A DNA stretch of 64,000 bases from Oikopleura dioica (GCA_907165135.1 OU015566.1:13826001-13890000), one strand, 5' to 3'; counted from the first letter of the stretch, positions 1-64,000 are shown. The notes: generated by a model from the sequence alone, not told the origin. Program-made: numbers and translations.

Positions 1-259
1 GATATTTTTGTTGATCTTTTTCTTCCATGTTCTCTTTTTCTTCAAACCAGCTTCTTGCGTATTAATGCTCCGGGTAGAGAGCACTTCTTCGGTGAAAAGA
101 ATGACTTGGTCGCCGACTTTTCGCAAAGTTCCGAAACATTTGCAGTCCAGGCACTTTGATTTTTTTTTTGAATAGACGTTAACTACGCGATTTTACCTGT
201 ATTTCGAGATTGCTAAACGTATTAAAATTGTTGTCTGTTTCTTCCTCAAAAATATCCAT
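1..259 (-). CDS. 5' part of a tandem paralog of the Cys-rich/kelch-like membrane protein gene (runs off window edge)
   Basis: ATG at 259: MDIFEEETDNNFNTFSNLEIQ, GT-AG intron, then CLDCKCFGTLRKVGDQVILFTEEVLSTRSINTQ. Same exon 2 sequence and same intron position as the gene starting at 5070. Confidence 0.75.
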
Positions 260-648
260 TTTCGGTGTTGTCTCTCTACTTCAAAACTGTCTTTTGAGTT
301 GACAAGGAAAGTTCATTCTTAGACGCGAGTGGAGTTAGAAAAAGGTCAAATCTCGTAGTTACGACGTTTTGGCAGTTCGTCGTGTTCTTCGAGTCTCAAA
401 AGTAAGCTTTATTCTCATCCATGACTTTTTGATTCTCAAAAAATAGTGGAACAGTCCTTCTTTTCGTCAGTTTTTGTCGAATTTTCAAAATAATCTTTTT
501 CGCATCCATGACTTTTATCTTAAAAAAAATGGAGCACTCTTGCTTTTATTGAGAAATTTTGATAAATGTTTTTGAAATTATCGTGAATTGAAGTTGAACT
601 AAGGAGCTTTTTTATTTGATTTTGCAGAAGAAGGGAGAAATGAATATT

Positions 649-3600
649 TTACGCGTCGCAATAGTTGATAGGTGTGAGGAACAGAATCGGTCGATAATAA
701 GAGTTTTCGTGAAAGCCGACTATGTCCACGGAAACAATCGTTTCATCTTCGTCTTTTTGATCAGTTGACGACATTTTTCATTAACTGTCCATAGCAGAGT
801 TCCGAATCACTTCACTTTAACTTTGAAGAAAAGTTGCTATGGAAAAATCGCTTCATGACAATTTTGAAGTAGAGTGAAGTGATTTTTTTTCTTTAAAATT
901 GAAGTGAAGTGAAGTGAAGTTATTTTGCACAACTTCAGCAATTATCAAAGTGAAGTGAAGTGATTTTTTGATCCCGGAAAATTAGAGTGAAGTGAAGTGA
1001 AGTTAAATTTAAGACTTCAATATCTGAAGTGAAGTGAAGTGAAGTTAAAAAATCACTATATTCTATTTTGAAGTAAAGTGAAGTGAAGTTACTTTTTTAA
1101 AAAAATCTTCACTTTAACTTCAAAGGTAACTTTCGTGAAGTTGAAGTGAAGTTATTCGGAACTCTGGTCCATAGTAGTACTTCTCAACTGTTCCTATCTG
1201 AATACGTTGAATGCCACGAACACTATGGCTGTTTCCGGGAAAGATATAAACAGTGTTGTCCGCGACAATTCCTGATCCGTTATTCACTGACTTGAAAAAG
1301 AAAGTTAACAGTTTAAAAATTTAAATAAGAATTCTCACCTTTAGTAAATTTTTCATTTTTATCCATTTAGACTCGATTCCTTCGGATGGTTTTGAAAGAA
1401 ACCAAGTTTCCTTCAGATGTTCTCGCGTACATGCATCATTACCTCCTAACGTAGCTATTGATTCAGATGGCAATCCGACAACGACATGTCGTTCGATACA
1501 TCTTAACATACATGATGATTGATATGAATGAAATCTAATGAAATAACCTTGGATGAAATGCAAGTTCTTCCCAGCCATTTTCAGTCAATATTTCAGTAAA
1601 TCCTCTGTTTGGATAAGGATAATCTTGACCACCGACTGCTGTGGGCCCTCCATGATAAAGGCCCATCTCGCCCATCCAATGCCCGCTTTTGCTTCGAAAA
1701 CTTGCTTTTCAACAACTGTTCCATTGAACGTGTCGCAGCTCTTGTAGCCAACAGAGTCGAAACAAATAAGAGCTAAAACTCCTTCAAACAATCAACAATC
1801 GTACGGTACCTTTCGTTCCCTTTGAAATGGAGACAGCTGCGCTTTCACCAGTAAACTTTCTGTGCAGGCGGTTTTGAAGACGCGTAAAGCTGCATTCGTC
1901 AACCTTGAGAATCTAAAAAACATGGTTAAGAACATAATATTCGTCAAACTTTACAATTTGTTCATCTTTTTTGCCGCCAAACAAGTGAAGTTGCCCATTC
2001 ACAAGAGCATGTTTAGATCCATCGACAAATTCAGACAGATCTTCCGGAATTAATAATTTTCTTTTTTGGTTTGTCGAGCCATCCCCAAACAGGGCATATT
2101 GTTTTGGTGGCGCATTCGGTTCGGAAAGAATAACATAAATCTGGCTTGGTTGATTTTGATAAAAGAAAACATTTTTGATTTGAGTTTTGTCGTCGAATTT
2201 GAAGACTCTTATTCTTCCGTCTTTTATCTTTTGAAGATTGTTCATCTTTCTTCTCGCAATTTCCGTGTTGTTTTTCTTGAGAACAAAGAAAGAGGAGTCT
2301 TCTTGCTTCTTGAAAAGAATTTCATTCGACCTCCAATCTGTGCTCAAAAATTCGTCAAACACAATAGTTTCTTTGAAAAAATCAGATGTTATCCCCGCTG
2401 AGCTGTTTTTAAAAACTTCGATTTCAAAGATTGTTTTTTCGTTGTATGATCGAAACTCCAGGAGCTTCATTGGCCCTTTCAGGCTCGATTTTTTCTTATC
2501 AGTTTCATAAGATTACTTAAATATTGTCTTGTTAATTTCAACTTTGAATCTTTCCTTCATTTCTAAATTTAATTTTCTCGTTTCATTGAAGCCAATCTCA
2601 AATGACGAAATATGGAATAATTGCTCCTGGAAAGATGTGAACGGATGATTTGGAATAATCGCCAAAGGATACGGCGGAGAGAGACTACTTGCTTCATTTT
2701 AGGCTCTTACTGACAGTAAGTTACTGTGGCCATCAAAGTCCAAAAAAAATTATCTTTCAGAGCCTTGGCTGATTGTGGAAAAGAATCAATTTTGCCGACA
2801 GCATTCTTGGCGAAATTGGGAAAAACATCATCATGAAAAGCGAAAAAGGGATTGCTAACCACATGCATTTTTCGCTCCGCTTTCTGATGCTGAAAATCAA
2901 GCTCGATCTGATCTTTTGAGGATACTCAGATAAAAAATATGCTTATTAAACATGAGCGTTGTTTATCCATTCCGAAGTTGAAAAAGATCTCGAAAGTCGA
3001 GTCAAAAACAACGTTTTGGAGGTAAATGCGATCCTTGTTCAAAAAGGCGTTGATGAAATATTCGCACTCGTCGTTGTTGGTTCCGAATTGATTCGAATAC
3101 GCGAGATCATTTGGTGCGTACATACCGGAAAAACACTTCGACTCTTGCTCGTACTTGACCAAGGAGCCGATCCATTCGCTTCCTAGCGGCAAGAATCTCC
3201 CTTCTTTCTCGAGCAATAGTGAATACTGCATGTTTGATAGAACAATGCTTCTAGTAACAACAATGAGCATCAACTGACCAAGATCGATCTTTTTATGGAA
3301 TCGCAAAAAAAAGATATTAAAAATAAAACATTTTTGGCGATTCCAGTCCAGAGGTATAACATGAACCGGGTCAAAGTCCCTCAGCATTGCTGGAACCGCG
3401 ATTTCGTCCTTTCGCCAGCCTTTTTCGAGCTCCTCATTTGGTCGAATCGAGTTGAGCGCGACTGTTTTCGAAACAGTGATCCACGCTGTGCCGAGTCGTA
3501 AACTCATTAAAAAGAAGCTGCCACCAAAGCTGATGGAGGACATTCTGGCGTTGAAATGATTGCTGGCGATGTAACCTTGAGCCGTTTCAAATCTGTTTAA

Positions 3601-5070
3601 ATTATAATCAGGCGCGTAATAGTAGCATTTATCTCGCCGGAGCTCGGGAGAGCTTTTATCGGTCAAAAATTATTTTAACTTCATGAAAGTTAAAGAAACA
3701 CAAAACTTGTCTACTTATTTTGAACCTGTTTCAGATCACAACGACCGGAAAAATAGTTTTCCCTTTTTCCTCGTTTCTGATTGTAATTTCGTGGGTTCCA
3801 ATAGACGATGCAAAATGAAATGAAAAATAAGGAGACCTTTAAAACAGTTTCTCTATCAGATTATTTCTTCGAATGTACCTGTCGAAAATTCGATTTTCAA
3901 TAAACACAGAAACGGTGCCATTTTCACGAACGCGCATCAAACTTCCTCTCTGATCGACTAAATAGTGTTCTCCATTGAGAAATGTAGCACCGATAGCCTT
4001 TTTTTTGTTTTAGATCTCAAATCATTTTGTGGCATAGAAAAATTAAAAACATTCATAATAATCAAAGGATTTGCCGTCGGGAACCTCGATGCTAGTATTT
4101 TTAGCAGTTTGAACTCCTGAAAAATCAAACAAGACTAAAGCGGCTTTTTTGGCATTAGCTTGTTTCATTGCATTATCGTTCCGACTGTAATCACCGTTTT
4201 TCAAGTCAAAAGCGGGAACGAATTTTTGATCGTTCTCCGTTTTTTCGCATTTATAAAAGGGACATGGGCAGCCGTTTTTGCAATATTTTTCAGTTGGGCA
4301 AACTGCTCCCGCAGAAACAGAGGATCTCGTCAGTTCAAAGCAAATGGATTCGCAAGGCGTGATCGAATGAGTCCTCGTTGATTTCAAAATGAGTGTCTTG
4401 GCGCAAAGATGACGGCATACTTTTTGGTCGAGAAACTTTTTCTTTTTGCAGCGACGTAGATTTACTTGATTTTCTTCTTCTGAGAATTTGATGATTTCGC
4501 GTTCTTCAGGCTTGATTAGGGAAACCGGCTTTGGAAGGATGAATTCTTTAGTTGCATAGCATTGCTTCATCAGATGGCCGCAAAGGTCCATTGACTCTAT
4601 TTGGACACATCTTTTGTAGCTTCGATGGCAAGTTGACGTCAAAAAAGTCGTTTGAATCTTCGATTTTTCCAAAGAAGCGAAATTTGCTGTCTTGATGTTA
4701 GAAATTCATACCTTTCATCTTATTTACCAATTATCATGATTGTTATCCAAAAAATCGAGCCGAGGAAAACGTAATAAGACTTTTGCTTATTCGTGGCATT
4801 TCCATGTCCAACTAAGCTCACACTGTCGGCGACCCTTTTCTTCCAGGTTTTCTTCTTCAACAAATCAATCTCTTGCGTATTAATGCTGCGCGTAGAAAGC
4901 ACTTCTTCCGTGAAAAGAACGACTTGGTCGCCGATTTTTCGCAAAGTCCCGAAACATTTGCAATCAAGGCACTTATTAATTCTGTTGCCCCTGATTTTTA
5001 CCGAAATTGTGATTTACCTGTATTTGTATTTGGCTTAATTTATCGAAATTAGTATTTTCTGGTTTTTCCT
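649..5070 (-). CDS. Multi-exon type II membrane protein: N-terminal TM, Cys-rich CPC module, degenerate kelch-like C-terminus (lineage-expanded family)
   Basis: ATG 5070 (MDLEEKPEN...), TM YYVFLGSIFWITIMIIA, Cys cluster CPTEKYCKNGCPCPFYKC (ORF 4043-4672), kelch-like HALVNGQLHLFGG (ORF 1913-2470), last exon ...YRPILFLTPINYCDA* (stop 649-651). Whether this is one gene or two is uncertain. Confidence 0.55.
795..1166. mobile_element. hAT-type MITE (372 bp) with internal (GAAGT)n arrays
   Basis: TIR CAGAGTTCCGAAT(C/A)ACTTCACTT. Perfect 8-bp TSD GTCCATAG at 787-794 and 1167-1174. Confidence 0.9.
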
Positions 5071-5246
5071 CAAGATCCATCTTTCTAGCTCTCTAGTTGA
5101 ATAAAAAGTGTCTTTTTCGTTGACAAGATAAGTCGAGTCTCTGACGCGAGTTGGCAGAAAAAAAGGTCAAATCTCGTCATTTCGACCTTTTTTTAGACTT
5201 TTACCAAGTAAACGATTTTTTTATCGATGACTTTTTATCTTTATTT

Positions 5247-7620
5247 TTAAAAATTTGATGAACCGTTTTTCTTTTCGTCAGACTGAATATTTTTCAAGGA
5301 GAAATGCTCTCCTTTTGCTTTCGATTTCGCATAAAAGTTGAGAGACTCTTCAAGCGTCTGACAAATCGGAAGTCCCTGAAAAATTCATTCAATCAATCAA
5401 AAAATCAGCAAATATCATACCGAAGTTTCTGGTAGAAGAAAGATAAGAGCTCCACCAAGCAATCCAAAAGATCCGAATAACTAAAAATTCAAAAAAAAAA
5501 GCAAGGGAATGTCTGCTTACCAAGTAAACAATGCATCCATTTTTCATCTGAAGAATAAATGGAGCTAGAAACCCTCCAACTCTTCCACACATCGAACCGA
5601 ATCCGATTCCTGTACTTCTCAATGGCGTAGGGAACAGTTCTGCAGCATAAACATAAATCGCGCCAAACGAGCCAGAAATAAAGAATTTCCCCGCAAAAGC
5701 CATCCATCTTTGCGCTTCAAGAAAAGCCCGAGGATCATCAGCTTCTCCCGCCGCGAATTCTAGCGCCATGCAAACTAAACAAGCAATTCCGCCAAAGATC
5801 ATAAAGCCTCCATTGATCCATCTTCTCCCAAACCTATCCAGCGTAAAAGCAACAAGCACATATCCAAGCAGCTCTACAAGTCCATTGATCGTGTTGTTCA
5901 CATAAATGCTTCCAGCAAAAGAAGCGACGTTGAAAGATAGCCCGTAGTAGACCATCGTGTTCACAAAGAAAGCAAAACCGACATTTGCCGAAACACTAGC
6001 CATGTTTTTGTGCCGGAACATGTCCAGAATCGTATATTCCTCTGATTCCTTGTCATTTTTTGCTAAAATATCAGCTTCGACTTTGTCCAAAAGAGAGTCA
6101 TCTATTTCCCTGTTTGTTTGTTTCCCAAGCTCTTTGAAAATCTCCCTTGCTTCTTCTCTCCTCCCTCTAGAATACAAAAACAGCGGCGACTCCGGATAGA
6201 AAGGATAAGTCAGTAAGGTAGCAAAGGCAATAGTTGCGTTTGCCAAGGTAAACTCCCTCCAATCCGGGACAAAATACGCGACAAGACCAGAGCTAATGTA
6301 TCCAATTGAAAAGTACCCACTCGCCAGAGCTCCGGAAATGGCTCGGCGGGAAGGACCAAGAAGCTCCATCGAATAAGTTTTTTGAGAGAGATAGGATACG
6401 TGGCCAAAGCCATTGCCGAGAACTCGCATCGCTAGAAAACCATATTGATTTGGCTTGAATGGGCTCCGAGTTGCGAGTTCTTTATTTTAACCCATTTCTG
6501 CATTCTTGCCAAAAACTTGGAGCCCGTAGCATGAAGGCATGAATCGTGAGCAATATTCCATTTATCTGAGTCCAAACCATGATCGCATTTTTTCTCCCAA
6601 ATCTGTCCACATAAATTCCGGCAATATACGCGCCAATCATGAGCGACAGCAATCCAAGAGCAGTTGAAAGTGAGTCAAACCACTCGTCGCCGCAGATGAG
6701 CTTGAACTGAGTCACAGCTGTTTCCCAAGATTGGCCGGCATTGAAGATAAAATTGGTCGAGTTTCGGAGAGAGCGGTCGAAGACGAAATCGTCATTGCAA
6801 CTTGTCCAGCTGGCGATTTCTTGAGCGGGTTTGCCGAGACAGCTTTTGAGGGCTTCGAAGCTTTGTTGATGGTCGCAGGAATTGATTGACATCGGGTTGA
6901 AAACGCAATGGCCACAGCCAGATGAATGGTCGCTAGAATCAAAACCGCTTTGAAAAGATTGACGATCGAGCGATTTAAGGGATCCCCCCCCCCCGTTTTG
7001 CCATCTTTGACTGGAAATTCAGCCGATTTGCGCTTATGTATTGGGGCGTACAATAGCTCTACGTAAAGCTGAGGTGCTATCCGCTATTCTCTAGTACAGA
7101 GAAATTTTTTGCTCAAGGCAAACATACCACGAGATGTTCGTAAAGGGGTCATATAATTATATGTATTTACATCAAAATGATCCTCAGATCACGAGGAATC
7201 TAAATATGCCAGATATAACCCCCTATGAAAGACTTGAAAAAACAGGGGGGGGATCCCTTAAGGATATCGGAGCGCTAGAATTATTTCTCTCTTTTTCGCT
7301 TATCAACGATTGTTCAATCTCCTCCCTGTCCTGCAGTAAGGTGTATCAGTTGTCAAACTCTCAATCTGTTTCCAATTCAACCATTCGAACTCCTCGTTGT
7401 TGTCAAAAACCGACTGGCATCGATAAGGAGGTGTATACTGCGCAAAAACCGGATAAATCGCCATGAACCCGCCAAGAATCCCGGCATAACTGGCCATTCC
7501 TGTAATTCGCATTTGATAAAGCGAAATATGCGGCAGTTTTTCCCATAAAAAATCGATTCCTCGTTTCTCTTTCTCTGAAATAAACGGTTTTTTCTCTGGC
7601 TTTTTGCTTTTTTCTTCCAT
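5247..7620 (-). CDS. SLC22-family organic cation/anion transporter (MFS)
   Basis: Motifs FKLIC, DRFGRK, ELLGPSRR, PESP, ELFPTPLRSTG, LLPETSG-PICQTLEE. ATG 7620, stop 5247-5249, several short introns. Confidence 0.9.
6979..7257. mobile_element. TTAA-flanked GG...CC MITE (Kolobok-like termini) in SLC22 intron 1
   Basis: TIR GGGATCCCCCCCC. TTAA at 6975-6978 and 7258-7261. Confidence 0.8.
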
Positions 7621-9167
7621 TTTGAAATTTAATAACAAAAATGGCGCGATATCTGTATAGAAGTATCCTTGCCCCGAGGGAAACTTAACTATGTTCTCGA
7701 AAAATTAACGGAATTAGGCACACAAAGAACAAAAAATATTGCTTTTGAGCTTGAGAAAATGGTCGAAGAATTTATGTTTTTGGTTGAATGGCGTGGCCAA
7801 GTGAATTTATTCCGAAAAACGGCTTTGCAATTTTGAATTTGAAAAATTGTTCGTTTTCGTAAGTTGAATTTGTTTGTGTGTTGGAGCATAAGATCAACAC
7901 AAGTAGCGCGGGATCACGCCCTTACAACCCTTTCTGCTCGTTCACGACGCCCTGATGCGGCTTAGCGCTGACTTCTGAAATAACTCGAGTCGAAATCGCG
8001 GAAATGAGGATTTAGAGGAAATGCTCCATTTCGAAGTCGATATCCTTAAGTTTGATGAGTCGGAATGAACTTCAATCGAAAATTCAAAATTTCAGTGGTG
8101 ATACCCTTAATTTTCAAAAATTAACGAGCAGTCCAGAAGTCTCAAGATCCCAAAAATACCACATTTTCTTTCTAATAAACTCTCAAAATCTCTCTTTTTC
8201 TTTATCGAAAACTTTGGCGGCGGAAGCGTTGACCGTCAATTTGGGATATCTCGCCCGCGCGGTGGCTTAACCTGCCACAGATCTGTCATCTCGTGGCCGA
8301 ATCAGCGAAATATTCGTAAATCCACTGTTGCGAATTACTGTGGCTCCTCGGCGCTCTAAAAAGCGAATTTATGGTTTTTTCCTGCGTCTTCTGTTTTTTT
8401 GTTTGTCAACAGAAAACAGATTAACTGATGGAGAAATTAGACATTGATAAATAAGGCGTAATGGGCACTTTTTGTGCCCAGCCGTAAAAGAGGGTTAAAA
8501 ATCATTTTTTTTTGAGCATTGTTCGAAAATTTTCGAGAACAATTTTGTTTTTTTTTTAATTAATTTTTGCTTTTCTTTTTTTATTATCCCGGGTTGGGAA
8601 TTAAAAAAGAAAATTTTTTAAAATTTTTTTATCAAAACAATTTCGTTCTAGAAACTTTTCTCAAAATGAAGTGTGAATGGAAAAAAAAGGGAACCGCGTC
8701 AATTTCAGGCCTCTTTTTGGCCTTCACGTCAAAAAGTATTCTGGGGCGCGAATTCTAAAGAGCCAAAAAGATTTCATGCCTTCCAAGCTTAGACGTTGCC
8801 GCGTTTCTTTCGTTTTGCCAGCTGCGGCAAGGTGCGACGAGGCCGTTCATTATCATCATCTTCGAAACTTGAAAATTGAAAATTGTCATTTATACTGTGT
8901 TTTTTTTCAAAAGAAACGCTCTTTTGAAGCTCCAGATTTCGAAAATTAAGAAATTCGACATTACATCATCGAAATTCCTCGTTTCTTGGACTCTGTTGCG
9001 ACGTGGTGAAGAGCCTCCCCTTCCGCCGATTAAGGGAGCCAAGTGTGTTCGAGTGTCTCAGGAAATTTTCCAAAGAGGTCAGAGTCAGACTGCTGCATTT
9101 TCAGGAACCTGGCGAGCTCAACTGGGGAAGAATGATAAGCAGCGAAAGAAGGAAAAAGAGGGAGTTT

Positions 9168-9240
9168 TGACCACGATGGGACTCGAACCCACAACTTCCT
9201 GATTCGAAGTCAGACGCCATATCCATTAGGCCACGCGGCC
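9168..9240 (-). tRNA. tRNA-Arg (anticodon TCG)
   Basis: GGCCGCGTGGCCTAATGGATATGGCGTCTGACTTCGAATCAGG...GTGGGTTCGAGTCCCATCGTGGTC folds into a full cloverleaf. T5 Pol III terminator about 12 nt downstream. Confidence 0.95.
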
Positions 9241-9350
9241 CCCGGGCGTGTGCCCAAACATCAACAACCTAACACCCCTAAGGCAAAATTATAAAAAAGA
9301 AAATCATTTATTGAACAATTAAAACTCGGTCAGAAAAATGAAGGAATTAG

Positions 9351-10070
9351 TCAGAAAAGAGTTCGAATATCAGCTTTCTGAAATCTTCGGTCGCATTTCG
9401 GACATCTTTCGTTATTTTCCAAGTGTTTTTCGATGCAAGATTGTCCAAACATATGGCCACAGACGATGATGCAGGATTGCCAGTGATCTTTTTGGTCATA
9501 TTTACAGAGGCAAATGTCGCAAGTCGGGAAGGAATCATCGTTGTTTTCAAGAATATCGAGCTCTTCTTCAATTTCCGCTTTGATTTTCGCCTCCATCTCA
9601 GCTTTTTTCTCAATCAATTTTAGCTTTTCTTTCGTTAGAAAAGCCACTTTTATTGGAAAACGCTTTTCCCATCGGAAATATTCTTCCTCTTCATCGCAAT
9701 CGCTATCGGACAAAATATATGTAAATTTGAACTTCGAAGCAGCATACTCATCAAAAATCATTCTTGCCGAGTTTGGATCAAATTCATCATCGTTATTAGT
9801 AACAAGTGAAAATAATAAAGGATTGTTCCTCAGATAGCATCTTCTTGCCCAATTAAGACTTATTTCTTTTTTAACATTATCGGTCATTTTTTCGAAAAGT
9901 GAAATTATGCCTTCCCATCTCTCTATGGACCGGTCAATCTCTTCGACTTCTTTTCGACCCCTCTTCAATTGTTCAAGTAGCTTTTCTTTTTTGTTTTGAA
10001 TAGCTTGATCGATTCTCTCTTCAAGATCTTCTTCTTTGGTCGAAGTTTTGTCAGATGAAGCTTCTGCCAT
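9351..10070 (-). CDS. Intronless coiled-coil protein with C-terminal RING finger (RFWD3-type CGHxFGxxC), probable E3 ligase
   Basis: 239-aa ORF; CDIC...DH...CGHMFGQSC...CPKC. Confidence 0.85.
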   Translation of the reverse strand: MAEASSDKTSTKEEDLEERIDQAIQNKKEKLLEQLKRGRKEVEEIDRSIERWEGIISLFEKMTDNVKKEISLNWARRCYLRNNPLLFSLVTNNDDEFDPNSARMIFDEYAASKFKFTYILSDSDCDEEEEYFRWEKRFPIKVAFLTKEKLKLIEKKAEMEAKIKAEIEEELDILENNDDSFPTCDICLCKYDQKDHWQSCIIVCGHMFGQSCIEKHLENNERCPKCDRRFQKADIRTLF

Positions 10071-10744
10071 TTTGACTCAACTGATTTACAAAAATCTATA
10101 TTTTCTTGAAGAAATTAGTGTGAATGAATAGATCGATGGAGACCGGCTTTCTTATCACTTTGAGCGGCCGGTTCCCACACTTGTTTCTCACTCAAAAATC
10201 ATATTCAGCGCTTTTCATTTAATCGAGAATCAAGCAATCAGTATTGGTAAGAAAGATTACGTGGCATGCTCTGAAATTCCACCTGTCAAACTTCCAAATT
10301 CGCTTCGCTGTTCAATTCCTTCTTTGTTGGGCGGGAATTTCATCATTGTTGGAAAAATAATCCACTGAAGGTTCCACGTTGATCAAATACCAAAAAACGA
10401 AATCAGATCTTCAAATTTTCGACCTTGAAAATGATCGTTTTTTCTTGACTGAAGGGTACTGTAGTGAAAATTGAACGAAGCGCGCCTGAGAAAGATGTAT
10501 TCAAGTCCCCTATTTAATATTTCTAAAGAGAAGTTTTCTCAAATTAGAAGCCCCTTTCTGTAAAAGTAAAGTCGGCTGGTGACATTAGCGTGAAAATCGA
10601 AAACGCGTCTGAGCGTCTGGCCCGAGTCAAAGCCAATTCAAAATGTTCTTGAGCACCTGCGCCAGGGAATCAATTCCACACGAAAAGAGCATCATCATCA
10701 AGGATTACAACTTCAGTGAACTTCATTTAGATTGAACTTTTTGA

Positions 10745-10980
10745 CCACTTACACCAAAAAATCCTGAGTCAGGGTTTGGAAGATCTCGAATGGAAAGCCG
10801 CGCAGCGGCTTTTTAAAACACGAAGCCGCGAAGCGGCTTCGCCGTTAATTTAAAAATACCTTGAAAGAATATTTCGCGAAGCCGCTCTGCGGCTTCGTCT
10901 TTAAAAAAGCCGCTTTGCGGCTTTTCAGTTTAACTCTTCAGACGCTGACTAAGGTTTTGTACACAGGTTGCCGAGCCTCT
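10745..10980. mobile_element. Palindromic MITE family 1 copy
   Basis: CCTGAGTCAGG and AAGCCGCGAAGCGGCTT internal palindromes; right TIR CAGGTTGCCGAGCC. Confidence 0.8.
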
Positions 10981-11389
10981 CCCAGCTCTAGCCCGTCAAA
11001 TTTCGCTGAAGAAACAGGTTTGAAATTGGGTTCTTTGTCCGTCTAAAAAGCATTAATCCGGACTACGGGCGGTAATTAAGCTTTCCGGGCGCAAATTAGG
11101 AATGCTGCTGCTCCGTGAACAGGACCGCCGATTTCACAATGACAGTCACGGTGGATCGGCCGGACAAGCGGGCTAAGCGCCGCCAATCTCGAATTTCAGC
11201 AATTTAAACACGCTTCCTCGAATTTACAGAAAAGGCAATGTTCTAAGTCTTTCTCTAACTCGCTTTGCACGTTGGTCAAGCGGGAAGGTCCCGGATTTCG
11301 ACCACGACTTGAGTTACGGTGACCAGAGTTTTGTTGCATAACGAAAACAAGTGATTTCAGCTTCAAATGCAAGATTCATGAAAATTGTT

Positions 11390-11642
11390 GAACTGACATG
11401 TGTAAAAAGCCTGAGTCAGGATTTTTAAGATCTCTAATGAAAAGCCGCGCAGCGGCTTTTTTAAATACGAAGCCGCAGGGCGGCTTCGCGAAATTATCTT
11501 TCGAGTCGACTTTTAATTACTGGCGAAGCCGCATCGCGGCTTCGTGTTTAAAAAAGCCGCTGCGCGGCTTTTCATTACAGTCATTTCAGACCTTGATTCA
11601 GGTAGCCTGAGTCAGGCTTTTTACACAGGTTGCCGAGCCTAG
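11390..11642. mobile_element. Palindromic MITE family 1 copy
   Basis: Same internal palindromes; right end CAGGTTGCCGAGCCTAG. Confidence 0.8.
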
Positions 11643-12064
11643 ATAGGGATTAATATCAAAAAAAGGAGGAAGAAACTCTTACGATGATGGATTATAAAAT
11701 TTTCACTTGAAATTCAATCTTCCCCAAGTTTGATGCTCGGCGGATGTGTCCTGTCTCTACATTGAATTTTTCCTTTTTGCGATTTTGCGATTTTTCAAGG
11801 CGCTCGATTTTCGCAAGATCGAACATTTGAAAAGGGAGAAATTCCGCGAAGTGGCGTCACCAAACGTTGCGTCAAATTTTAAAGCAAGATGGACCAAGGC
11901 GTCGCGAAAATGTCACGAGCGAATTTGGGTTCAACGAATCAGCGCAAATATCACAAAACGCATTTATGCAACATCTGTGGCCGCATCTTATCGAAAACGG
12001 TTGTTCCATGAAATTTGACCTGCTTTTTTCATCAATAAAATAAATTTGGAAGTCTTGTCTATGC

Positions 12065-12562
12065 CTGGGTCGACAACCTGTGCCGAGAACCTGAGTCAGG
12101 GTCAGAAGAGCTAAATTGGAAAGCCGCGTAGCGGCTTTTTCTTATAAACGAAGCCGCCTGGGCTCGGCAACCTGACTAAAAAACCTGAGTCAGGGTATAA
12201 AAGATCAAAAATGAAAAGCCGCGTAGCGGCTTTTTCAAAAACGAAGCCGCGGAGCGGCTTCGCCAGAAGTTAAAGATAAGATTGAAGAATAATATTGCGA
12301 AGCCGCTTCGCGGCTTCGTTTTTAAAAAAGCCGCTACGCGGCTTCTCATTTTTGATTTTTTATACCCTGACTCAGGTTTTTTACTCAGGTTGCCGAGCCC
12401 AAGAAGCCGCAAGGAAAGCCGCCAGAAATCAATAATAGATCGAGATGGTTTCATTTACAAAGCCGCTTCGCGGCTTCGATTGTTAAAAAGCCGCATTGCG
12501 GCTTTTCATTTTTGATCTTTCTCACCCTGACTCAGGCTTTTCAAACAGGTTGCTGAGCCGAG
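12065..12562. mobile_element. MITE family 1 copy containing a nested family 1 copy (12158-12402)
   Basis: Inner copy has TIR CTGGGCTCGGCAACCTG and a perfect 8-bp TSD GAAGCCGC (12150-12157, 12403-12410). Confidence 0.85.
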
Positions 12563-13025
12563 TCTTTGATATTGGTCTCATTTTATTTTATTCATTATTT
12601 TCTACAAGATTTCAAATAATCAAAGTAAGTTTATTGCCACGTTCCATAATTGACAAAAAAGATGCGAAAGGTGCGAAAGGCGAGAACGGCGGCGGAGACA
12701 GAGCGGAAAGATGCGCTTTGGAATGTGACGAAGGAGAAAGAAAAACGAGAGCTACAACGTGAACTGGCTTAACAACTCGTGCAAAAGGTTGTTTCAAGAA
12801 CTCTTGGTCGGCGAAAAAGCGAATTGATGAAGACCAGACTGCCAGACTGGATAAGTTCCAAAATGACCAAAAATCCGGCTTAGTTTGCGAACCACGTTGC
12901 ATAAGATAAGCCAAAAATTTGAATTCCGAAAAAAGAACTTTTTATTTTCTGATATATTTTCTGTATTTTCAGTATAAAATTTTTGAAAATTTTCTAACCC
13001 TGAAAATTTTGGGGTTGAAAATTTT

Positions 13026-13183
13026 GGGTTGGCGTCAGGAACCGATGAAAAATTTTGAGAAATTTTGCGTGGGCGGCTACTCGGCTGCTGATTGGCCGGT
13101 GAGCCGAATCCGGGCTTCTGATTGGTTGAAAATTTCCACGCAAAATTTGTCGAAATTTTTTTGTCGGTTCCTGACGCCACCCC
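13026..13183. mobile_element. Palindromic MITE family 2 copy (CCAAT/ATTGG-rich)
   Basis: TIR GGCGTCAGGAACCGA. Homologous copies at about 15732-15889, 17665-17821 and 19914-20052. Confidence 0.8.
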
Positions 13184-13209
13184 AAAATTTCGCTTCTGTT
13201 CGTCGCCAA

Positions 13210-13383
13210 TCACCACATTCGATAGCCCCATCGATCGGGTTTGTCTTCAGGAGCAGTTTTGTCCAGAAGAGCCTGTTGATAGGCAGTGAGGCGATCGAGA
13301 AAGTCTCGTTGTTGTTGGCGCATTTTTTCAAGCTGGTCTTTTTGCTCGGGTGTTAGGGAGTCGTAAAAATCACTTGGGCACAT
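13210..13383 (-). CDS. Possible small helical protein (57 aa), function unknown
   Basis: MCPSDFYDSLTPEQKDQLEKMRQQQRDFLDRLTAYQQALL... has coding-like codon usage; no family recognised. Confidence 0.35.
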   Translation of the reverse strand: MCPSDFYDSLTPEQKDQLEKMRQQQRDFLDRLTAYQQALLDKTAPEDKPDRWGYRMW

Positions 13384-13899
13384 TTTCCTCTTTTTTTTTC
13401 GTTTGTGTGTAACTTGGGAAACGATTGGGAAAGAGGGAGGAAAGAGGAAATATGTTGAGTCATGATTTTTGAAGCTCAATCGATTTCCGGTTGAAAATAT
13501 AGGCCGAGAAAGAATTGTTTTTGAAAAAAAACGTCGCCAAATTGCCCCTCTCAGAGACTCTGTTGTTCAATTTTTCGCGCACTTGATTTGGCATAATTTT
13601 GGGATTTGGCTGAGCTGGCGCTAGAATCGGCCATAATGGCGTAATATTCTTATAGAACGGTTTTCTTTATTTAACTAAGGCGCTTTCTTGAACATTTGCC
13701 GCGTGAAATCGGAGTTATTTAATCTGGCATGGCGATCCTAGGTTAAAACCCTTGGTAAACCAATATTTAAAGCGCGTTCTACTATTAGACATTGATTCGG
13801 CGGATTTGGTTTTAAGGAAATTTGAGATGAAGGATTTGTGATGAAAATCGAAGGACTTTATTTTCCGTTATTAATATTTTCTGAAAAAAAAGTAATTAA

Positions 13900-14559
13900 G
13901 GACCCCTCCGTCATGTGGGAATAACTTTTTCAAACAGTGATTTCGAGGTGACCCCCTTAAGATTTCCGAAAACTTTTTTGCTCTTTGGGTAGCCCGATAG
14001 TTGGTCTAGGGCACCAGAAGTAAAAGCACGCTCGTGCACTTCTTAAGGGTGTCGCAACAATACTTTCAAGTTTCAAACATCGATATCTCTGAGATGACCT
14101 TAAGAATCAAAAATTTTTAAAAACTCAAAATAAAGCTTAGATTGATGTCGAGGGCACCAGAAGAAAAAAATTAAGATATGTAAAGGGGTTCACTTGAAAA
14201 TGATTTTTCCTTTTTAACGTAAAATTGATTAAAACCGCAAAAATTTCTTTAATTATGCACTATGAATAACTATTTTAGCATTTTTTTCCAAAAAAAATAT
14301 TTTCCCTTTATAAAATTCATAAAAATAAGTGATTTTTATGTTTTTCATGAAAAAGTTGCTTCCGCCCAGTACAAACCGCGTCGTTCTATGCGCTCCGCCT
14401 TTACAAATTCAAAAACTTTGACTCAATTTTTAAGGGTGTTAGAGTGGAGATAGGCGGATAAAAAATGAAGCGAAAAAATGGTTTTTCGGCACGAGGAATC
14501 AGAATTCGAGGTCGAAATTTTAAATTTCGACATTTTAAAATCTTGACGGGGGGGGGTCC
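13900..14559. mobile_element. TTAA-flanked Kolobok-like non-autonomous element
   Basis: TIR GGACCCC(T/C)CCGTCA; TTAA at 13896-13899 and 14560-14563. Confidence 0.7.
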
Positions 14560-14699
14560 TTAATTATTGGCATTTATTCGTCGAATATTACTTTAAATGT
14601 TAAGAATGGGGAATGGACTGGAAAAGGGAATACTAATCTGTCGATAAATAACAAAAAGCAATAAAGAACATTTCCATGTTTTTACTGTTTCTTCATTTT

Positions 14700-17580
14700 T
14701 ATAGATGCTTCATTTTATCAATGAGCATTGCCTCGAAAAATTTCTCCCTATATTTCCTCCTGCACAGCTGGACAATCAAGTTTCCAATTAGCCGTCTGCT
14801 ACATGTATTAGATCTGTTTTTTTTTATCTTCGCGGTATAATTCTTGATTTTAAGATCAAACCATTTTCCTGTAAAAAGACTATTATTCTTTAAAATTTTT
14901 AAGAGGAGAAATTCCCTTTCCAATAAATTTTACAAATTCTAGCGAAATTTCAACTCAGGTTTTCTATACAGGTTCCAGAGCCCAGCTTTCCATAAACTTG
15001 AGATAAAAGGTTTTTTGTCGTGACTTTCTCATTCTAATCAAATCTCTTTTTGTTTCCGCTGTAATCACGCTTCTTGCGCTGCAATCAAAATTACCGTGTG
15101 TCAAAATTGTCAATAAGATCTGGCTGGCGGGATTTGAATAAATTTAATATACTTATTCTTGATAACTCGATTCAAAATAATTCCAGAGATTGTTCTCAGA
15201 CCGTTCATTTTGACTGATAACAGGAGGCGATATCACGAGACACCGCTCCTACATGGCATCCAATTCCAGGGCATTCAAATTTGTTCAACACAAATTATTG
15301 AAATTAACAAAAAACAGAGACACCCTTAATTCTTCTTCTTGAGTTTTAGAAATGAGCTTGACTCTCGAGAACTTCATTGTTTTCGATCGAGACAAGCGAT
15401 TATTCCAGCGCTACAGCATGTTTCTCAATAACACAGCCTTTCTATATGTAGGCCACAGCGATCGATCTAAAAGGTTTAAAAAATGGCTGAAAGTCTGAGT
15501 AGCTGTGTCTATACTTAAATTTCAATAAGAGCAGCTGCAGCCTCACGCCTAAAATTAGACAAAACACTACACGCTCTAATTTTCTTTTTGAAGAACGTTG
15601 ATGATTCTTCAACGAAAAAAAAATAAGAAAAGAGGAAAATTCCCTAAATTGTGGATAAATCATCGAACCTTTTCCTAAATTGTTGATTTTGTGAAGACAA
15701 TTATTTTCTTGTATATTTTGAGACAAATATCGGGCTGGTGTCACGAATCGACAGAAAAATCTCGACAAATTTTGCCTGGGCGGATATTCGGCTTCTGATT
15801 GGCTGGTTGGCCGAATCCAGTCTTCTGATTGGTCGAAAATTTCCACGAAAAATTTGTCGGGATTTTTTGTTGGTTCTTCACACCTCCACAAAAAAATCGG
15901 CCCGAAAATCTATGATTGAAAAATTTAGGGACGATTCTGACAATTTATCGACAATTTAGGGACTTTTTTTTATTTCGACCAATCATCGATAAGAATCTAA
16001 AAATAGCCCCTTCATTGTGGATAAATCATCATTTTCGTCCCTAAAATGTTCGATTTTTTCATTTTTTCTTCAGAAATAAGCTTTTTTGACCAAAATGCTT
16101 ATCAATTCGATTTTTCTGAAGAAACTTTGCTTCGAAAAAAGTTTTTGAACTTGAAAAAAATTTGGATGGACCTTTCACGTATATTTCTCGTCGAGTAGTT
16201 CGTTGGTTAAGCGGAGTTTGATTAGGTTTATGCTTTTTTTAAAATTTGGATTCTGCTTCGCGGGATTTTCTTTGGCAACGTTTTTCTTGAAAGAGATTCA
16301 TCTCCGGGCTTCTATAAATAAAGCATTACCGGATTAATTGACCAATATAGCTTCAGCCAGAAATAACTCGACACGGAGAATCGAGCATATTTGGTAAATG
16401 AATGTTGGAATACGATTTTTGTGCAATCTGGCACCTGGTGAATTTATCCTCGGCATTGAACCTTCCCGATTTCTAAAAGCTTTTGAATTCCAAAAGAAGA
16501 GGAGAAAAACGGAATGTGAGATTATGAAATGATCGAAAATTTTGTTAACCGCAAATTTTAATGAACGCAGATTTTGCAAATTTATCACCTGTAGTCACCT
16601 TAATGTGAACGCTGCCCTGATCGGTTGGTTAGTTCGTGACGTAAAAAATTATGTCCGTGGTTCACCCTTTTTACTGAAGAACTAAAGTTTAGCCTTTATT
16701 GAAGCTAATCAAAAGTCGTCAATTTAGGAACTTTGGACAATGAAAATCGACATTTTAGGGCATTTATTATCAAAATTTACTAGTTACCTATAAAGTTAGG
16801 GTTAGTAGCCTATAAAGTATAGGTTACTAGTAAATTTTGATAATAAAATCCCTAAAATGTCGATTTTCCTTGTCCGAAATTCCTAAACTGTCGACTTTTG
16901 ATTAACTTCAATAAAACTCTTATAAACACTTTTGCTAAAGCTGTTATGAGAAATTTGTTGATATGGGCGATTCCTAGTCTCGATAATTTAATTTCACAAC
17001 ATGTTTCTTTTTTTTTCTTATTTTCGAGTGCTGTTGGAAAACGGATCTTATAATCTGTGGTCTAAAAATACAACTTTATTGTTGCTAAAAACACGATATT
17101 GAGTAACCCCATCCAAGAATACCACAATTCGTTGCAGCATCTAAAAATACGATAAATTTATTTTTCATTTTTTACCAAGTGCAAAAAGTGGAATAGACTT
17201 GGAGTTTGTAATCGACACGGCCATTTCCAAGGTAGGGTCACGGCGGCTAGCTCAAGTAGCATTTACAACAGTTTAGTGAATACCTTGAACACTCGAGCTC
17301 ACCCCCGGATCAGCCGGATTTCCAAGCGCGAATAAGATTTCAGTAACGTTACTGAATTTTTTCGACGAACTTGGCCACTCACGCTGCATCCGGCGAGTCA
17401 AAACGCTGATCCGGAGACGTGGAAAAAACCGGCTCTTTCCGCTCTGCAGTTCTTGGATGGGGTTATTCAATTGCGTGTTTGCAGCAACAATAAAGTTTAT
17501 TTTTAGACCACAGACCATAGATTGATCAGAATATGGGCTTTTAGTTGCACTCAAAAATTAGGAAGAAACATGTTATGATA
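14700..17580 (+). CDS. Putative multi-exon gene of unknown function (fragments only)
   Basis: Short coding-like segments bounded by AG/GT, e.g. MSLTLENFIVFDRDKRLFQRYSMF (about 15352) and FRRTWPLTLHPASQNADPETWKKP (about 17365). Not assembled. Confidence 0.3.
15732..15889. mobile_element. MITE family 2 copy
   Basis: Aligns by eye to 13026-13183. Confidence 0.75.
16695..16916. repeat. Foldback inverted repeat (about 95-bp arms, about 25-nt loop)
   Basis: TTTATTGAAG...ACCTATA pairs with TATAGGT...CTTCAATAAA. Confidence 0.8.
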
Positions 17581-17644
17581 TTAAATTATTGAGACTCAGA
17601 ATTTCTCTCAATTTTATTTACAATTGAATCTAATATTTCACTCG

Positions 17645-17912
17645 AAATTTTCGAGACGAAAAACGGGGTGGTGTCTGGAACCGACAAAAATTTCGACAAA
17701 TTTTGGGTGGGCGGCTACTCGGCTGCTGATTGAACGGTTTGCCGAATCCAGGCTTCTAATTGGTCGAAAATTTCCACGCAAAATTTGTCAAAATTTTCTT
17801 GTCGACTCTAGACACCTCCCGGAAAAACTGTGTAGAAACCTGACTCAGGGTCCAAAAGCCTTCATATGCTCTCAGGACCCTGACTCAGGTTTCTACGCAG
17901 GTTTCGAGCCAA
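17645..17912. mobile_element. MITE family 2 (17665-17821) inserted into the left TIR of a short family 1 copy
   Basis: GAAAAAC duplicated on both sides of the family 2 copy; removing it restores a family 1 TIR. Confidence 0.65.
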
Positions 17913-19039
17913 AGATCGGATTAAAAAAGTTCCGATTTCAATATTTCTTTTCGGCGAAAAACTGCTGGTTCAATTAATCCTGACTCAAGCATCCTCTAAT
18001 TCTACGCAGTGTATCCCTGCTTTCTCAAGTTCCGCTAGAGCAAGTAACGTGGGAGCTACAGAATCCGCCGCACATTTTCTGAGGTCAGTTAAGAACCGCT
18101 TTCGACGCACCATAAAACCCTGACAGAAGCACTTTTTCTTCTTCGCACAAAAAATCAGAGTTTTGAAAAAATCGCCTTTCGAAAGATTACGAAAACATCA
18201 ATCGGTAGAGTGGCCAATTTACAATCAAGGAGAAACGGTGTTACTGAAAACTAAGATCCGTGGAGAGTGAAAATAGCAAATGACAAGTTCAGTTTTGCCA
18301 AAAGAGAGAGTGTTAACTTGGTGGTGACATTTTAGCTCAAAATGCTGCCACTCAGAATTTGCCACACAATCATTTCTGCTTTTAAAAATCATTTTGAAAA
18401 GCAGGAAATTTCGTGGCTCGAAATTTCGTTTGTTTTTCTTTTTCATTGCGGTCTAATTTTCCTTGCTCCCCGCTCATCCGGCATTGATTTTCATTGTTCG
18501 TCGAAATAAACTTGATTTTTGCCCGTTTTTAATTGCTCCAACCAGAATTGGAGGAGAGACAGTTCTAGTAAGTAGTGATATCTTCGCGGAAAATTTTTGT
18601 TCAAGGACCGTAATGGATACGCTGCGCCTAATCTCCGGACGTAGTTGAAGATAAAATAACGACAGAATTTCAACCTCCAAGTCCAATTTTTCTTTATCAA
18701 TTCTGCATTGTGAGCGAATTTGTCATTTCTCCGGAAGATTACCGTTGCCAAAATCTTTGTTTTTATCATCAATTTTGAATTTATTATTGTCAATAATTAA
18801 TTTATTGGTTTAGAATTCATTTATTCCAATAAGAGGATAAATATTTGTTTTCATAATTGAGCTACTTTGAGTTCTGTAATAAGCCCATGGTAAATAATAA
18901 GTTATTATTATTAATAACTACCGGTTTTTTCGTCTCAATATTTTTGAGTCGAAAATAATTGCGAAATAGTTATTGATATTTAATTTCAGCAATAATTTAA
19001 TATTTTTTATTTTTTTCAATCTTTATTCATTTTTCTTAA

Positions 19040-19235
19040 GGACACCCCCGTCGATATTGCTGGAATTTTCAAACGTAGTTTTCTCTCCGTATACCCTTAG
19101 AATTCTTTCATATTTTGGTATCAAAATGAAGCTTAGAAAAAGCTTTAGGGCAAGAAATACTTAACTTGGTGATACCCTTAAGTTTACAGGCTGAAAAAAA
19201 TTTTTGAAAAATCGCCTAGGTCGACAGGGGGATCC
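19040..19235. mobile_element. TTAA-flanked Kolobok-like MITE
   Basis: Imperfect TIR GGA(C/T)(A/C)CCCC(T)GTCGA; TTAA on both sides. Confidence 0.65.
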
Positions 19236-19399
19236 TTAAATATCCTCTTTATTAAAGATTTATCCTCTTAAGTTATCCTCTTAAACAAAAATAAAGTCTA
19301 AAAATAATTGATGTTGACACCCTTAATTCAATCAAAATTGCTTCTAAGAACCCCCGAAACAATGACAGTTCCAATACAAGTGCCCTAGAATGAACCTCT

Positions 19400-20550
19400 T
19401 TGTAGCATCCTCGCTGTTGAATTTTTCCCTCGTAATATTGAAAAAGACAAGATTACGAGATTTACTCGAATGGGGGGAAAGCGGTTCAATCCCCTTTTGC
19501 GCTGATAAAAACATTTATGCTTGGCGGTAAGGTAAATTCTCTCTTGTTTAGATGGATCGGGAGACACGTCTGATAAATGGAAAAATCTCGCAGATGCGTG
19601 GAGAACATTAAAATTAAAACCATGTCGTTTTTTTCTTATCGCTTTGGGTCAACATGAGCAAAATTGGATCGAGCGCCAATTGTGAGTTCACGAAAATCGA
19701 CAGAAACAGTCGCATTTCGGCGAAGTTGATGCTCGTCCCAGACTCGTGAAATCATAAACTGGCAGCTGAATATAAACGATGAGCCCGGATTTATGACAAG
19801 CGAAATTTGCCAAATCATCGAAAATGTAATAGAACAGTTAAGGGGTAGATATCAAGAATGGGTTTCCTGTCAGTGTTTTCTTAGATTTTTAACATAGTGA
19901 CCCCCTTATTTTTGGGCTGGAACCGACAAAAATTTCGACAAATTTTGCGTAGGCGGCTACTCGGCTGCTAATTGGCCAGTTTGCCGAATCCAGGCTTCTG
20001 ATTGGTTGAAAATTTCCATACAAAATTTTTTGTCGGTTCCAGACACCTCCCCTTATTTTTCTGCTCAAAATTAATTGCATAAAATATATATTTTGAGCAG
20101 AAAAAATAAGGGGGGTCACTATGTTAAAAATTTGAGAAAACACTGACGGAAAATCCCATTCTTAATATCTACCCCCTTAAAAAGCTAGAAAAGCTCTAAA
20201 AAAGCACTGGCTTCTAAAAAATGAACATCCGCTAGTTCCATGTTTAAAATGTTGTTCATGAAAATTGAAGCTTTCAAGTAGCAATTTCGCTTTTTCGAAT
20301 GAGCGTTATATTTTTACCGAGCGGATTGGGGCGCTTTTTACAAAGAGCAAAGAAAACGGAAGCTGCAGTCATAACAGTTGCTTTTCCGCGGTTTTGAAAA
20401 TTTGAATGTTGAAAATATTCGATGAAATAATCCGTAATTCTGCTTTGTTGTTTCGAAGCTCTGTAAGGACCACCACTTGAAAGTGTGTTTTGACGAACGC
20501 TGTTTGTTGAACAATCTATTAGACACTTTTTCTTACTTGCGCAGCTGAAG
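19400..20550 (+). CDS. Putative multi-exon gene of unknown function
   Basis: Coding-like exons: YEIYSNGGKAVQSPF|GSGDTSDKWKNLADAW, EIINWQLNINDEPGFMTSEICQ, LCKDHHLKVCFDERCLL...*. Confidence 0.35.
19842..20176. mobile_element. TTAA-flanked element with about 70-bp TIRs, containing a nested family 2 MITE (19914-20052)
   Basis: GGGGTAGATATCAAGAATGGG...GTGACCCCCTTATTTT is mirrored at the right end; TTATTTTT is duplicated around the inner copy. Confidence 0.8.
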
Positions 20551-20811
20551 GGTGTCTCTTGCGCTTTTTTGCTGATCATTGTTATTATGATAAATTGACA
20601 GCAAAAGCGAGGAGCCACGAAACACGAAACAGATATTGGGTTTTCTTATGTTGAGTAAAAATAGCTCGAATTTCAGATTCCAAGGATGAGGTCAGCCTTT
20701 AACGGACTGGGTCGGAACTCGGCTCGAAAAACCGGGAATCATTCCGGTCAACTTTTAACCCAGAAGAGATTCTTTTTGGAATTTTTTGGTCAAATTTTTT
20801 CAACTAAAAGA

Positions 20812-20939
20812 CAAGGCTCGTCACCCTGTCTAGAAAACCTGAGTCAGGGTTCTGAAAGAGCTTGAATTCGCGAAAGCCGCTAAAATAAAGCTCTTTCAGG
20901 ACCCTGACTCAGGTTTTCTACACAGGTTTCCGAGTCCAG
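20812..20939. mobile_element. Short MITE family 1 copy at the centre of a larger inverted repeat (about 20755-21010)
   Basis: CCTGAGTCAGG/CCTGACTCAGG arms; the flanks ACTAAAAGA and TCTTTTAGT are themselves inverted. Confidence 0.7.
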
Positions 20940-21614
20940 TCTTTTAGTCAAGAAAATTTGACCAAAATTTTGACGAAAAAAGTCCAAAAAGAATATATTT
21001 TGGGTTTCAATTCGACAGGAAGGGTTCCCAAAACTGATTTCTGAAAGAAATAGTTTTAACCTTTTCGACCAGATTTGAACAATTTTGCTAAATGGTGGTT
21101 AATTTTATTGCATTTGAGTTTGTATTCACTTCAATCAAAGAACATTGTTTTTTATTGCAAACGGTTCTAATGGGAAAGATCGCGTTTTTATCAAAATATC
21201 TTTTTCTGCTTAGGTAAAAATACGGTTTTTAGTCGTAAGAGCGAGTTTTTTTTTGACTCTAAAAGCCTAACAGCTGTTTTTTGGTCAATTGTCTTCAATG
21301 GGTTAAATTTTTTGATAAAGTAAAAATAAGATTTTGATAATCATTTTGATGATTATTTTGAAATTAAATTTTTGAATGCTGGATCAAAATATTTAGGCTG
21401 GTTATAACATTTCCTGCGAAATTATCGATGTTGATTGCGCCGGGTGTTTACCCTTCTTCAAACAGCAATTGTATGCAAGTGAGCAAACAAGGGTAAACAA
21501 TTTGGATTTTTAGACCGCGAAAAGTCAATGAATTCGAGCCCTTATCCTCACTTTTCATATAATCATTTATTTTAAATCTTTTCTTTAGCAAGACGCATAG
21601 TTTGTTCGTTCCAA

Positions 21615-21970
21615 TTTGTGACATCATCGTTCAAATGTCATGAAATCTTCAAATGTCTATAAATGTTTCGAAATGTCTCTTATCTTCATGACATTCAGGG
21701 ACATTTTGGAATATTTTTAACACAAAATGTAGTCATCAATGATATTTGAGACATTCAGGAACCTCAAGGGACATTCTGAATTACTTTGAACATCAAATGT
21801 GGACATCTTATGTCATTTAAAGATATTTGACATATTCAGAGACATTCAGACATTCAAAAAAGCATCAAAATGTCCTTACTTTGAGCAAATATCCTCCTCA
21901 GATGTCATTAAATGACGACATTTGCTATCAAAATATTCCGAAATGTCTTTGGATGTCTCTGAATGTCTTG
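21615..21970. repeat. Degenerate GACATT/AATGTC motif-rich region
   Basis: Many copies of GACAT(T) and (A)ATGTC in both orientations. Confidence 0.6.
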
Positions 21971-24900
21971 CTCATTCATGATTACTGTGCTGATTTTGAG
22001 TAAGTCCTCGAAATGAGTCACTACCAAAATTTATTGAATTACTTCTAATGTTTTTATTCCGGTCTAAATCTAATTAAAGCTTTGAGTCTGGAGATGTTAA
22101 TAAAGCTGGGCGCTGGGTTTACTTTTTTCGAAATTGCATAACCAACTACTTTGCTTATCACAACATTAGATGCTTGATCCGATTCGCGCAAATCTCCTGC
22201 GGCGCTGATCAAAAACCCGATGAGTGCTAGCTGCTGGTGGCGGTGGAGCGGCTCTTTATCGCCTCCTGCCGGGCGCTGCGCCACCCCGGACGGCGAAATG
22301 CATCGCGAATTTTGCTCCTCCAAACCAAACCAAGTATCTCGAAGATCCCGATTTCAGGGTTCACTTTTTAGTCCCTTTTTTAACCCGTCCCACGTACGAT
22401 ACAGTTCGTCGCGACAGCCTGTACCAGAGGCCACAAGTCAGTCGATTCTGTCATCTCCAAGCTCAATTTCCTCCAATCCTCCTTTTAATCAAATCCACGT
22501 GGTAATTATCCAATCCAAGTCCTAAGAAAATATCGTCCCGAGAAAATTTGAAGCAAGCCTTCTTCCAAGCCGAAAAACTTCGATAGAGAAAGTACAAAAT
22601 CAAGCAAAACCGATAACGGTTTTTTGAATTTCGAGGTAAGAAAAACATCAAAAATAAGGGTTTCAACTCGACTTTTTCAATTCCAAATGATTTTGGCACA
22701 TTTTGAGCCGATTTTGTTTTTTAACCTGTTTGAACAAAATGGCCTTTTTCGTGCTTTTTTGGAGCTTTTTTCCTAATTTTCAGTGTATTTTCCATTTTCG
22801 TAGCTAAAATTTTAGTTAACCTGTTTTTGAATATTTAACCCATCGGCGCAAAAAGGCCATTTTCTTTCTTTTCCCAGAGAAAAGCGTATTTCTTCCCTGG
22901 AAACTTATGCAATTCTCTTGGAAAAACGGGCCTCTGGCTCCCGGTTGGCGCATCGCCAATTATAGCCGCGGGTAAATTTGTCCGTCGGAGAGTTTACTTC
23001 ACCACATGGTTTACCACGAATTTCGATCGTTTCTGCTCTAGCGGTTTTTTCTCCACGAATCACGGAAATTAGTGGAAATCTCTTTCCAAACGTTGCGCGT
23101 TTTTGATTATTCTCTTCTCGGATAAGCATGACTGTATATTTTTCGGGGCTGCGGTCAAGGTCGCAGGTTGCTTTGGTTAACCTCATGCTTGTGATAATAC
23201 AAGTGGGGAGCAGAAAAGTGGATTTAACCACTTGAATTCATTCCAGCTGCGGCTTAAGGGGGCTCATTCCATAATGGCTTCAAAACTTTGAAAACATCTT
23301 TTAACCTATTGGGACAAATCTGCTCATTTTGTGCATTTCTATTCGTTTTCAATGATTTTAAGGGGGTAACCTCCCGTTTCTCATCGTTAGGGTTGAAACC
23401 AATTTTAACCTGGTCGGAAAACATGGCCTTTTTGTGCATTTTCGTCATCTTTCAGGCAGTTTAAGGGTGTTTCTTCAATATTTTCATCGGAAATTCGGAA
23501 GCTGTTCTAACATGTTAAGGGCTAACCCGCTAAATCCCGCGATTGCGATAATCAGTTACTTTCACGCGGCTGAACAGCTTTCTCCGATTTCTGGGTGTGG
23601 TCATCGTTTCGTGTAAATCCAAATCCGCAGAACAAGGAGCGCTAAAAACAGAAATCTAAGCCGTCTGGAACTCAACACTTGCCAGGCGCGATTTCCTTTC
23701 AGCTGCTTATTTTTCCCGTATTTTTCTCGTTGCATAAAAAAGAACCTGACACTCGGAAGGATAAGGGGACAGGGCGGATTAATTATATTCGTTCTTGGGA
23801 TTCTTTGATGTGATAAGGGAATCGGCAGATTAAGGTGATAGCGCTCGATAAAAACCAGAAAAACGATGAATCATCAATTTTGAAATCTGAGACGATCCGA
23901 AACTTGAAAATGGAGGGGATACCCTTAAGAGCCGCTCTTCTGATTCGCCTCAATTTATTTCTTGAGTTCCACAGTACTCAAAATCTCAAATAAGTGCGGT
24001 TCAACTTACGTCCCCGCGCACTTCACACGTGCAAACCGTGCCGCAAAATCTTCCTCTTTCTCGAGGTTACACCCTTAAGACCGTTCTAGCCAGATTCTTT
24101 CTCAAGAGCTTTTGGATCGTTTTACATGTTTTTCTTTGAAGGAATATGCTATCCAAAAGGCTGCTGTCCAGCTTTTTAGAAAAAAGCGAAAACTTAAGGG
24201 TGTAACTCAAGTATTTTCAACACTTGAAAGGATTTTGCCTTTTTTCTAAAGTAGAAAAGAGAGTTCCTTATCAGTTTTCTTCTTACACGTTTGTTCAGTA
24301 AAGATAACTCGTTCGCGGTTTGAAAATTCACTCGTTAGAGCATGGAAAAACCTGGCGCAGCGGGAGACCATGATAAGGAGCTGAAAGCTGATATCAATTT
24401 TCTTTTAATGAAACTTGTTTATCGCAAAACCTCCTTTGTTCAACAAGTGGCGATCCACTTAATTGCTTCTTTTCAATCTGGAGTGGAGGGCTCTAGAAAC
24501 AAAATGCAATTAAGGGCTTGATAGAGCTTGAGATCCAGCTTGATTTTGAACTAAGGGTATCAAGGTAGCAAAAAAAGAAGCGGATCAAATTCAAGATCGG
24601 ATGGGGTAGAGCAGGCTTAAAAGCCTCTCACGTCTCAGCCTTCTTAAGCCGATCTCGCCAGATTTCACAGATAAAAACGCTGATAAGACAAGCTCCTAAG
24701 GATGTACCCTCCCTTTTCCTGAAAGGAGAAGCAGGCGTCTTGTGTCATAATGTTTAGGCAGAATGTTTACATTGCGAACCAAACAATCTGTCCTTTTGGA
24801 GCTTCTTTTTACGGATCAACCCACATTTTGATCTTTTAAAAACTGGTCGAATTAAGGGTGTAAGGATCGAAAACCATGGTTTTTCTGCTGGCTTTTCCTA

Positions 24901-26671
24901 TAGATTTAGCATAGTGACACCCTTATTTTTAGTTCCTAAAAGAAAGATCAAGCCCAATTTAAGGGTATACCGTCCATTTATATCCTCTGAATATATTTGT
25001 TTATCAAGCTGGAGCACCTTAATCATCTTCTCAAAAAATCCCCGCTTACTATCAAAATAACCCAGCCACCGTAAAATTTTCATTAGAAATCGTTGACTGA
25101 ATTGCTCAACAATGATAATCGCTAACCTCCTTATCACCAGCGAAAAAAACCTCAAGCAACAGCGCTTCTTTTATCGGTAGCTGGTGTTATCCACTGCTCG
25201 GAACATTGAAAAATGTTCCTTCTAACAGAAAAAAAGAGCGAACAAGCGGTTTTTGACATTTCGGAAAACATGGAGAAAAACGTGAATAAAATTATTTCTA
25301 AAATAAGGCGCTCTTTTTTGAGCCAAAAATTTTTTATCCAAAAATTTGGTAAGAGACCTAAACGGGTTATAATTTTGAGATTTTTTGGACTCAAAATAAG
25401 GGCGTCAACTAATGAATTCAAGAATTCATACCAATAAATTGGCAATCGGCTAAAACGGGTTAAAAACGCTCCTTGATTTTGAACCATCTAAAGAGCCGTT
25501 GGTCACCTTAATTCTTGACATTCTCGCCCGTACGTTTTAACCCGCGCTGATCCGAATGTCAATTTTCTGGGCACGCGGTGCAGCTGCTGCTCTAGAAAAT
25601 TGAGCAGCTACAGTGGTTGAAACACCATCACGTTTTTGTAAAATTGCGAGAATTTTTTTGGAACAGATTATTTTTTATGAAATCAGAATTTCGTAAAATT
25701 GCACAGCGGGAGATCGAGAGCTCTTATCACACCCACGAGCACTAGAAACGCAGGAAAGCAGCATGAGTCCCGATAAGAAAAAGCCCCTCCACCGCGGCGG
25801 AGGGTTAAGCCGAGAATTAACACGTCGATTTCTTGGAGAAAACCGTTGTCGAAATTTTTCTTCGCTAATGCTCGTGGATTTGAGGCTTACTACCTTCTGA
25901 AACGCTTGGAAATAAAAAACGGTGCCATTCATGTTTGTTCTGAGCCGCTCCCGAGTAATCCGGGACGGATACGTTCCGGGGTAATTTAACCCTCGGCAGC
26001 AGGAGTAACGGAAGGCGAAAGGCTCACTAAAGTGTCCGGGCGGATAAACCTAACCGTTCCGGTATTTATTGCTTCTCTTCTTCCAACGAAGAAAAGAAGA
26101 TAAATGAGTTCTAACGAAGTTTGCTTTCTCTGAAAAAAGAATAATGCTTTTCGTCTTAACCCCTTGGCGCAAAGACTGTCAAAAATGGCCCTATGATGGA
26201 CAACGGGCCTGAAATGGCCCTTATTTGATCAAAAAAGGACCATTTTTTATCAAATTTTTTTTTTTAATTTTAACCCATTTCCTTCTAAATGCCCAAAAAA
26301 TGCCTCTTTCGACATAAACTTCGAAAAACGTGGCCCAAAACAACCAAAGACATTCCTCTTTATCTTCTCTACATTTTCCTATAAATTCTTGTGGCTAATC
26401 CAAAGGGAAACATCTCACAATCGTTTGCTATCCTCAATCTATTGTGGCGAGTTGTGACATTCTAGCAACCACCACAAATTATTTAGAATGGCAAAAAACA
26501 GGCCCGTGTGTGTGCTTGCTAGGGTTTAACTCGAAATGCCACTCATCTATTGATGTTTTTATCGCGGCAGTCGAGCTCCGGGATCAGTCCTTTCCGAGTT
26601 AATATTTTCCCTCCTTCTTTTTGAATCTATTGAATATATTGACACATGTTCAATCCATCAAAAAAGCTTAA

Positions 26672-26741
26672 CCCTCCCGCGCGCGCTCAGTTCAATCCAC
26701 GTCACGCGCGGATTTGTTCTTCCCAAACGCGCGGAAGCGGG
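26672..26741. mobile_element. Tiny piggyBac-like MITE (TTAA-CCC...GGG-TTAA) upstream of the first LARP6-like gene
   Basis: TTAA at 26668-26671 and 26742-26745; imperfect TIR CCC..CCGCGCG. Confidence 0.5.
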
Positions 26742-27132
26742 TTAAAAACTCAGCTTCTAGAAGATCTCAAGAAAAGTACCGACTAAGCAAGAACCCGTGT
26801 TAAATTAAACCCGCCAAAGCCAGATCAAAAAACGCCTTCAAAATAAGAAATTTCTTCTGAAAGCAGCTAAGAAATTAACCGCTAAATCAGCTTTTTTGCT
26901 CCTCATAAATCTGCGCCCAACCCTTAAAATATGATTAGGCTAGAATTTAGCACCTCCGCAAGGATGACAGCTTTCTGAGAGTTGTCATGAAAGCATGTCT
27001 CTTCCAAGCCGCAAATTTGAAATTTGGAATTGAAAAAATCGTCGATGTCAAGTTCTTTATCTCTTTCTTTCTCAATTGTTCCTTTTTAACCCTTCTTTCC
27101 AGACTCAAGCAACCAAAAACTCCCAACTCAAG

Positions 27133-29257
27133 ATGCAATTCGTCGCCGGAAAGTACGTCCCACCCCACATGCGCCAACGACCAGCTGGCCTCGAAGCCGT
27201 GCCCGCCCGGGCCCCCGGCTGCGAGCCCAAGCGACGCAACTTCACCAAGAAGGTCACCAAGCCGAAGCCAGTCGTCGTCGAAGCGCCCAAGGTCGAGGAG
27301 CCAAAGGTCAAGCCCCATTGCGAGCTTTTCCTGGCCGATCTTCCTGCGCCAATGCGATCTGTTACCACCTTAGCTGGTAAGTTAAATTTTCAAAGATTTT
27401 GAACTTCTTGAAATTAACCGCAAATCACCGCTAAGTGGCGTTGTTTTCATTTTTCGCGATAACCTTTCGCGGTTGCCTGAATCACTGATTCGTCAAAAAT
27501 CCGCTCCGCACGCTCGTAATCTAATAAACTACCGCTGATAACGGGAACAATAAGCTCCTTTGACAAGAACAACTACTGGAGATTTCAGCAACTAATTTAC
27601 TCTTTTCAGGCTTTTTCCACCCCTATGGCGAAATCTCCAACATCCAGATCATCCCCGTCGGCCAGAGCTTCCCCGAAGAGTGCCACAAGTTCATCGATAC
27701 CGCCGAGTACAAAGGCAGCTTCTGCGCCATTGTCGAGTTCCTGACCGCGCGCGTCGCCAAGTTCGTCGTTGGAGTCCTTCGAAAGCGAATTGAAGCGCTC
27801 AACTTCCGAGTTGGTCTTCTCAAGCCAGGTTTGGCCGAGGAGATGGCTCACCAGAGCATGCGATTGAAGGACTCGCTCCATCGACCGAGCTTCCAGATCA
27901 ACAAGACGCAGGATGGATTCCTCAATGCGCCGATTCTTGCCTGCTCGTCGGAAGAGCTGTCCGATCAGGACAGCAATATTCGACACAAGGTGAGGATACC
28001 CTTAATTTTAGGAGACAAGCTTTACCGTCGAATTTTTACGAGTCAAATATTTCGAACTTATTCTCAATCAATAATAATTCGTAAAGAATAGACCTTTCCG
28101 GATAGAAATGACTCTTATTGAATATTTTATCATATCGTTGTCGATACCCTTAAAAATCACCATAAAGCGGGTTATGTACAGATAGTTCTATTTTTTAATT
28201 TATATTTTCGAAAATTAGATAAAGATTAAAATATTTACTTTTCTTAATAAAAAGCATTTTATGGGTATTATTATCTTGCTGATACCCTTAAATTTAACCA
28301 AGAATTCAAGAAGCCTTAGAAGCGAAAAATGACGTAATTCTGTAATGAAATCACAGTACTTATGCTAAATGGGAGCAGCGAAAATCCTCTCGCGCGTGAA
28401 AAATTTTCGTGTACGCTTGAATTTCGCCAGTTCTCGTATTCAAGGCTGATTACTTCGTATTCTTTACCGCCCAGTGTTTTTTCAAAGTCGAGCTGGATTC
28501 TGGTCCTAATCTTCAGATTTGTAGATTCCTCCTCCACGTACTTTTTCTACACGTCCTTATCAGCTCGATTTAAACTCATTATCAGGTTATGTCATCACTA
28601 AGGGCGCTCACCGGCAGCTCGTTGCGGGTTAGATAGTGCCCGTTGCGTTTTGGGTCAAATCAAAAAAACGATTTGGACCGTCATGTTGACCCTATCAACC
28701 ATCCGCTTATTTTCGCCCAAAATACACCTCCTCGAGCGAGCGTAGTTTTTCTAAAATGCTTTACATTTTCCTGCCTGCAATGTTAGCGGGCCGTAAACAT
28801 AACATTTTTACAATCAAAAAGCGGGCGCGCCGACTTTTTCGAAACATTAACAATATCAATGTTTTACATTGACAATTCTGAAGTCTTAACCCTCTGGCGT
28901 AAGCTCTCTTTAACCCAAGTGCGCGCAGAGGTCAATTTTGAACACAAAGCTCTTTTAAGCCCCCTTACATCCTTAAAACACTTGTTTATTTTAAGGGTGT
29001 AACATCCTATAAGCCTGAAATTGCATCATCTTTTCTCAACTCAATTATTCTAGCGCGCGATCTTCTCCAACACCTGGTCCAACACCTCCTCCGGTATCGA
29101 CACTGGCGCCTCTTCCTCCGCCTCTGGCCTTGACTCCGACTCCGATCGCCTTCATCGGCTCATTTCATCGACCGACGACGATGAAGATTATGACCTCCTG
29201 ACCCTTGCCTTGAAAAACGGCATCAAAGTGACCCGAAGCCCACCCGGCTTCCAGTAA
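27133..29257 (+). CDS. LARP6-like RRM protein lacking a La motif, paralog A (275 aa)
   Basis: Exons 27133-27376, 27610-27989, 29054-29257; all GT-AG and in phase. RNP2-like LFLADLP, YGEISNIQII, CAIVEF; N-terminal YVPPHMR. Confidence 0.8.
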
Positions 29258-30178
29258 AGTAGGCGGGGATGATATGCCCGTCCTATTGACTGACCATTTT
29301 TAACCGCTTATTCTACTCGCTGGCCGGGTGTGCGCCGACAGGTTAACCCCCCGCCGTCCAGGGGCGCATAATAGATGCCCCCTCTTTTCTCTTTGCTTAC
29401 AACAACCGTACCTAATATCGTATTTTTAAGCCGTTAAGGTGCCCCTCTTCAATATTTTTTCAACATATAAAAAGTGCCTTTGAAATTGTATAAAGTAAGA
29501 CCGAAAGGTTAATAATATTTTATCGAGACAATAACCATCTTCTTCCTAATTGGTTTACATAAACAAAACAAAACAAAACAAACAACAACAACAACCATGA
29601 AACAACAAACAACTGTATCCACTTCTGGATTTCTGTAACGTAGATATTACGACCCAGGGTTGTGCCCAACCAGAGTTTTTGGCATTTCGGCATGGGCGCC
29701 CAATCCAAAAGCGGCATTTCCCCCACGCTTGGTGGCGCTACTCACGCGTGAGCGCCCCCAGCGGGAATTGAAGCTGCAACGTAATTACTCCAAAAACTTG
29801 GGCGCATCGCCTGAGGCCGTAATGAAAGTTGTAGGGAAACAAACTTATTTTACGTCAGTGTCGACTATACTATTTCACATCATTTCGAGGACCAAAAATT
29901 ATCACCATATCCGTGTTTTTCTGCATATTTAAAGCAATATGCTCGTGTGTTTCTATAACATGAGTGATTAAAAAACAAATCTCGCAATGTTTTGTCGCAA
30001 ATAAGTCGTGCTAAACTTATCTTTCTGTAAAATGCCTAACCTCTCTTCCTTTTCCTGTTTGTTTTTATCATTTTTTCAACCCTTTTGCCCTTCAAAATTC
30101 CTGAAAATCTACAAAAATCATAAAAAACTCTAAATCTCCATTCTTTTCAGACTCACAAAGGGATAACTTCTTCAAATC

Positions 30179-31998
30179 ATGTCGTCACCGATCATTGTCA
30201 ATAATGCACAGAACCAACAGAACCTTCCAAAAAAGACTGCTACGTTTAACCCTCAGTCCAGCGCTGGGGGGAACAAGCAAAAGCTCCCTGGACACCGAGC
30301 TACGTACTCGACCCGAGACGCTGCTAAAAACGGTATCAAAGGAGCCTACGTCCCACCGCACATGAGAAATGCATCAAAAAATAACAACAACAACAATAAT
30401 AATAACAAAAAAGTTGAAAAGACGAATCAGAAGGATAACAACAACAGAAAACCATTCAACAAGGTAAAATTTAACCCCTTAGAGCAACAGTGGCACTTTT
30501 TGTTCCTTTCGCTTTCTATGATCTAATTATCAAGTGATACCCTTAAGAAAATTAAGGAGATACAGTCATTTTTTCTTGGGCTACCTTTAAAGCCTTAATG
30601 ACATCCTAGAACTACTGATAAGAGTCCTCTTATCAGTAATTACATTTCCTTATCCCACAATTAGATAGTATATCCATATCAAATCCTAAAATCCGCTTCA
30701 GAAATCCAACTCCAACTCGAACTATCGTAACAAGTGGCGACAGCACGACGACCGAGCAGAGGACAGATCCAACTCGAACTTCCGAAACTGGACCAAGAAA
30801 GAGCAACACAAACGTGAAAAGAAAGAGCCTAAAGAAATCATCAAACCACACTGCGAGCTCTTCCTTACAAATCTTCCTCCTCACATGCGAAATATTGGCG
30901 GTCTTGCTGGTAAGAAAAAATTAACCCGTTGTCGTCAAAAGGTCCATTTTCGGCGCCATTAGTCGCTTCCCCAGAACTGTTAATATCCGCTCTAGTCGTC
31001 TCCGCAAAAAATGCTCTAATTACGGATTTCAAGACGTTTCTGATCATCTTTCTGCTCAAGGTGACAATCACCCACATCGTCACGAAAATTGAGCCTTTTT
31101 ACGAAATCACCACTTTTGACATTCTTGCGTGTTTTTGCAAGAACGTGGCGGGTGTTTTTATTTTTGCAAAAATACAACTGCAAATAAAGAAGCGTTGAAT
31201 AACATCTTTTTTCAGCGTTTTTCCATCCTTACGGAGAAGTAGCGCAGATCCAAGTGATCGGCGTAAACGACGAAATCCCCGAGAATGTGCGCAAGTGGTG
31301 TGATGTCAAGCAGTTGGTGCCCAAGACTCACTCCGCCATCGTGGAATTCCTGACAGCCCGCACCGCCAAATTCGTCGTTGGCGTCCTTCGCAAGCGTCTT
31401 GGACAGCTTACTTTCAAGTATTTTATCGAACCAAATGCCCGAGCTCTAGAATCTTCTTTCATCCCTCAAAACAGCCCCTCTAACATTTGTTCTAGCGTTG
31501 GATTGATCAAACCTGGGCTTGGAGAAGAACTTAACTTCCAAAAGAAAACATATGGCGAAATTGTTCATCAGCCCAGCTCGAATCTTACCCAACAGTACAT
31601 CGTTACAAAGACGGTCATTTCCGACACTTCTTCCGATTCTTCAGAAGTCGAGACAAACAAGCCTTACAAGAGAGTCATAAAGGTAACAGCCAATCAGATC
31701 TCTTCTTTTAAACAAAAGGCGCCACCGAGCGACCATTCTTTTCATTTCTTTCTTGCCCTTTTTCTAACCCAAATTCTAGCGATTGGTGACCGCCAATCCA
31801 GCGCGAATCGATCAAGCCTACTGGTCCCAAAGCTCCAGTCAAATTTCCTCGTCCGATGTCTCCGCCGTGTCCAGCTCCGAATCCGACTATTCCGACGCGC
31901 GCGCCGGCTCCCCCATTTCCGAATCTGGCTCTTCTTGCTGCAAGATTCCGGAGGACAAGCCGGTCGACATGATTACCAACAAATTGGCCCTGGTCTAA
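30179..31998 (+). CDS. LARP6-like RRM protein lacking a La motif, paralog B (366 aa, Asn-rich N-terminus)
   Basis: Exons 30179-30463, 30702-30909, 31216-31417, 31496-31682, 31780-31998. Shares KPHCELFL, FFHPYGE and AIVEFLTAR.AKFVVGVLRKR with paralog A. Confidence 0.8.
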
Positions 31999-34318
31999 GA
32001 AGAAAGAAAGAAGAAGCATTGCGAAAATTTTATGCTTCTTTTTTCTTAAAAATATTATCAAGGGGCCATTTTTCGGTAAGCAATCTTTGAAAATCTTAAA
32101 ATTAAGGGTATCAACATCAAATTTTTTTCTTTCAAAAAATAGTCTGTTGATACCCTTAATTTTTCAACAATTTATTCTTCCAAATTTTCAGGCCTTTTTA
32201 AGGGTATCCACAGTGATTTCTTCAATTGAAATATCGCTGTGGATACCCTTAAAAGCACCTGAAAAACACGGTCTCTAGAAATCTGGTGGAAAGGCTCATC
32301 CAATTTTTTCGTACTCTGCGCTCAAGCTTCAAATTGGCTCACGAAGCTGTCCAAAGTGCCAGAATTAAACGAGCGCTAGAATTTCCATTCAATTTAGACT
32401 CTAAAGCCGGCCCAATCACTTTTTCAATGAAAGCGGACTCAACTAACCCTCACTTTTAGACCCTGCGACGTGTGAATTTGTACAGGCTGACTCTCTTTTA
32501 TACTTCCCGCTAAAAAACAACAAAATCGTTACAAAAACAACAGCATTTCAACTGCCCTTCACGTGATTGGCTCCTGATACAGTAGTTTTCCGAAAAAATT
32601 GGCCTCCGAAGAAGCCAAGAATCAAAAATCGCTGGTGGCGCTGTTGAAAATTTTCTGTTCAAAATTCAAAAAATAAGCTTTTGAGTACACAAAAGGACGC
32701 ACCTTAGGTGGTCTTTGATCCCGTTACTGTAATTATTCATAGATGTATAGAAATGCTGCCATCTGCTGTGAACTTGCCTCGCTGAGCTCTCTAAGGAAGC
32801 AATGAAAGGTCTGAATTCAAGAAGTAGGTTCTGGTAAGGGCTCAGCCAATCACAGCAGATGCCAGCTGTTCCTTGGTCATTTGTGAAGACTCTGACACAA
32901 ACGCCCTAAGTTCTTACTGCTTCCAATGTTCATTTTTACTGTTTCATACAACTTATTCAATAAACTTTCAAAAAATCAAAATCAACAACAACTGTCTTCT
33001 TCTTCCCCTCATTCAAAAAATGGCGATTAACCCATCGAAGCTCTTTTGCCAAAAAATTGGTTTTTGTTTTTTCTACTCTTTTTGATTGGTTCAAATGTCG
33101 AATGCCGCGATTTTATTGGTTTTAAATGATTTCATACAATTTTCTCTCTTTTGATTGGCTGATTCATGAAAGGACTCATTTCTTATTGGTTCGTGAAAAA
33201 AATCTTAGTGTAAATTAAGGAACAACCTCAAATTACCCCAAATTTATTTGATCGCCCTCTCCGATGATCTAAAAAGCAAACAAGCGTCATAATTTGCTAA
33301 GAACACTAGAATAAGTAAGGACTCTCGTTGAGCATCTTATCGATCCCGCAAAAGTTCAGATTCAAAAGTTCTATTCTCTAATTGAACAGCTCATTTTCTT
33401 TATCAAGTGTCGCGAATTTGCGTAATTACTAGACCACATTTCATTTTAGCTCTAATCTCCAACCGAGCGGGCAGAAAGGCAAGATGAAGCGTTTACTTCT
33501 TGTCGTGAAAATGGCAACGACGGATCACGTGTTTCAAAATAGCAAAAGAAGCCGAGCGAAAATATCAAATTCACGGACAGATAGACTTCCTTTTTAGACA
33601 GTTCTCTTTCCTGATTTCTGCATCAAAGAGCATTTTTCTGAAATTAAGGTCGTTACGACCTACTAGACAACACTAGACAGATTTCAACTCTCATTTTTTC
33701 GAAAGATAGCAAAGTGACGCCCTTATTTTTCGGCTAAAATGATAAAATAAGGGTGTCACAATGAAAACTCAAGAAAAAAATGAGCGCAAGATTGATTTTA
33801 GCCGAAAATTATACAGAAAAAGGCATTTTGAAGTGGAACGTAATAACGACAGTCGGAATTTCTGTCAAATTCCACTGACGATCTTCTGAAGCCAAACCCG
33901 CATATTGAAATTGTTTCAAAAATGCTACGAAATAAACATGACGTTCACGAAAAATTTCTTCCTCCCGTTTTTGATTACAATAAATGCTACTACTAATCGC
34001 TCCAGCTTTTGAATAATCGGCGAAAAGAAAAAAATGGAGATGAAAATATTTGGGAAAGAAACAGGGCTAGGAAAGGTGGAAACAATTTTTGCGGTTTGAA
34101 AAGACAACGGTTGGAAAATAAACGGTAGATTTGTTCCGAAGCCATTTTTACAAAAGAAAATTTTGCTAAATGGACGAAAAATAAGGATGTTTATAAGGAA
34201 GAGGTCACAATAAAAACGCTCGAATAACAACCACTGCTCATTTATCAAAATAAAAAGTGATGCCAATTAGTAGGATTGCGCCAAGGGAGGCTTAAGAAGC
34301 TAAGTAGGAAAATTTAAG

Positions 34319-34447
34319 ATGGAGAAAATCGCAACTGAGAAATTTGTTCTTTTGATTGCAATAGGATTTCCAGTGGTGGCGCTTTTGCTGATGTCTCTTG
34401 TACTGTTGCTTGTCTGTAGGAAGCCGAAGAGAGATTCTCAACACTGA
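34319..34447 (+). CDS. Probable terminal exon encoding a single TM helix (gene not assembled)
   Basis: After TTAAG: MEKIATEKFVLLIAIGFPVVALLLMSLVLLLVCRKPKRDSQH*. Confidence 0.35.
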   Translation: MEKIATEKFVLLIAIGFPVVALLLMSLVLLLVCRKPKRDSQH

Positions 34448-36129
34448 AAAAGAAGACTCAGAAGAATAATTTTTTATGAAAAATTGTAAATAAATTAGAA
34501 GTATACCCTTATTTTATTTCACAAAAAATTATAATTTATAAAGGCCTAATAATGAAGAAATTCCTCTATAATTATTATAATTAAGAAAGAGACACCCTTA
34601 TTTCACGAAAAGTCGCTTTTTCATTCAAACTTTAATAATTTTTGAATAAAATTAAGGGTGTGACGATGCTTAGACCCAAAATAGACTTTTCTTGGGAATC
34701 TTGAAAAAGGGATGTCTACCGCCTTAATTATTCGAGTGCAGGTGTCTAAAAAGAGCTTGAAGGTCGCTTGGACTCAGATTTTGACCTTGAAAAGAGATCG
34801 GCACGGAAGTTAGGTCACGTGACCTTTTAGAACTTGTCGCTTCGCGCAAAGAAGTGCGGTAACTCGGTGGAACTCGCCTCGGCCCCAGCAAAAATATTAT
34901 TCCCACTCTATCAAAATATAGAAGACAAAGAACACTCGTTGTAAGACAAAGAAAATGTGTTGCCAAAATAGTCGAAAATGGAGACTTTTTTAATTTATTG
35001 ATACTTTTCGTTTCATTTGATTCCCAAGAAATCAAAAATTATTGAAAAAGACGAATCAAGCCGGAAAAAGCGACCTTGCGAATTTTTCAAGCGAAATTTG
35101 GCTGTTTATAAATTCCGGAAGAGCTGGGTTTTGACAATCGAAAAAGCTACAGTAAGGGAGTTTCCGCAAACCGGATTTTGAACATGATTGAGCTCCCGCT
35201 CGTCGCGTAATTTTAGGTAGCTGAATTTGTGTTGGAAATTCAGTATTGCATCAGATAATCAAACAATGTAAGAAATACCATTTTTTTGCGAAATTTCGCA
35301 AAAAGGGGAAAGATCAAAACTAGCTTTTAATCCTATTATTTTGAAAATAATGTATGGACACCCTTAATATTTTCAGCTTTGAATAAAAATAAGGGTGCCA
35401 CAATGCTAAAAAAAATCTCTGAAAAATTAAGAAATACGGATGTCTACCTCCTTAATTATTCGAATTCAGGTGTCAAAAGAAATTTTTCGGAAGATAAAGT
35501 AGTGACACCCTTAATATTTGATAATAAAAGCCCATTTTCAAGCCGAAAATACAGTTATTCTATACTTTCTTTTGATATTTCATCATCAATAATTGTATTT
35601 TCCTCAAAACAGGGAAAAATGCTCATTATGCTCAAAACATATTGTTTCTCCCAACAAAGCGGTTTGCAATGAAAAAACCGCTTGGTTACGAAACAAAAGG
35701 AAGAACCTTCTAACCATCCCGAAAAGCGAAAATATCAAAGACTGCATTTCTAGGATTCTGAATCTTTGATAGACAGATTCAAGCTCAAATTGTCTGACAA
35801 AAATCGCAAAATTTCAAATTGCAAGGTTACGTAAAACTTTATTTGCTCGTTGATTTTCTTATCCGAGATTTAGTATCTTGCGCGTTCCCGTGGACTTTTA
35901 GCGCAGAGAAAATTGGCTTGCTAAAATTGTAATTTGCGGCGAAGAAAAATTCGAATAAAATCAACTTGAACTTTGATTTCCAAAAAATTTTTCAAACTAA
36001 AAAATTTTTAATTTAACCGGCGAGCAAATCTAAACTCTGACTCAGTGTTCGCGAAAAATATTTACATTTCGTAGATTTACTTTTGAAAAAACACGAAGTC
36101 TTTGACAAAAATTCTAGAGAAAAAGAAAA

Positions 36130-39100
36130 ATGTCGGGACTAGAAGTGATCGGAGCTGGTTTTGGGAGAACCGGGATGTTAAGTCTTTATACCGCTTTGAA
36201 CATGCTAGACGGGACTTCGTAAGTTCTCTTCCTTGATTTCATCAAATCAATTTTTCCGCAGTCCGTGTTATCACATGTTTGAAAATCTGAAATTCAACCA
36301 CAAGCGATTTTGGTTCCGGGCGAATGAAGCTTCAACGATTGAAGAGCGAGAACAAGCTCTCAAAGAAGTTCTCACTGATAAGGGCTACAAGGCCATTGTC
36401 GATTTCCCCGGCGCTGTTTTTTCGAGGACTTGATGCGAATGAGCCCAGACGCGAAAATTATCCTTTCAGAAACAAGCTCAAAAATAGTGAAAAGACCAAT
36501 TTCGCAGGAAAAAGTTGAGCTTTGAAAAGTGCGCGATTCCGCCGCAGCTTGGTCAAAATCAGTCGACGAGACGATTTTTTCAGAATACACGGGCGGTCGA
36601 AAAGCCTTTTGAAAATGCTCTTCCCTTTTGATCTCCATAAAATTGTTCTACGACCGGTTTTCTGGCTCCCGTTTTCGGACTTTGATCGAATGCAAAATGC
36701 GATCGAGCGAATGTTCCGCGGCGCTCCAGTCGATTATTCAAGAGCTGGGCTGGAAAAGTGCTACAATGACTGGATCGAACATGTCATCGCTACAGTACCA
36801 AAAGAAAAACTGCTGATTCACAATGCAAAAGAAGGCTGGAAACCGATTTGCGATTTTCTTGGCAAGCCAGTCCCTGATTGTCCTTATCCAAGAGTCAATG
36901 ATTCTGCTGGTAATTGACAAAGAAGAAATTACCGAGAGCGACAAATTTCACGACGGAGCGCGTAATACATTGGGGCATTTGCGCGTGCTTTTCTTGCCCC
37001 GATCTTTTGCTCTTTTGGCGCGCGAATTGCGCCGCGTGGGAATGGGTCCTCCGCGAAGAACAACAACAACCCCCCGTCTAGAAACATTTTCCACAATTCA
37101 CCTCTCTCAAGAATTCACCGAGGAAACTTTTTCTTTATTTAATTCTTCTCACTTTTGATTTATTTTAATAAAATTAATAAAGTAAATAATAATAATATGC
37201 TAATAATAATAATAGGAAATCTTAAAATTAAAAAAATATATATTCAAAACTTGTAATCAAAACCATAATATGGTTGTAAAAATTGTCAATTTCAATTTAA
37301 TAAACAATGGGTGTGGGTGGGGTTGGGGACGTAACTGAGATTGATCACCTCGGAGTTCCCAGCCATTATCAAGCCCCTTAAATTTAAAAATCATGGAACG
37401 GGGCTGAGACGGCCCGAAGGGCCGTCAAGCCCCTTAAATTTAAAAATCATGGAACGGGGCTGAGACGGCCCGAAGGGCCGTCAAGCCCCTTAAATTTAAA
37501 AATCATGGAACGGGGCTGAGACGGCCCGAAGGGCCGTCAAGCCCCTTAAATTTAAAAATCATGGAACGGGGCTGAGACGGCCCGAAGGGCCGTCAAGCCC
37601 TTAAATTTAAAAATCATGGAACGGGGCTGAGACGGCCCGAAGGGCCGTCAAGCCCCTTAAATTTAAAAATCATGGAACGGGGCTGAGACGGCCCGAAGGG
37701 CCGTCAAGCCCTTAAATTTAAAAATCATGGAACGGGGCTGAGACGGCCCGAAGGGCCGTCAAGCCCTTAAATTTAAAAATCATGGAACGGGGCTGAGACG
37801 GCCCGAAGGGCCGTCAAGCCCCTTAAATTTAAAAATCATGGAACGGGGCTGAGACGGCCCGAAGGGCCGTCAAGCCCCTTAAATTTAAAAATCATGGAAC
37901 GGGGCTGAGACGGCCCGAAGGGCCGTCAAGCCCCTTAAATTTAAAAATCATGGAACGGGGCTGAGACGGCCCGAAGGGCCGTCAAGCCCTTAAATTTAAA
38001 AATCATGGAACGGGGCTGAGACGGCCCGAAGGGCCGTCAAGCCCCTTAAATTTAAAAATCATGGAACGGGGCTGAGACGGCCCGAAGGGCCGTCAAGCCC
38101 TTAAATTTAAAAATCATGGAACGGGGCTGAGACGGCCCGAAGGGCCGTCAAGCCCTTAAATTTAAAAATCATGGAACGGGGCTGAGACGGCCCGAAGGGC
38201 CGTCAAGCCCCTTAAATTTAAAAATCATGGAACGGGGCTGAGACGGCCCGAAGGGCCGTCAAGCCCCTTAAATTTAAAAATCATGGAACGGGGCTGAGAC
38301 GGCCCGAAGGGCCGTCAAGCCCTTAAATTTAAAAATCATGGAACGGGGCTGAGACGGCCCGAAGGGCCGTCAAGCCCCTTAAATTTAAAAATCATGGAAC
38401 GGGGCTGAGACGGCCCGAAGGGCCGTCAAGCCCTTAAATTTAAAAATCATGGAACGGGGCTGAGACGGCCCGAAGGGCCGTCAAGCCCTTAAATTTAAAA
38501 ATCATGGAACGGGGCTGAGACGGCCCGAAGGGCCGTCAAGCCCTTAAATTTAAAAATCATGGAACGGGGCTGAGACGGCCCGAAGGGCCGTCAAGCCCCT
38601 TAAATTTAAAAATCATGGAACGGGGCTGAGACGGCCCGAACAACATCTTCCAATCTCTGGTTTTCCAGGAAGGCCGGTCTTCCACCTGAAAAAGTCCTCC
38701 AAGGGTCCTCCAAGAGTCACATGATTAAGATTTTTCGAAATGATTATCTGTTTATAATTTATAGATCAAGTAATCTAAAATAGTCTTTGTTAGACCTATC
38801 TTCCATCAATTGGGTCTTCCACCAGATAAGGGTCCTCCATCAGGCATGGGAAAATACTAGAATGCGCGCAAAACAGTCAAAATCCCCGGCCGGCCTCACA
38901 GACTCCGTCGTGAAGTTTGTCGCTCTCGGTATAAGTTTGAGATTTTTTTCAGAGATGAAGTTCAAACTTCTGCTTGGAGAAACATTCGCTGTGCTTTCCA
39001 TTGCAGTTTTCTATGGTGGTCTCTTTTTCGCGGGGAAATCCGCGAACGAAGCTGGTTATTTTGACGTTTTGAAGAAATCATCATCAATTTTCTTCAATAA

Positions 39101-39173
39101 ATCAGTCAATTATAAATACACCCTCTCATTCATCATTAAATTAAAACAACTATTTCCCGTATTCAGTACATAA
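36130..39173 (+). CDS. Sulfotransferase-family P-loop protein (Sulfotransfer_4-like) with C-terminal TM; two -1 frameshifts as assembled
   Basis: VIGAGFGRTG, PCYHM, VDFP, PDAKIIL-VRDS, VPKEKLL...EGWKPICDFLGKPVPDCPYPRVND. Last intron 36910-38952; last exon 38953-39173. Confidence 0.8.
36932..38929. mobile_element. About 2.0-kb non-autonomous TIR element with TA TSD (Tc1/mariner-like ends) carrying a satellite
   Basis: 27-bp TIR CCGAGAGCGACAAA(T/C)TTCACGACGGAG; TA at 36930-36931 and 38930-38931. No transposase seen. Confidence 0.85.
37370..38640. repeat. Tandem minisatellite: 23 units of 55-56 bp, last unit truncated
   Basis: Unit CAAGCCC(C)TTAAATTTAAAAATCATGGAACGGGGCTGAGACGGCCCGAAGGGCCGT; only the C3/C4 run varies. 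Confidence 0.98.
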
Positions 39174-39726
39174 ATAAGAATCAGCTTCGATGATGTAAGA
39201 AATCCCATAAACGGGTCCATAAAAGGAGGGGAGAATAAAATTATGAAAATCAAATCGATCGGTATAAAATTGATCAGCCGAGTTTATTTTGCGGTTGATT
39301 GAGTTTTCGAGAGACGCGACAAAAACAGGAATTCGAGTGAAAAAATTGAAAATAATAAATTTAAATAATTTCATAAGCTAACTGATTCATTCGAAGATAT
39401 TCTTTTTGAAGCAAAGATTAATTTTAAAATAATTTTTATCAGGAAATTGAAATTTTCTCCAGTTTTGGACGAATTCTTTTGGCGAGGCAAAATCTGTTGT
39501 AAATAGCGCAGCAGCTTTTGCTGAAAAGGGGCCCTTTAGAAAATCTGCCATTAAAACGCACAAATGGCCTTTCATCGGAAGCAACTGTTCGAGCCCTTAC
39601 TAGAAACAGAGCAAAACGGAAGATTCCAGTTTTTCATGAATTTGGCGCGTTTTTTCTTTTTAATCTTCGGCTGATTAATTTTTGTGATTTTTGGATTTTT
39701 TGGCAGAGAGGGAAAAAAACTCGAAA

Positions 39727-41488
39727 AATGGAGAGAGGCATGAGGGAGAGAAGAAACAGATTTGCAAGAAGAACGACGACTTTGGTCAATGGTAGAAATA
39801 ATTCATGTTTCTGTTGTTTACTGTTCTTTGTTTATGAGAGCATGTTTGTTCAATGTTTAGTTAGAGTTAGTTGCTGGAATTTTTTTTGGTAAACAAGTGA
39901 TTATTTTAAAGCAGACACAGATGACTTCCAAACCCAGTTAAAGGACCGATTCAAAAAGAAAACATAATTTGGTCGTTACTGAAAATGTCACGACTGTCAC
40001 GAAAATGACGAAAACAAGATAATTTCGAGATATTCCAGTCAAGAAAACTTATTGACAATTCCGACAATTTGTGCTCATGTGACAAACAGACGCGTAAAAA
40101 ATATTAGAAAAGTCACGATTGTTACGAAAGTCACGAAAATCGTTGATTTTTCGACATTTTTTTCACTAAATATACTTAAAGTATAAAAAATAAATTATTT
40201 TCGTGACATCGTGACGTTTCTGACTTTCGTGACATTTTGAAGGCATTTTAACTTTTAAAAACCATCTTTTCGTTATTCCATTATTGTCACGAAATTATCG
40301 TGATCGGCAAAAAGGCGCTCCAAACTCGAGTTGAAAAGAAGCAAGAAGAAGCGCTGGCGAAGCAAGAATCCATCGATCGGGCGAAGGAATCTGTGGAAAC
40401 GATCATGAGCGACATGGCGGAAATTATTCATCAGTACATTCATCACAGGAATTTTTTCTTTCGAAAACCGTGATTTTTCGCTTTGAAAATTTGTTGAAAG
40501 AAAAAGACTCTATCACTCAAAAACTGGCGGCTTCGATTACAGGCGACTTTCTGTTTGCCAAGAATATACCAGCGAAATTGTCAAAATGGGCATTGAATTC
40601 GAAAACTGCTACCCCTCCCTTTTCGCGGATATTTCCAAGCAATTACGGTTTGTTGGACGACTCGTTTATGATTTCAATGGATGATTCTAGCGTTGATTTG
40701 GCTGATCACAAGACAATTACGCTGGTGATTCAGGATTTTAGCGAAAACCTCTTTGCAGCAAAGAAAATTAACTGGTTTGTGATTATAAGGACCGGCTCTG
40801 AAATCAACGAGGAGAGCCTTTTCTTCAGAGTTTCATAGGAAAATTAAGGGGGTAACGGCTTCTAATTCACTTTCTTCAAAAACATTCGCGATTTTATTTT
40901 TTTTTTCGCTCGAAAATTTTCCTTTTTGAAAATATGAATCGACCTTTTCTGTTCTTTAGGAGGCCATCCCCTTAATTCCTGTTAAAAAATAAGGGTATCA
41001 CTTAGCTAACAAATCAAAAAAAAATGCGGGCCAAAGGTTCAAGGCCGTTCAAATCCTTATTTTTGAGCCCATAAAGTCTTATTTGCTTTGCTGCCTCGGT
41101 AGCATCTGACTTGGCGAAAAATGGTCATTCGGAATTGATCAATACTATCCCAAAAACTGTGGTGAAAGAAGGAATGAAAGCAAATGCGATAAGTTGGATT
41201 CAAGCGCGCGGCGGCTGGTCTGGAATTATGGAATACATCAAAAACGACGAGATTGAACGAATGAAGAGGAAGAACAAATTGAGCCACATTGTCGAGGAAA
41301 ACTGCGATGGTAAGAGGGAAAAACTGGTTGTGACAAAAAATTGTTCAGAGGAGACGGAATCGGACAATTTGAACTACCAGCCGTATTTTGAAGTGATGCG
41401 AGGATTGGACGTCATCTGGCAGCTGCCGCTCAAGATTCGACTTTGCATGCTTTTTATTTTTATTGTTCTGCTCTTTTTGATTAAATGA
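39727..41488 (+). CDS. Divergent Bcl-2 family protein with C-terminal TM anchor
   Basis: BH4-like MAEIIHQYIHH; BH1-like LFAAKKINWFVIISLICFAA (GA-AG intron 40790-41076); BH2 WIQARGGWSG; tail LCMLFIFIVLLFLIK*. The 5' exons are uncertain. Confidence 0.8.
39975..40250. mobile_element. MITE-like element with repeated GTCACGA subterminal motifs, intronic in the Bcl-2-like gene
   Basis: AAAATGTCACGA ... TCGTGACATTTT inverted ends with multiple internal motif copies. Confidence 0.55.
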
Positions 41489-42035
41489 CCAGTTATGCGA
41501 TTTTCTTCTTGTAAGGAATCCTCTTGTTATCAAAACAGGGCAATTTTATGTTCAATTGTATTTGATTTTATTCTTGTTGACAAGAGCTTTTTTTAAGAGA
41601 ATTTTTTTGTTAGGAGTAGCCAAAATGCCGAAAATCTTGGACAATTTTAAACTTGAAAATTGAAAAACAATCGCGCTTTCAAGAAAATAAGTGGAAAATC
41701 TCTCCGCAAGATCGCACAGATTCAAATTTACTCAGGGGTCTTGATTCGCTGGGCGAATTCGCTCATCCCCTTCCTCGCTGTGAAATTTGCGAACAGCTGT
41801 TTCTTCACATTTAAACCAACAAATTTTCCCATTTTTCATATGACATCTAAAAATGTAGCTTTTGCATAAAAAATATTCCGTAAAAAAGAGCCATAAGAAG
41901 ATGTTTCTTATCACTCCTAAATTTTTCAAATAAATGCTACTACTACGCTCCAGGATCAAATCAAAAACCATATTTCTGTTATGTATCATAATATCATGGA
42001 TGATAACATCTTTAAATTGTAATAAATAACGTCTT

Positions 42036-43278
42036 TTATTCATAAATAATTTTGTACTGATTAGGATGTTGCGTTTTGAAATGTCTTCTGAGGTGGTCTG
42101 TGCGCTTGAATCGTTTGTCGCAGACGGAGCATTTGTAGAGACGTATGTCTAGGTGGTTGTGGTAGTGGCGCTGCAGCTGTTCTGTCCGCCTAAACGACCG
42201 GATCGGCACTTGGAGGACATTGCAAAAGACGCACTTGTATCGCAAATTGTCTGAAAATGGGGCAAAGGGATTCAAGAGCGGGTTACCTGCTGTATCTTTG
42301 CTTCCATGAGGCCTGACTAGTCCCGCATCGACGAGAAGCTTCGCCTGTTCAAATGTAAATCTGAGGCATTCCGGCCCAATCGCTCGTTGAATCAAATTTT
42401 CAAGTCTTCTTTGGTCATCTCTCAGCGGCAATTGAGCCCTGAGCAATGTTCTATCCGTCAGAGCAAGTCTGTAGTTGTGCCCTAAAAAGAGACATCAGGA
42501 GTACTCGAGGAGGAACATAAAAACAAGAATTTTTATTGACCAAGGACAAGGCGGTCAATTATGGCAGTCCGGAGAGATAAATTACGCCGCGGAGGGGGTT
42601 ATGAACGGGGTAATAAGGAGTCCCTTCATTTCATTAACGATCGTAATAATACACCCAAGAGCTATTGCCAAGGACTAGCTTGGTGAATTCTTGGGGATAA
42701 CGGATTGTTGGTCAGAAAATCAACCGCCCTCCTCCTTGATTTCAAAGCTTATATCTTCACTACTGTACCTTGAATAGAGCTTTCTATACTTGCAGAACTG
42801 TGGGCTGAATCTTCTAGTGACAGAATTGAAGGAGATGGTAGCGCGGAAATGTCACTAGAAGCGATCGATTGGCTCTCAGACTCGGACGCTTCAGAGGCTC
42901 CTCTTCCTTCTCCAGCTCTAGAATTCTGAGCGTTGAGGGATGCCAGCGCTTCCAGTAGATGTTGAGCTTGTGCTTGTCGCTGGAGGCTACAGTAAGAGTG
43001 GCTCAGTAAGGTCGGGAAAAGGAAATTACTTACCATTCCATTACTAGAAGTCGCTGGATTACTGATTGTTGTGGAGGATTTTGAGGAGCTGGGGGCTGAA
43101 AACGGGGTGAAAGGAAGGGAAAAAGGGTTGAACTTACTGTATTCTCTGTAACTGAGGGATTGTTGGAAGCAACAGCAGCATTAATAATGGCTAGTTGTCT
43201 CAGTAGATTCATCTGTACTTGTTGAATGTTACTCTGCTGCAAGTTATTAGTATTGCTATTGTTGTCACTGCTGCTCAT
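42036..43278 (-). CDS. C2H2 zinc-finger transcription factor (2 fingers, Q/S-rich N-terminus)
   Basis: Three exons; YKCVFC...HYHNH and YKCSVCDKRFKRTDHLRRHFKTQH. Confidence 0.85.
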
Positions 43279-43646
43279 CTTTTTTTATCAAGAGAGGTTG
43301 TTTTTCTGCTGAAGATTTCTCGGAAAAGATAGGAAGAGCGGGAGAGCGAGTGGTAGTACTTCGAGGAGTGTGTACCTCGCCCCTCTTTATGACAATATAT
43401 TAATTTGCTCGTTTTTCTCGATTTTTACGACAAAGTCACTGACTTAATTATCTTACCAACGCTTTTTTGGGTCTCTCTCTTTGAGGAGGTGAAGAATCAT
43501 GGCGGCGGAGTTCTAGGCTCTAGAAAATCAGGACGTTTTTGTACATTTATTCATACAGAAGTGCTCTGATTGGGTTTGATACAGAAAAAGCAGGCAAGAA
43601 ATTCATAACAATTGGAGTTCCAGAAGGCTTTTTTAGTCACGTGAAG

Positions 43647-44030
43647 TCGGACAAGAATGTAGAGCAAAAACGGAGTGCTGAAAATAATTTAAGGGTATAC
43701 GGCCCATAAAAATTTGGGTCATAAAAGTCGATCAAAAGCTTGGTTTTTTGTTAATAAAGTGACACCCTTATTTTGATTCAGTAATAACAAATCGATTCTT
43801 TTAGAATCGTAAGATAAAAATAAGGGTGTCACTTGATAAAAAGAAGCCGGACGAGAATGTAGAGCAAAAATAGAGTGCTGAAAAAATGGTAATTTAAGGG
43901 TATACAACCCATAAAAAATGTGGCCATGGAAGTCGATGTCAAGCTTATTTTTTGTTAATAAAGTGACACCCTTATTTTAGCTCAAAATTCTTTCAGAATC
44001 GAAAAGTAAAAATTAGGGTGTCACTTGCTA
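43647..44030. repeat. Two tandem copies of an about 200-bp unit, each with a GTGACACCCTTATTTT...AAAATAAGGGTGTCAC hairpin
   Basis: AGAATGTAGAGCAAAAA at 43654 and 43854. Confidence 0.8.
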
Positions 44031-44707
44031 AAATTCCTTCAGAATCGTCTTTAAATCAGAAATTGGAGAAAATTAACCTGAGATAAATCAGCAGTCTCCA
44101 GGCCAGGCAGCTTATAAAACTCATCGTTTTTTTTTCGTTTTTTTATTTTATTTTATTACGCTCTTTTACTTCTTTTCGGGGCTCGTGCTTTTTATTGAAA
44201 CTCAAGGCCAGCAGCCTGGATAATACAGTATTATTGGATCTGGTGTTGGATTGCCATGTTTCATTTTTCATGTTTCTGTCCACTCAGCGATTCTTTGGAA
44301 AAGAAGGAAGTTACGTGAGAGTATTCTGAAGAGCGATTTCGTTAGTTCATGAAAAAGCGGCTTAGACAAGCGGATTACGAAACCCTAAGTAACGCTAAGC
44401 AAAGCTGGTAGCTGGCTCCTGTCTAACCTGTGCGATTTTAGCCGAGATTTAGCTGTTGACGGAAAAACGTGAAAAAAGACGAACACGCGGTTGGCTGATT
44501 TTTACGGTCACAAAGTTTCGCTGTTAAAAAATTTAACGAGAAAAAAATTTTTTTTTTGAAAAAAAAATATATTTATTGAAATGAATGACTCTTGTTTTGA
44601 AAATGGGGCGTTCCTTTGGCACGTTCCATATTTACTTTTCAAAGAGTCAAAATTTCGCAAAATTCATTTCTAAAAAAATTCATTTTTACCCAAAATCTGC
44701 ACCGAAA

Positions 44708-45600
44708 ATGCTTCTTTTTGTATATGGAACGCTGAAGAGAGGATTTTCAAACTACCACGAGATGGAGAAATTAGAGGGAACTTTCATAAGCGAAGCTCAA
44801 ACGGTCCGCGAATTTCCGCTCGGTAACTTTTGAACTTTTCACTTCAAAATTGATGGCTTCAGTTGTTGCCACTGAATGCGGAATTCCAGCGCTCCTGAAT
44901 CTCCCTGGTCATTTCAAGGGGAGTAGAGTTACTGGCTGGCCTCGGCAACCTGCGTAGAAAGCCTGAGTCAAGGTTTGGAAGAACTGAAATGAAAAGCCGC
45001 GCAGCGGCTTTTTTAAAAACGAAGCCGCGAAGCGGCTTCGCCAAAATTTCTGTTAGATTGTATTGGTAATATTGCCTGCGCGGCTTTTCATTTCAGTTCT
45101 TCCAAACCTTGACTCAGGCTTTCTACACAGGTTGCCGAGGCCAGGTAAATGGAGAACTGTGGGAGATTCCAGAGAAGATGATGGCAGCTGTTGATGAATT
45201 TGAAGCTCATGTGGGTTCTATTTTTCTTTCTCGAGGGGTGAACCTTATTTTTAGCCAGAGTTGTATACAAGATTGGACGAAAAAGTCCAGCGATTTGACA
45301 ATAAAGAAATCGTTACTGCGGGAATGTATTTTATCGACCAACCAAAAGCTCGGCTCGAAAACCTTTGTGGAAAACCTGAGTCAGGGTTTGAATAGCGGCT
45401 TATTTTGGAAAAGCGGGTCTTTCAAATCCTGACTCAGGTTTTCCACACAGGTTTCCGAACCAAGCGGAAAAGACGAGCTTCTGGAGCAAGAATCCTTTGA
45501 TACTTATAATGAGGATAAACAGAAGAAGTATAATGGACGATGGAATGAATTGTCAGTGGAAGAGCGAAAGAGATTTCTGATTTCGAAAATGAAAAAATAA
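44708..45600 (+). CDS. GGACT: Gamma-glutamylaminecyclotransferase-like protein
   Basis: LFVYGTLKRG, FPLVV...IPALLNLPG, VNGELW...VDEFEAHPELYTR. Introns 44823-44862, 44928-45144, 45211-45254, plus one spanning about 45349-45464. Confidence 0.85.
44936..45144. mobile_element. MITE family 1 copy forming GGACT intron 2
   Basis: About 69-bp arms with 1 mismatch, starting CTGGCCTCGGCAACCTG; flanks GTTACTGG and GTAAATGG. Confidence 0.9.
45349..45464. mobile_element. Short MITE family 1 copy interrupting the GGACT coding sequence
   Basis: TIRs CTCGGCTCGAAAACCT... and ...AGGTTTCCGAACCAAG; read-through hits TAG. Confidence 0.8.
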
Positions 45601-46614
45601 AAAAGATTGTTTTTGAATTTACCCGGTCTTAGTTTTTTTTTCTTTTTGTCAGCCACGAAGGATAAATAGCGCGGTCGGTTTATAGAACTTGCATCACGTG
45701 GTGTGATTGTTTCGGAGCATCACATCAGCGTCGCCGCTGAAAAATGGGAATGGTGCGCCACGGAGCGCGCGCTCCACCGCCAACTCGGAAACGACTCGCA
45801 ATTTTTCATCGGACAGTAAACTAAAGTTTCGCGCTCGCCAAAAGCCTAAATATAATACATATTTGCAAAAGGCGATCTTCATTAATTCTTTCGAATAAAA
45901 AGAGAAATCAACTTGCAATTGAATCATGACTGCTACTTCCAGTTCAGGTAAAATTATCATTAAGTATTTTTAAAAATTGTTGAAAAACCTGATGTTTAAT
46001 CGTTCATTTGGCGTTTAAGATATTTTATTCAATAAAATCAACTAAATTTAATTTTCAAAATATATGTAGAGCTTATAATTAGTCGATTTATGGTTTTAGA
46101 ATTTCTTTAATGAACAAAATTTCATTTTTTTAAAGATTCGGAGGCTCGAAATTTTGATTGGCTGAAAAAACATCTCACGCTTTTTGATTGGCTCTCTTAG
46201 AAAAATCTAGCTTTTTTTTCATAAATTCTTCTTTGAACACTAAAAAGCCAATCCTTGTAAAAAATGAACTTTTTTTTTCTTCAAATCAAATCGGAGATTT
46301 ATTTTTCCAACTTTCTGTGACCTTCTTTTTTGTTCTCCCAACTAATCAGATTTCTGTTTTCCCCGACGCTGCTCTGTCAGAGTGTATGCTTCAGGTGCGA
46401 ATAGTTCCCGCGCTAGAATTATGCGCCACACACGCGACGTTTGTTAATTTAATTTCTTACTGCATCACTCGATCCCAATTTTAAATATTTAATCGGCTGT
46501 TCATCAAGCAATTAGGAAACATGAGAAAGGGGAAATTTTATTTTTTCCTAATTGGCGTTTGTTTTTGCTTATTTTTCTTGCACTGCAAAATAATGAGCAC
46601 ACAAGTGATGAAAT

Positions 46615-46802
46615 TCCTGAGTCAGGCTTTGAACCGTTGAAATATTAAGCCGCGCAGCGGCTTTCTCAAAAACGAAGTCGCAAAGCGGCTTCGCCAATAT
46701 TTACAAAAAAGACTTTTTGTAATTTTGGCGAAGCCGCTATGCGGCTTTTTGTTTGAGCGCTTCAAAACCTGACTCAGGTTTTTTAAACAGGTTTTCGAAC
46801 CC
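46615..46802. mobile_element. Partial MITE family 1 copy
   Basis: CCTGAGTCAGG and GAAGCCGC palindromes; left TIR missing. Confidence 0.7.
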
Positions 46803-48062
46803 TTTTCTTGATGAAAGCTTTTTTGGTTTTTGACATCGGATTTGGCTGACACGAACTTTTACTTCTTTTCTTCTCCAAGCGCTGCGATTGTGGTGTTTAG
46901 CGCTAATTAGCGTTTTTGAGCGTTCGGAGAAGAAGACAGTCGCGAAGGTCGCAGGCTCGATTTAGAAGGGCGCTCCCATGTTTGAAGAATTTTTCTGGCG
47001 AGACCCCTAATTCCCTCTAGAATACTTCCGGCGCCCGTAACTCGCTTGTAATGGAGCGACTGGATTGCGCCGCTTCTTTAGATTGGGATTTTAGGGATTA
47101 GGGTCTTTTGGCGAGAAAGATAAGTACAGGACTCCTGGAGGCGCGAAAAAGTTAATTTCTGATAAGGGAGTAATGCAGTGCCCCAGTTATATCGACAGGT
47201 TAAAATTTTGAGCTGCCAAAATTTTTCTCTATTTTCTTCCTTTTTCTTATTTTATGAAGATAGTCTGAAAGTTCTAAAAATCAAGGCAATGTTTAAAAAA
47301 TTTATCATAGAAAATTTAAGGCAGGAGTTAACTGAGTGACCCCCTTATTTTTAATTTTTTTCTTTGCTCCTTAGACGGGCCTTTATTCAAACCCTTACCC
47401 TATAAAAATAAGGATCCACGGCATGAATAACGGTTTTTCTGGCATCATTTTTGAGTTAAACGTTTCGCGCCCCCACCCTTAATTCTATTCCTAATTCTGT
47501 TGATCAGAATTTAAATTGATTGCTGTAAGTGTCCGGAAATATGTCTAATCTTAATAGCGCCGGTCTAATATTTTGAAAATGAAGCAGTGTGATTTTTTAA
47601 ATTAAAAATTTCGCGTCCTTTTTAAAGAAATTTTCAGAAAATGTCAGCGAGCGTGTGACATGTTTCAACAATCACACCCAACGAGCCAGCTCGCAAACGT
47701 GGCGCTTGTCAATTCTAGCTCAGCTGGTTTATTATCGTGTATAAGTCGCCAAATAGCTTCGAGTTAGATCCGTTTATCGCAGAATTTAATGACCTAATGG
47801 GGCATCTGAAAAGGGGGAATTGGCGATAAGGAGTGGCGGAAATCACGTTGGAAAAACGAGTCAAAAAGACGTGTTGAAATCCATGTTGACACCCTTAAGT
47901 CGAGATGAACTTGGATAGGAGCTTTTTGACTCGAAAAAGAATCATAACAATTTGTCAAAAAGTAAGGATGTAGCAATAGAAAAACCTGATTTTCGAACGG
48001 ACTTTTGTCTGAGATTTAACATAGTGATACCCTTATTTTATTTCGCAAAAAGACAGCCTTAA

Positions 48063-48457
48063 GGGGGTAGAACTAGGTTTTTCGAAAATAGCCGATTCTA
48101 GACCGGCGCTCAAAGCGAGGAGAGCTTAGATTTTCAAATTCTCTCTTCGGTTGAAGAAAGAACAAACTTAGATCTAACAACATTTTTCTTAAAATTTTTT
48201 TTCGTCAACACATTTTGGCGCTAGAGAGCGAAACGTCAACCCACCTCTTCGAAAATCGCAATTTTAGCGTATTCGCGTCCTCAAATTTATCGAGTCACGT
48301 GACCAGCCAAATTTTTTAAATCTCATATTAAGATAGTTTAACCATTTATCTAGCAACATTTTTGAGGAAATTGCGTAATCACAAGTAAAAACAGGTTTTT
48401 CTTATTTAAAGTGCCCTCCGAAAATCACGGTTTTTCCAAAAATCTAGTTCTACCCCC
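48063..48457. mobile_element. TTAA-flanked Kolobok-like MITE
   Basis: Perfect 14-bp TIR GGGGGTAGAACTAG; TTAA at 48059-48062 and 48458-48461. Confidence 0.85.
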
Positions 48458-48573
48458 TTAAGCTTTTTCTTGAACCTTTAATACCGAAATTCTAAAAATT
48501 CTAGAGCTTTTTATCAAGATTTTTTTATTCAAATCTTCATTTTTCAATCATTTTCACAAACTTCAATTTTCAG

Positions 48574-51500
48574 ATGAATCGATCGATGAGATCTCCCTGA
48601 AAGAACAGATCATTTCCAAAGTCTCTTGCCAACCTGGAGACATCATCATCGAAAAACATGCGGCAAAAGAAGTGACGAAGATGCTTGAAAAACACGAAAC
48701 AGCAGCGGTTAGTCGCTACATCAAGAAGTTTTTGGACGATTGGAGGAGCCAAAAAGTCTCGATTGCGGTCTACGGAGATAAGGATAATGGAAAAAGCCAA
48801 TTGATCAACACTTTGAGGTAAAAAATGGAGCTGTTTTGGGCGCTAGAATCAAGAAAATAGGCTTTATTGCCTGAGTTAAGCTCGAAGCCAAGATTTTTTG
48901 CCGGTTTGTGATCAATTTTTGGTATTTTTGAGTCAAAAACGTAGATTTTTTGACCCAAAATCGGATAAGAGAAACAAAAAACGGGCGATTTTGGCTCAAA
49001 AAAGTATCATTTTTGCCCATATTCAAAAAAATTCTGTTCAAAAATCAAGTTTTTTGGGTTAAAATTAAGGCTCTAGAAAAAGTTCAACCTCTTACGAAAT
49101 TTTTAGAGGCACGAATTCGGCTTATACAGTGTCGAGCTCCTGCACGTCTCCAATGCCCTACGTGTATCCCTTTAATTCGAATATCCAATTTTGGGAGCTC
49201 CCGCCGATCGCGCGCGAGGGCCGCTACAAAAAGGATAAGTACTTAAAAGAAATAAACGCTTCCCGCTTCGATCTCGTCATCATTTTATCCTGCAATCGCT
49301 TCGCTATGACTTCGGATTGCTGGCTAGCCAAGCAATTCGAGGAATTAAAAACGCCAGTTATTTTCGCTAGGACTAAAGTCGATGAAAGCGTCGATCAAGG
49401 AAAGGTTCTTTCAATAAAAGATACAAAAAGCAGACTTCGAAAACCTGTGTGCAAAACCTGAGTCAGGGCCTGAAAGTGATTTAAAGAAAAGCCGCGCCAA
49501 ATTACAAGGTCGCTCTATTTTTCGAAATTTTGCGGCTTCAATTTAAATTAGCCGCGGCGCGGCTTATTATGCAATCACAAAAAAGTCCTTAGTAAGGTTT
49601 TCAAAATTCAAAATAGTCGATGAAATGTCTGAAAATCGACTCGAATTCGTTTTATTTACGAATTGCTTTCTGAAATCAAGGAAGAGTACCAAAAGAAAAT
49701 GAAAGAACCTCAAAAAGACCGTAAAACCTACCCACACACCCACAGTCTCGAGCGCTGCCTCGCCAGAATCCGCAAAACGGCGATGACTTCCCTCTCGGAA
49801 AAATCCATCAAAACCGAGAGTTTCTATATGATCGGCAGCAAAAAGCCGCTTTTGTACGATTTCGGCGACTTCATCACTGCTTTGGTCGATCGACTCAAGC
49901 CAGAAAAACGAGAAGCGTTTACGCTCAGCATGATTCCTGTCAATCCGGCTGTGATTCACAAAAAATACGAAATTCTGAGCTCTAGAATTTGGGTCATTGC
50001 CTGTTCCTCCGCTGCGAATGGTCAGAAAGTGCCAAAATCAGAGTCAAAGGTACTTTTTTCTTGGTTTATTGATGAATAATGGATTTAAGGCGGAATTGGA
50101 AATGATGTTAGATGAAGTGCGATTTTACAGAAAACAACTGGGAGCGCAGGAAGATGCGCTGCGAAAAATTAAGGACCGTGAACGTGACTTTCTCGGGGCC
50201 ATGGGAAAGATCAACTACACAAAAGAGGGATTAGAGGATTTGGTTAGAAAGGCAGAGGTGGAGACGGATGCTGATATGTTTGTTACGAGTTTGAAGGTAA
50301 GCAATTTTATTGATCAATTTTTATAAAATTCCAAACAACTTGAATAAAGTGGAACTCTACATAGGTGTATTCATCGTTTTTGAACTTGATGTGATCACCA
50401 AATCTTATATTCAGCATTTTTCTATTTTCTTGAGCTGTGTTCTCCAATTCAATATTTTTGGTGAATCTCAAACTAACGTCTCCTGGTCCATTGGAGTTAT
50501 TCAGTGTTTGTAATGCTCCTGAATTTGTCCAGAGTATTTTCCCTGCATTTTCGGCGGTGCCATCAGCACTAACGCATGCTGAGACTCGATAATCAAAGTT
50601 AACATCTTTTGGGAAAATTATTTCTATATCCGCATGGATTTGGCTTAATTCCGTATATATGCTCCATCCTTGTCCACCGATTCGCTCCTCCAAATCTTCA
50701 ACTCGCCTTTGCTTAAAGATACCATCTTCATCTTTAAATTCCTCATATTGCCAATTACGGCTTATATTCACGACCCTCTCTCCAGCTCGCAAAGCTTGAA
50801 GAAATAAATAACCCCTTTCTTCTGTATAAAAACGGCCTGCGATATTCCAGCATTTTTCTTCTGATAGCATTCTATCGAGTATCATTTTCTTTCGTTCTTC
50901 GTGAGTAAGTAAGCATTGTCTGAGATTATGTTTAATAACCGATCAAATTATTTTATATGAACCTCTGTGATAGTGCTTCATTCGATTTTTCTAACTGATA
51001 CAATCGTTTCTCAAGATCCATGATCTTTTTAGCATCTACAGAAAGCTGCGAACTCATTTTTAAACGGGATTTCTGGTCTGAATCTCTTTCAGAATAAAAA
51101 TTTGCAGACGTGTTTAATTTTCGCAGCTATAAACGTCTTTCAGATCATCTCGCTTCGCTGGTGGATGAGCCACCTAGGTGTTGGAGCTTCATTCACAAAC
51201 ACATGCGCCGTTCTCCGCTTTCTTCTCCACAATCTACAGAACATCGGCCTCAAATATCTCAAAATCCAAGACCAAGAAAAGATCGAAAAAGAAGAGCGTC
51301 GCATTCGAGCAAAAGAAGTCATCGAAAAAGCTCGCAATGGCGGTTCTTCTATCATCAAATCTTCCAGTTTATCATCAAAAAAGAGCTCTTCCAGCTCATC
51401 GGGAGAAAAGAAGAAAAAGAAGAAGAAGATTTCCTTGAAATCGGATGAAAAAGAAGATTCTGGTCAAGGAACTTCCAGCGGCGAGGATACTAAAATTAAG

Positions 51501-52147
51501 AAGGTGAGACCCTTAAGATCAGGATGGAGTAATTTTTTGTATTAGAAAAAGAAGACAAAGACCAAATCCGACTCCGAAAACGGCGAAAAGCGCAAGAAAA
51601 AGAGCAAAAAGAAGTCCGACGATAAAAAATCGGACAAATCCGCCTTTAAGTCCGAAAAACCAGCTCCCATCCGAGTCATCAAAATCAACAGAGTCATCAC
51701 TCGCGAGCACTTAGCCTCAGCCTCCCAGACCAGTTTTTCTACCAACGCAGTTACAGTCTTGGTAAGATACAGGAGCAAATTAAAGGGGGAGTCTAAAATT
51801 CCGAGCAAGTGATTATTGTTTTGTTGAGAGAATTAGTGTCCAAATTAGCGGCGCTCCCGTTTTGTAGCGGTCGACCACCGCCGCAAAATTGCAAAAACCG
51901 CCGTTTTTGTGAAACTCGGGGAAAGGTCTTTCAGCCACGCTCGTGGCCAGAGACTAAATGTTACTGTAGAAATAGGAAAATACTAAATTGCTAAGAACCT
52001 GATGCTCATTTCCGGTATTTACGGGCACGTCCGTATTAATTCAATTAAAAAAGTAGTCATCAATATTTTGATCTCTCGAAGTTCAACCAGATTTAAGATG
52101 GTGACACCCTTAATTTTGTATTTCAGAAGGACAAAGCCTCACTGTAA
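48574..52147 (+). CDS. Immunity-related GTPase (IRG/IIGP)-like protein with Lys/Ser-rich tail; first exon possibly at 47660
   Basis: G1 IAVYGDKDNGKS, G3-position WELPP, G4 RTKVD. IRG-like YDFGDF...KREAFTLS...KKYEILSSRIW and LGVGASFTNT. Stop at 52145-52147. Confidence 0.8.
50307..50885 (-). CDS. Intronless 192-aa ORF nested antisense in an IRG intron, function unknown
   Basis: Lies wholly within the GT-AG intron 50297-51143; globular-type composition. Confidence 0.6.
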   Translation of the reverse strand: MILDRMLSEEKCWNIAGRFYTEERGYLFLQALRAGERVVNISRNWQYEEFKDEDGIFKQRRVEDLEERIGGQGWSIYTELSQIHADIEIIFPKDVNFDYRVSACVSADGTAENAGKILWTNSGALQTLNNSNGPGDVSLRFTKNIELENTAQENRKMLNIRFGDHIKFKNDEYTYVEFHFIQVVWNFIKIDQ

Positions 52148-52419
52148 GAAGCCAAATCACCAAAAACAACTCTTCTCTGTTCTGAAACAATGAAAAATCC
52201 TCGTTTTTCCATCATCTGTAAATAAATTCAACCCTTTTCAAAATAAAATGAACGGTAATGCAAGTGACATTAAAGGTTAGAATTAAACGGAACCTGGATT
52301 TTTCGATGCATTAACCTTTTAAATCTTGAATTGCGGCGCCCCAATTTGAGACTCAAAAAATTCAAGAATTCAATTCATCCATTTCAAAAATCTGAATCAG
52401 GTCTAAATAGAACACCGAG

Positions 52420-55042
52420 ATGAAGATTTTTCCCGCGGTTTTTTCGACTGTCGCGGCGAGCTACGAGCAGCCAAAATACGATGCGTTTTTGCAGAGAGTC
52501 GTTTCTGGAGAGAAATCTGCCGGCTGGGGCCACCCTGTTGACAAAGTCGCGGCTCTTTGGAGCTTGTGCCCTGCAATGACTCCTCCTCAAAACGGCCAAA
52601 TCGTCTGCGACCAGTCGACTTGCGCCCTTGTCTGCGACGATGGATTCATTCCAATGGGCAGGCGAAGGACAAAGTGCAGATGGAACAGTACCAAGCAATT
52701 TTTCTGGAAAAGGACGCTCTCGGATTGCGACACTTGCACAGATTTGCCAAGTCCTCCAGCTGGCATAACTGCTGACTGTGGTAAGTTTTTGGGAAACGGC
52801 CCTGCTGCTAGGGCGAAAAAAATATTCTTCTATTTGTCATAATTATGGTCAAGTATGCTATGATCAACAAACCTTCACCAAGGTACTGATTAATTACGTC
52901 GAATAAAAAGGTCAAACAAGTACAGTTTTTTGTACAGTTATGGTCTCTCAAATCTAGAAAACCTAACTTTTCAAACTGTCTAAGCTCAGTAGGATGGTTT
53001 CAGAAACGGGCCCGTATCTGGGCGTACAAAAATAATTGGCTGGTGCAGATTAAGCATTCAGTTTCCCTCCATCGAGGTTTACTGACCAGCATATGGTCAT
53101 TGAAAGTATAGAAAAGTACTGTTTTTTATGTACTTATAGTTCTAGAAAAGCGGAAACATGGAAGTATCGCGCGCTAGATTTGAGGAATTTTGAGAATACG
53201 GCCCCCTTCGGGGCTAGCAGAAAAATTATTGAAGTATTGACCTTCCGAGAATAAATTCTTTAACTCACATCTCCTTCACCAAGGAAATCAATCACTAAGA
53301 ATTGATAGCTCTTCTGTCCAAGAAAAATACCAAAAAGTACAATTTCTTTGCCGTTTATGGTTACTAAAATCTAGAAACTCTTCATTTAGGAATCAACGCT
53401 ATTCGCAAAAAGAAATGCCTTTACAAATGCGACAATGGAAGCGAAATTTCAACTGCTGCTGGTGATTTTCTGCAGTTTTCTGCGGTTTGCGGTTGCCCCA
53501 GACCAGATCGCATTTGTCGCTGGAAGTCGAGAAAGGTTGGCGTCGTTGATTCAGCGAGCATCGCTGGCTGGACCTGTCCAAATCCCACTGTGCCGACAAC
53601 AACGACTCAGGCTCCAGGTTATCATCAATTGTTCTGTTCTTAAAAAATTTCACAATTCTAGCTACAACAACATCGACTCAAGGAGCCACTCAAAACCCAA
53701 CCAATCCTCCTACTTCTGGCTGCGACGCTTCCAAGCCTTCCACCTGCACTTCCCTTACCACCGCAGAAATTGGCCTGGAAAACGAGTGGTCCTGCCGAAA
53801 CTGCTTCAGAATCAACGCGCACTATCAACTTCCCGCTACTTGGCAAGACACTGATTTCGTCACGATCAAGTTCAAAATCCCCGTCACTTGGAGCACCTTC
53901 TCGCATCCAATTGACAATGTCCAAGCTCTTGATTCTGGCTTGACTTGGCGAATTAATTTTGCTGCTGGAGCAAATTTTGAATCGGGAATGATGTTTGATG
54001 CGAATTTGATGGCGCTGCAGACAGTGACGATGTCGAATTCGGCTGTTTTCGAGGAGATCAAATCTTGTCCCTGTACTAATACATCTGTAGGAACAACAAC
54101 TGCTTCTCCTGGCGGTGGAGCAACTACGACCCAAGCTCCAGGTCCAACTACAACAACCCAGGCTCCTGGTCCAACAACAACGACTCAGTCGCCCGGACCG
54201 ACCACTACTCAAGCTCCAGGCCCAACAACGACCCAATCTCCGGCGCCGACCACAACCGTAGCTCCCTGCACTCCTTTCAACACCCTCGGCAGCTTCACCC
54301 ACTACGATCTCCGCGACAACGACATTGAAAACGGCGCTTGCGGCTTGATGTGGAGCGGTAGCAATCTTGGAACAACCATGTTCGTCGCTTTGGATCAAGA
54401 TACCGACTACGACTCGAACAGAAACTGCGGCCGATGCATCAAAATGAAGTGCGAATGCACTCAGAGCCAGTTTCCAGGAGCCTGCGCTGCTGGACAGGAG
54501 ACCATTGCTATTGTCGCGGATAACTGCCCCGATGCAGGTTTGATTATGGAAATTGGGGATAAGAAATAAGGAGAGTGTTTTAGGATGCCATCAGGGTCAT
54601 GTGGATAGTTCTACCTGGGTCTGGAACTCGGTAAGCGGAAATGAAGCGCCTTCGATTTATGATGGAAGCTGGGAGTTTGTCGAGTGCCCAGCCGGATTCG
54701 TTCCTCACCCCGTTTCTCAGGTACCGGTCCCCCTTCTATGAGCCACTAGAACTCCTTCAGATTCGCTTCAAAACTGGCAGCTCTCAATTCTGGATGGCTA
54801 TTCAACCCTCGAATCACAAATTCGGCATCGTGAAAATGAGCATCAACGGCGTTGACCTTCCAAATGGTGGTGTCACCGGCGCTGTTGGAGAGAACTACTA
54901 CTACATCGCTGACGGAATTGTTTCGTCCTTCCCATTCACGATCGAGATTGAAAATACAAATGGCGAAACCGCCAGCGCGACGATCAATTCTGCGGCCGAG
55001 ATTGGTGATAATTTCTTTGTTGATCTTGATGCTCTTGTTTGA
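52420..55042 (+). CDS. Secreted modular protein (627 aa) with C-terminal two-domain expansin (DPBB + CBM63-like)
   Basis: Exons 52420-52780, 53390-53617, 53662-54537, 54584-54720, 54761-55042 total 1884 nt, in frame. D1: FTHY, GACG, CGRC, VADNCP, GHVDSS, WEFVECP. D2: IRFKTGSSQFWMAIQPSNHKFGIVKM, NYY, FPFTIEI. Confidence 0.9.
54120..54262 (+). repeat. Coding mucin-like (TTTQAPGP)n linker
   Basis: About 5 degenerate T/Q/A/P/G units within exon 3. Confidence 0.85.
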
Positions 55043-55154
55043 ATAAATCTCTTTCATTCTTCTTGATAAACAAGTTCAATGCCTCAGTCACATTTGTAAG
55101 AGCAAATAGAGTTGATTTAGAATTGAGAAGAACCACAAGATTTGAAAAGAGACG

Positions 55155-56990
55155 ATGATAATTTTCATTTTTCATTTGTCTTTATCGGGGGGCCCGGACT
55201 ATGTCGTCGAATGTCGTCAATGTCGTCGAATGTCGTCAATGTCGTCGAATGTCGTCAGATTTTTCTTCAAAAATGGAAAAAAAATCTAAATTTTGAAAAC
55301 AAATCTGTTCTAGGGAATGAAAATATGCTAAATTTGGCGGAACAATGAAGGCGGGTAAATAGAAGTGTAACCTGCCCCATCAATGAGTTTCCTACCACCA
55401 AACCCGCGGAGCGGGCACCTTCCATTCCTTATCATTAACTTATCAAAAGAATGTAAAAATATCGATTTTGAAGCATAATTACACTATTTTAAAGTAGAAA
55501 TAATTAATTACGGGGAATCTCGTCCAGTTTCTAGAATGAGATATTTTTATTTTTTTTCTCGATTTTTTTCATTGACGACATTCGACGACATTCGACGACA
55601 TAGTCCGGGTCGCCCGTCTTTATCTTATGCAACCAAGGAAAGAGCAGAAATAATAAAAATCAAGAAACACCGCCTTCAATTTTTTAATGCTCAAAAAGGT
55701 CTGCAGCGTCGATTTCTCCTGTGATTCCTTTTGCACCAACGAGAAATCTACTTCGATCCAAAGAGCTGCCACAAGATGCAAAGAAGCCGCTCAGGCTACT
55801 TTTAGCACTTGCACAGAGTCTTGTTTGGATGCCGATTGTGTTGAGCTCTGCAGAAAAGATCTGAACAATGAACTAGAAAAATGCCCCTGCTCTAAAAATT
55901 GGCTTCAAAATAATTTTAACTGGACTTCGGAGACATTTTTTGAACTGAAAGAATCAAGTTTAAGTTTAACAAAACCACCTAAATATGGTTCTATTTTTCT
56001 TTATGAACTTGTCAAAGTCAAAAAATCATCATCTTGGAAAACCTTATGAAAGAGATGAACCTCAAGATTAAAAAACTAGAATTGCAAAACACAGATGAGA
56101 ATAGAAGAATTGAAAATGATATCAACGAAGAGAAAATAAAGAGCCTTGAAAGTAAAGTAGAGGCTCTTATAAGTGAAAATGAAATATTTGCGTCTGAACT
56201 CTCAAAAATCACCAATCAAATCAACGAAGAAATGGTCAAAAATGAAACCTTTGGAGTTGAAGTTGAGGCGATAAAAAAACAAATACAAGAAATTGCTACA
56301 AATCTTACAACTCAACAAGAATCGCATTATAAGAATATTAGTGCTATTGCGAAGAAGCTTCAGAATGTAGTGGACAATGGGCCACTTGGAGGATATGGGC
56401 ATTATTTTGGAAAAGACGACTCGTCTGTGAGAGGCAGGATGAATGAAGAAGAAATCCAAAAAGTGCTCAAATTGCTCTCAATCGGTGCGAAAAAAGTAAA
56501 TTTCAAGGAAAGGGTTTTTTTTCTGATGAAGCTCAGGATTTTGAAAATAAAACTCCGAGAAGTTTGGGTACTCCGATCAGTGGGATGTCGAATCGGCTGG
56601 ATGGAGGCTGCAGTACAAAGAAACTAAAATTGGTGAACCAATTTATCTTTGGCTAAGCAATGAAAGTAAATAAAGCCCTAAATATAGATTCAAAGGGTAA
56701 TTTTAGACGGAGGCGTTCGGTTCAAAGCTGTAGCTGAAGAAATCCAGCACACAAGGGGGTGCACACGGTACGAGCTTTATAGCAAAAGCGATGGTCAGAG
56801 GCATTTTGTAAGGTTCAACGAAAATGATGAATGTGGTACTGTAAGATATAATATTGATATTCTGTAAAAACTACGAAATATGATTTCTGAAAAATATCTT
56901 TACTCGTCGGCAACCTTGATCAATGGCCATCTCAAGCAAAAAGTACCGTTGTTGTTAAATTCATTACGAGCCCAAGTGCGGAGAGTAAAT
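55155..56990 (+). CDS. Secreted Cys-rich + coiled-coil protein (possible MATH-like C-terminus); signal peptide interrupted by a MITE
   Basis: Removing the MITE gives MIIFIFHLSLSYATK, then VCSVDFSCDSFC...CPC, a coiled coil (ORF 56034) and FGYSDQW...GWRL...IYLWL. The 3' end is approximate. Confidence 0.6.
55187..55615. mobile_element. MITE with 9-bp TSD (Mutator-like) and ATGTCGTC subterminal repeats
   Basis: TIR GGG(G/C)G(G/A)CCCGGACTATGTCGTCGAATGTCGTC; TSD GTCTTTATC at 55178-55186 and 55616-55624. Confidence 0.9.
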
Positions 56991-57436
56991 CTTTTATTAC
57001 AGTAGAAATCAGTGAACCGAGCTGGCGGCAATTACTGACAATAAAAAATGCTCATCATTTATGCATTGGAAAGAGCAATTGAAAGAGATCTATATAAAGC
57101 GCGGTAACTTGTGCACTGACTTTTTAATTGGCGGGTGATTGAATATGCAAGCGGACAGCAAGTGGCTAGGTGGCCCGCTAGACTGAACAACGGTCGAAAT
57201 TAGGTGCTTGTTTCTGACTTTTTTCAACTACTAAATCCTCCTTGATCTTCGCGGCTTCCGAAGAGAGACTTGATTTTTAATCAGTTTTGTTGCTGCTTTT
57301 TTGATTGAGAGACTACTGCAGATTAGAAAAAGAAGGGAAGGGAAGGGATGATTAAAACATGCGCAGAGATAGGGGGGCTTATTGAACACAATCCAAATTG
57401 AGTTAGTAATAACCGTTGTTAACTTGGGGCGAAGAG

Positions 57437-60400
57437 ATGAAGAAATCTCCCTTAGCAGAGAAACGAAAAATGGGCTTGAAGCTGTTTGACGAGCCGGATC
57501 AGTTTGGAAAAAGCCCGAATGCAAAAGGCGCCGGAAAGAAGCCACAGGTTCCGAGATTTATGAAGAAAACCGGCGAGTGTAATATCCGGCAAGTATGTTA
57601 AAATGGAGGAGAATTTGGGGAAAAGGAACATTTTAGGATTCGAAAGAGAAATTTGAACGATTCATTTCGGATTTCTTTACGACGATGATTGATCTTCCTT
57701 TCAGCATTTTTATGCTTTCTTATGTTTCTTTTTATGTCTTCAGGCGAGTTTCAAAAGTACAGGTAGTTACAGCCTGATTTCGATATTTTGGACGATAAAA
57801 AATCTTTAGCCAATAAGAATTGGGCATTTTTCATGTGAGCCAATCAAAAATCAGAAAAAGAGTTGAATAATAGAGTCCTTTCTGTGGAAATTTTGAGCCA
57901 GAAAAGGCCGTTTTTGAAACAAAAAAAGCTGGATAATATTTTCATCTGTATATTATGTCGATGCCAAAGCTCGTGGAGACATTGACTACTATCAAGCAAG
58001 AGAGAAACTGGATGTATTGACAAAGTCGTATTGGGAAAACAAGACCATGGTCAATCAAATCCGGCATTTTTCTCAAGAAACAGGTTCTCAAAAGACCATA
58101 AATCTCTTTTGAAAAGTTTCTTTTTACAATTTTTTTAGGGACATTTCCTAGATTTATAATTATAAGAATTACTGATTGCTGCTATCATAAAAAGATTTCA
58201 AGCATCAAAGTTAAGGATTATCAAGTTTTAGAACCTATTAAAAGAAGAACTCATTAATTTTTCGATCAACGCAACATCAGACAGCAGCCGCCACTTGGAC
58301 GAAAACGACGTGTTTTATTTAAGGTGAGTGCTGAATAGTTCAATCAGCAGAAATCAAAAACAAACTCTTGAAATTTAGAAACCTGGACCAGAGCTACGAT
58401 CGACAGTATTACTGGCTCGTCAACGACACTTATGAGCGACCGGTCTGTTTTGAGAATGTCAACTCTTTTCAAACCGCGTTTTTGTTTTTTGTTGAGACGG
58501 AAACGACGGTTGGCTATGGGAAGAGGACTATTACAGGAAGGTTGATCAAGAAATTATTCTAATGTCAAATCAATTACAGTTAGGATTGAAAATTTGAGTG
58601 ATTTTTCTATGAAAAATGGCGAAAAAGGGAAAGAACCAAAAATATGGCAGTGATTTTCTGGATCATGGTTTTGATTGGCCGCTAGGCCAAATGCAGCAAT
58701 CTTATTGGTAGTTCAAAAATTCACTTCCAATCTTTGGTTTAGTCCCAATTTCGTAGGTTTTTGAGTCAAAAAACGGCAATTTTGAAGATTTTTTGCCGGC
58801 ACAGAATTGCCAGTTTCCAAGATGCCAACCAATGAATTGCCAGAATACGATTCTGACTGTATTTCAACAGAAAATCGCTCTAAAAGAGGCACATATTTTC
58901 AACTTTTCGAATATACAATCGTTGTAAAATCAAGTTTACAAAAGAGACACTCGTCTTTAGTTGATTCAAGCTTGTTTTCTTCGAGTAAAAGACTTGTTCT
59001 AGTATGTTTCTGGAGTGACAGTATTTAGAAGTTCTAACTGCTGTTATTCTATATTCCGCCGAGTCTGGTTTCGGCCATCAATTTTAAAAACGAACAAGTT
59101 TGAAAGCGAGGACAACCAATTTCTGGCAGAAGTGGTTTTGATCGTTGGACTCCTCGTCCTTGGGCATTATTCCCTTTGTGAATTTTTAAAATCGCGTGTC
59201 CGGAACAGAGGAAAAGACACTTTACACCGCGAAAACACGTGGCTGTTTTTGTTGGCTCCGGGTAAGGGGGATGCTTTTCCGATCAATTTGAAAAGCAAAT
59301 TGTCCTGAAGCGATTCTGCTGCTCATTATACAGGTGATTTTGGACTCATTTGAATAAGATCGATGATTCTTTAGTGTTTGGCCGGAACGATGGTGGATGC
59401 TTTCATGGTCGGATGTATCTTTATCAAAATTTCCAAGCCTCAGGAAAGTTTTTCAAAAGCTCTAGAATCAAATGCAACCCATAAGTGACCTAAAACTCAT
59501 GAATATTTATATTTTAAAAACTGATTTTTATCGAATTATTTTTACAAGATTGGAAGCGTGATTCATCAAAATTTATTACTTTACTTGTTTTCTATTTTGA
59601 AATCATTTTTTTTGACAAAAACCTGGCGGGCCCAACCAGGAAAGGTCCGGAGACCTTTTTTCGAAGACATCCATTACTCTGATATAGTTCGTCAAGTTCT
59701 GTGAGTTCAGGAGCGTTCCCAATTCGGAGCAATCTGCATGTTTGCCTGATCGTGCTGCTGATTGAATCTGAGTGCGTTTGAGTTCGTTCGTAATCTGAAT
59801 CTGGAATTTCGTCTAACCACGATAATGGATTTGGACGCTTCGGGATTCGAACCTGCGTGATCAGCGCGGGCCGAGGGGGGTGGAACGCGCTGCAGCCGGA
59901 GCTACAGACGCGCCCGGGCAAGCGGCGAAAAAGGCACCTTTTATGGCGAAAAATTGATACGCATCTTTGGAAAGATCTTAAGAAAAAATTCCGCGGAAAC
60001 CATTTTTATCATATTTTTAGCATGAATTTATAATTTTATTGATATTTTTTACTGAATACAAAAAAATAAATCGAAAAATATCGTTATAGCCAAATGCAAT
60101 CGATTTGAGTTGAAAAGAAAGGCTCGAAAAGAACAAAAACGACACCCTTATTTTCTCCGACAATGCGGTCATCGCCATTCGTGATGGAAAATACAACTTC
60201 ATGTTTCGAATCGGAAACCTCCGAAATTCCCTTTTGTCAAATGCATCTGCAAGGTCAAGTTTATCAAGTCCAAACAAACCATCGAGGTACTCAATTTTTT
60301 AAGAAAAAAAAACGTTTTCAATCCTTTTAAGGGGGAGTTTTTGCCGTTGGACCAGCGGGATATGGATGTAGGAACAGCTACAGGGGCTGATAAGCTGTTT

Positions 60401-61683
60401 CTAGTGACGCCGATGATTATCAAACATGAAATTAACGAGAAGAGCCCGTTTTGGGAGATGAGGAATGGGTTTTGAAATCAAGGAAGAGTGCCCAAATGAG
60501 CGATATTTTTCCGGAAATTCGGAGAAAGCTCAACACTTATGACTCACAACAAAAATTCTTGTCGACGAATCAAATTGCTCAAAAAAGGTCGCCGACCAAT
60601 CAAAACACCGAATTTTCCATAACTTTTGAGGATTTTTTATAGTTGAAAAATCCGGTGTTCTGATTGGTCGACGACCTTTTTTGAGCATTTTGATTCGTCC
60701 ACAAGAATTTTTGATAAGAAACTGACTAGCTGAACAAAATTGGCTTGTAAAAGATCAATTTGCACTTGAATTTTTTTACCCACGAAAAGCTGCACCGACA
60801 TGATGGCCGAGCAGTTTGAAATCATCGTGCTACTTGAAGGCGTGGTCGAATCTACGGGACAAAGCTCTCAAGCGCGCACGAGCTACTTGAACAACGAAAT
60901 CCTCTGGGGACACCGGTAAAGCAGCGACTTTGCTTGAAATTTAATTTCATCGCTTGGAAATTGATCCGGCGCTCTGCATCTGCATTATTCACGGCCATTT
61001 ATCTTCTGAGCCTTTGTTTTTTAGGTTCAACCCGATTTTAAGTCTCGGCGGCGCGACTAATGAGTATTCAACAGGATCGGCAATTATTTAACCGGATCTT
61101 TTTTCTCCAAACAGGACTTTATTTGATGGAGATGGTAGTTGATTGCCATTTAGACTATTCGATGTTCAACAAAACCTACGAAGTTAATATGCCTACATGT
61201 TCAGCAAGGGATGAAATTTACATCAATAGGGTTAGAAATAAAAGGAGACATGTAGCTTTTCTACGAGTATTCAACAGCATTTGGTCAAAATTGACTGGTT
61301 TTTCGCGGATTTCGAAGCAGAAATCATCAATTTTTCGTTATTCTTGACCAAATATTGCTCCATTTTGGCCAGAAATAGCGATTTTTCAACATTTTTGGTC
61401 AAAATTGGTAAGTTTGTTGGTCTAAAATCTAAGAAAAAGACCAATCAAAGCCATTTTTGACCAAAAATCGGATAAAAATCACAATTTATATTTTTAAATT
61501 CCTCTTTTTTTCTCGCCATAAAATCGCAAAAATCGACGAAAAACCGACAGGATCTCCCATTTTTTGAACAAAAAATTTCATCCCTCAAAAGCCCAGTTTA
61601 CGCAGTTGAGCAAGATGTCCGAAAAAACTCCTCGTCCAGCTTCATTAAGCTCTTCTCCGTATGAATTATTAGATTTGAGCTGA
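57437..61683 (+). CDS. Inward-rectifier K+ channel, Kir3/GIRK-like
   Basis: [38 protein letters not shown]...[35 protein letters not shown]...EILWGHRF. Confidence 0.9.
59592..59921 (-). CDS. Possible antisense exon/ORF inside a Kir intron
   Basis: [30 protein letters not shown]... is coding-like; no family recognised. Confidence 0.3.
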   Translation of the reverse strand: MPGRVCSSGCSAFHPPRPALITQVRIPKRPNPLSWLDEIPDSDYERTQTHSDSISSTIRQTCRLLRIGNAPELTELDELYQSNGCLRKKVSGPFLVGPARFLSKKMISK

Positions 61684-62329
61684 TTTTCCTCCTTGATTTC
61701 GACTCTCGGAGAAAGCAGTCTCCCTACTAACCCGCCCTTTTCTAGGCAAAAGTTTAAAAAGAAAGCAAAGGGTATAATGATGGTTTCGAAATTAATGAAA
61801 GCCAGTTCGGACTCGCAAGACTCGCATGGCGCTCCCGATATAAGGTGAAATCGTCGCTCGCGTCTGGAATATTTTTTTTAAATGTCAAACTAAACTACTC
61901 CTCCACTCACGGAAATTTGGTGAATATTTAATTGCGAATATTCCAGATTCGCAAATCCTTATATCCACTTGTTGTTGTTCAGGGCTACAGAATGGAATGA
62001 ATATAAGACCAGCCCGAGGTCTTGAATTTGAACCATCTTTAGCTGATCCCCATTTTTTGTTATCATTTTGAAAATGATAAGAAATCATAAATGATATGTT
62101 GCGACTTTTTGACTAAAAAAAGGGGCCCTATCCAAGATTTTCGACTAGAAATCGAATTTTGCGCTCAAGATTGTCATTCAAAAGTGGCGCGCCGCGCTCT
62201 GATTGGTCGAAAATCCGTCAAATACCCGAAAATCGACAATCTTGGGCCCGATTCTGGGGGTTTCAAAGACAATCTTGGAAATCTTGGAATTTTCATTCGC
62301 CACATATCGCGTCTTTCAATAGTCAAAAA

Positions 62330-63257
62330 AATCACGTGACAGTACTGCTGACTGTAAAGTTGTAGCGTCACCGCTGATACCCCACAGGAATCGCCGAAGT
62401 TCAATAAACCCGCTCCTTCCAGTCGATCTGCCAAGCTCAACAAGCTGCTGGTCGAATTCGCTTGAGATGAAATATCGAAGAAAGAGCCTTATTTGTACAT
62501 CTCTCGCTATCTAACTTATTTATTATCAGAATAAAAACAACTGTACAGAATTTAAAATCTAAGATATGCATCATTTGCGCACACATATCCCGCTTAGACT
62601 TATCTGATAAGAAGAGCTTATTCAAGAGCTGCACTTTCGAGGTGCAATTATAGAGTTTTACGAAAAGAGTCTGCTCGCCACTCATGAATAAATCCTCCAG
62701 GAGCAGACACTTACGCATTTCCCTGTAAAATTTGCAGAGAAAAAGTTTTAGAAAAAAAAAAGGATTGATGAAGTAAAAACAGGCCGAAAAAGCGAACAGG
62801 GAGGAGAACTAAAACTTTAACTAAAAACATAAATATACAGTGACCTCGGATTCGCGGCGCCTTTCTGTCTTTTTCTTCTTTTGACACAGTAATTACTGAA
62901 TAACGCAGCTGCGGTAAAAGGAATTTTAATAGCATGCTATCAGAATTTCAAACAGACATTTTTTGCTTCATAACTCTTCATTTTTTTATCGCGACTTTTT
63001 TCTTGAAAAGCATATTTATCGATAAAAACATCGGTAATTATTACGTGGTTATTAATTAGCAACCGCTTGGAATGCAAACAACAGTTGCGAAAGAACGAGA
63101 TTGCATTACGTGGTCTGGGTTTTGGGACAATCGCTAATTCCCGAGAAAGAAACAAAGAAACGTAAAAAATGGATGGTGGCGCGCGCGCGGTGCTCGTTGG
63201 TGGTGCTGCTCCGTGTACGTTACCCTGTGGCATTGGAGTTCCAGAGCTGTAACCCAC
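62330..63257 (-). CDS. Putative multi-exon gene of unknown function
   Basis: MGYSSGTPMPQGNVHG... first exon, an 8-nt AG/GT-bounded segment near 62714-62721, and SLLSLADRLEGAGLLNFGDSCG. Not assembled. Confidence 0.3.
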
Positions 63258-63918
63258 GCGCTTTTTACTTTCGCTAGTGCTACTAGTGCGCTAAGTACCG
63301 CAGCATTACTTCTCCAAAACCGATGATTGTTGCTTTGTTATCGAAATGACGAGGCGGGAGTAAACGAAAAATTTTTAAATTCAACATCGAGACAAAAATA
63401 CAAGAAAAAAAGAAGGCTCAGAAAGTTTATTACAAAAAATAACACACAAAGAAAAATTAAAAGAAAAAAAACGATAAAAAGAGATAATTTTAAGAAGAAA
63501 AATGAAGACTTTTATGCTTGCTGGACTCGCAGCTGCGCAAAATTCAGGTTAATTAATTGATTTTAGTGCTAATTTTCGCTCTTATAAGATGACAAAATCT
63601 TTTCCACGACCCAGACTCAGGTTTTTACGCAAGTTTCGCAGCCTAGTTTTGATCTCATGTATTGACGACATTTATTTTATAAAAGAGAATAAATTCTTGC
63701 CTTCTTCGCCCCATCTCTTCAATTTAGTAATTAAAAATAATCCCTCCCTCGAAAAGTTAAACCCCCAAAACCGCGAAACTGTTTACCAAAATGCCCGTAA
63801 CGTAAAATCCAATCCCCCAATATCTCCAAGTACAGTAGCTAGAAATCTTTAATCCTTGAGTCAGCTAGTCTTCTCCGAAGAAAATAACCTTTATCCGTAA
63901 AATTAAGAATATTCCGTA

Positions 63919-64000
63919 CTGGGCTCGGCAACATGAATAGAAAACCTCAGCTCCTGGAAGAGCTAAAATGAAAAGCCGCGCAGCGGCTTTTTTAAAAACG
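63919..64000. mobile_element. MITE family 1 left arm, truncated by window end
   Basis: CTGGGCTCGGCAAC...AAAAGCCGCGCAGCGGCTTTT. Confidence 0.8.

Follow-up and report, generated by a model that had tools for sequence, protein, structure and literature searches.

An expansin-bearing, intron-containing gene of Oikopleura dioica and its proposed role in loosening house cellulose

The window analysed here is a stretch of 64,000 nucleotides from Oikopleura dioica (GCA_907165135.1 OU015566.1:13826001-13890000). With the translation and the orthologue as guide, a gene of five exons was delimited on its plus strand at 52420-55042. All four introns, with lengths of 609, 44, 46 and 40 nt, are of the GT-AG type (Table 1), and introns of 40-46 nt are of typical size in the O. 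dioica genome. The coding sequence of 1884 nt specifies a secreted-type protein of 627 aa, the C-terminal 229 aa of which (54267-55039) form an expansin of two domains, D1 and D2. Across 53662-55042 one open frame is broken twice and is rejoined by removal of the GT-AG introns of 46 and 40 nt, with exon 3 ending in VADNCPDA-G, exon 4 reading (G)CHQGHVDSS...PVSQ and the protein part of exon 5 beginning with IRFKTGSSQFWMAIQPSNHKFGIVKM and running to the TGA at 55040-55042. A first-pass annotation made from the sequence alone had assigned the expansin to the last three exons. These do join in one frame, and the motifs listed for them were all recovered in that frame: exon 3 has T-H-Y, GACG, CGRC and VADNCP, exon 4 has HVDSS, and IRFKTGSSQFWMAIQPSNHKFGIVKM...NYY lies in exon 5.

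Table 1. Features of the expansin gene, in coordinates of the window
Feature	Position	Strand	Description
Exon 1	52420..52780	+	start codon, short hydrophobic N-terminus, first Cys-rich Sushi-like module; colinear with CBY11346.1
Intron 1	52781..53389	+	609 nt, phase 1, GT-AG; contains three copies of a ~200-nt repeat
Exon 2	53390..53617	+	second Cys-rich module and beginning of the Thr-rich linker
Intron 2	53618..53661	+	44 nt, GT-AG; its removal restores the frame; Norwegian orthologue without intron 2
Exon 3	53662..54537	+	middle beta-sandwich domain, Thr/Pro linker, N-terminal two thirds of D1
Middle beta-sandwich domain	53718-54086	+	in exon 3, residues 216-338
TTTTQAPGP-type Thr/Pro linker	~54087-54266	+	27-nt tandem repeat, ~4.8 copies, in exon 3
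D1 part in exon 3	54267-54537	+	T409 (54297-54299), GACG, CGRC, D483 (54519-54521)
Intron 3	54538..54583	+	46 nt, GT-AG, phase 1, within D1
Exon 4	54584..54720	+	C-terminal part of D1, GCHQGHVDSS with D496 (54604-54606, equivalent of EXLX1 D82)
Intron 4	54721..54760	+	40 nt, GT-AG, phase 0, precisely on the D1/D2 boundary
Exon 5	54761..55042	+	D2 (CBM63-like beta-sandwich), F544/W545 (54788-54793), Y580 (54896-54898), stop codon
AATAAA polyadenylation-type hexamer	55042..55047	+	overlaps the TGA stop; read from the sequence, putative function

From the N-terminus onwards the protein would consist of a signal peptide, two Cys-rich Sushi-like modules, a beta-sandwich resembling CBM2, a Thr/Pro linker, D1 and D2. 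The N-terminus, read by eye, looks like a signal peptide, and the similarity of the two following Cys-rich modules to Sushi was sub-threshold (Pfam E 0.055). Among the proteins retrieved, the two Sushi-type expansin paralogues and fragments of these were the only ones with the middle domain (~120 aa). The domain gave no Pfam match, and its model (pLDDT 85) is a beta-sandwich for which the best structural matches were CBM2 cellulose-, xylan- and chitin-binding modules, with borderline VIA Z values of 8.8, 8.6 and 8.4 and Foldseek E values of 0.03-0.1. A comparison of the middle domain with the CBM_2 region of the CBM2-expansin fusion P0023 by hhalign gave no link, and the CBM2-like character suggested by the model is borderline and was taken as a lead only. 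The TTTTQAPGP-type Thr/Pro linker is of the O-glycosylation type. Stray RNA reads with a W-x-CRNCFRI motif suggest that one more gene with the middle domain exists.

A search with exon 3 led to O. dioica proteins that are called 'Expansin-like EG45 domain-containing protein' in UniProt. The Norwegian orthologue CBY11346.1, of 566 aa, and the window protein are colinear over their full length, starting at Met1, and the junctions DAG/CHQGH and VSQ/IRFK are the same in both. The single difference from this colinear layout is the in-frame Thr/Pro linker, which the reference model of CBY11346.1 takes out. The window and the Norwegian reference share their synteny, in that the upstream neighbour is an IIGP GTPase gene and the downstream one an IRK channel gene. 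Introns 1, 3 and 4 are located at identical positions in the window and the Norwegian locus (L006), with lengths of 609 vs 41 nt, 46 vs 251 nt and 40 vs 42 nt, respectively; the 251-nt intron 3 of the Norwegian locus is canonical, and intron 2 is present in the lineage of the window only. The expansin module (228 codons) has a protein identity of 88% and a DNA identity of only 80% between the two lineages, with a dN/dS of 0.039 and synonymous sites near saturation (pS 0.69).

Support from RNA was weak. Loose ends of poly-A RNA reads matched the Norwegian orthologue at 29/30 nt, so that the orthologue is transcribed, and partial RNA reads of 90-95% identity were placed on exons 1-3 of the window gene. 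No RNA read extended across introns 3 or 4 and no junction was seen, because the RNA runs come from a lineage that is ~20% divergent in nucleotides (module nucleotide identity ~80%). The window gene is a genuine nuclear gene of O. dioica, and its introns, host-type flanks and vertical inheritance mark it as integrated into the host genome. The earlier description as an intron-containing animal gene is borne out by the gene model, the synteny, the intron positions common with the Norwegian lineage and the dN/dS. Contamination and pseudogene readings were excluded because of the shared introns and animal synteny and because of strong purifying selection at near-saturated synonymous sites (dN/dS 0.04), together with the intact ORF and the orthologue transcripts.

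The assignment to the expansins was examined with profiles and sequence searches. A profile of 75 non-larvacean homologues matched the spliced window module with 149 bits (E 8e-48) over D1 and D2, at positions 8-194 of 208, and the match is well beyond chance; this profile was built from non-larvacean homologues only. Exon 5 alone matched Bacillus subtilis EXLX1 (PDB 2bh0) with E=1.9e-4 and 14/27 identical residues. When the PDB was searched with the orthologue module, expansins only were returned, apart from a low-complexity PCNA artefact, examples being 9ms5 at 3e-6 and 7wvr at 2e-4 over residues 11-202. The family profile (A3) reached 8e-38 for 7wvr (Talaromyces), 3e-34 for 9ms5 (Streptomyces), 8e-27 for 2bh0 (Bacillus) and ~1e-12 for plant beta-expansins. 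Searched with a profile, 1.8 billion representative proteins yielded 491 relatives, the majority of which cover both domains, and a word-based homologue search with the paralogue module gave Oikopleura-like fragments only. The NCBIfam model expansin_EXLX1 (NF041144) was matched by the orthologue module with E 5e-19 over model positions 4-180 of 194.

Relative to the curated cut-offs of Pfam and NCBIfam, which are annotation thresholds and not structural criteria, the orthologue module scored lower in each case (EXPB1_D1 23.9 vs 27 bits; DPBB_1 16.4 vs 28.8; NF041144 68.3 vs 100), and paralogue B, which is described below, exceeds the EXPB1_D1 cut-off with 36.6 bits. Pfam Expansin_C was listed neither for exon 5 (D2) nor for the orthologue, and single exons gave sub-threshold Pfam matches only, because an intron splits D1. 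Of the Pfam models proposed for checking in the first-pass annotation, DPBB_1 remained below its threshold and Expansin_C was not listed; the family profile spans both D1 and D2. The window expansin is a divergent member of the expansin superfamily, of the EXLX type.

For the prediction of the structure, an AF2 model was built on the 88%-identical Norwegian orthologue module, not on the window protein itself, and had a pLDDT of 83 and a pTM of 0.80. The 12 best PDB matches of this model in Foldseek were all two-domain expansins (E 4.6e-13 to 8.7e-8, TM 0.63-0.80) with two-domain alignments of ~225 columns, and single-domain DPBB proteins ranked far lower. Structural neighbours of the module in the ESM Atlas and AFDB were expansins throughout. 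The model predicts the two-domain expansin fold, with D1 as a double-psi beta-barrel and D2 as a CBM63-like sandwich. The presence of both expansin domains, as claimed beforehand from the sequence, is supported by the profile match, the orthologue model and the Foldseek comparison, in which EXLX1-type structures were included among the matches as the AlphaFold/Foldseek check had called for.

The module was compared with solved microbial EXLX expansins from Bacillus subtilis (EXLX1/YoaJ; 2bh0, 3d30) and Clavibacter (4jcw) and, in addition, with those from Streptomyces and Xanthomonas (9ms5, 9ms4) and Talaromyces (7wvr). It has in common with the microbial EXLX proteins the two-domain D1 and D2 arrangement (TM 0.68-0.80 for the orthologue model), the conserved Thr, the two Asp and the aromatic strip of D2, but structure-based identity amounts to 18-22%, eight cysteines are conserved in the window module and 2 residues are inserted between its two Asp, the Oikopleura module closes a 627-aa multidomain animal protein with introns, and the orthologue module lies under the NCBIfam EXLX1 cut-off. 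The EXLX1 string quoted in the first-pass annotation agrees with residues 117-143 of PDB 2bh0; the statement that the module closely tracks Bacillus EXLX1 holds for the first D2 strands (14/27), but not for the whole, for which the structure-based identity is ~19%. Plant alpha- and beta-expansins (Zea m 1, 2hcz; Phl p 1, 1n10) share the two-domain fold (E 3e-9 to 9e-8) and an HFD-like Asp, whereas the identity is 14-16% and Pfam Expansin_C is not listed for the Oikopleura D2. The nearest named relatives are oomycete proteins, with 79-106 bits to the window module vs about 30 bits or less for the solved expansins, and all eight named proteins among the module relatives belong to oomycetes (Lagenidium, Achlya, Aphanomyces). 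These 'Expansin-like EG45 domain-containing / carbohydrate-binding' proteins are the closest in sequence among the named ones, and an Oomycota cluster was the best structural match in the ESM Atlas (TM 0.77), but their identity is 25-33%, their accessory domains are different and they are placed outside the larvacean-type clade.

In profile alignments that include 2bh0, the EXLX1 residues T12, D71, E75 and D82 correspond to T409, D483, D487 and D496 of the window protein. W125/W126 of EXLX1 were assigned to F544/W545 by the direct alignment of exon 5 to 2bh0, and Y157 to Y580 via the family profile. By these alignments, the expected retention of the Asp71 and Asp82 equivalents (D483, D496) and of the D2 aromatic strip (F544/W545/Y580) was recovered, and T409 is kept as well. 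The eight cysteines are invariant or nearly so in the 82-sequence family alignment A3, which consists mostly of non-larvacean relatives, and a CPxxxC...H-x-D motif is present in the module. The residue after T-x-Y varies, being D in the window, N in the Norwegian orthologue and D or S in paralogue B. From an alignment to GH45 and plant sequences, the module presumably has no conserved acid at the GH45 catalytic-base position. As read from the alignments, the residues required for EXLX1 activity and cellulose binding are retained, and the module is under strong purifying selection.

The relationships of the module were analysed in an unrooted maximum-likelihood tree of 85 modules (LG+C20, with UFBoot/SH-aLRT supports). 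Ten larvacean-type modules formed one clade with 100/100 support, whose stem is long (1.08 changes per column) and to which P0038 is sister in this unrooted tree. Within the clade paralogue B is the sister of the pair formed by the window gene and its orthologue (99/93), and the GH9-expansin joins next (100/95); metagenome and metatranscriptome modules that have CBM_2 or a Sod_Cu fragment as fusion partner are also included. Paralogue B (CBY18773.1, OKI2018_I69 chr1.g2287) thus belongs to the same clade as the window gene and has the same overall architecture, but its introns are placed differently. The gh9-expansin of O. dioica (GSOIDG00010457001) has its module in the same monophyletic clade (100/100), but there the module is joined to a GH9 cellulase, as checked on the metagenome homologue P0160/L003, and the D1 intron lies at another position, whereas the window gene is without a catalytic domain.

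The tree fits a single origin, after which the module was duplicated and domains were shuffled. In the phylogeny, an analysis that had been proposed at first pass, the larvacean-type modules are monophyletic. Horizontal acquisition of an expansin into the larvacean lineage is plausible. No relative was found in bacterial and archaeal genomes by single-protein pattern scans, which see close relatives only and are not evidence of absence. A more specific and tentative reading, to which we give a rather low probability, is that an oomycete-like expansin with eight cysteines entered the larvacean lineage once, in an ancient transfer, and was then duplicated and shuffled onto at least five carriers, namely GH9, CBM2, Sod_Cu and, in two cases, Sushi with a CBM2-like domain, and that the non-catalytic members, the window gene among them, let the compact cellulose rudiment swell into the full house.

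Tunicates are, to our knowledge, the sole animals that build with cellulose. The larvacean house is laid down as a compact rudiment of cellulose and glycoproteins that is inflated within minutes, a process whose molecular basis is not understood, and expansins are non-enzymatic proteins that loosen cellulose. The best explanation of the locus, at a probability of roughly 0.6, is that it is a genuine O. dioica gene for a secreted modular protein whose C-terminal expansin is proposed to loosen the cellulose of the house. The strip F544/W545/Y580 of D2, and possibly also the CBM2-like domain, would attach the protein to the cellulose microfibrils in the house. By analogy to expansin biology, the groove of D1 with T409, D483 and D496 may then disrupt non-covalent contacts of glucan chains without hydrolysis. 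Through D2 docking and D1 loosening, the compact rudiment could thereby be opened to remodelling or expansion. Expression data for a paralogue support a role at the house cellulose, for this paralogue only: gh9-expansin is reported to be enriched in posterior Fol house-building cells and was suggested to relax cellulose fibres (bioRxiv 10.64898/2026.03.31.715263). Peptides and accessions, looked for as a test for a known oikosin or atlas marker, turned up neither in the text supplements of the house-proteome paper nor in those of the 2019 preprint cited below and the 2026 cell atlas.

The strongest competitor, though an unlikely one, is a structural anchor of cellulose, in which the expansin module, alone or together with the CBM2-like domain, only tethers the protein and its partners to the house cellulose, as part of an oikosin-like matrix component, and has no loosening activity. 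Several carbohydrate-binding-type modules and a mucin-like linker in one secreted protein are consistent with such a tether, related larvacean-type modules are fused to non-loosening partners such as Sod_Cu and CBM2, and an association of house proteins with cellulose is known. However, the residues of D1 that correspond to T12, D71 and D82, on which loosening by EXLX1 depends, are conserved under strong purifying selection, and this counts against the tether because a pure anchor is not expected to need them.

Loosening of a different cellulose is less probable still. A protein secreted into the gut could loosen the cellulose of ingested algal walls and aid the GH9 cellulases, a family that is expanded in O. 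dioica, in parallel to algae-eating bivalves, in which expansin genes are annotated; we regard this as improbable, since gh9-expansin, the sole paralogue with expression data, is enriched in the house-building Fol cells and not in the gut. A target polysaccharide other than cellulose, e.g. chitin, peptidoglycan or a sulfated house glycan, has a slight chance. One solved bacterial expansin was deposited as 'Peptidoglycan-binding domain-containing protein, expansin', chitin synthases are expressed in perioral and giant Eisen oikoplastic cells, and the middle domain has chitin-binding CBM2 modules among its best structural matches, but the cellulose-stacking aromatic strip of EXLX1 is kept and the fibrils of the house scaffold are known to be cellulose. 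That the sequence is contamination of the assembly or the decaying remnant of a transfer, functionless in the animal, as might be suspected from the warning of a 2019 survey that animal expansin annotations might be contamination (bioRxiv 10.1101/637728) and from the intron-3 acceptor, in which AG is changed to AT in one Norwegian haplotype, is extremely improbable in view of spliceosomal introns at common positions in two deeply diverged lineages, the fusion of the module to animal-type modules, the synteny with animal genes, the intact ORF with a dN/dS of 0.04 and the orthologue transcripts in poly-A RNA.

Expansins have been noted in this species before. In 2019 it was stated that O. dioica 'contains an annotated expansin gene', and the bona fide status of such animal genes was left open (bioRxiv 10.1101/637728); UniProt annotates the orthologue automatically as an expansin-like EG45 domain-containing protein. 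The literature search gave no paper linking expansins with larvaceans beyond the 2019 preprint and the 2026 preprint cited above. As to whether the gene had been reported, a point left undecided at first pass, expansins of O. dioica are hence known from UniProt and two preprints, but the window gene itself is uncharacterised. The advance is therefore incremental, since both the expansins of O. dioica and the idea of cellulose relaxation were already in databases and preprints; new here are the proof of authenticity, the picture of the family and the mapped residues for an uncharacterised gene.

The doubt expressed in the literature is settled in that the expansin annotations of O. dioica are real animal genes and not contamination. 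The expansins of this species form a small family that is maintained by selection and comprises several domain architectures, in which the window gene provides a non-catalytic candidate with mapped residues that can be set beside the published gh9-expansin. If the tentative reading of a single ancient transfer were true, these proteins would be an animal counterpart of the expansin-driven growth of plant cell walls.

The intron structure of the expansin gene was compared with that of its Norwegian orthologue (CBY11346.1, locus L006), which is devoid of intron 2, so that exons 2 and 3 form a single ORF there; intron 2 has been gained or lost between O. dioica lineages. Intron 1 also differs greatly in length, and its version in the window contains three diverged copies of a unit of approximately 200 nt. 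The coordinates are summarized in the table.

Coordinates of the gene features and compared loci (window positions unless a locus is named)
Feature	Position	Length	Remark
Intron 1	52781-53389	609 nt	41 nt at Norwegian locus
Repeat units in intron 1	52906, 53102, 53323	~200 nt	copy starts
Intron 2	53618-53661	44 nt	needed for reading frame in window
Segment matched by RNA reads	53781-53814	34 nt	middle domain
Intron 3	54538-54583		
Intron 3 comparison, second Norwegian locus	L001:7293-7546		
Modelled linker intron in CBY11346.1	L006:5378-5545		
TGA stop and AATAAA	55040-55047		overlapping
Repeat-rich interval	55050-57060		
Element within this interval	55155-55640		
Environmental expansin modules	L003:3001-5542; L004:721-1731; L005:975-2864		larvacean-type

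Intron 3 was compared between the window, L006 and a second Norwegian locus (L001). In one Norwegian reference haplotype (scaffold FN654366) AT was found in place of AG at the acceptor, and the corresponding gene model, CBY32701.1, runs into this intron and terminates there, whereas the other haplotype (FN653082, CBY11346.1) possesses the canonical AG. The FN654366 sequence may represent either a splice-defective allele or the use of a non-canonical acceptor. The CBY11346.1 model treats the Thr/Pro linker, together with the initial residues of the expansin module, as an intron, but the respective stretch is an uninterrupted in-frame ORF and is retained in the ORFs of other lineages. Its removal probably reflects an annotation error within a tandem repeat.

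At the 3′-end, the AATAAA hexamer overlaps the TGA stop codon, which fits a very short 3′-UTR. On both Norwegian scaffolds a GNAT acetyltransferase gene is located between the expansin and IRK genes; tblastn with this gene yielded no match in the window, where repeat-rich sequence occupies the interval instead.

Larvacean-type expansin modules were also identified on marine metagenome and metatranscriptome contigs, fused to GH9, a Sod_Cu fragment or a Pfam CBM_2 domain. The GH9 fusion harbours a 39-nt GT-AG intron within D1, and on L003 the adjoining aminotransferase gene is split into many small ORFs, as expected with tiny introns.

Finally, 13 poly-A RNA reads (run X4) matched the window solely at the segment coding for W-x-CRNCFRI, a motif of the middle domain. 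The flanking parts of these reads translate as DLTNSEIFFE... and ...ELTMAPTVDS and had no match among the loci compared. Judged from these read sequences, a further expressed gene appears to carry the middle domain.
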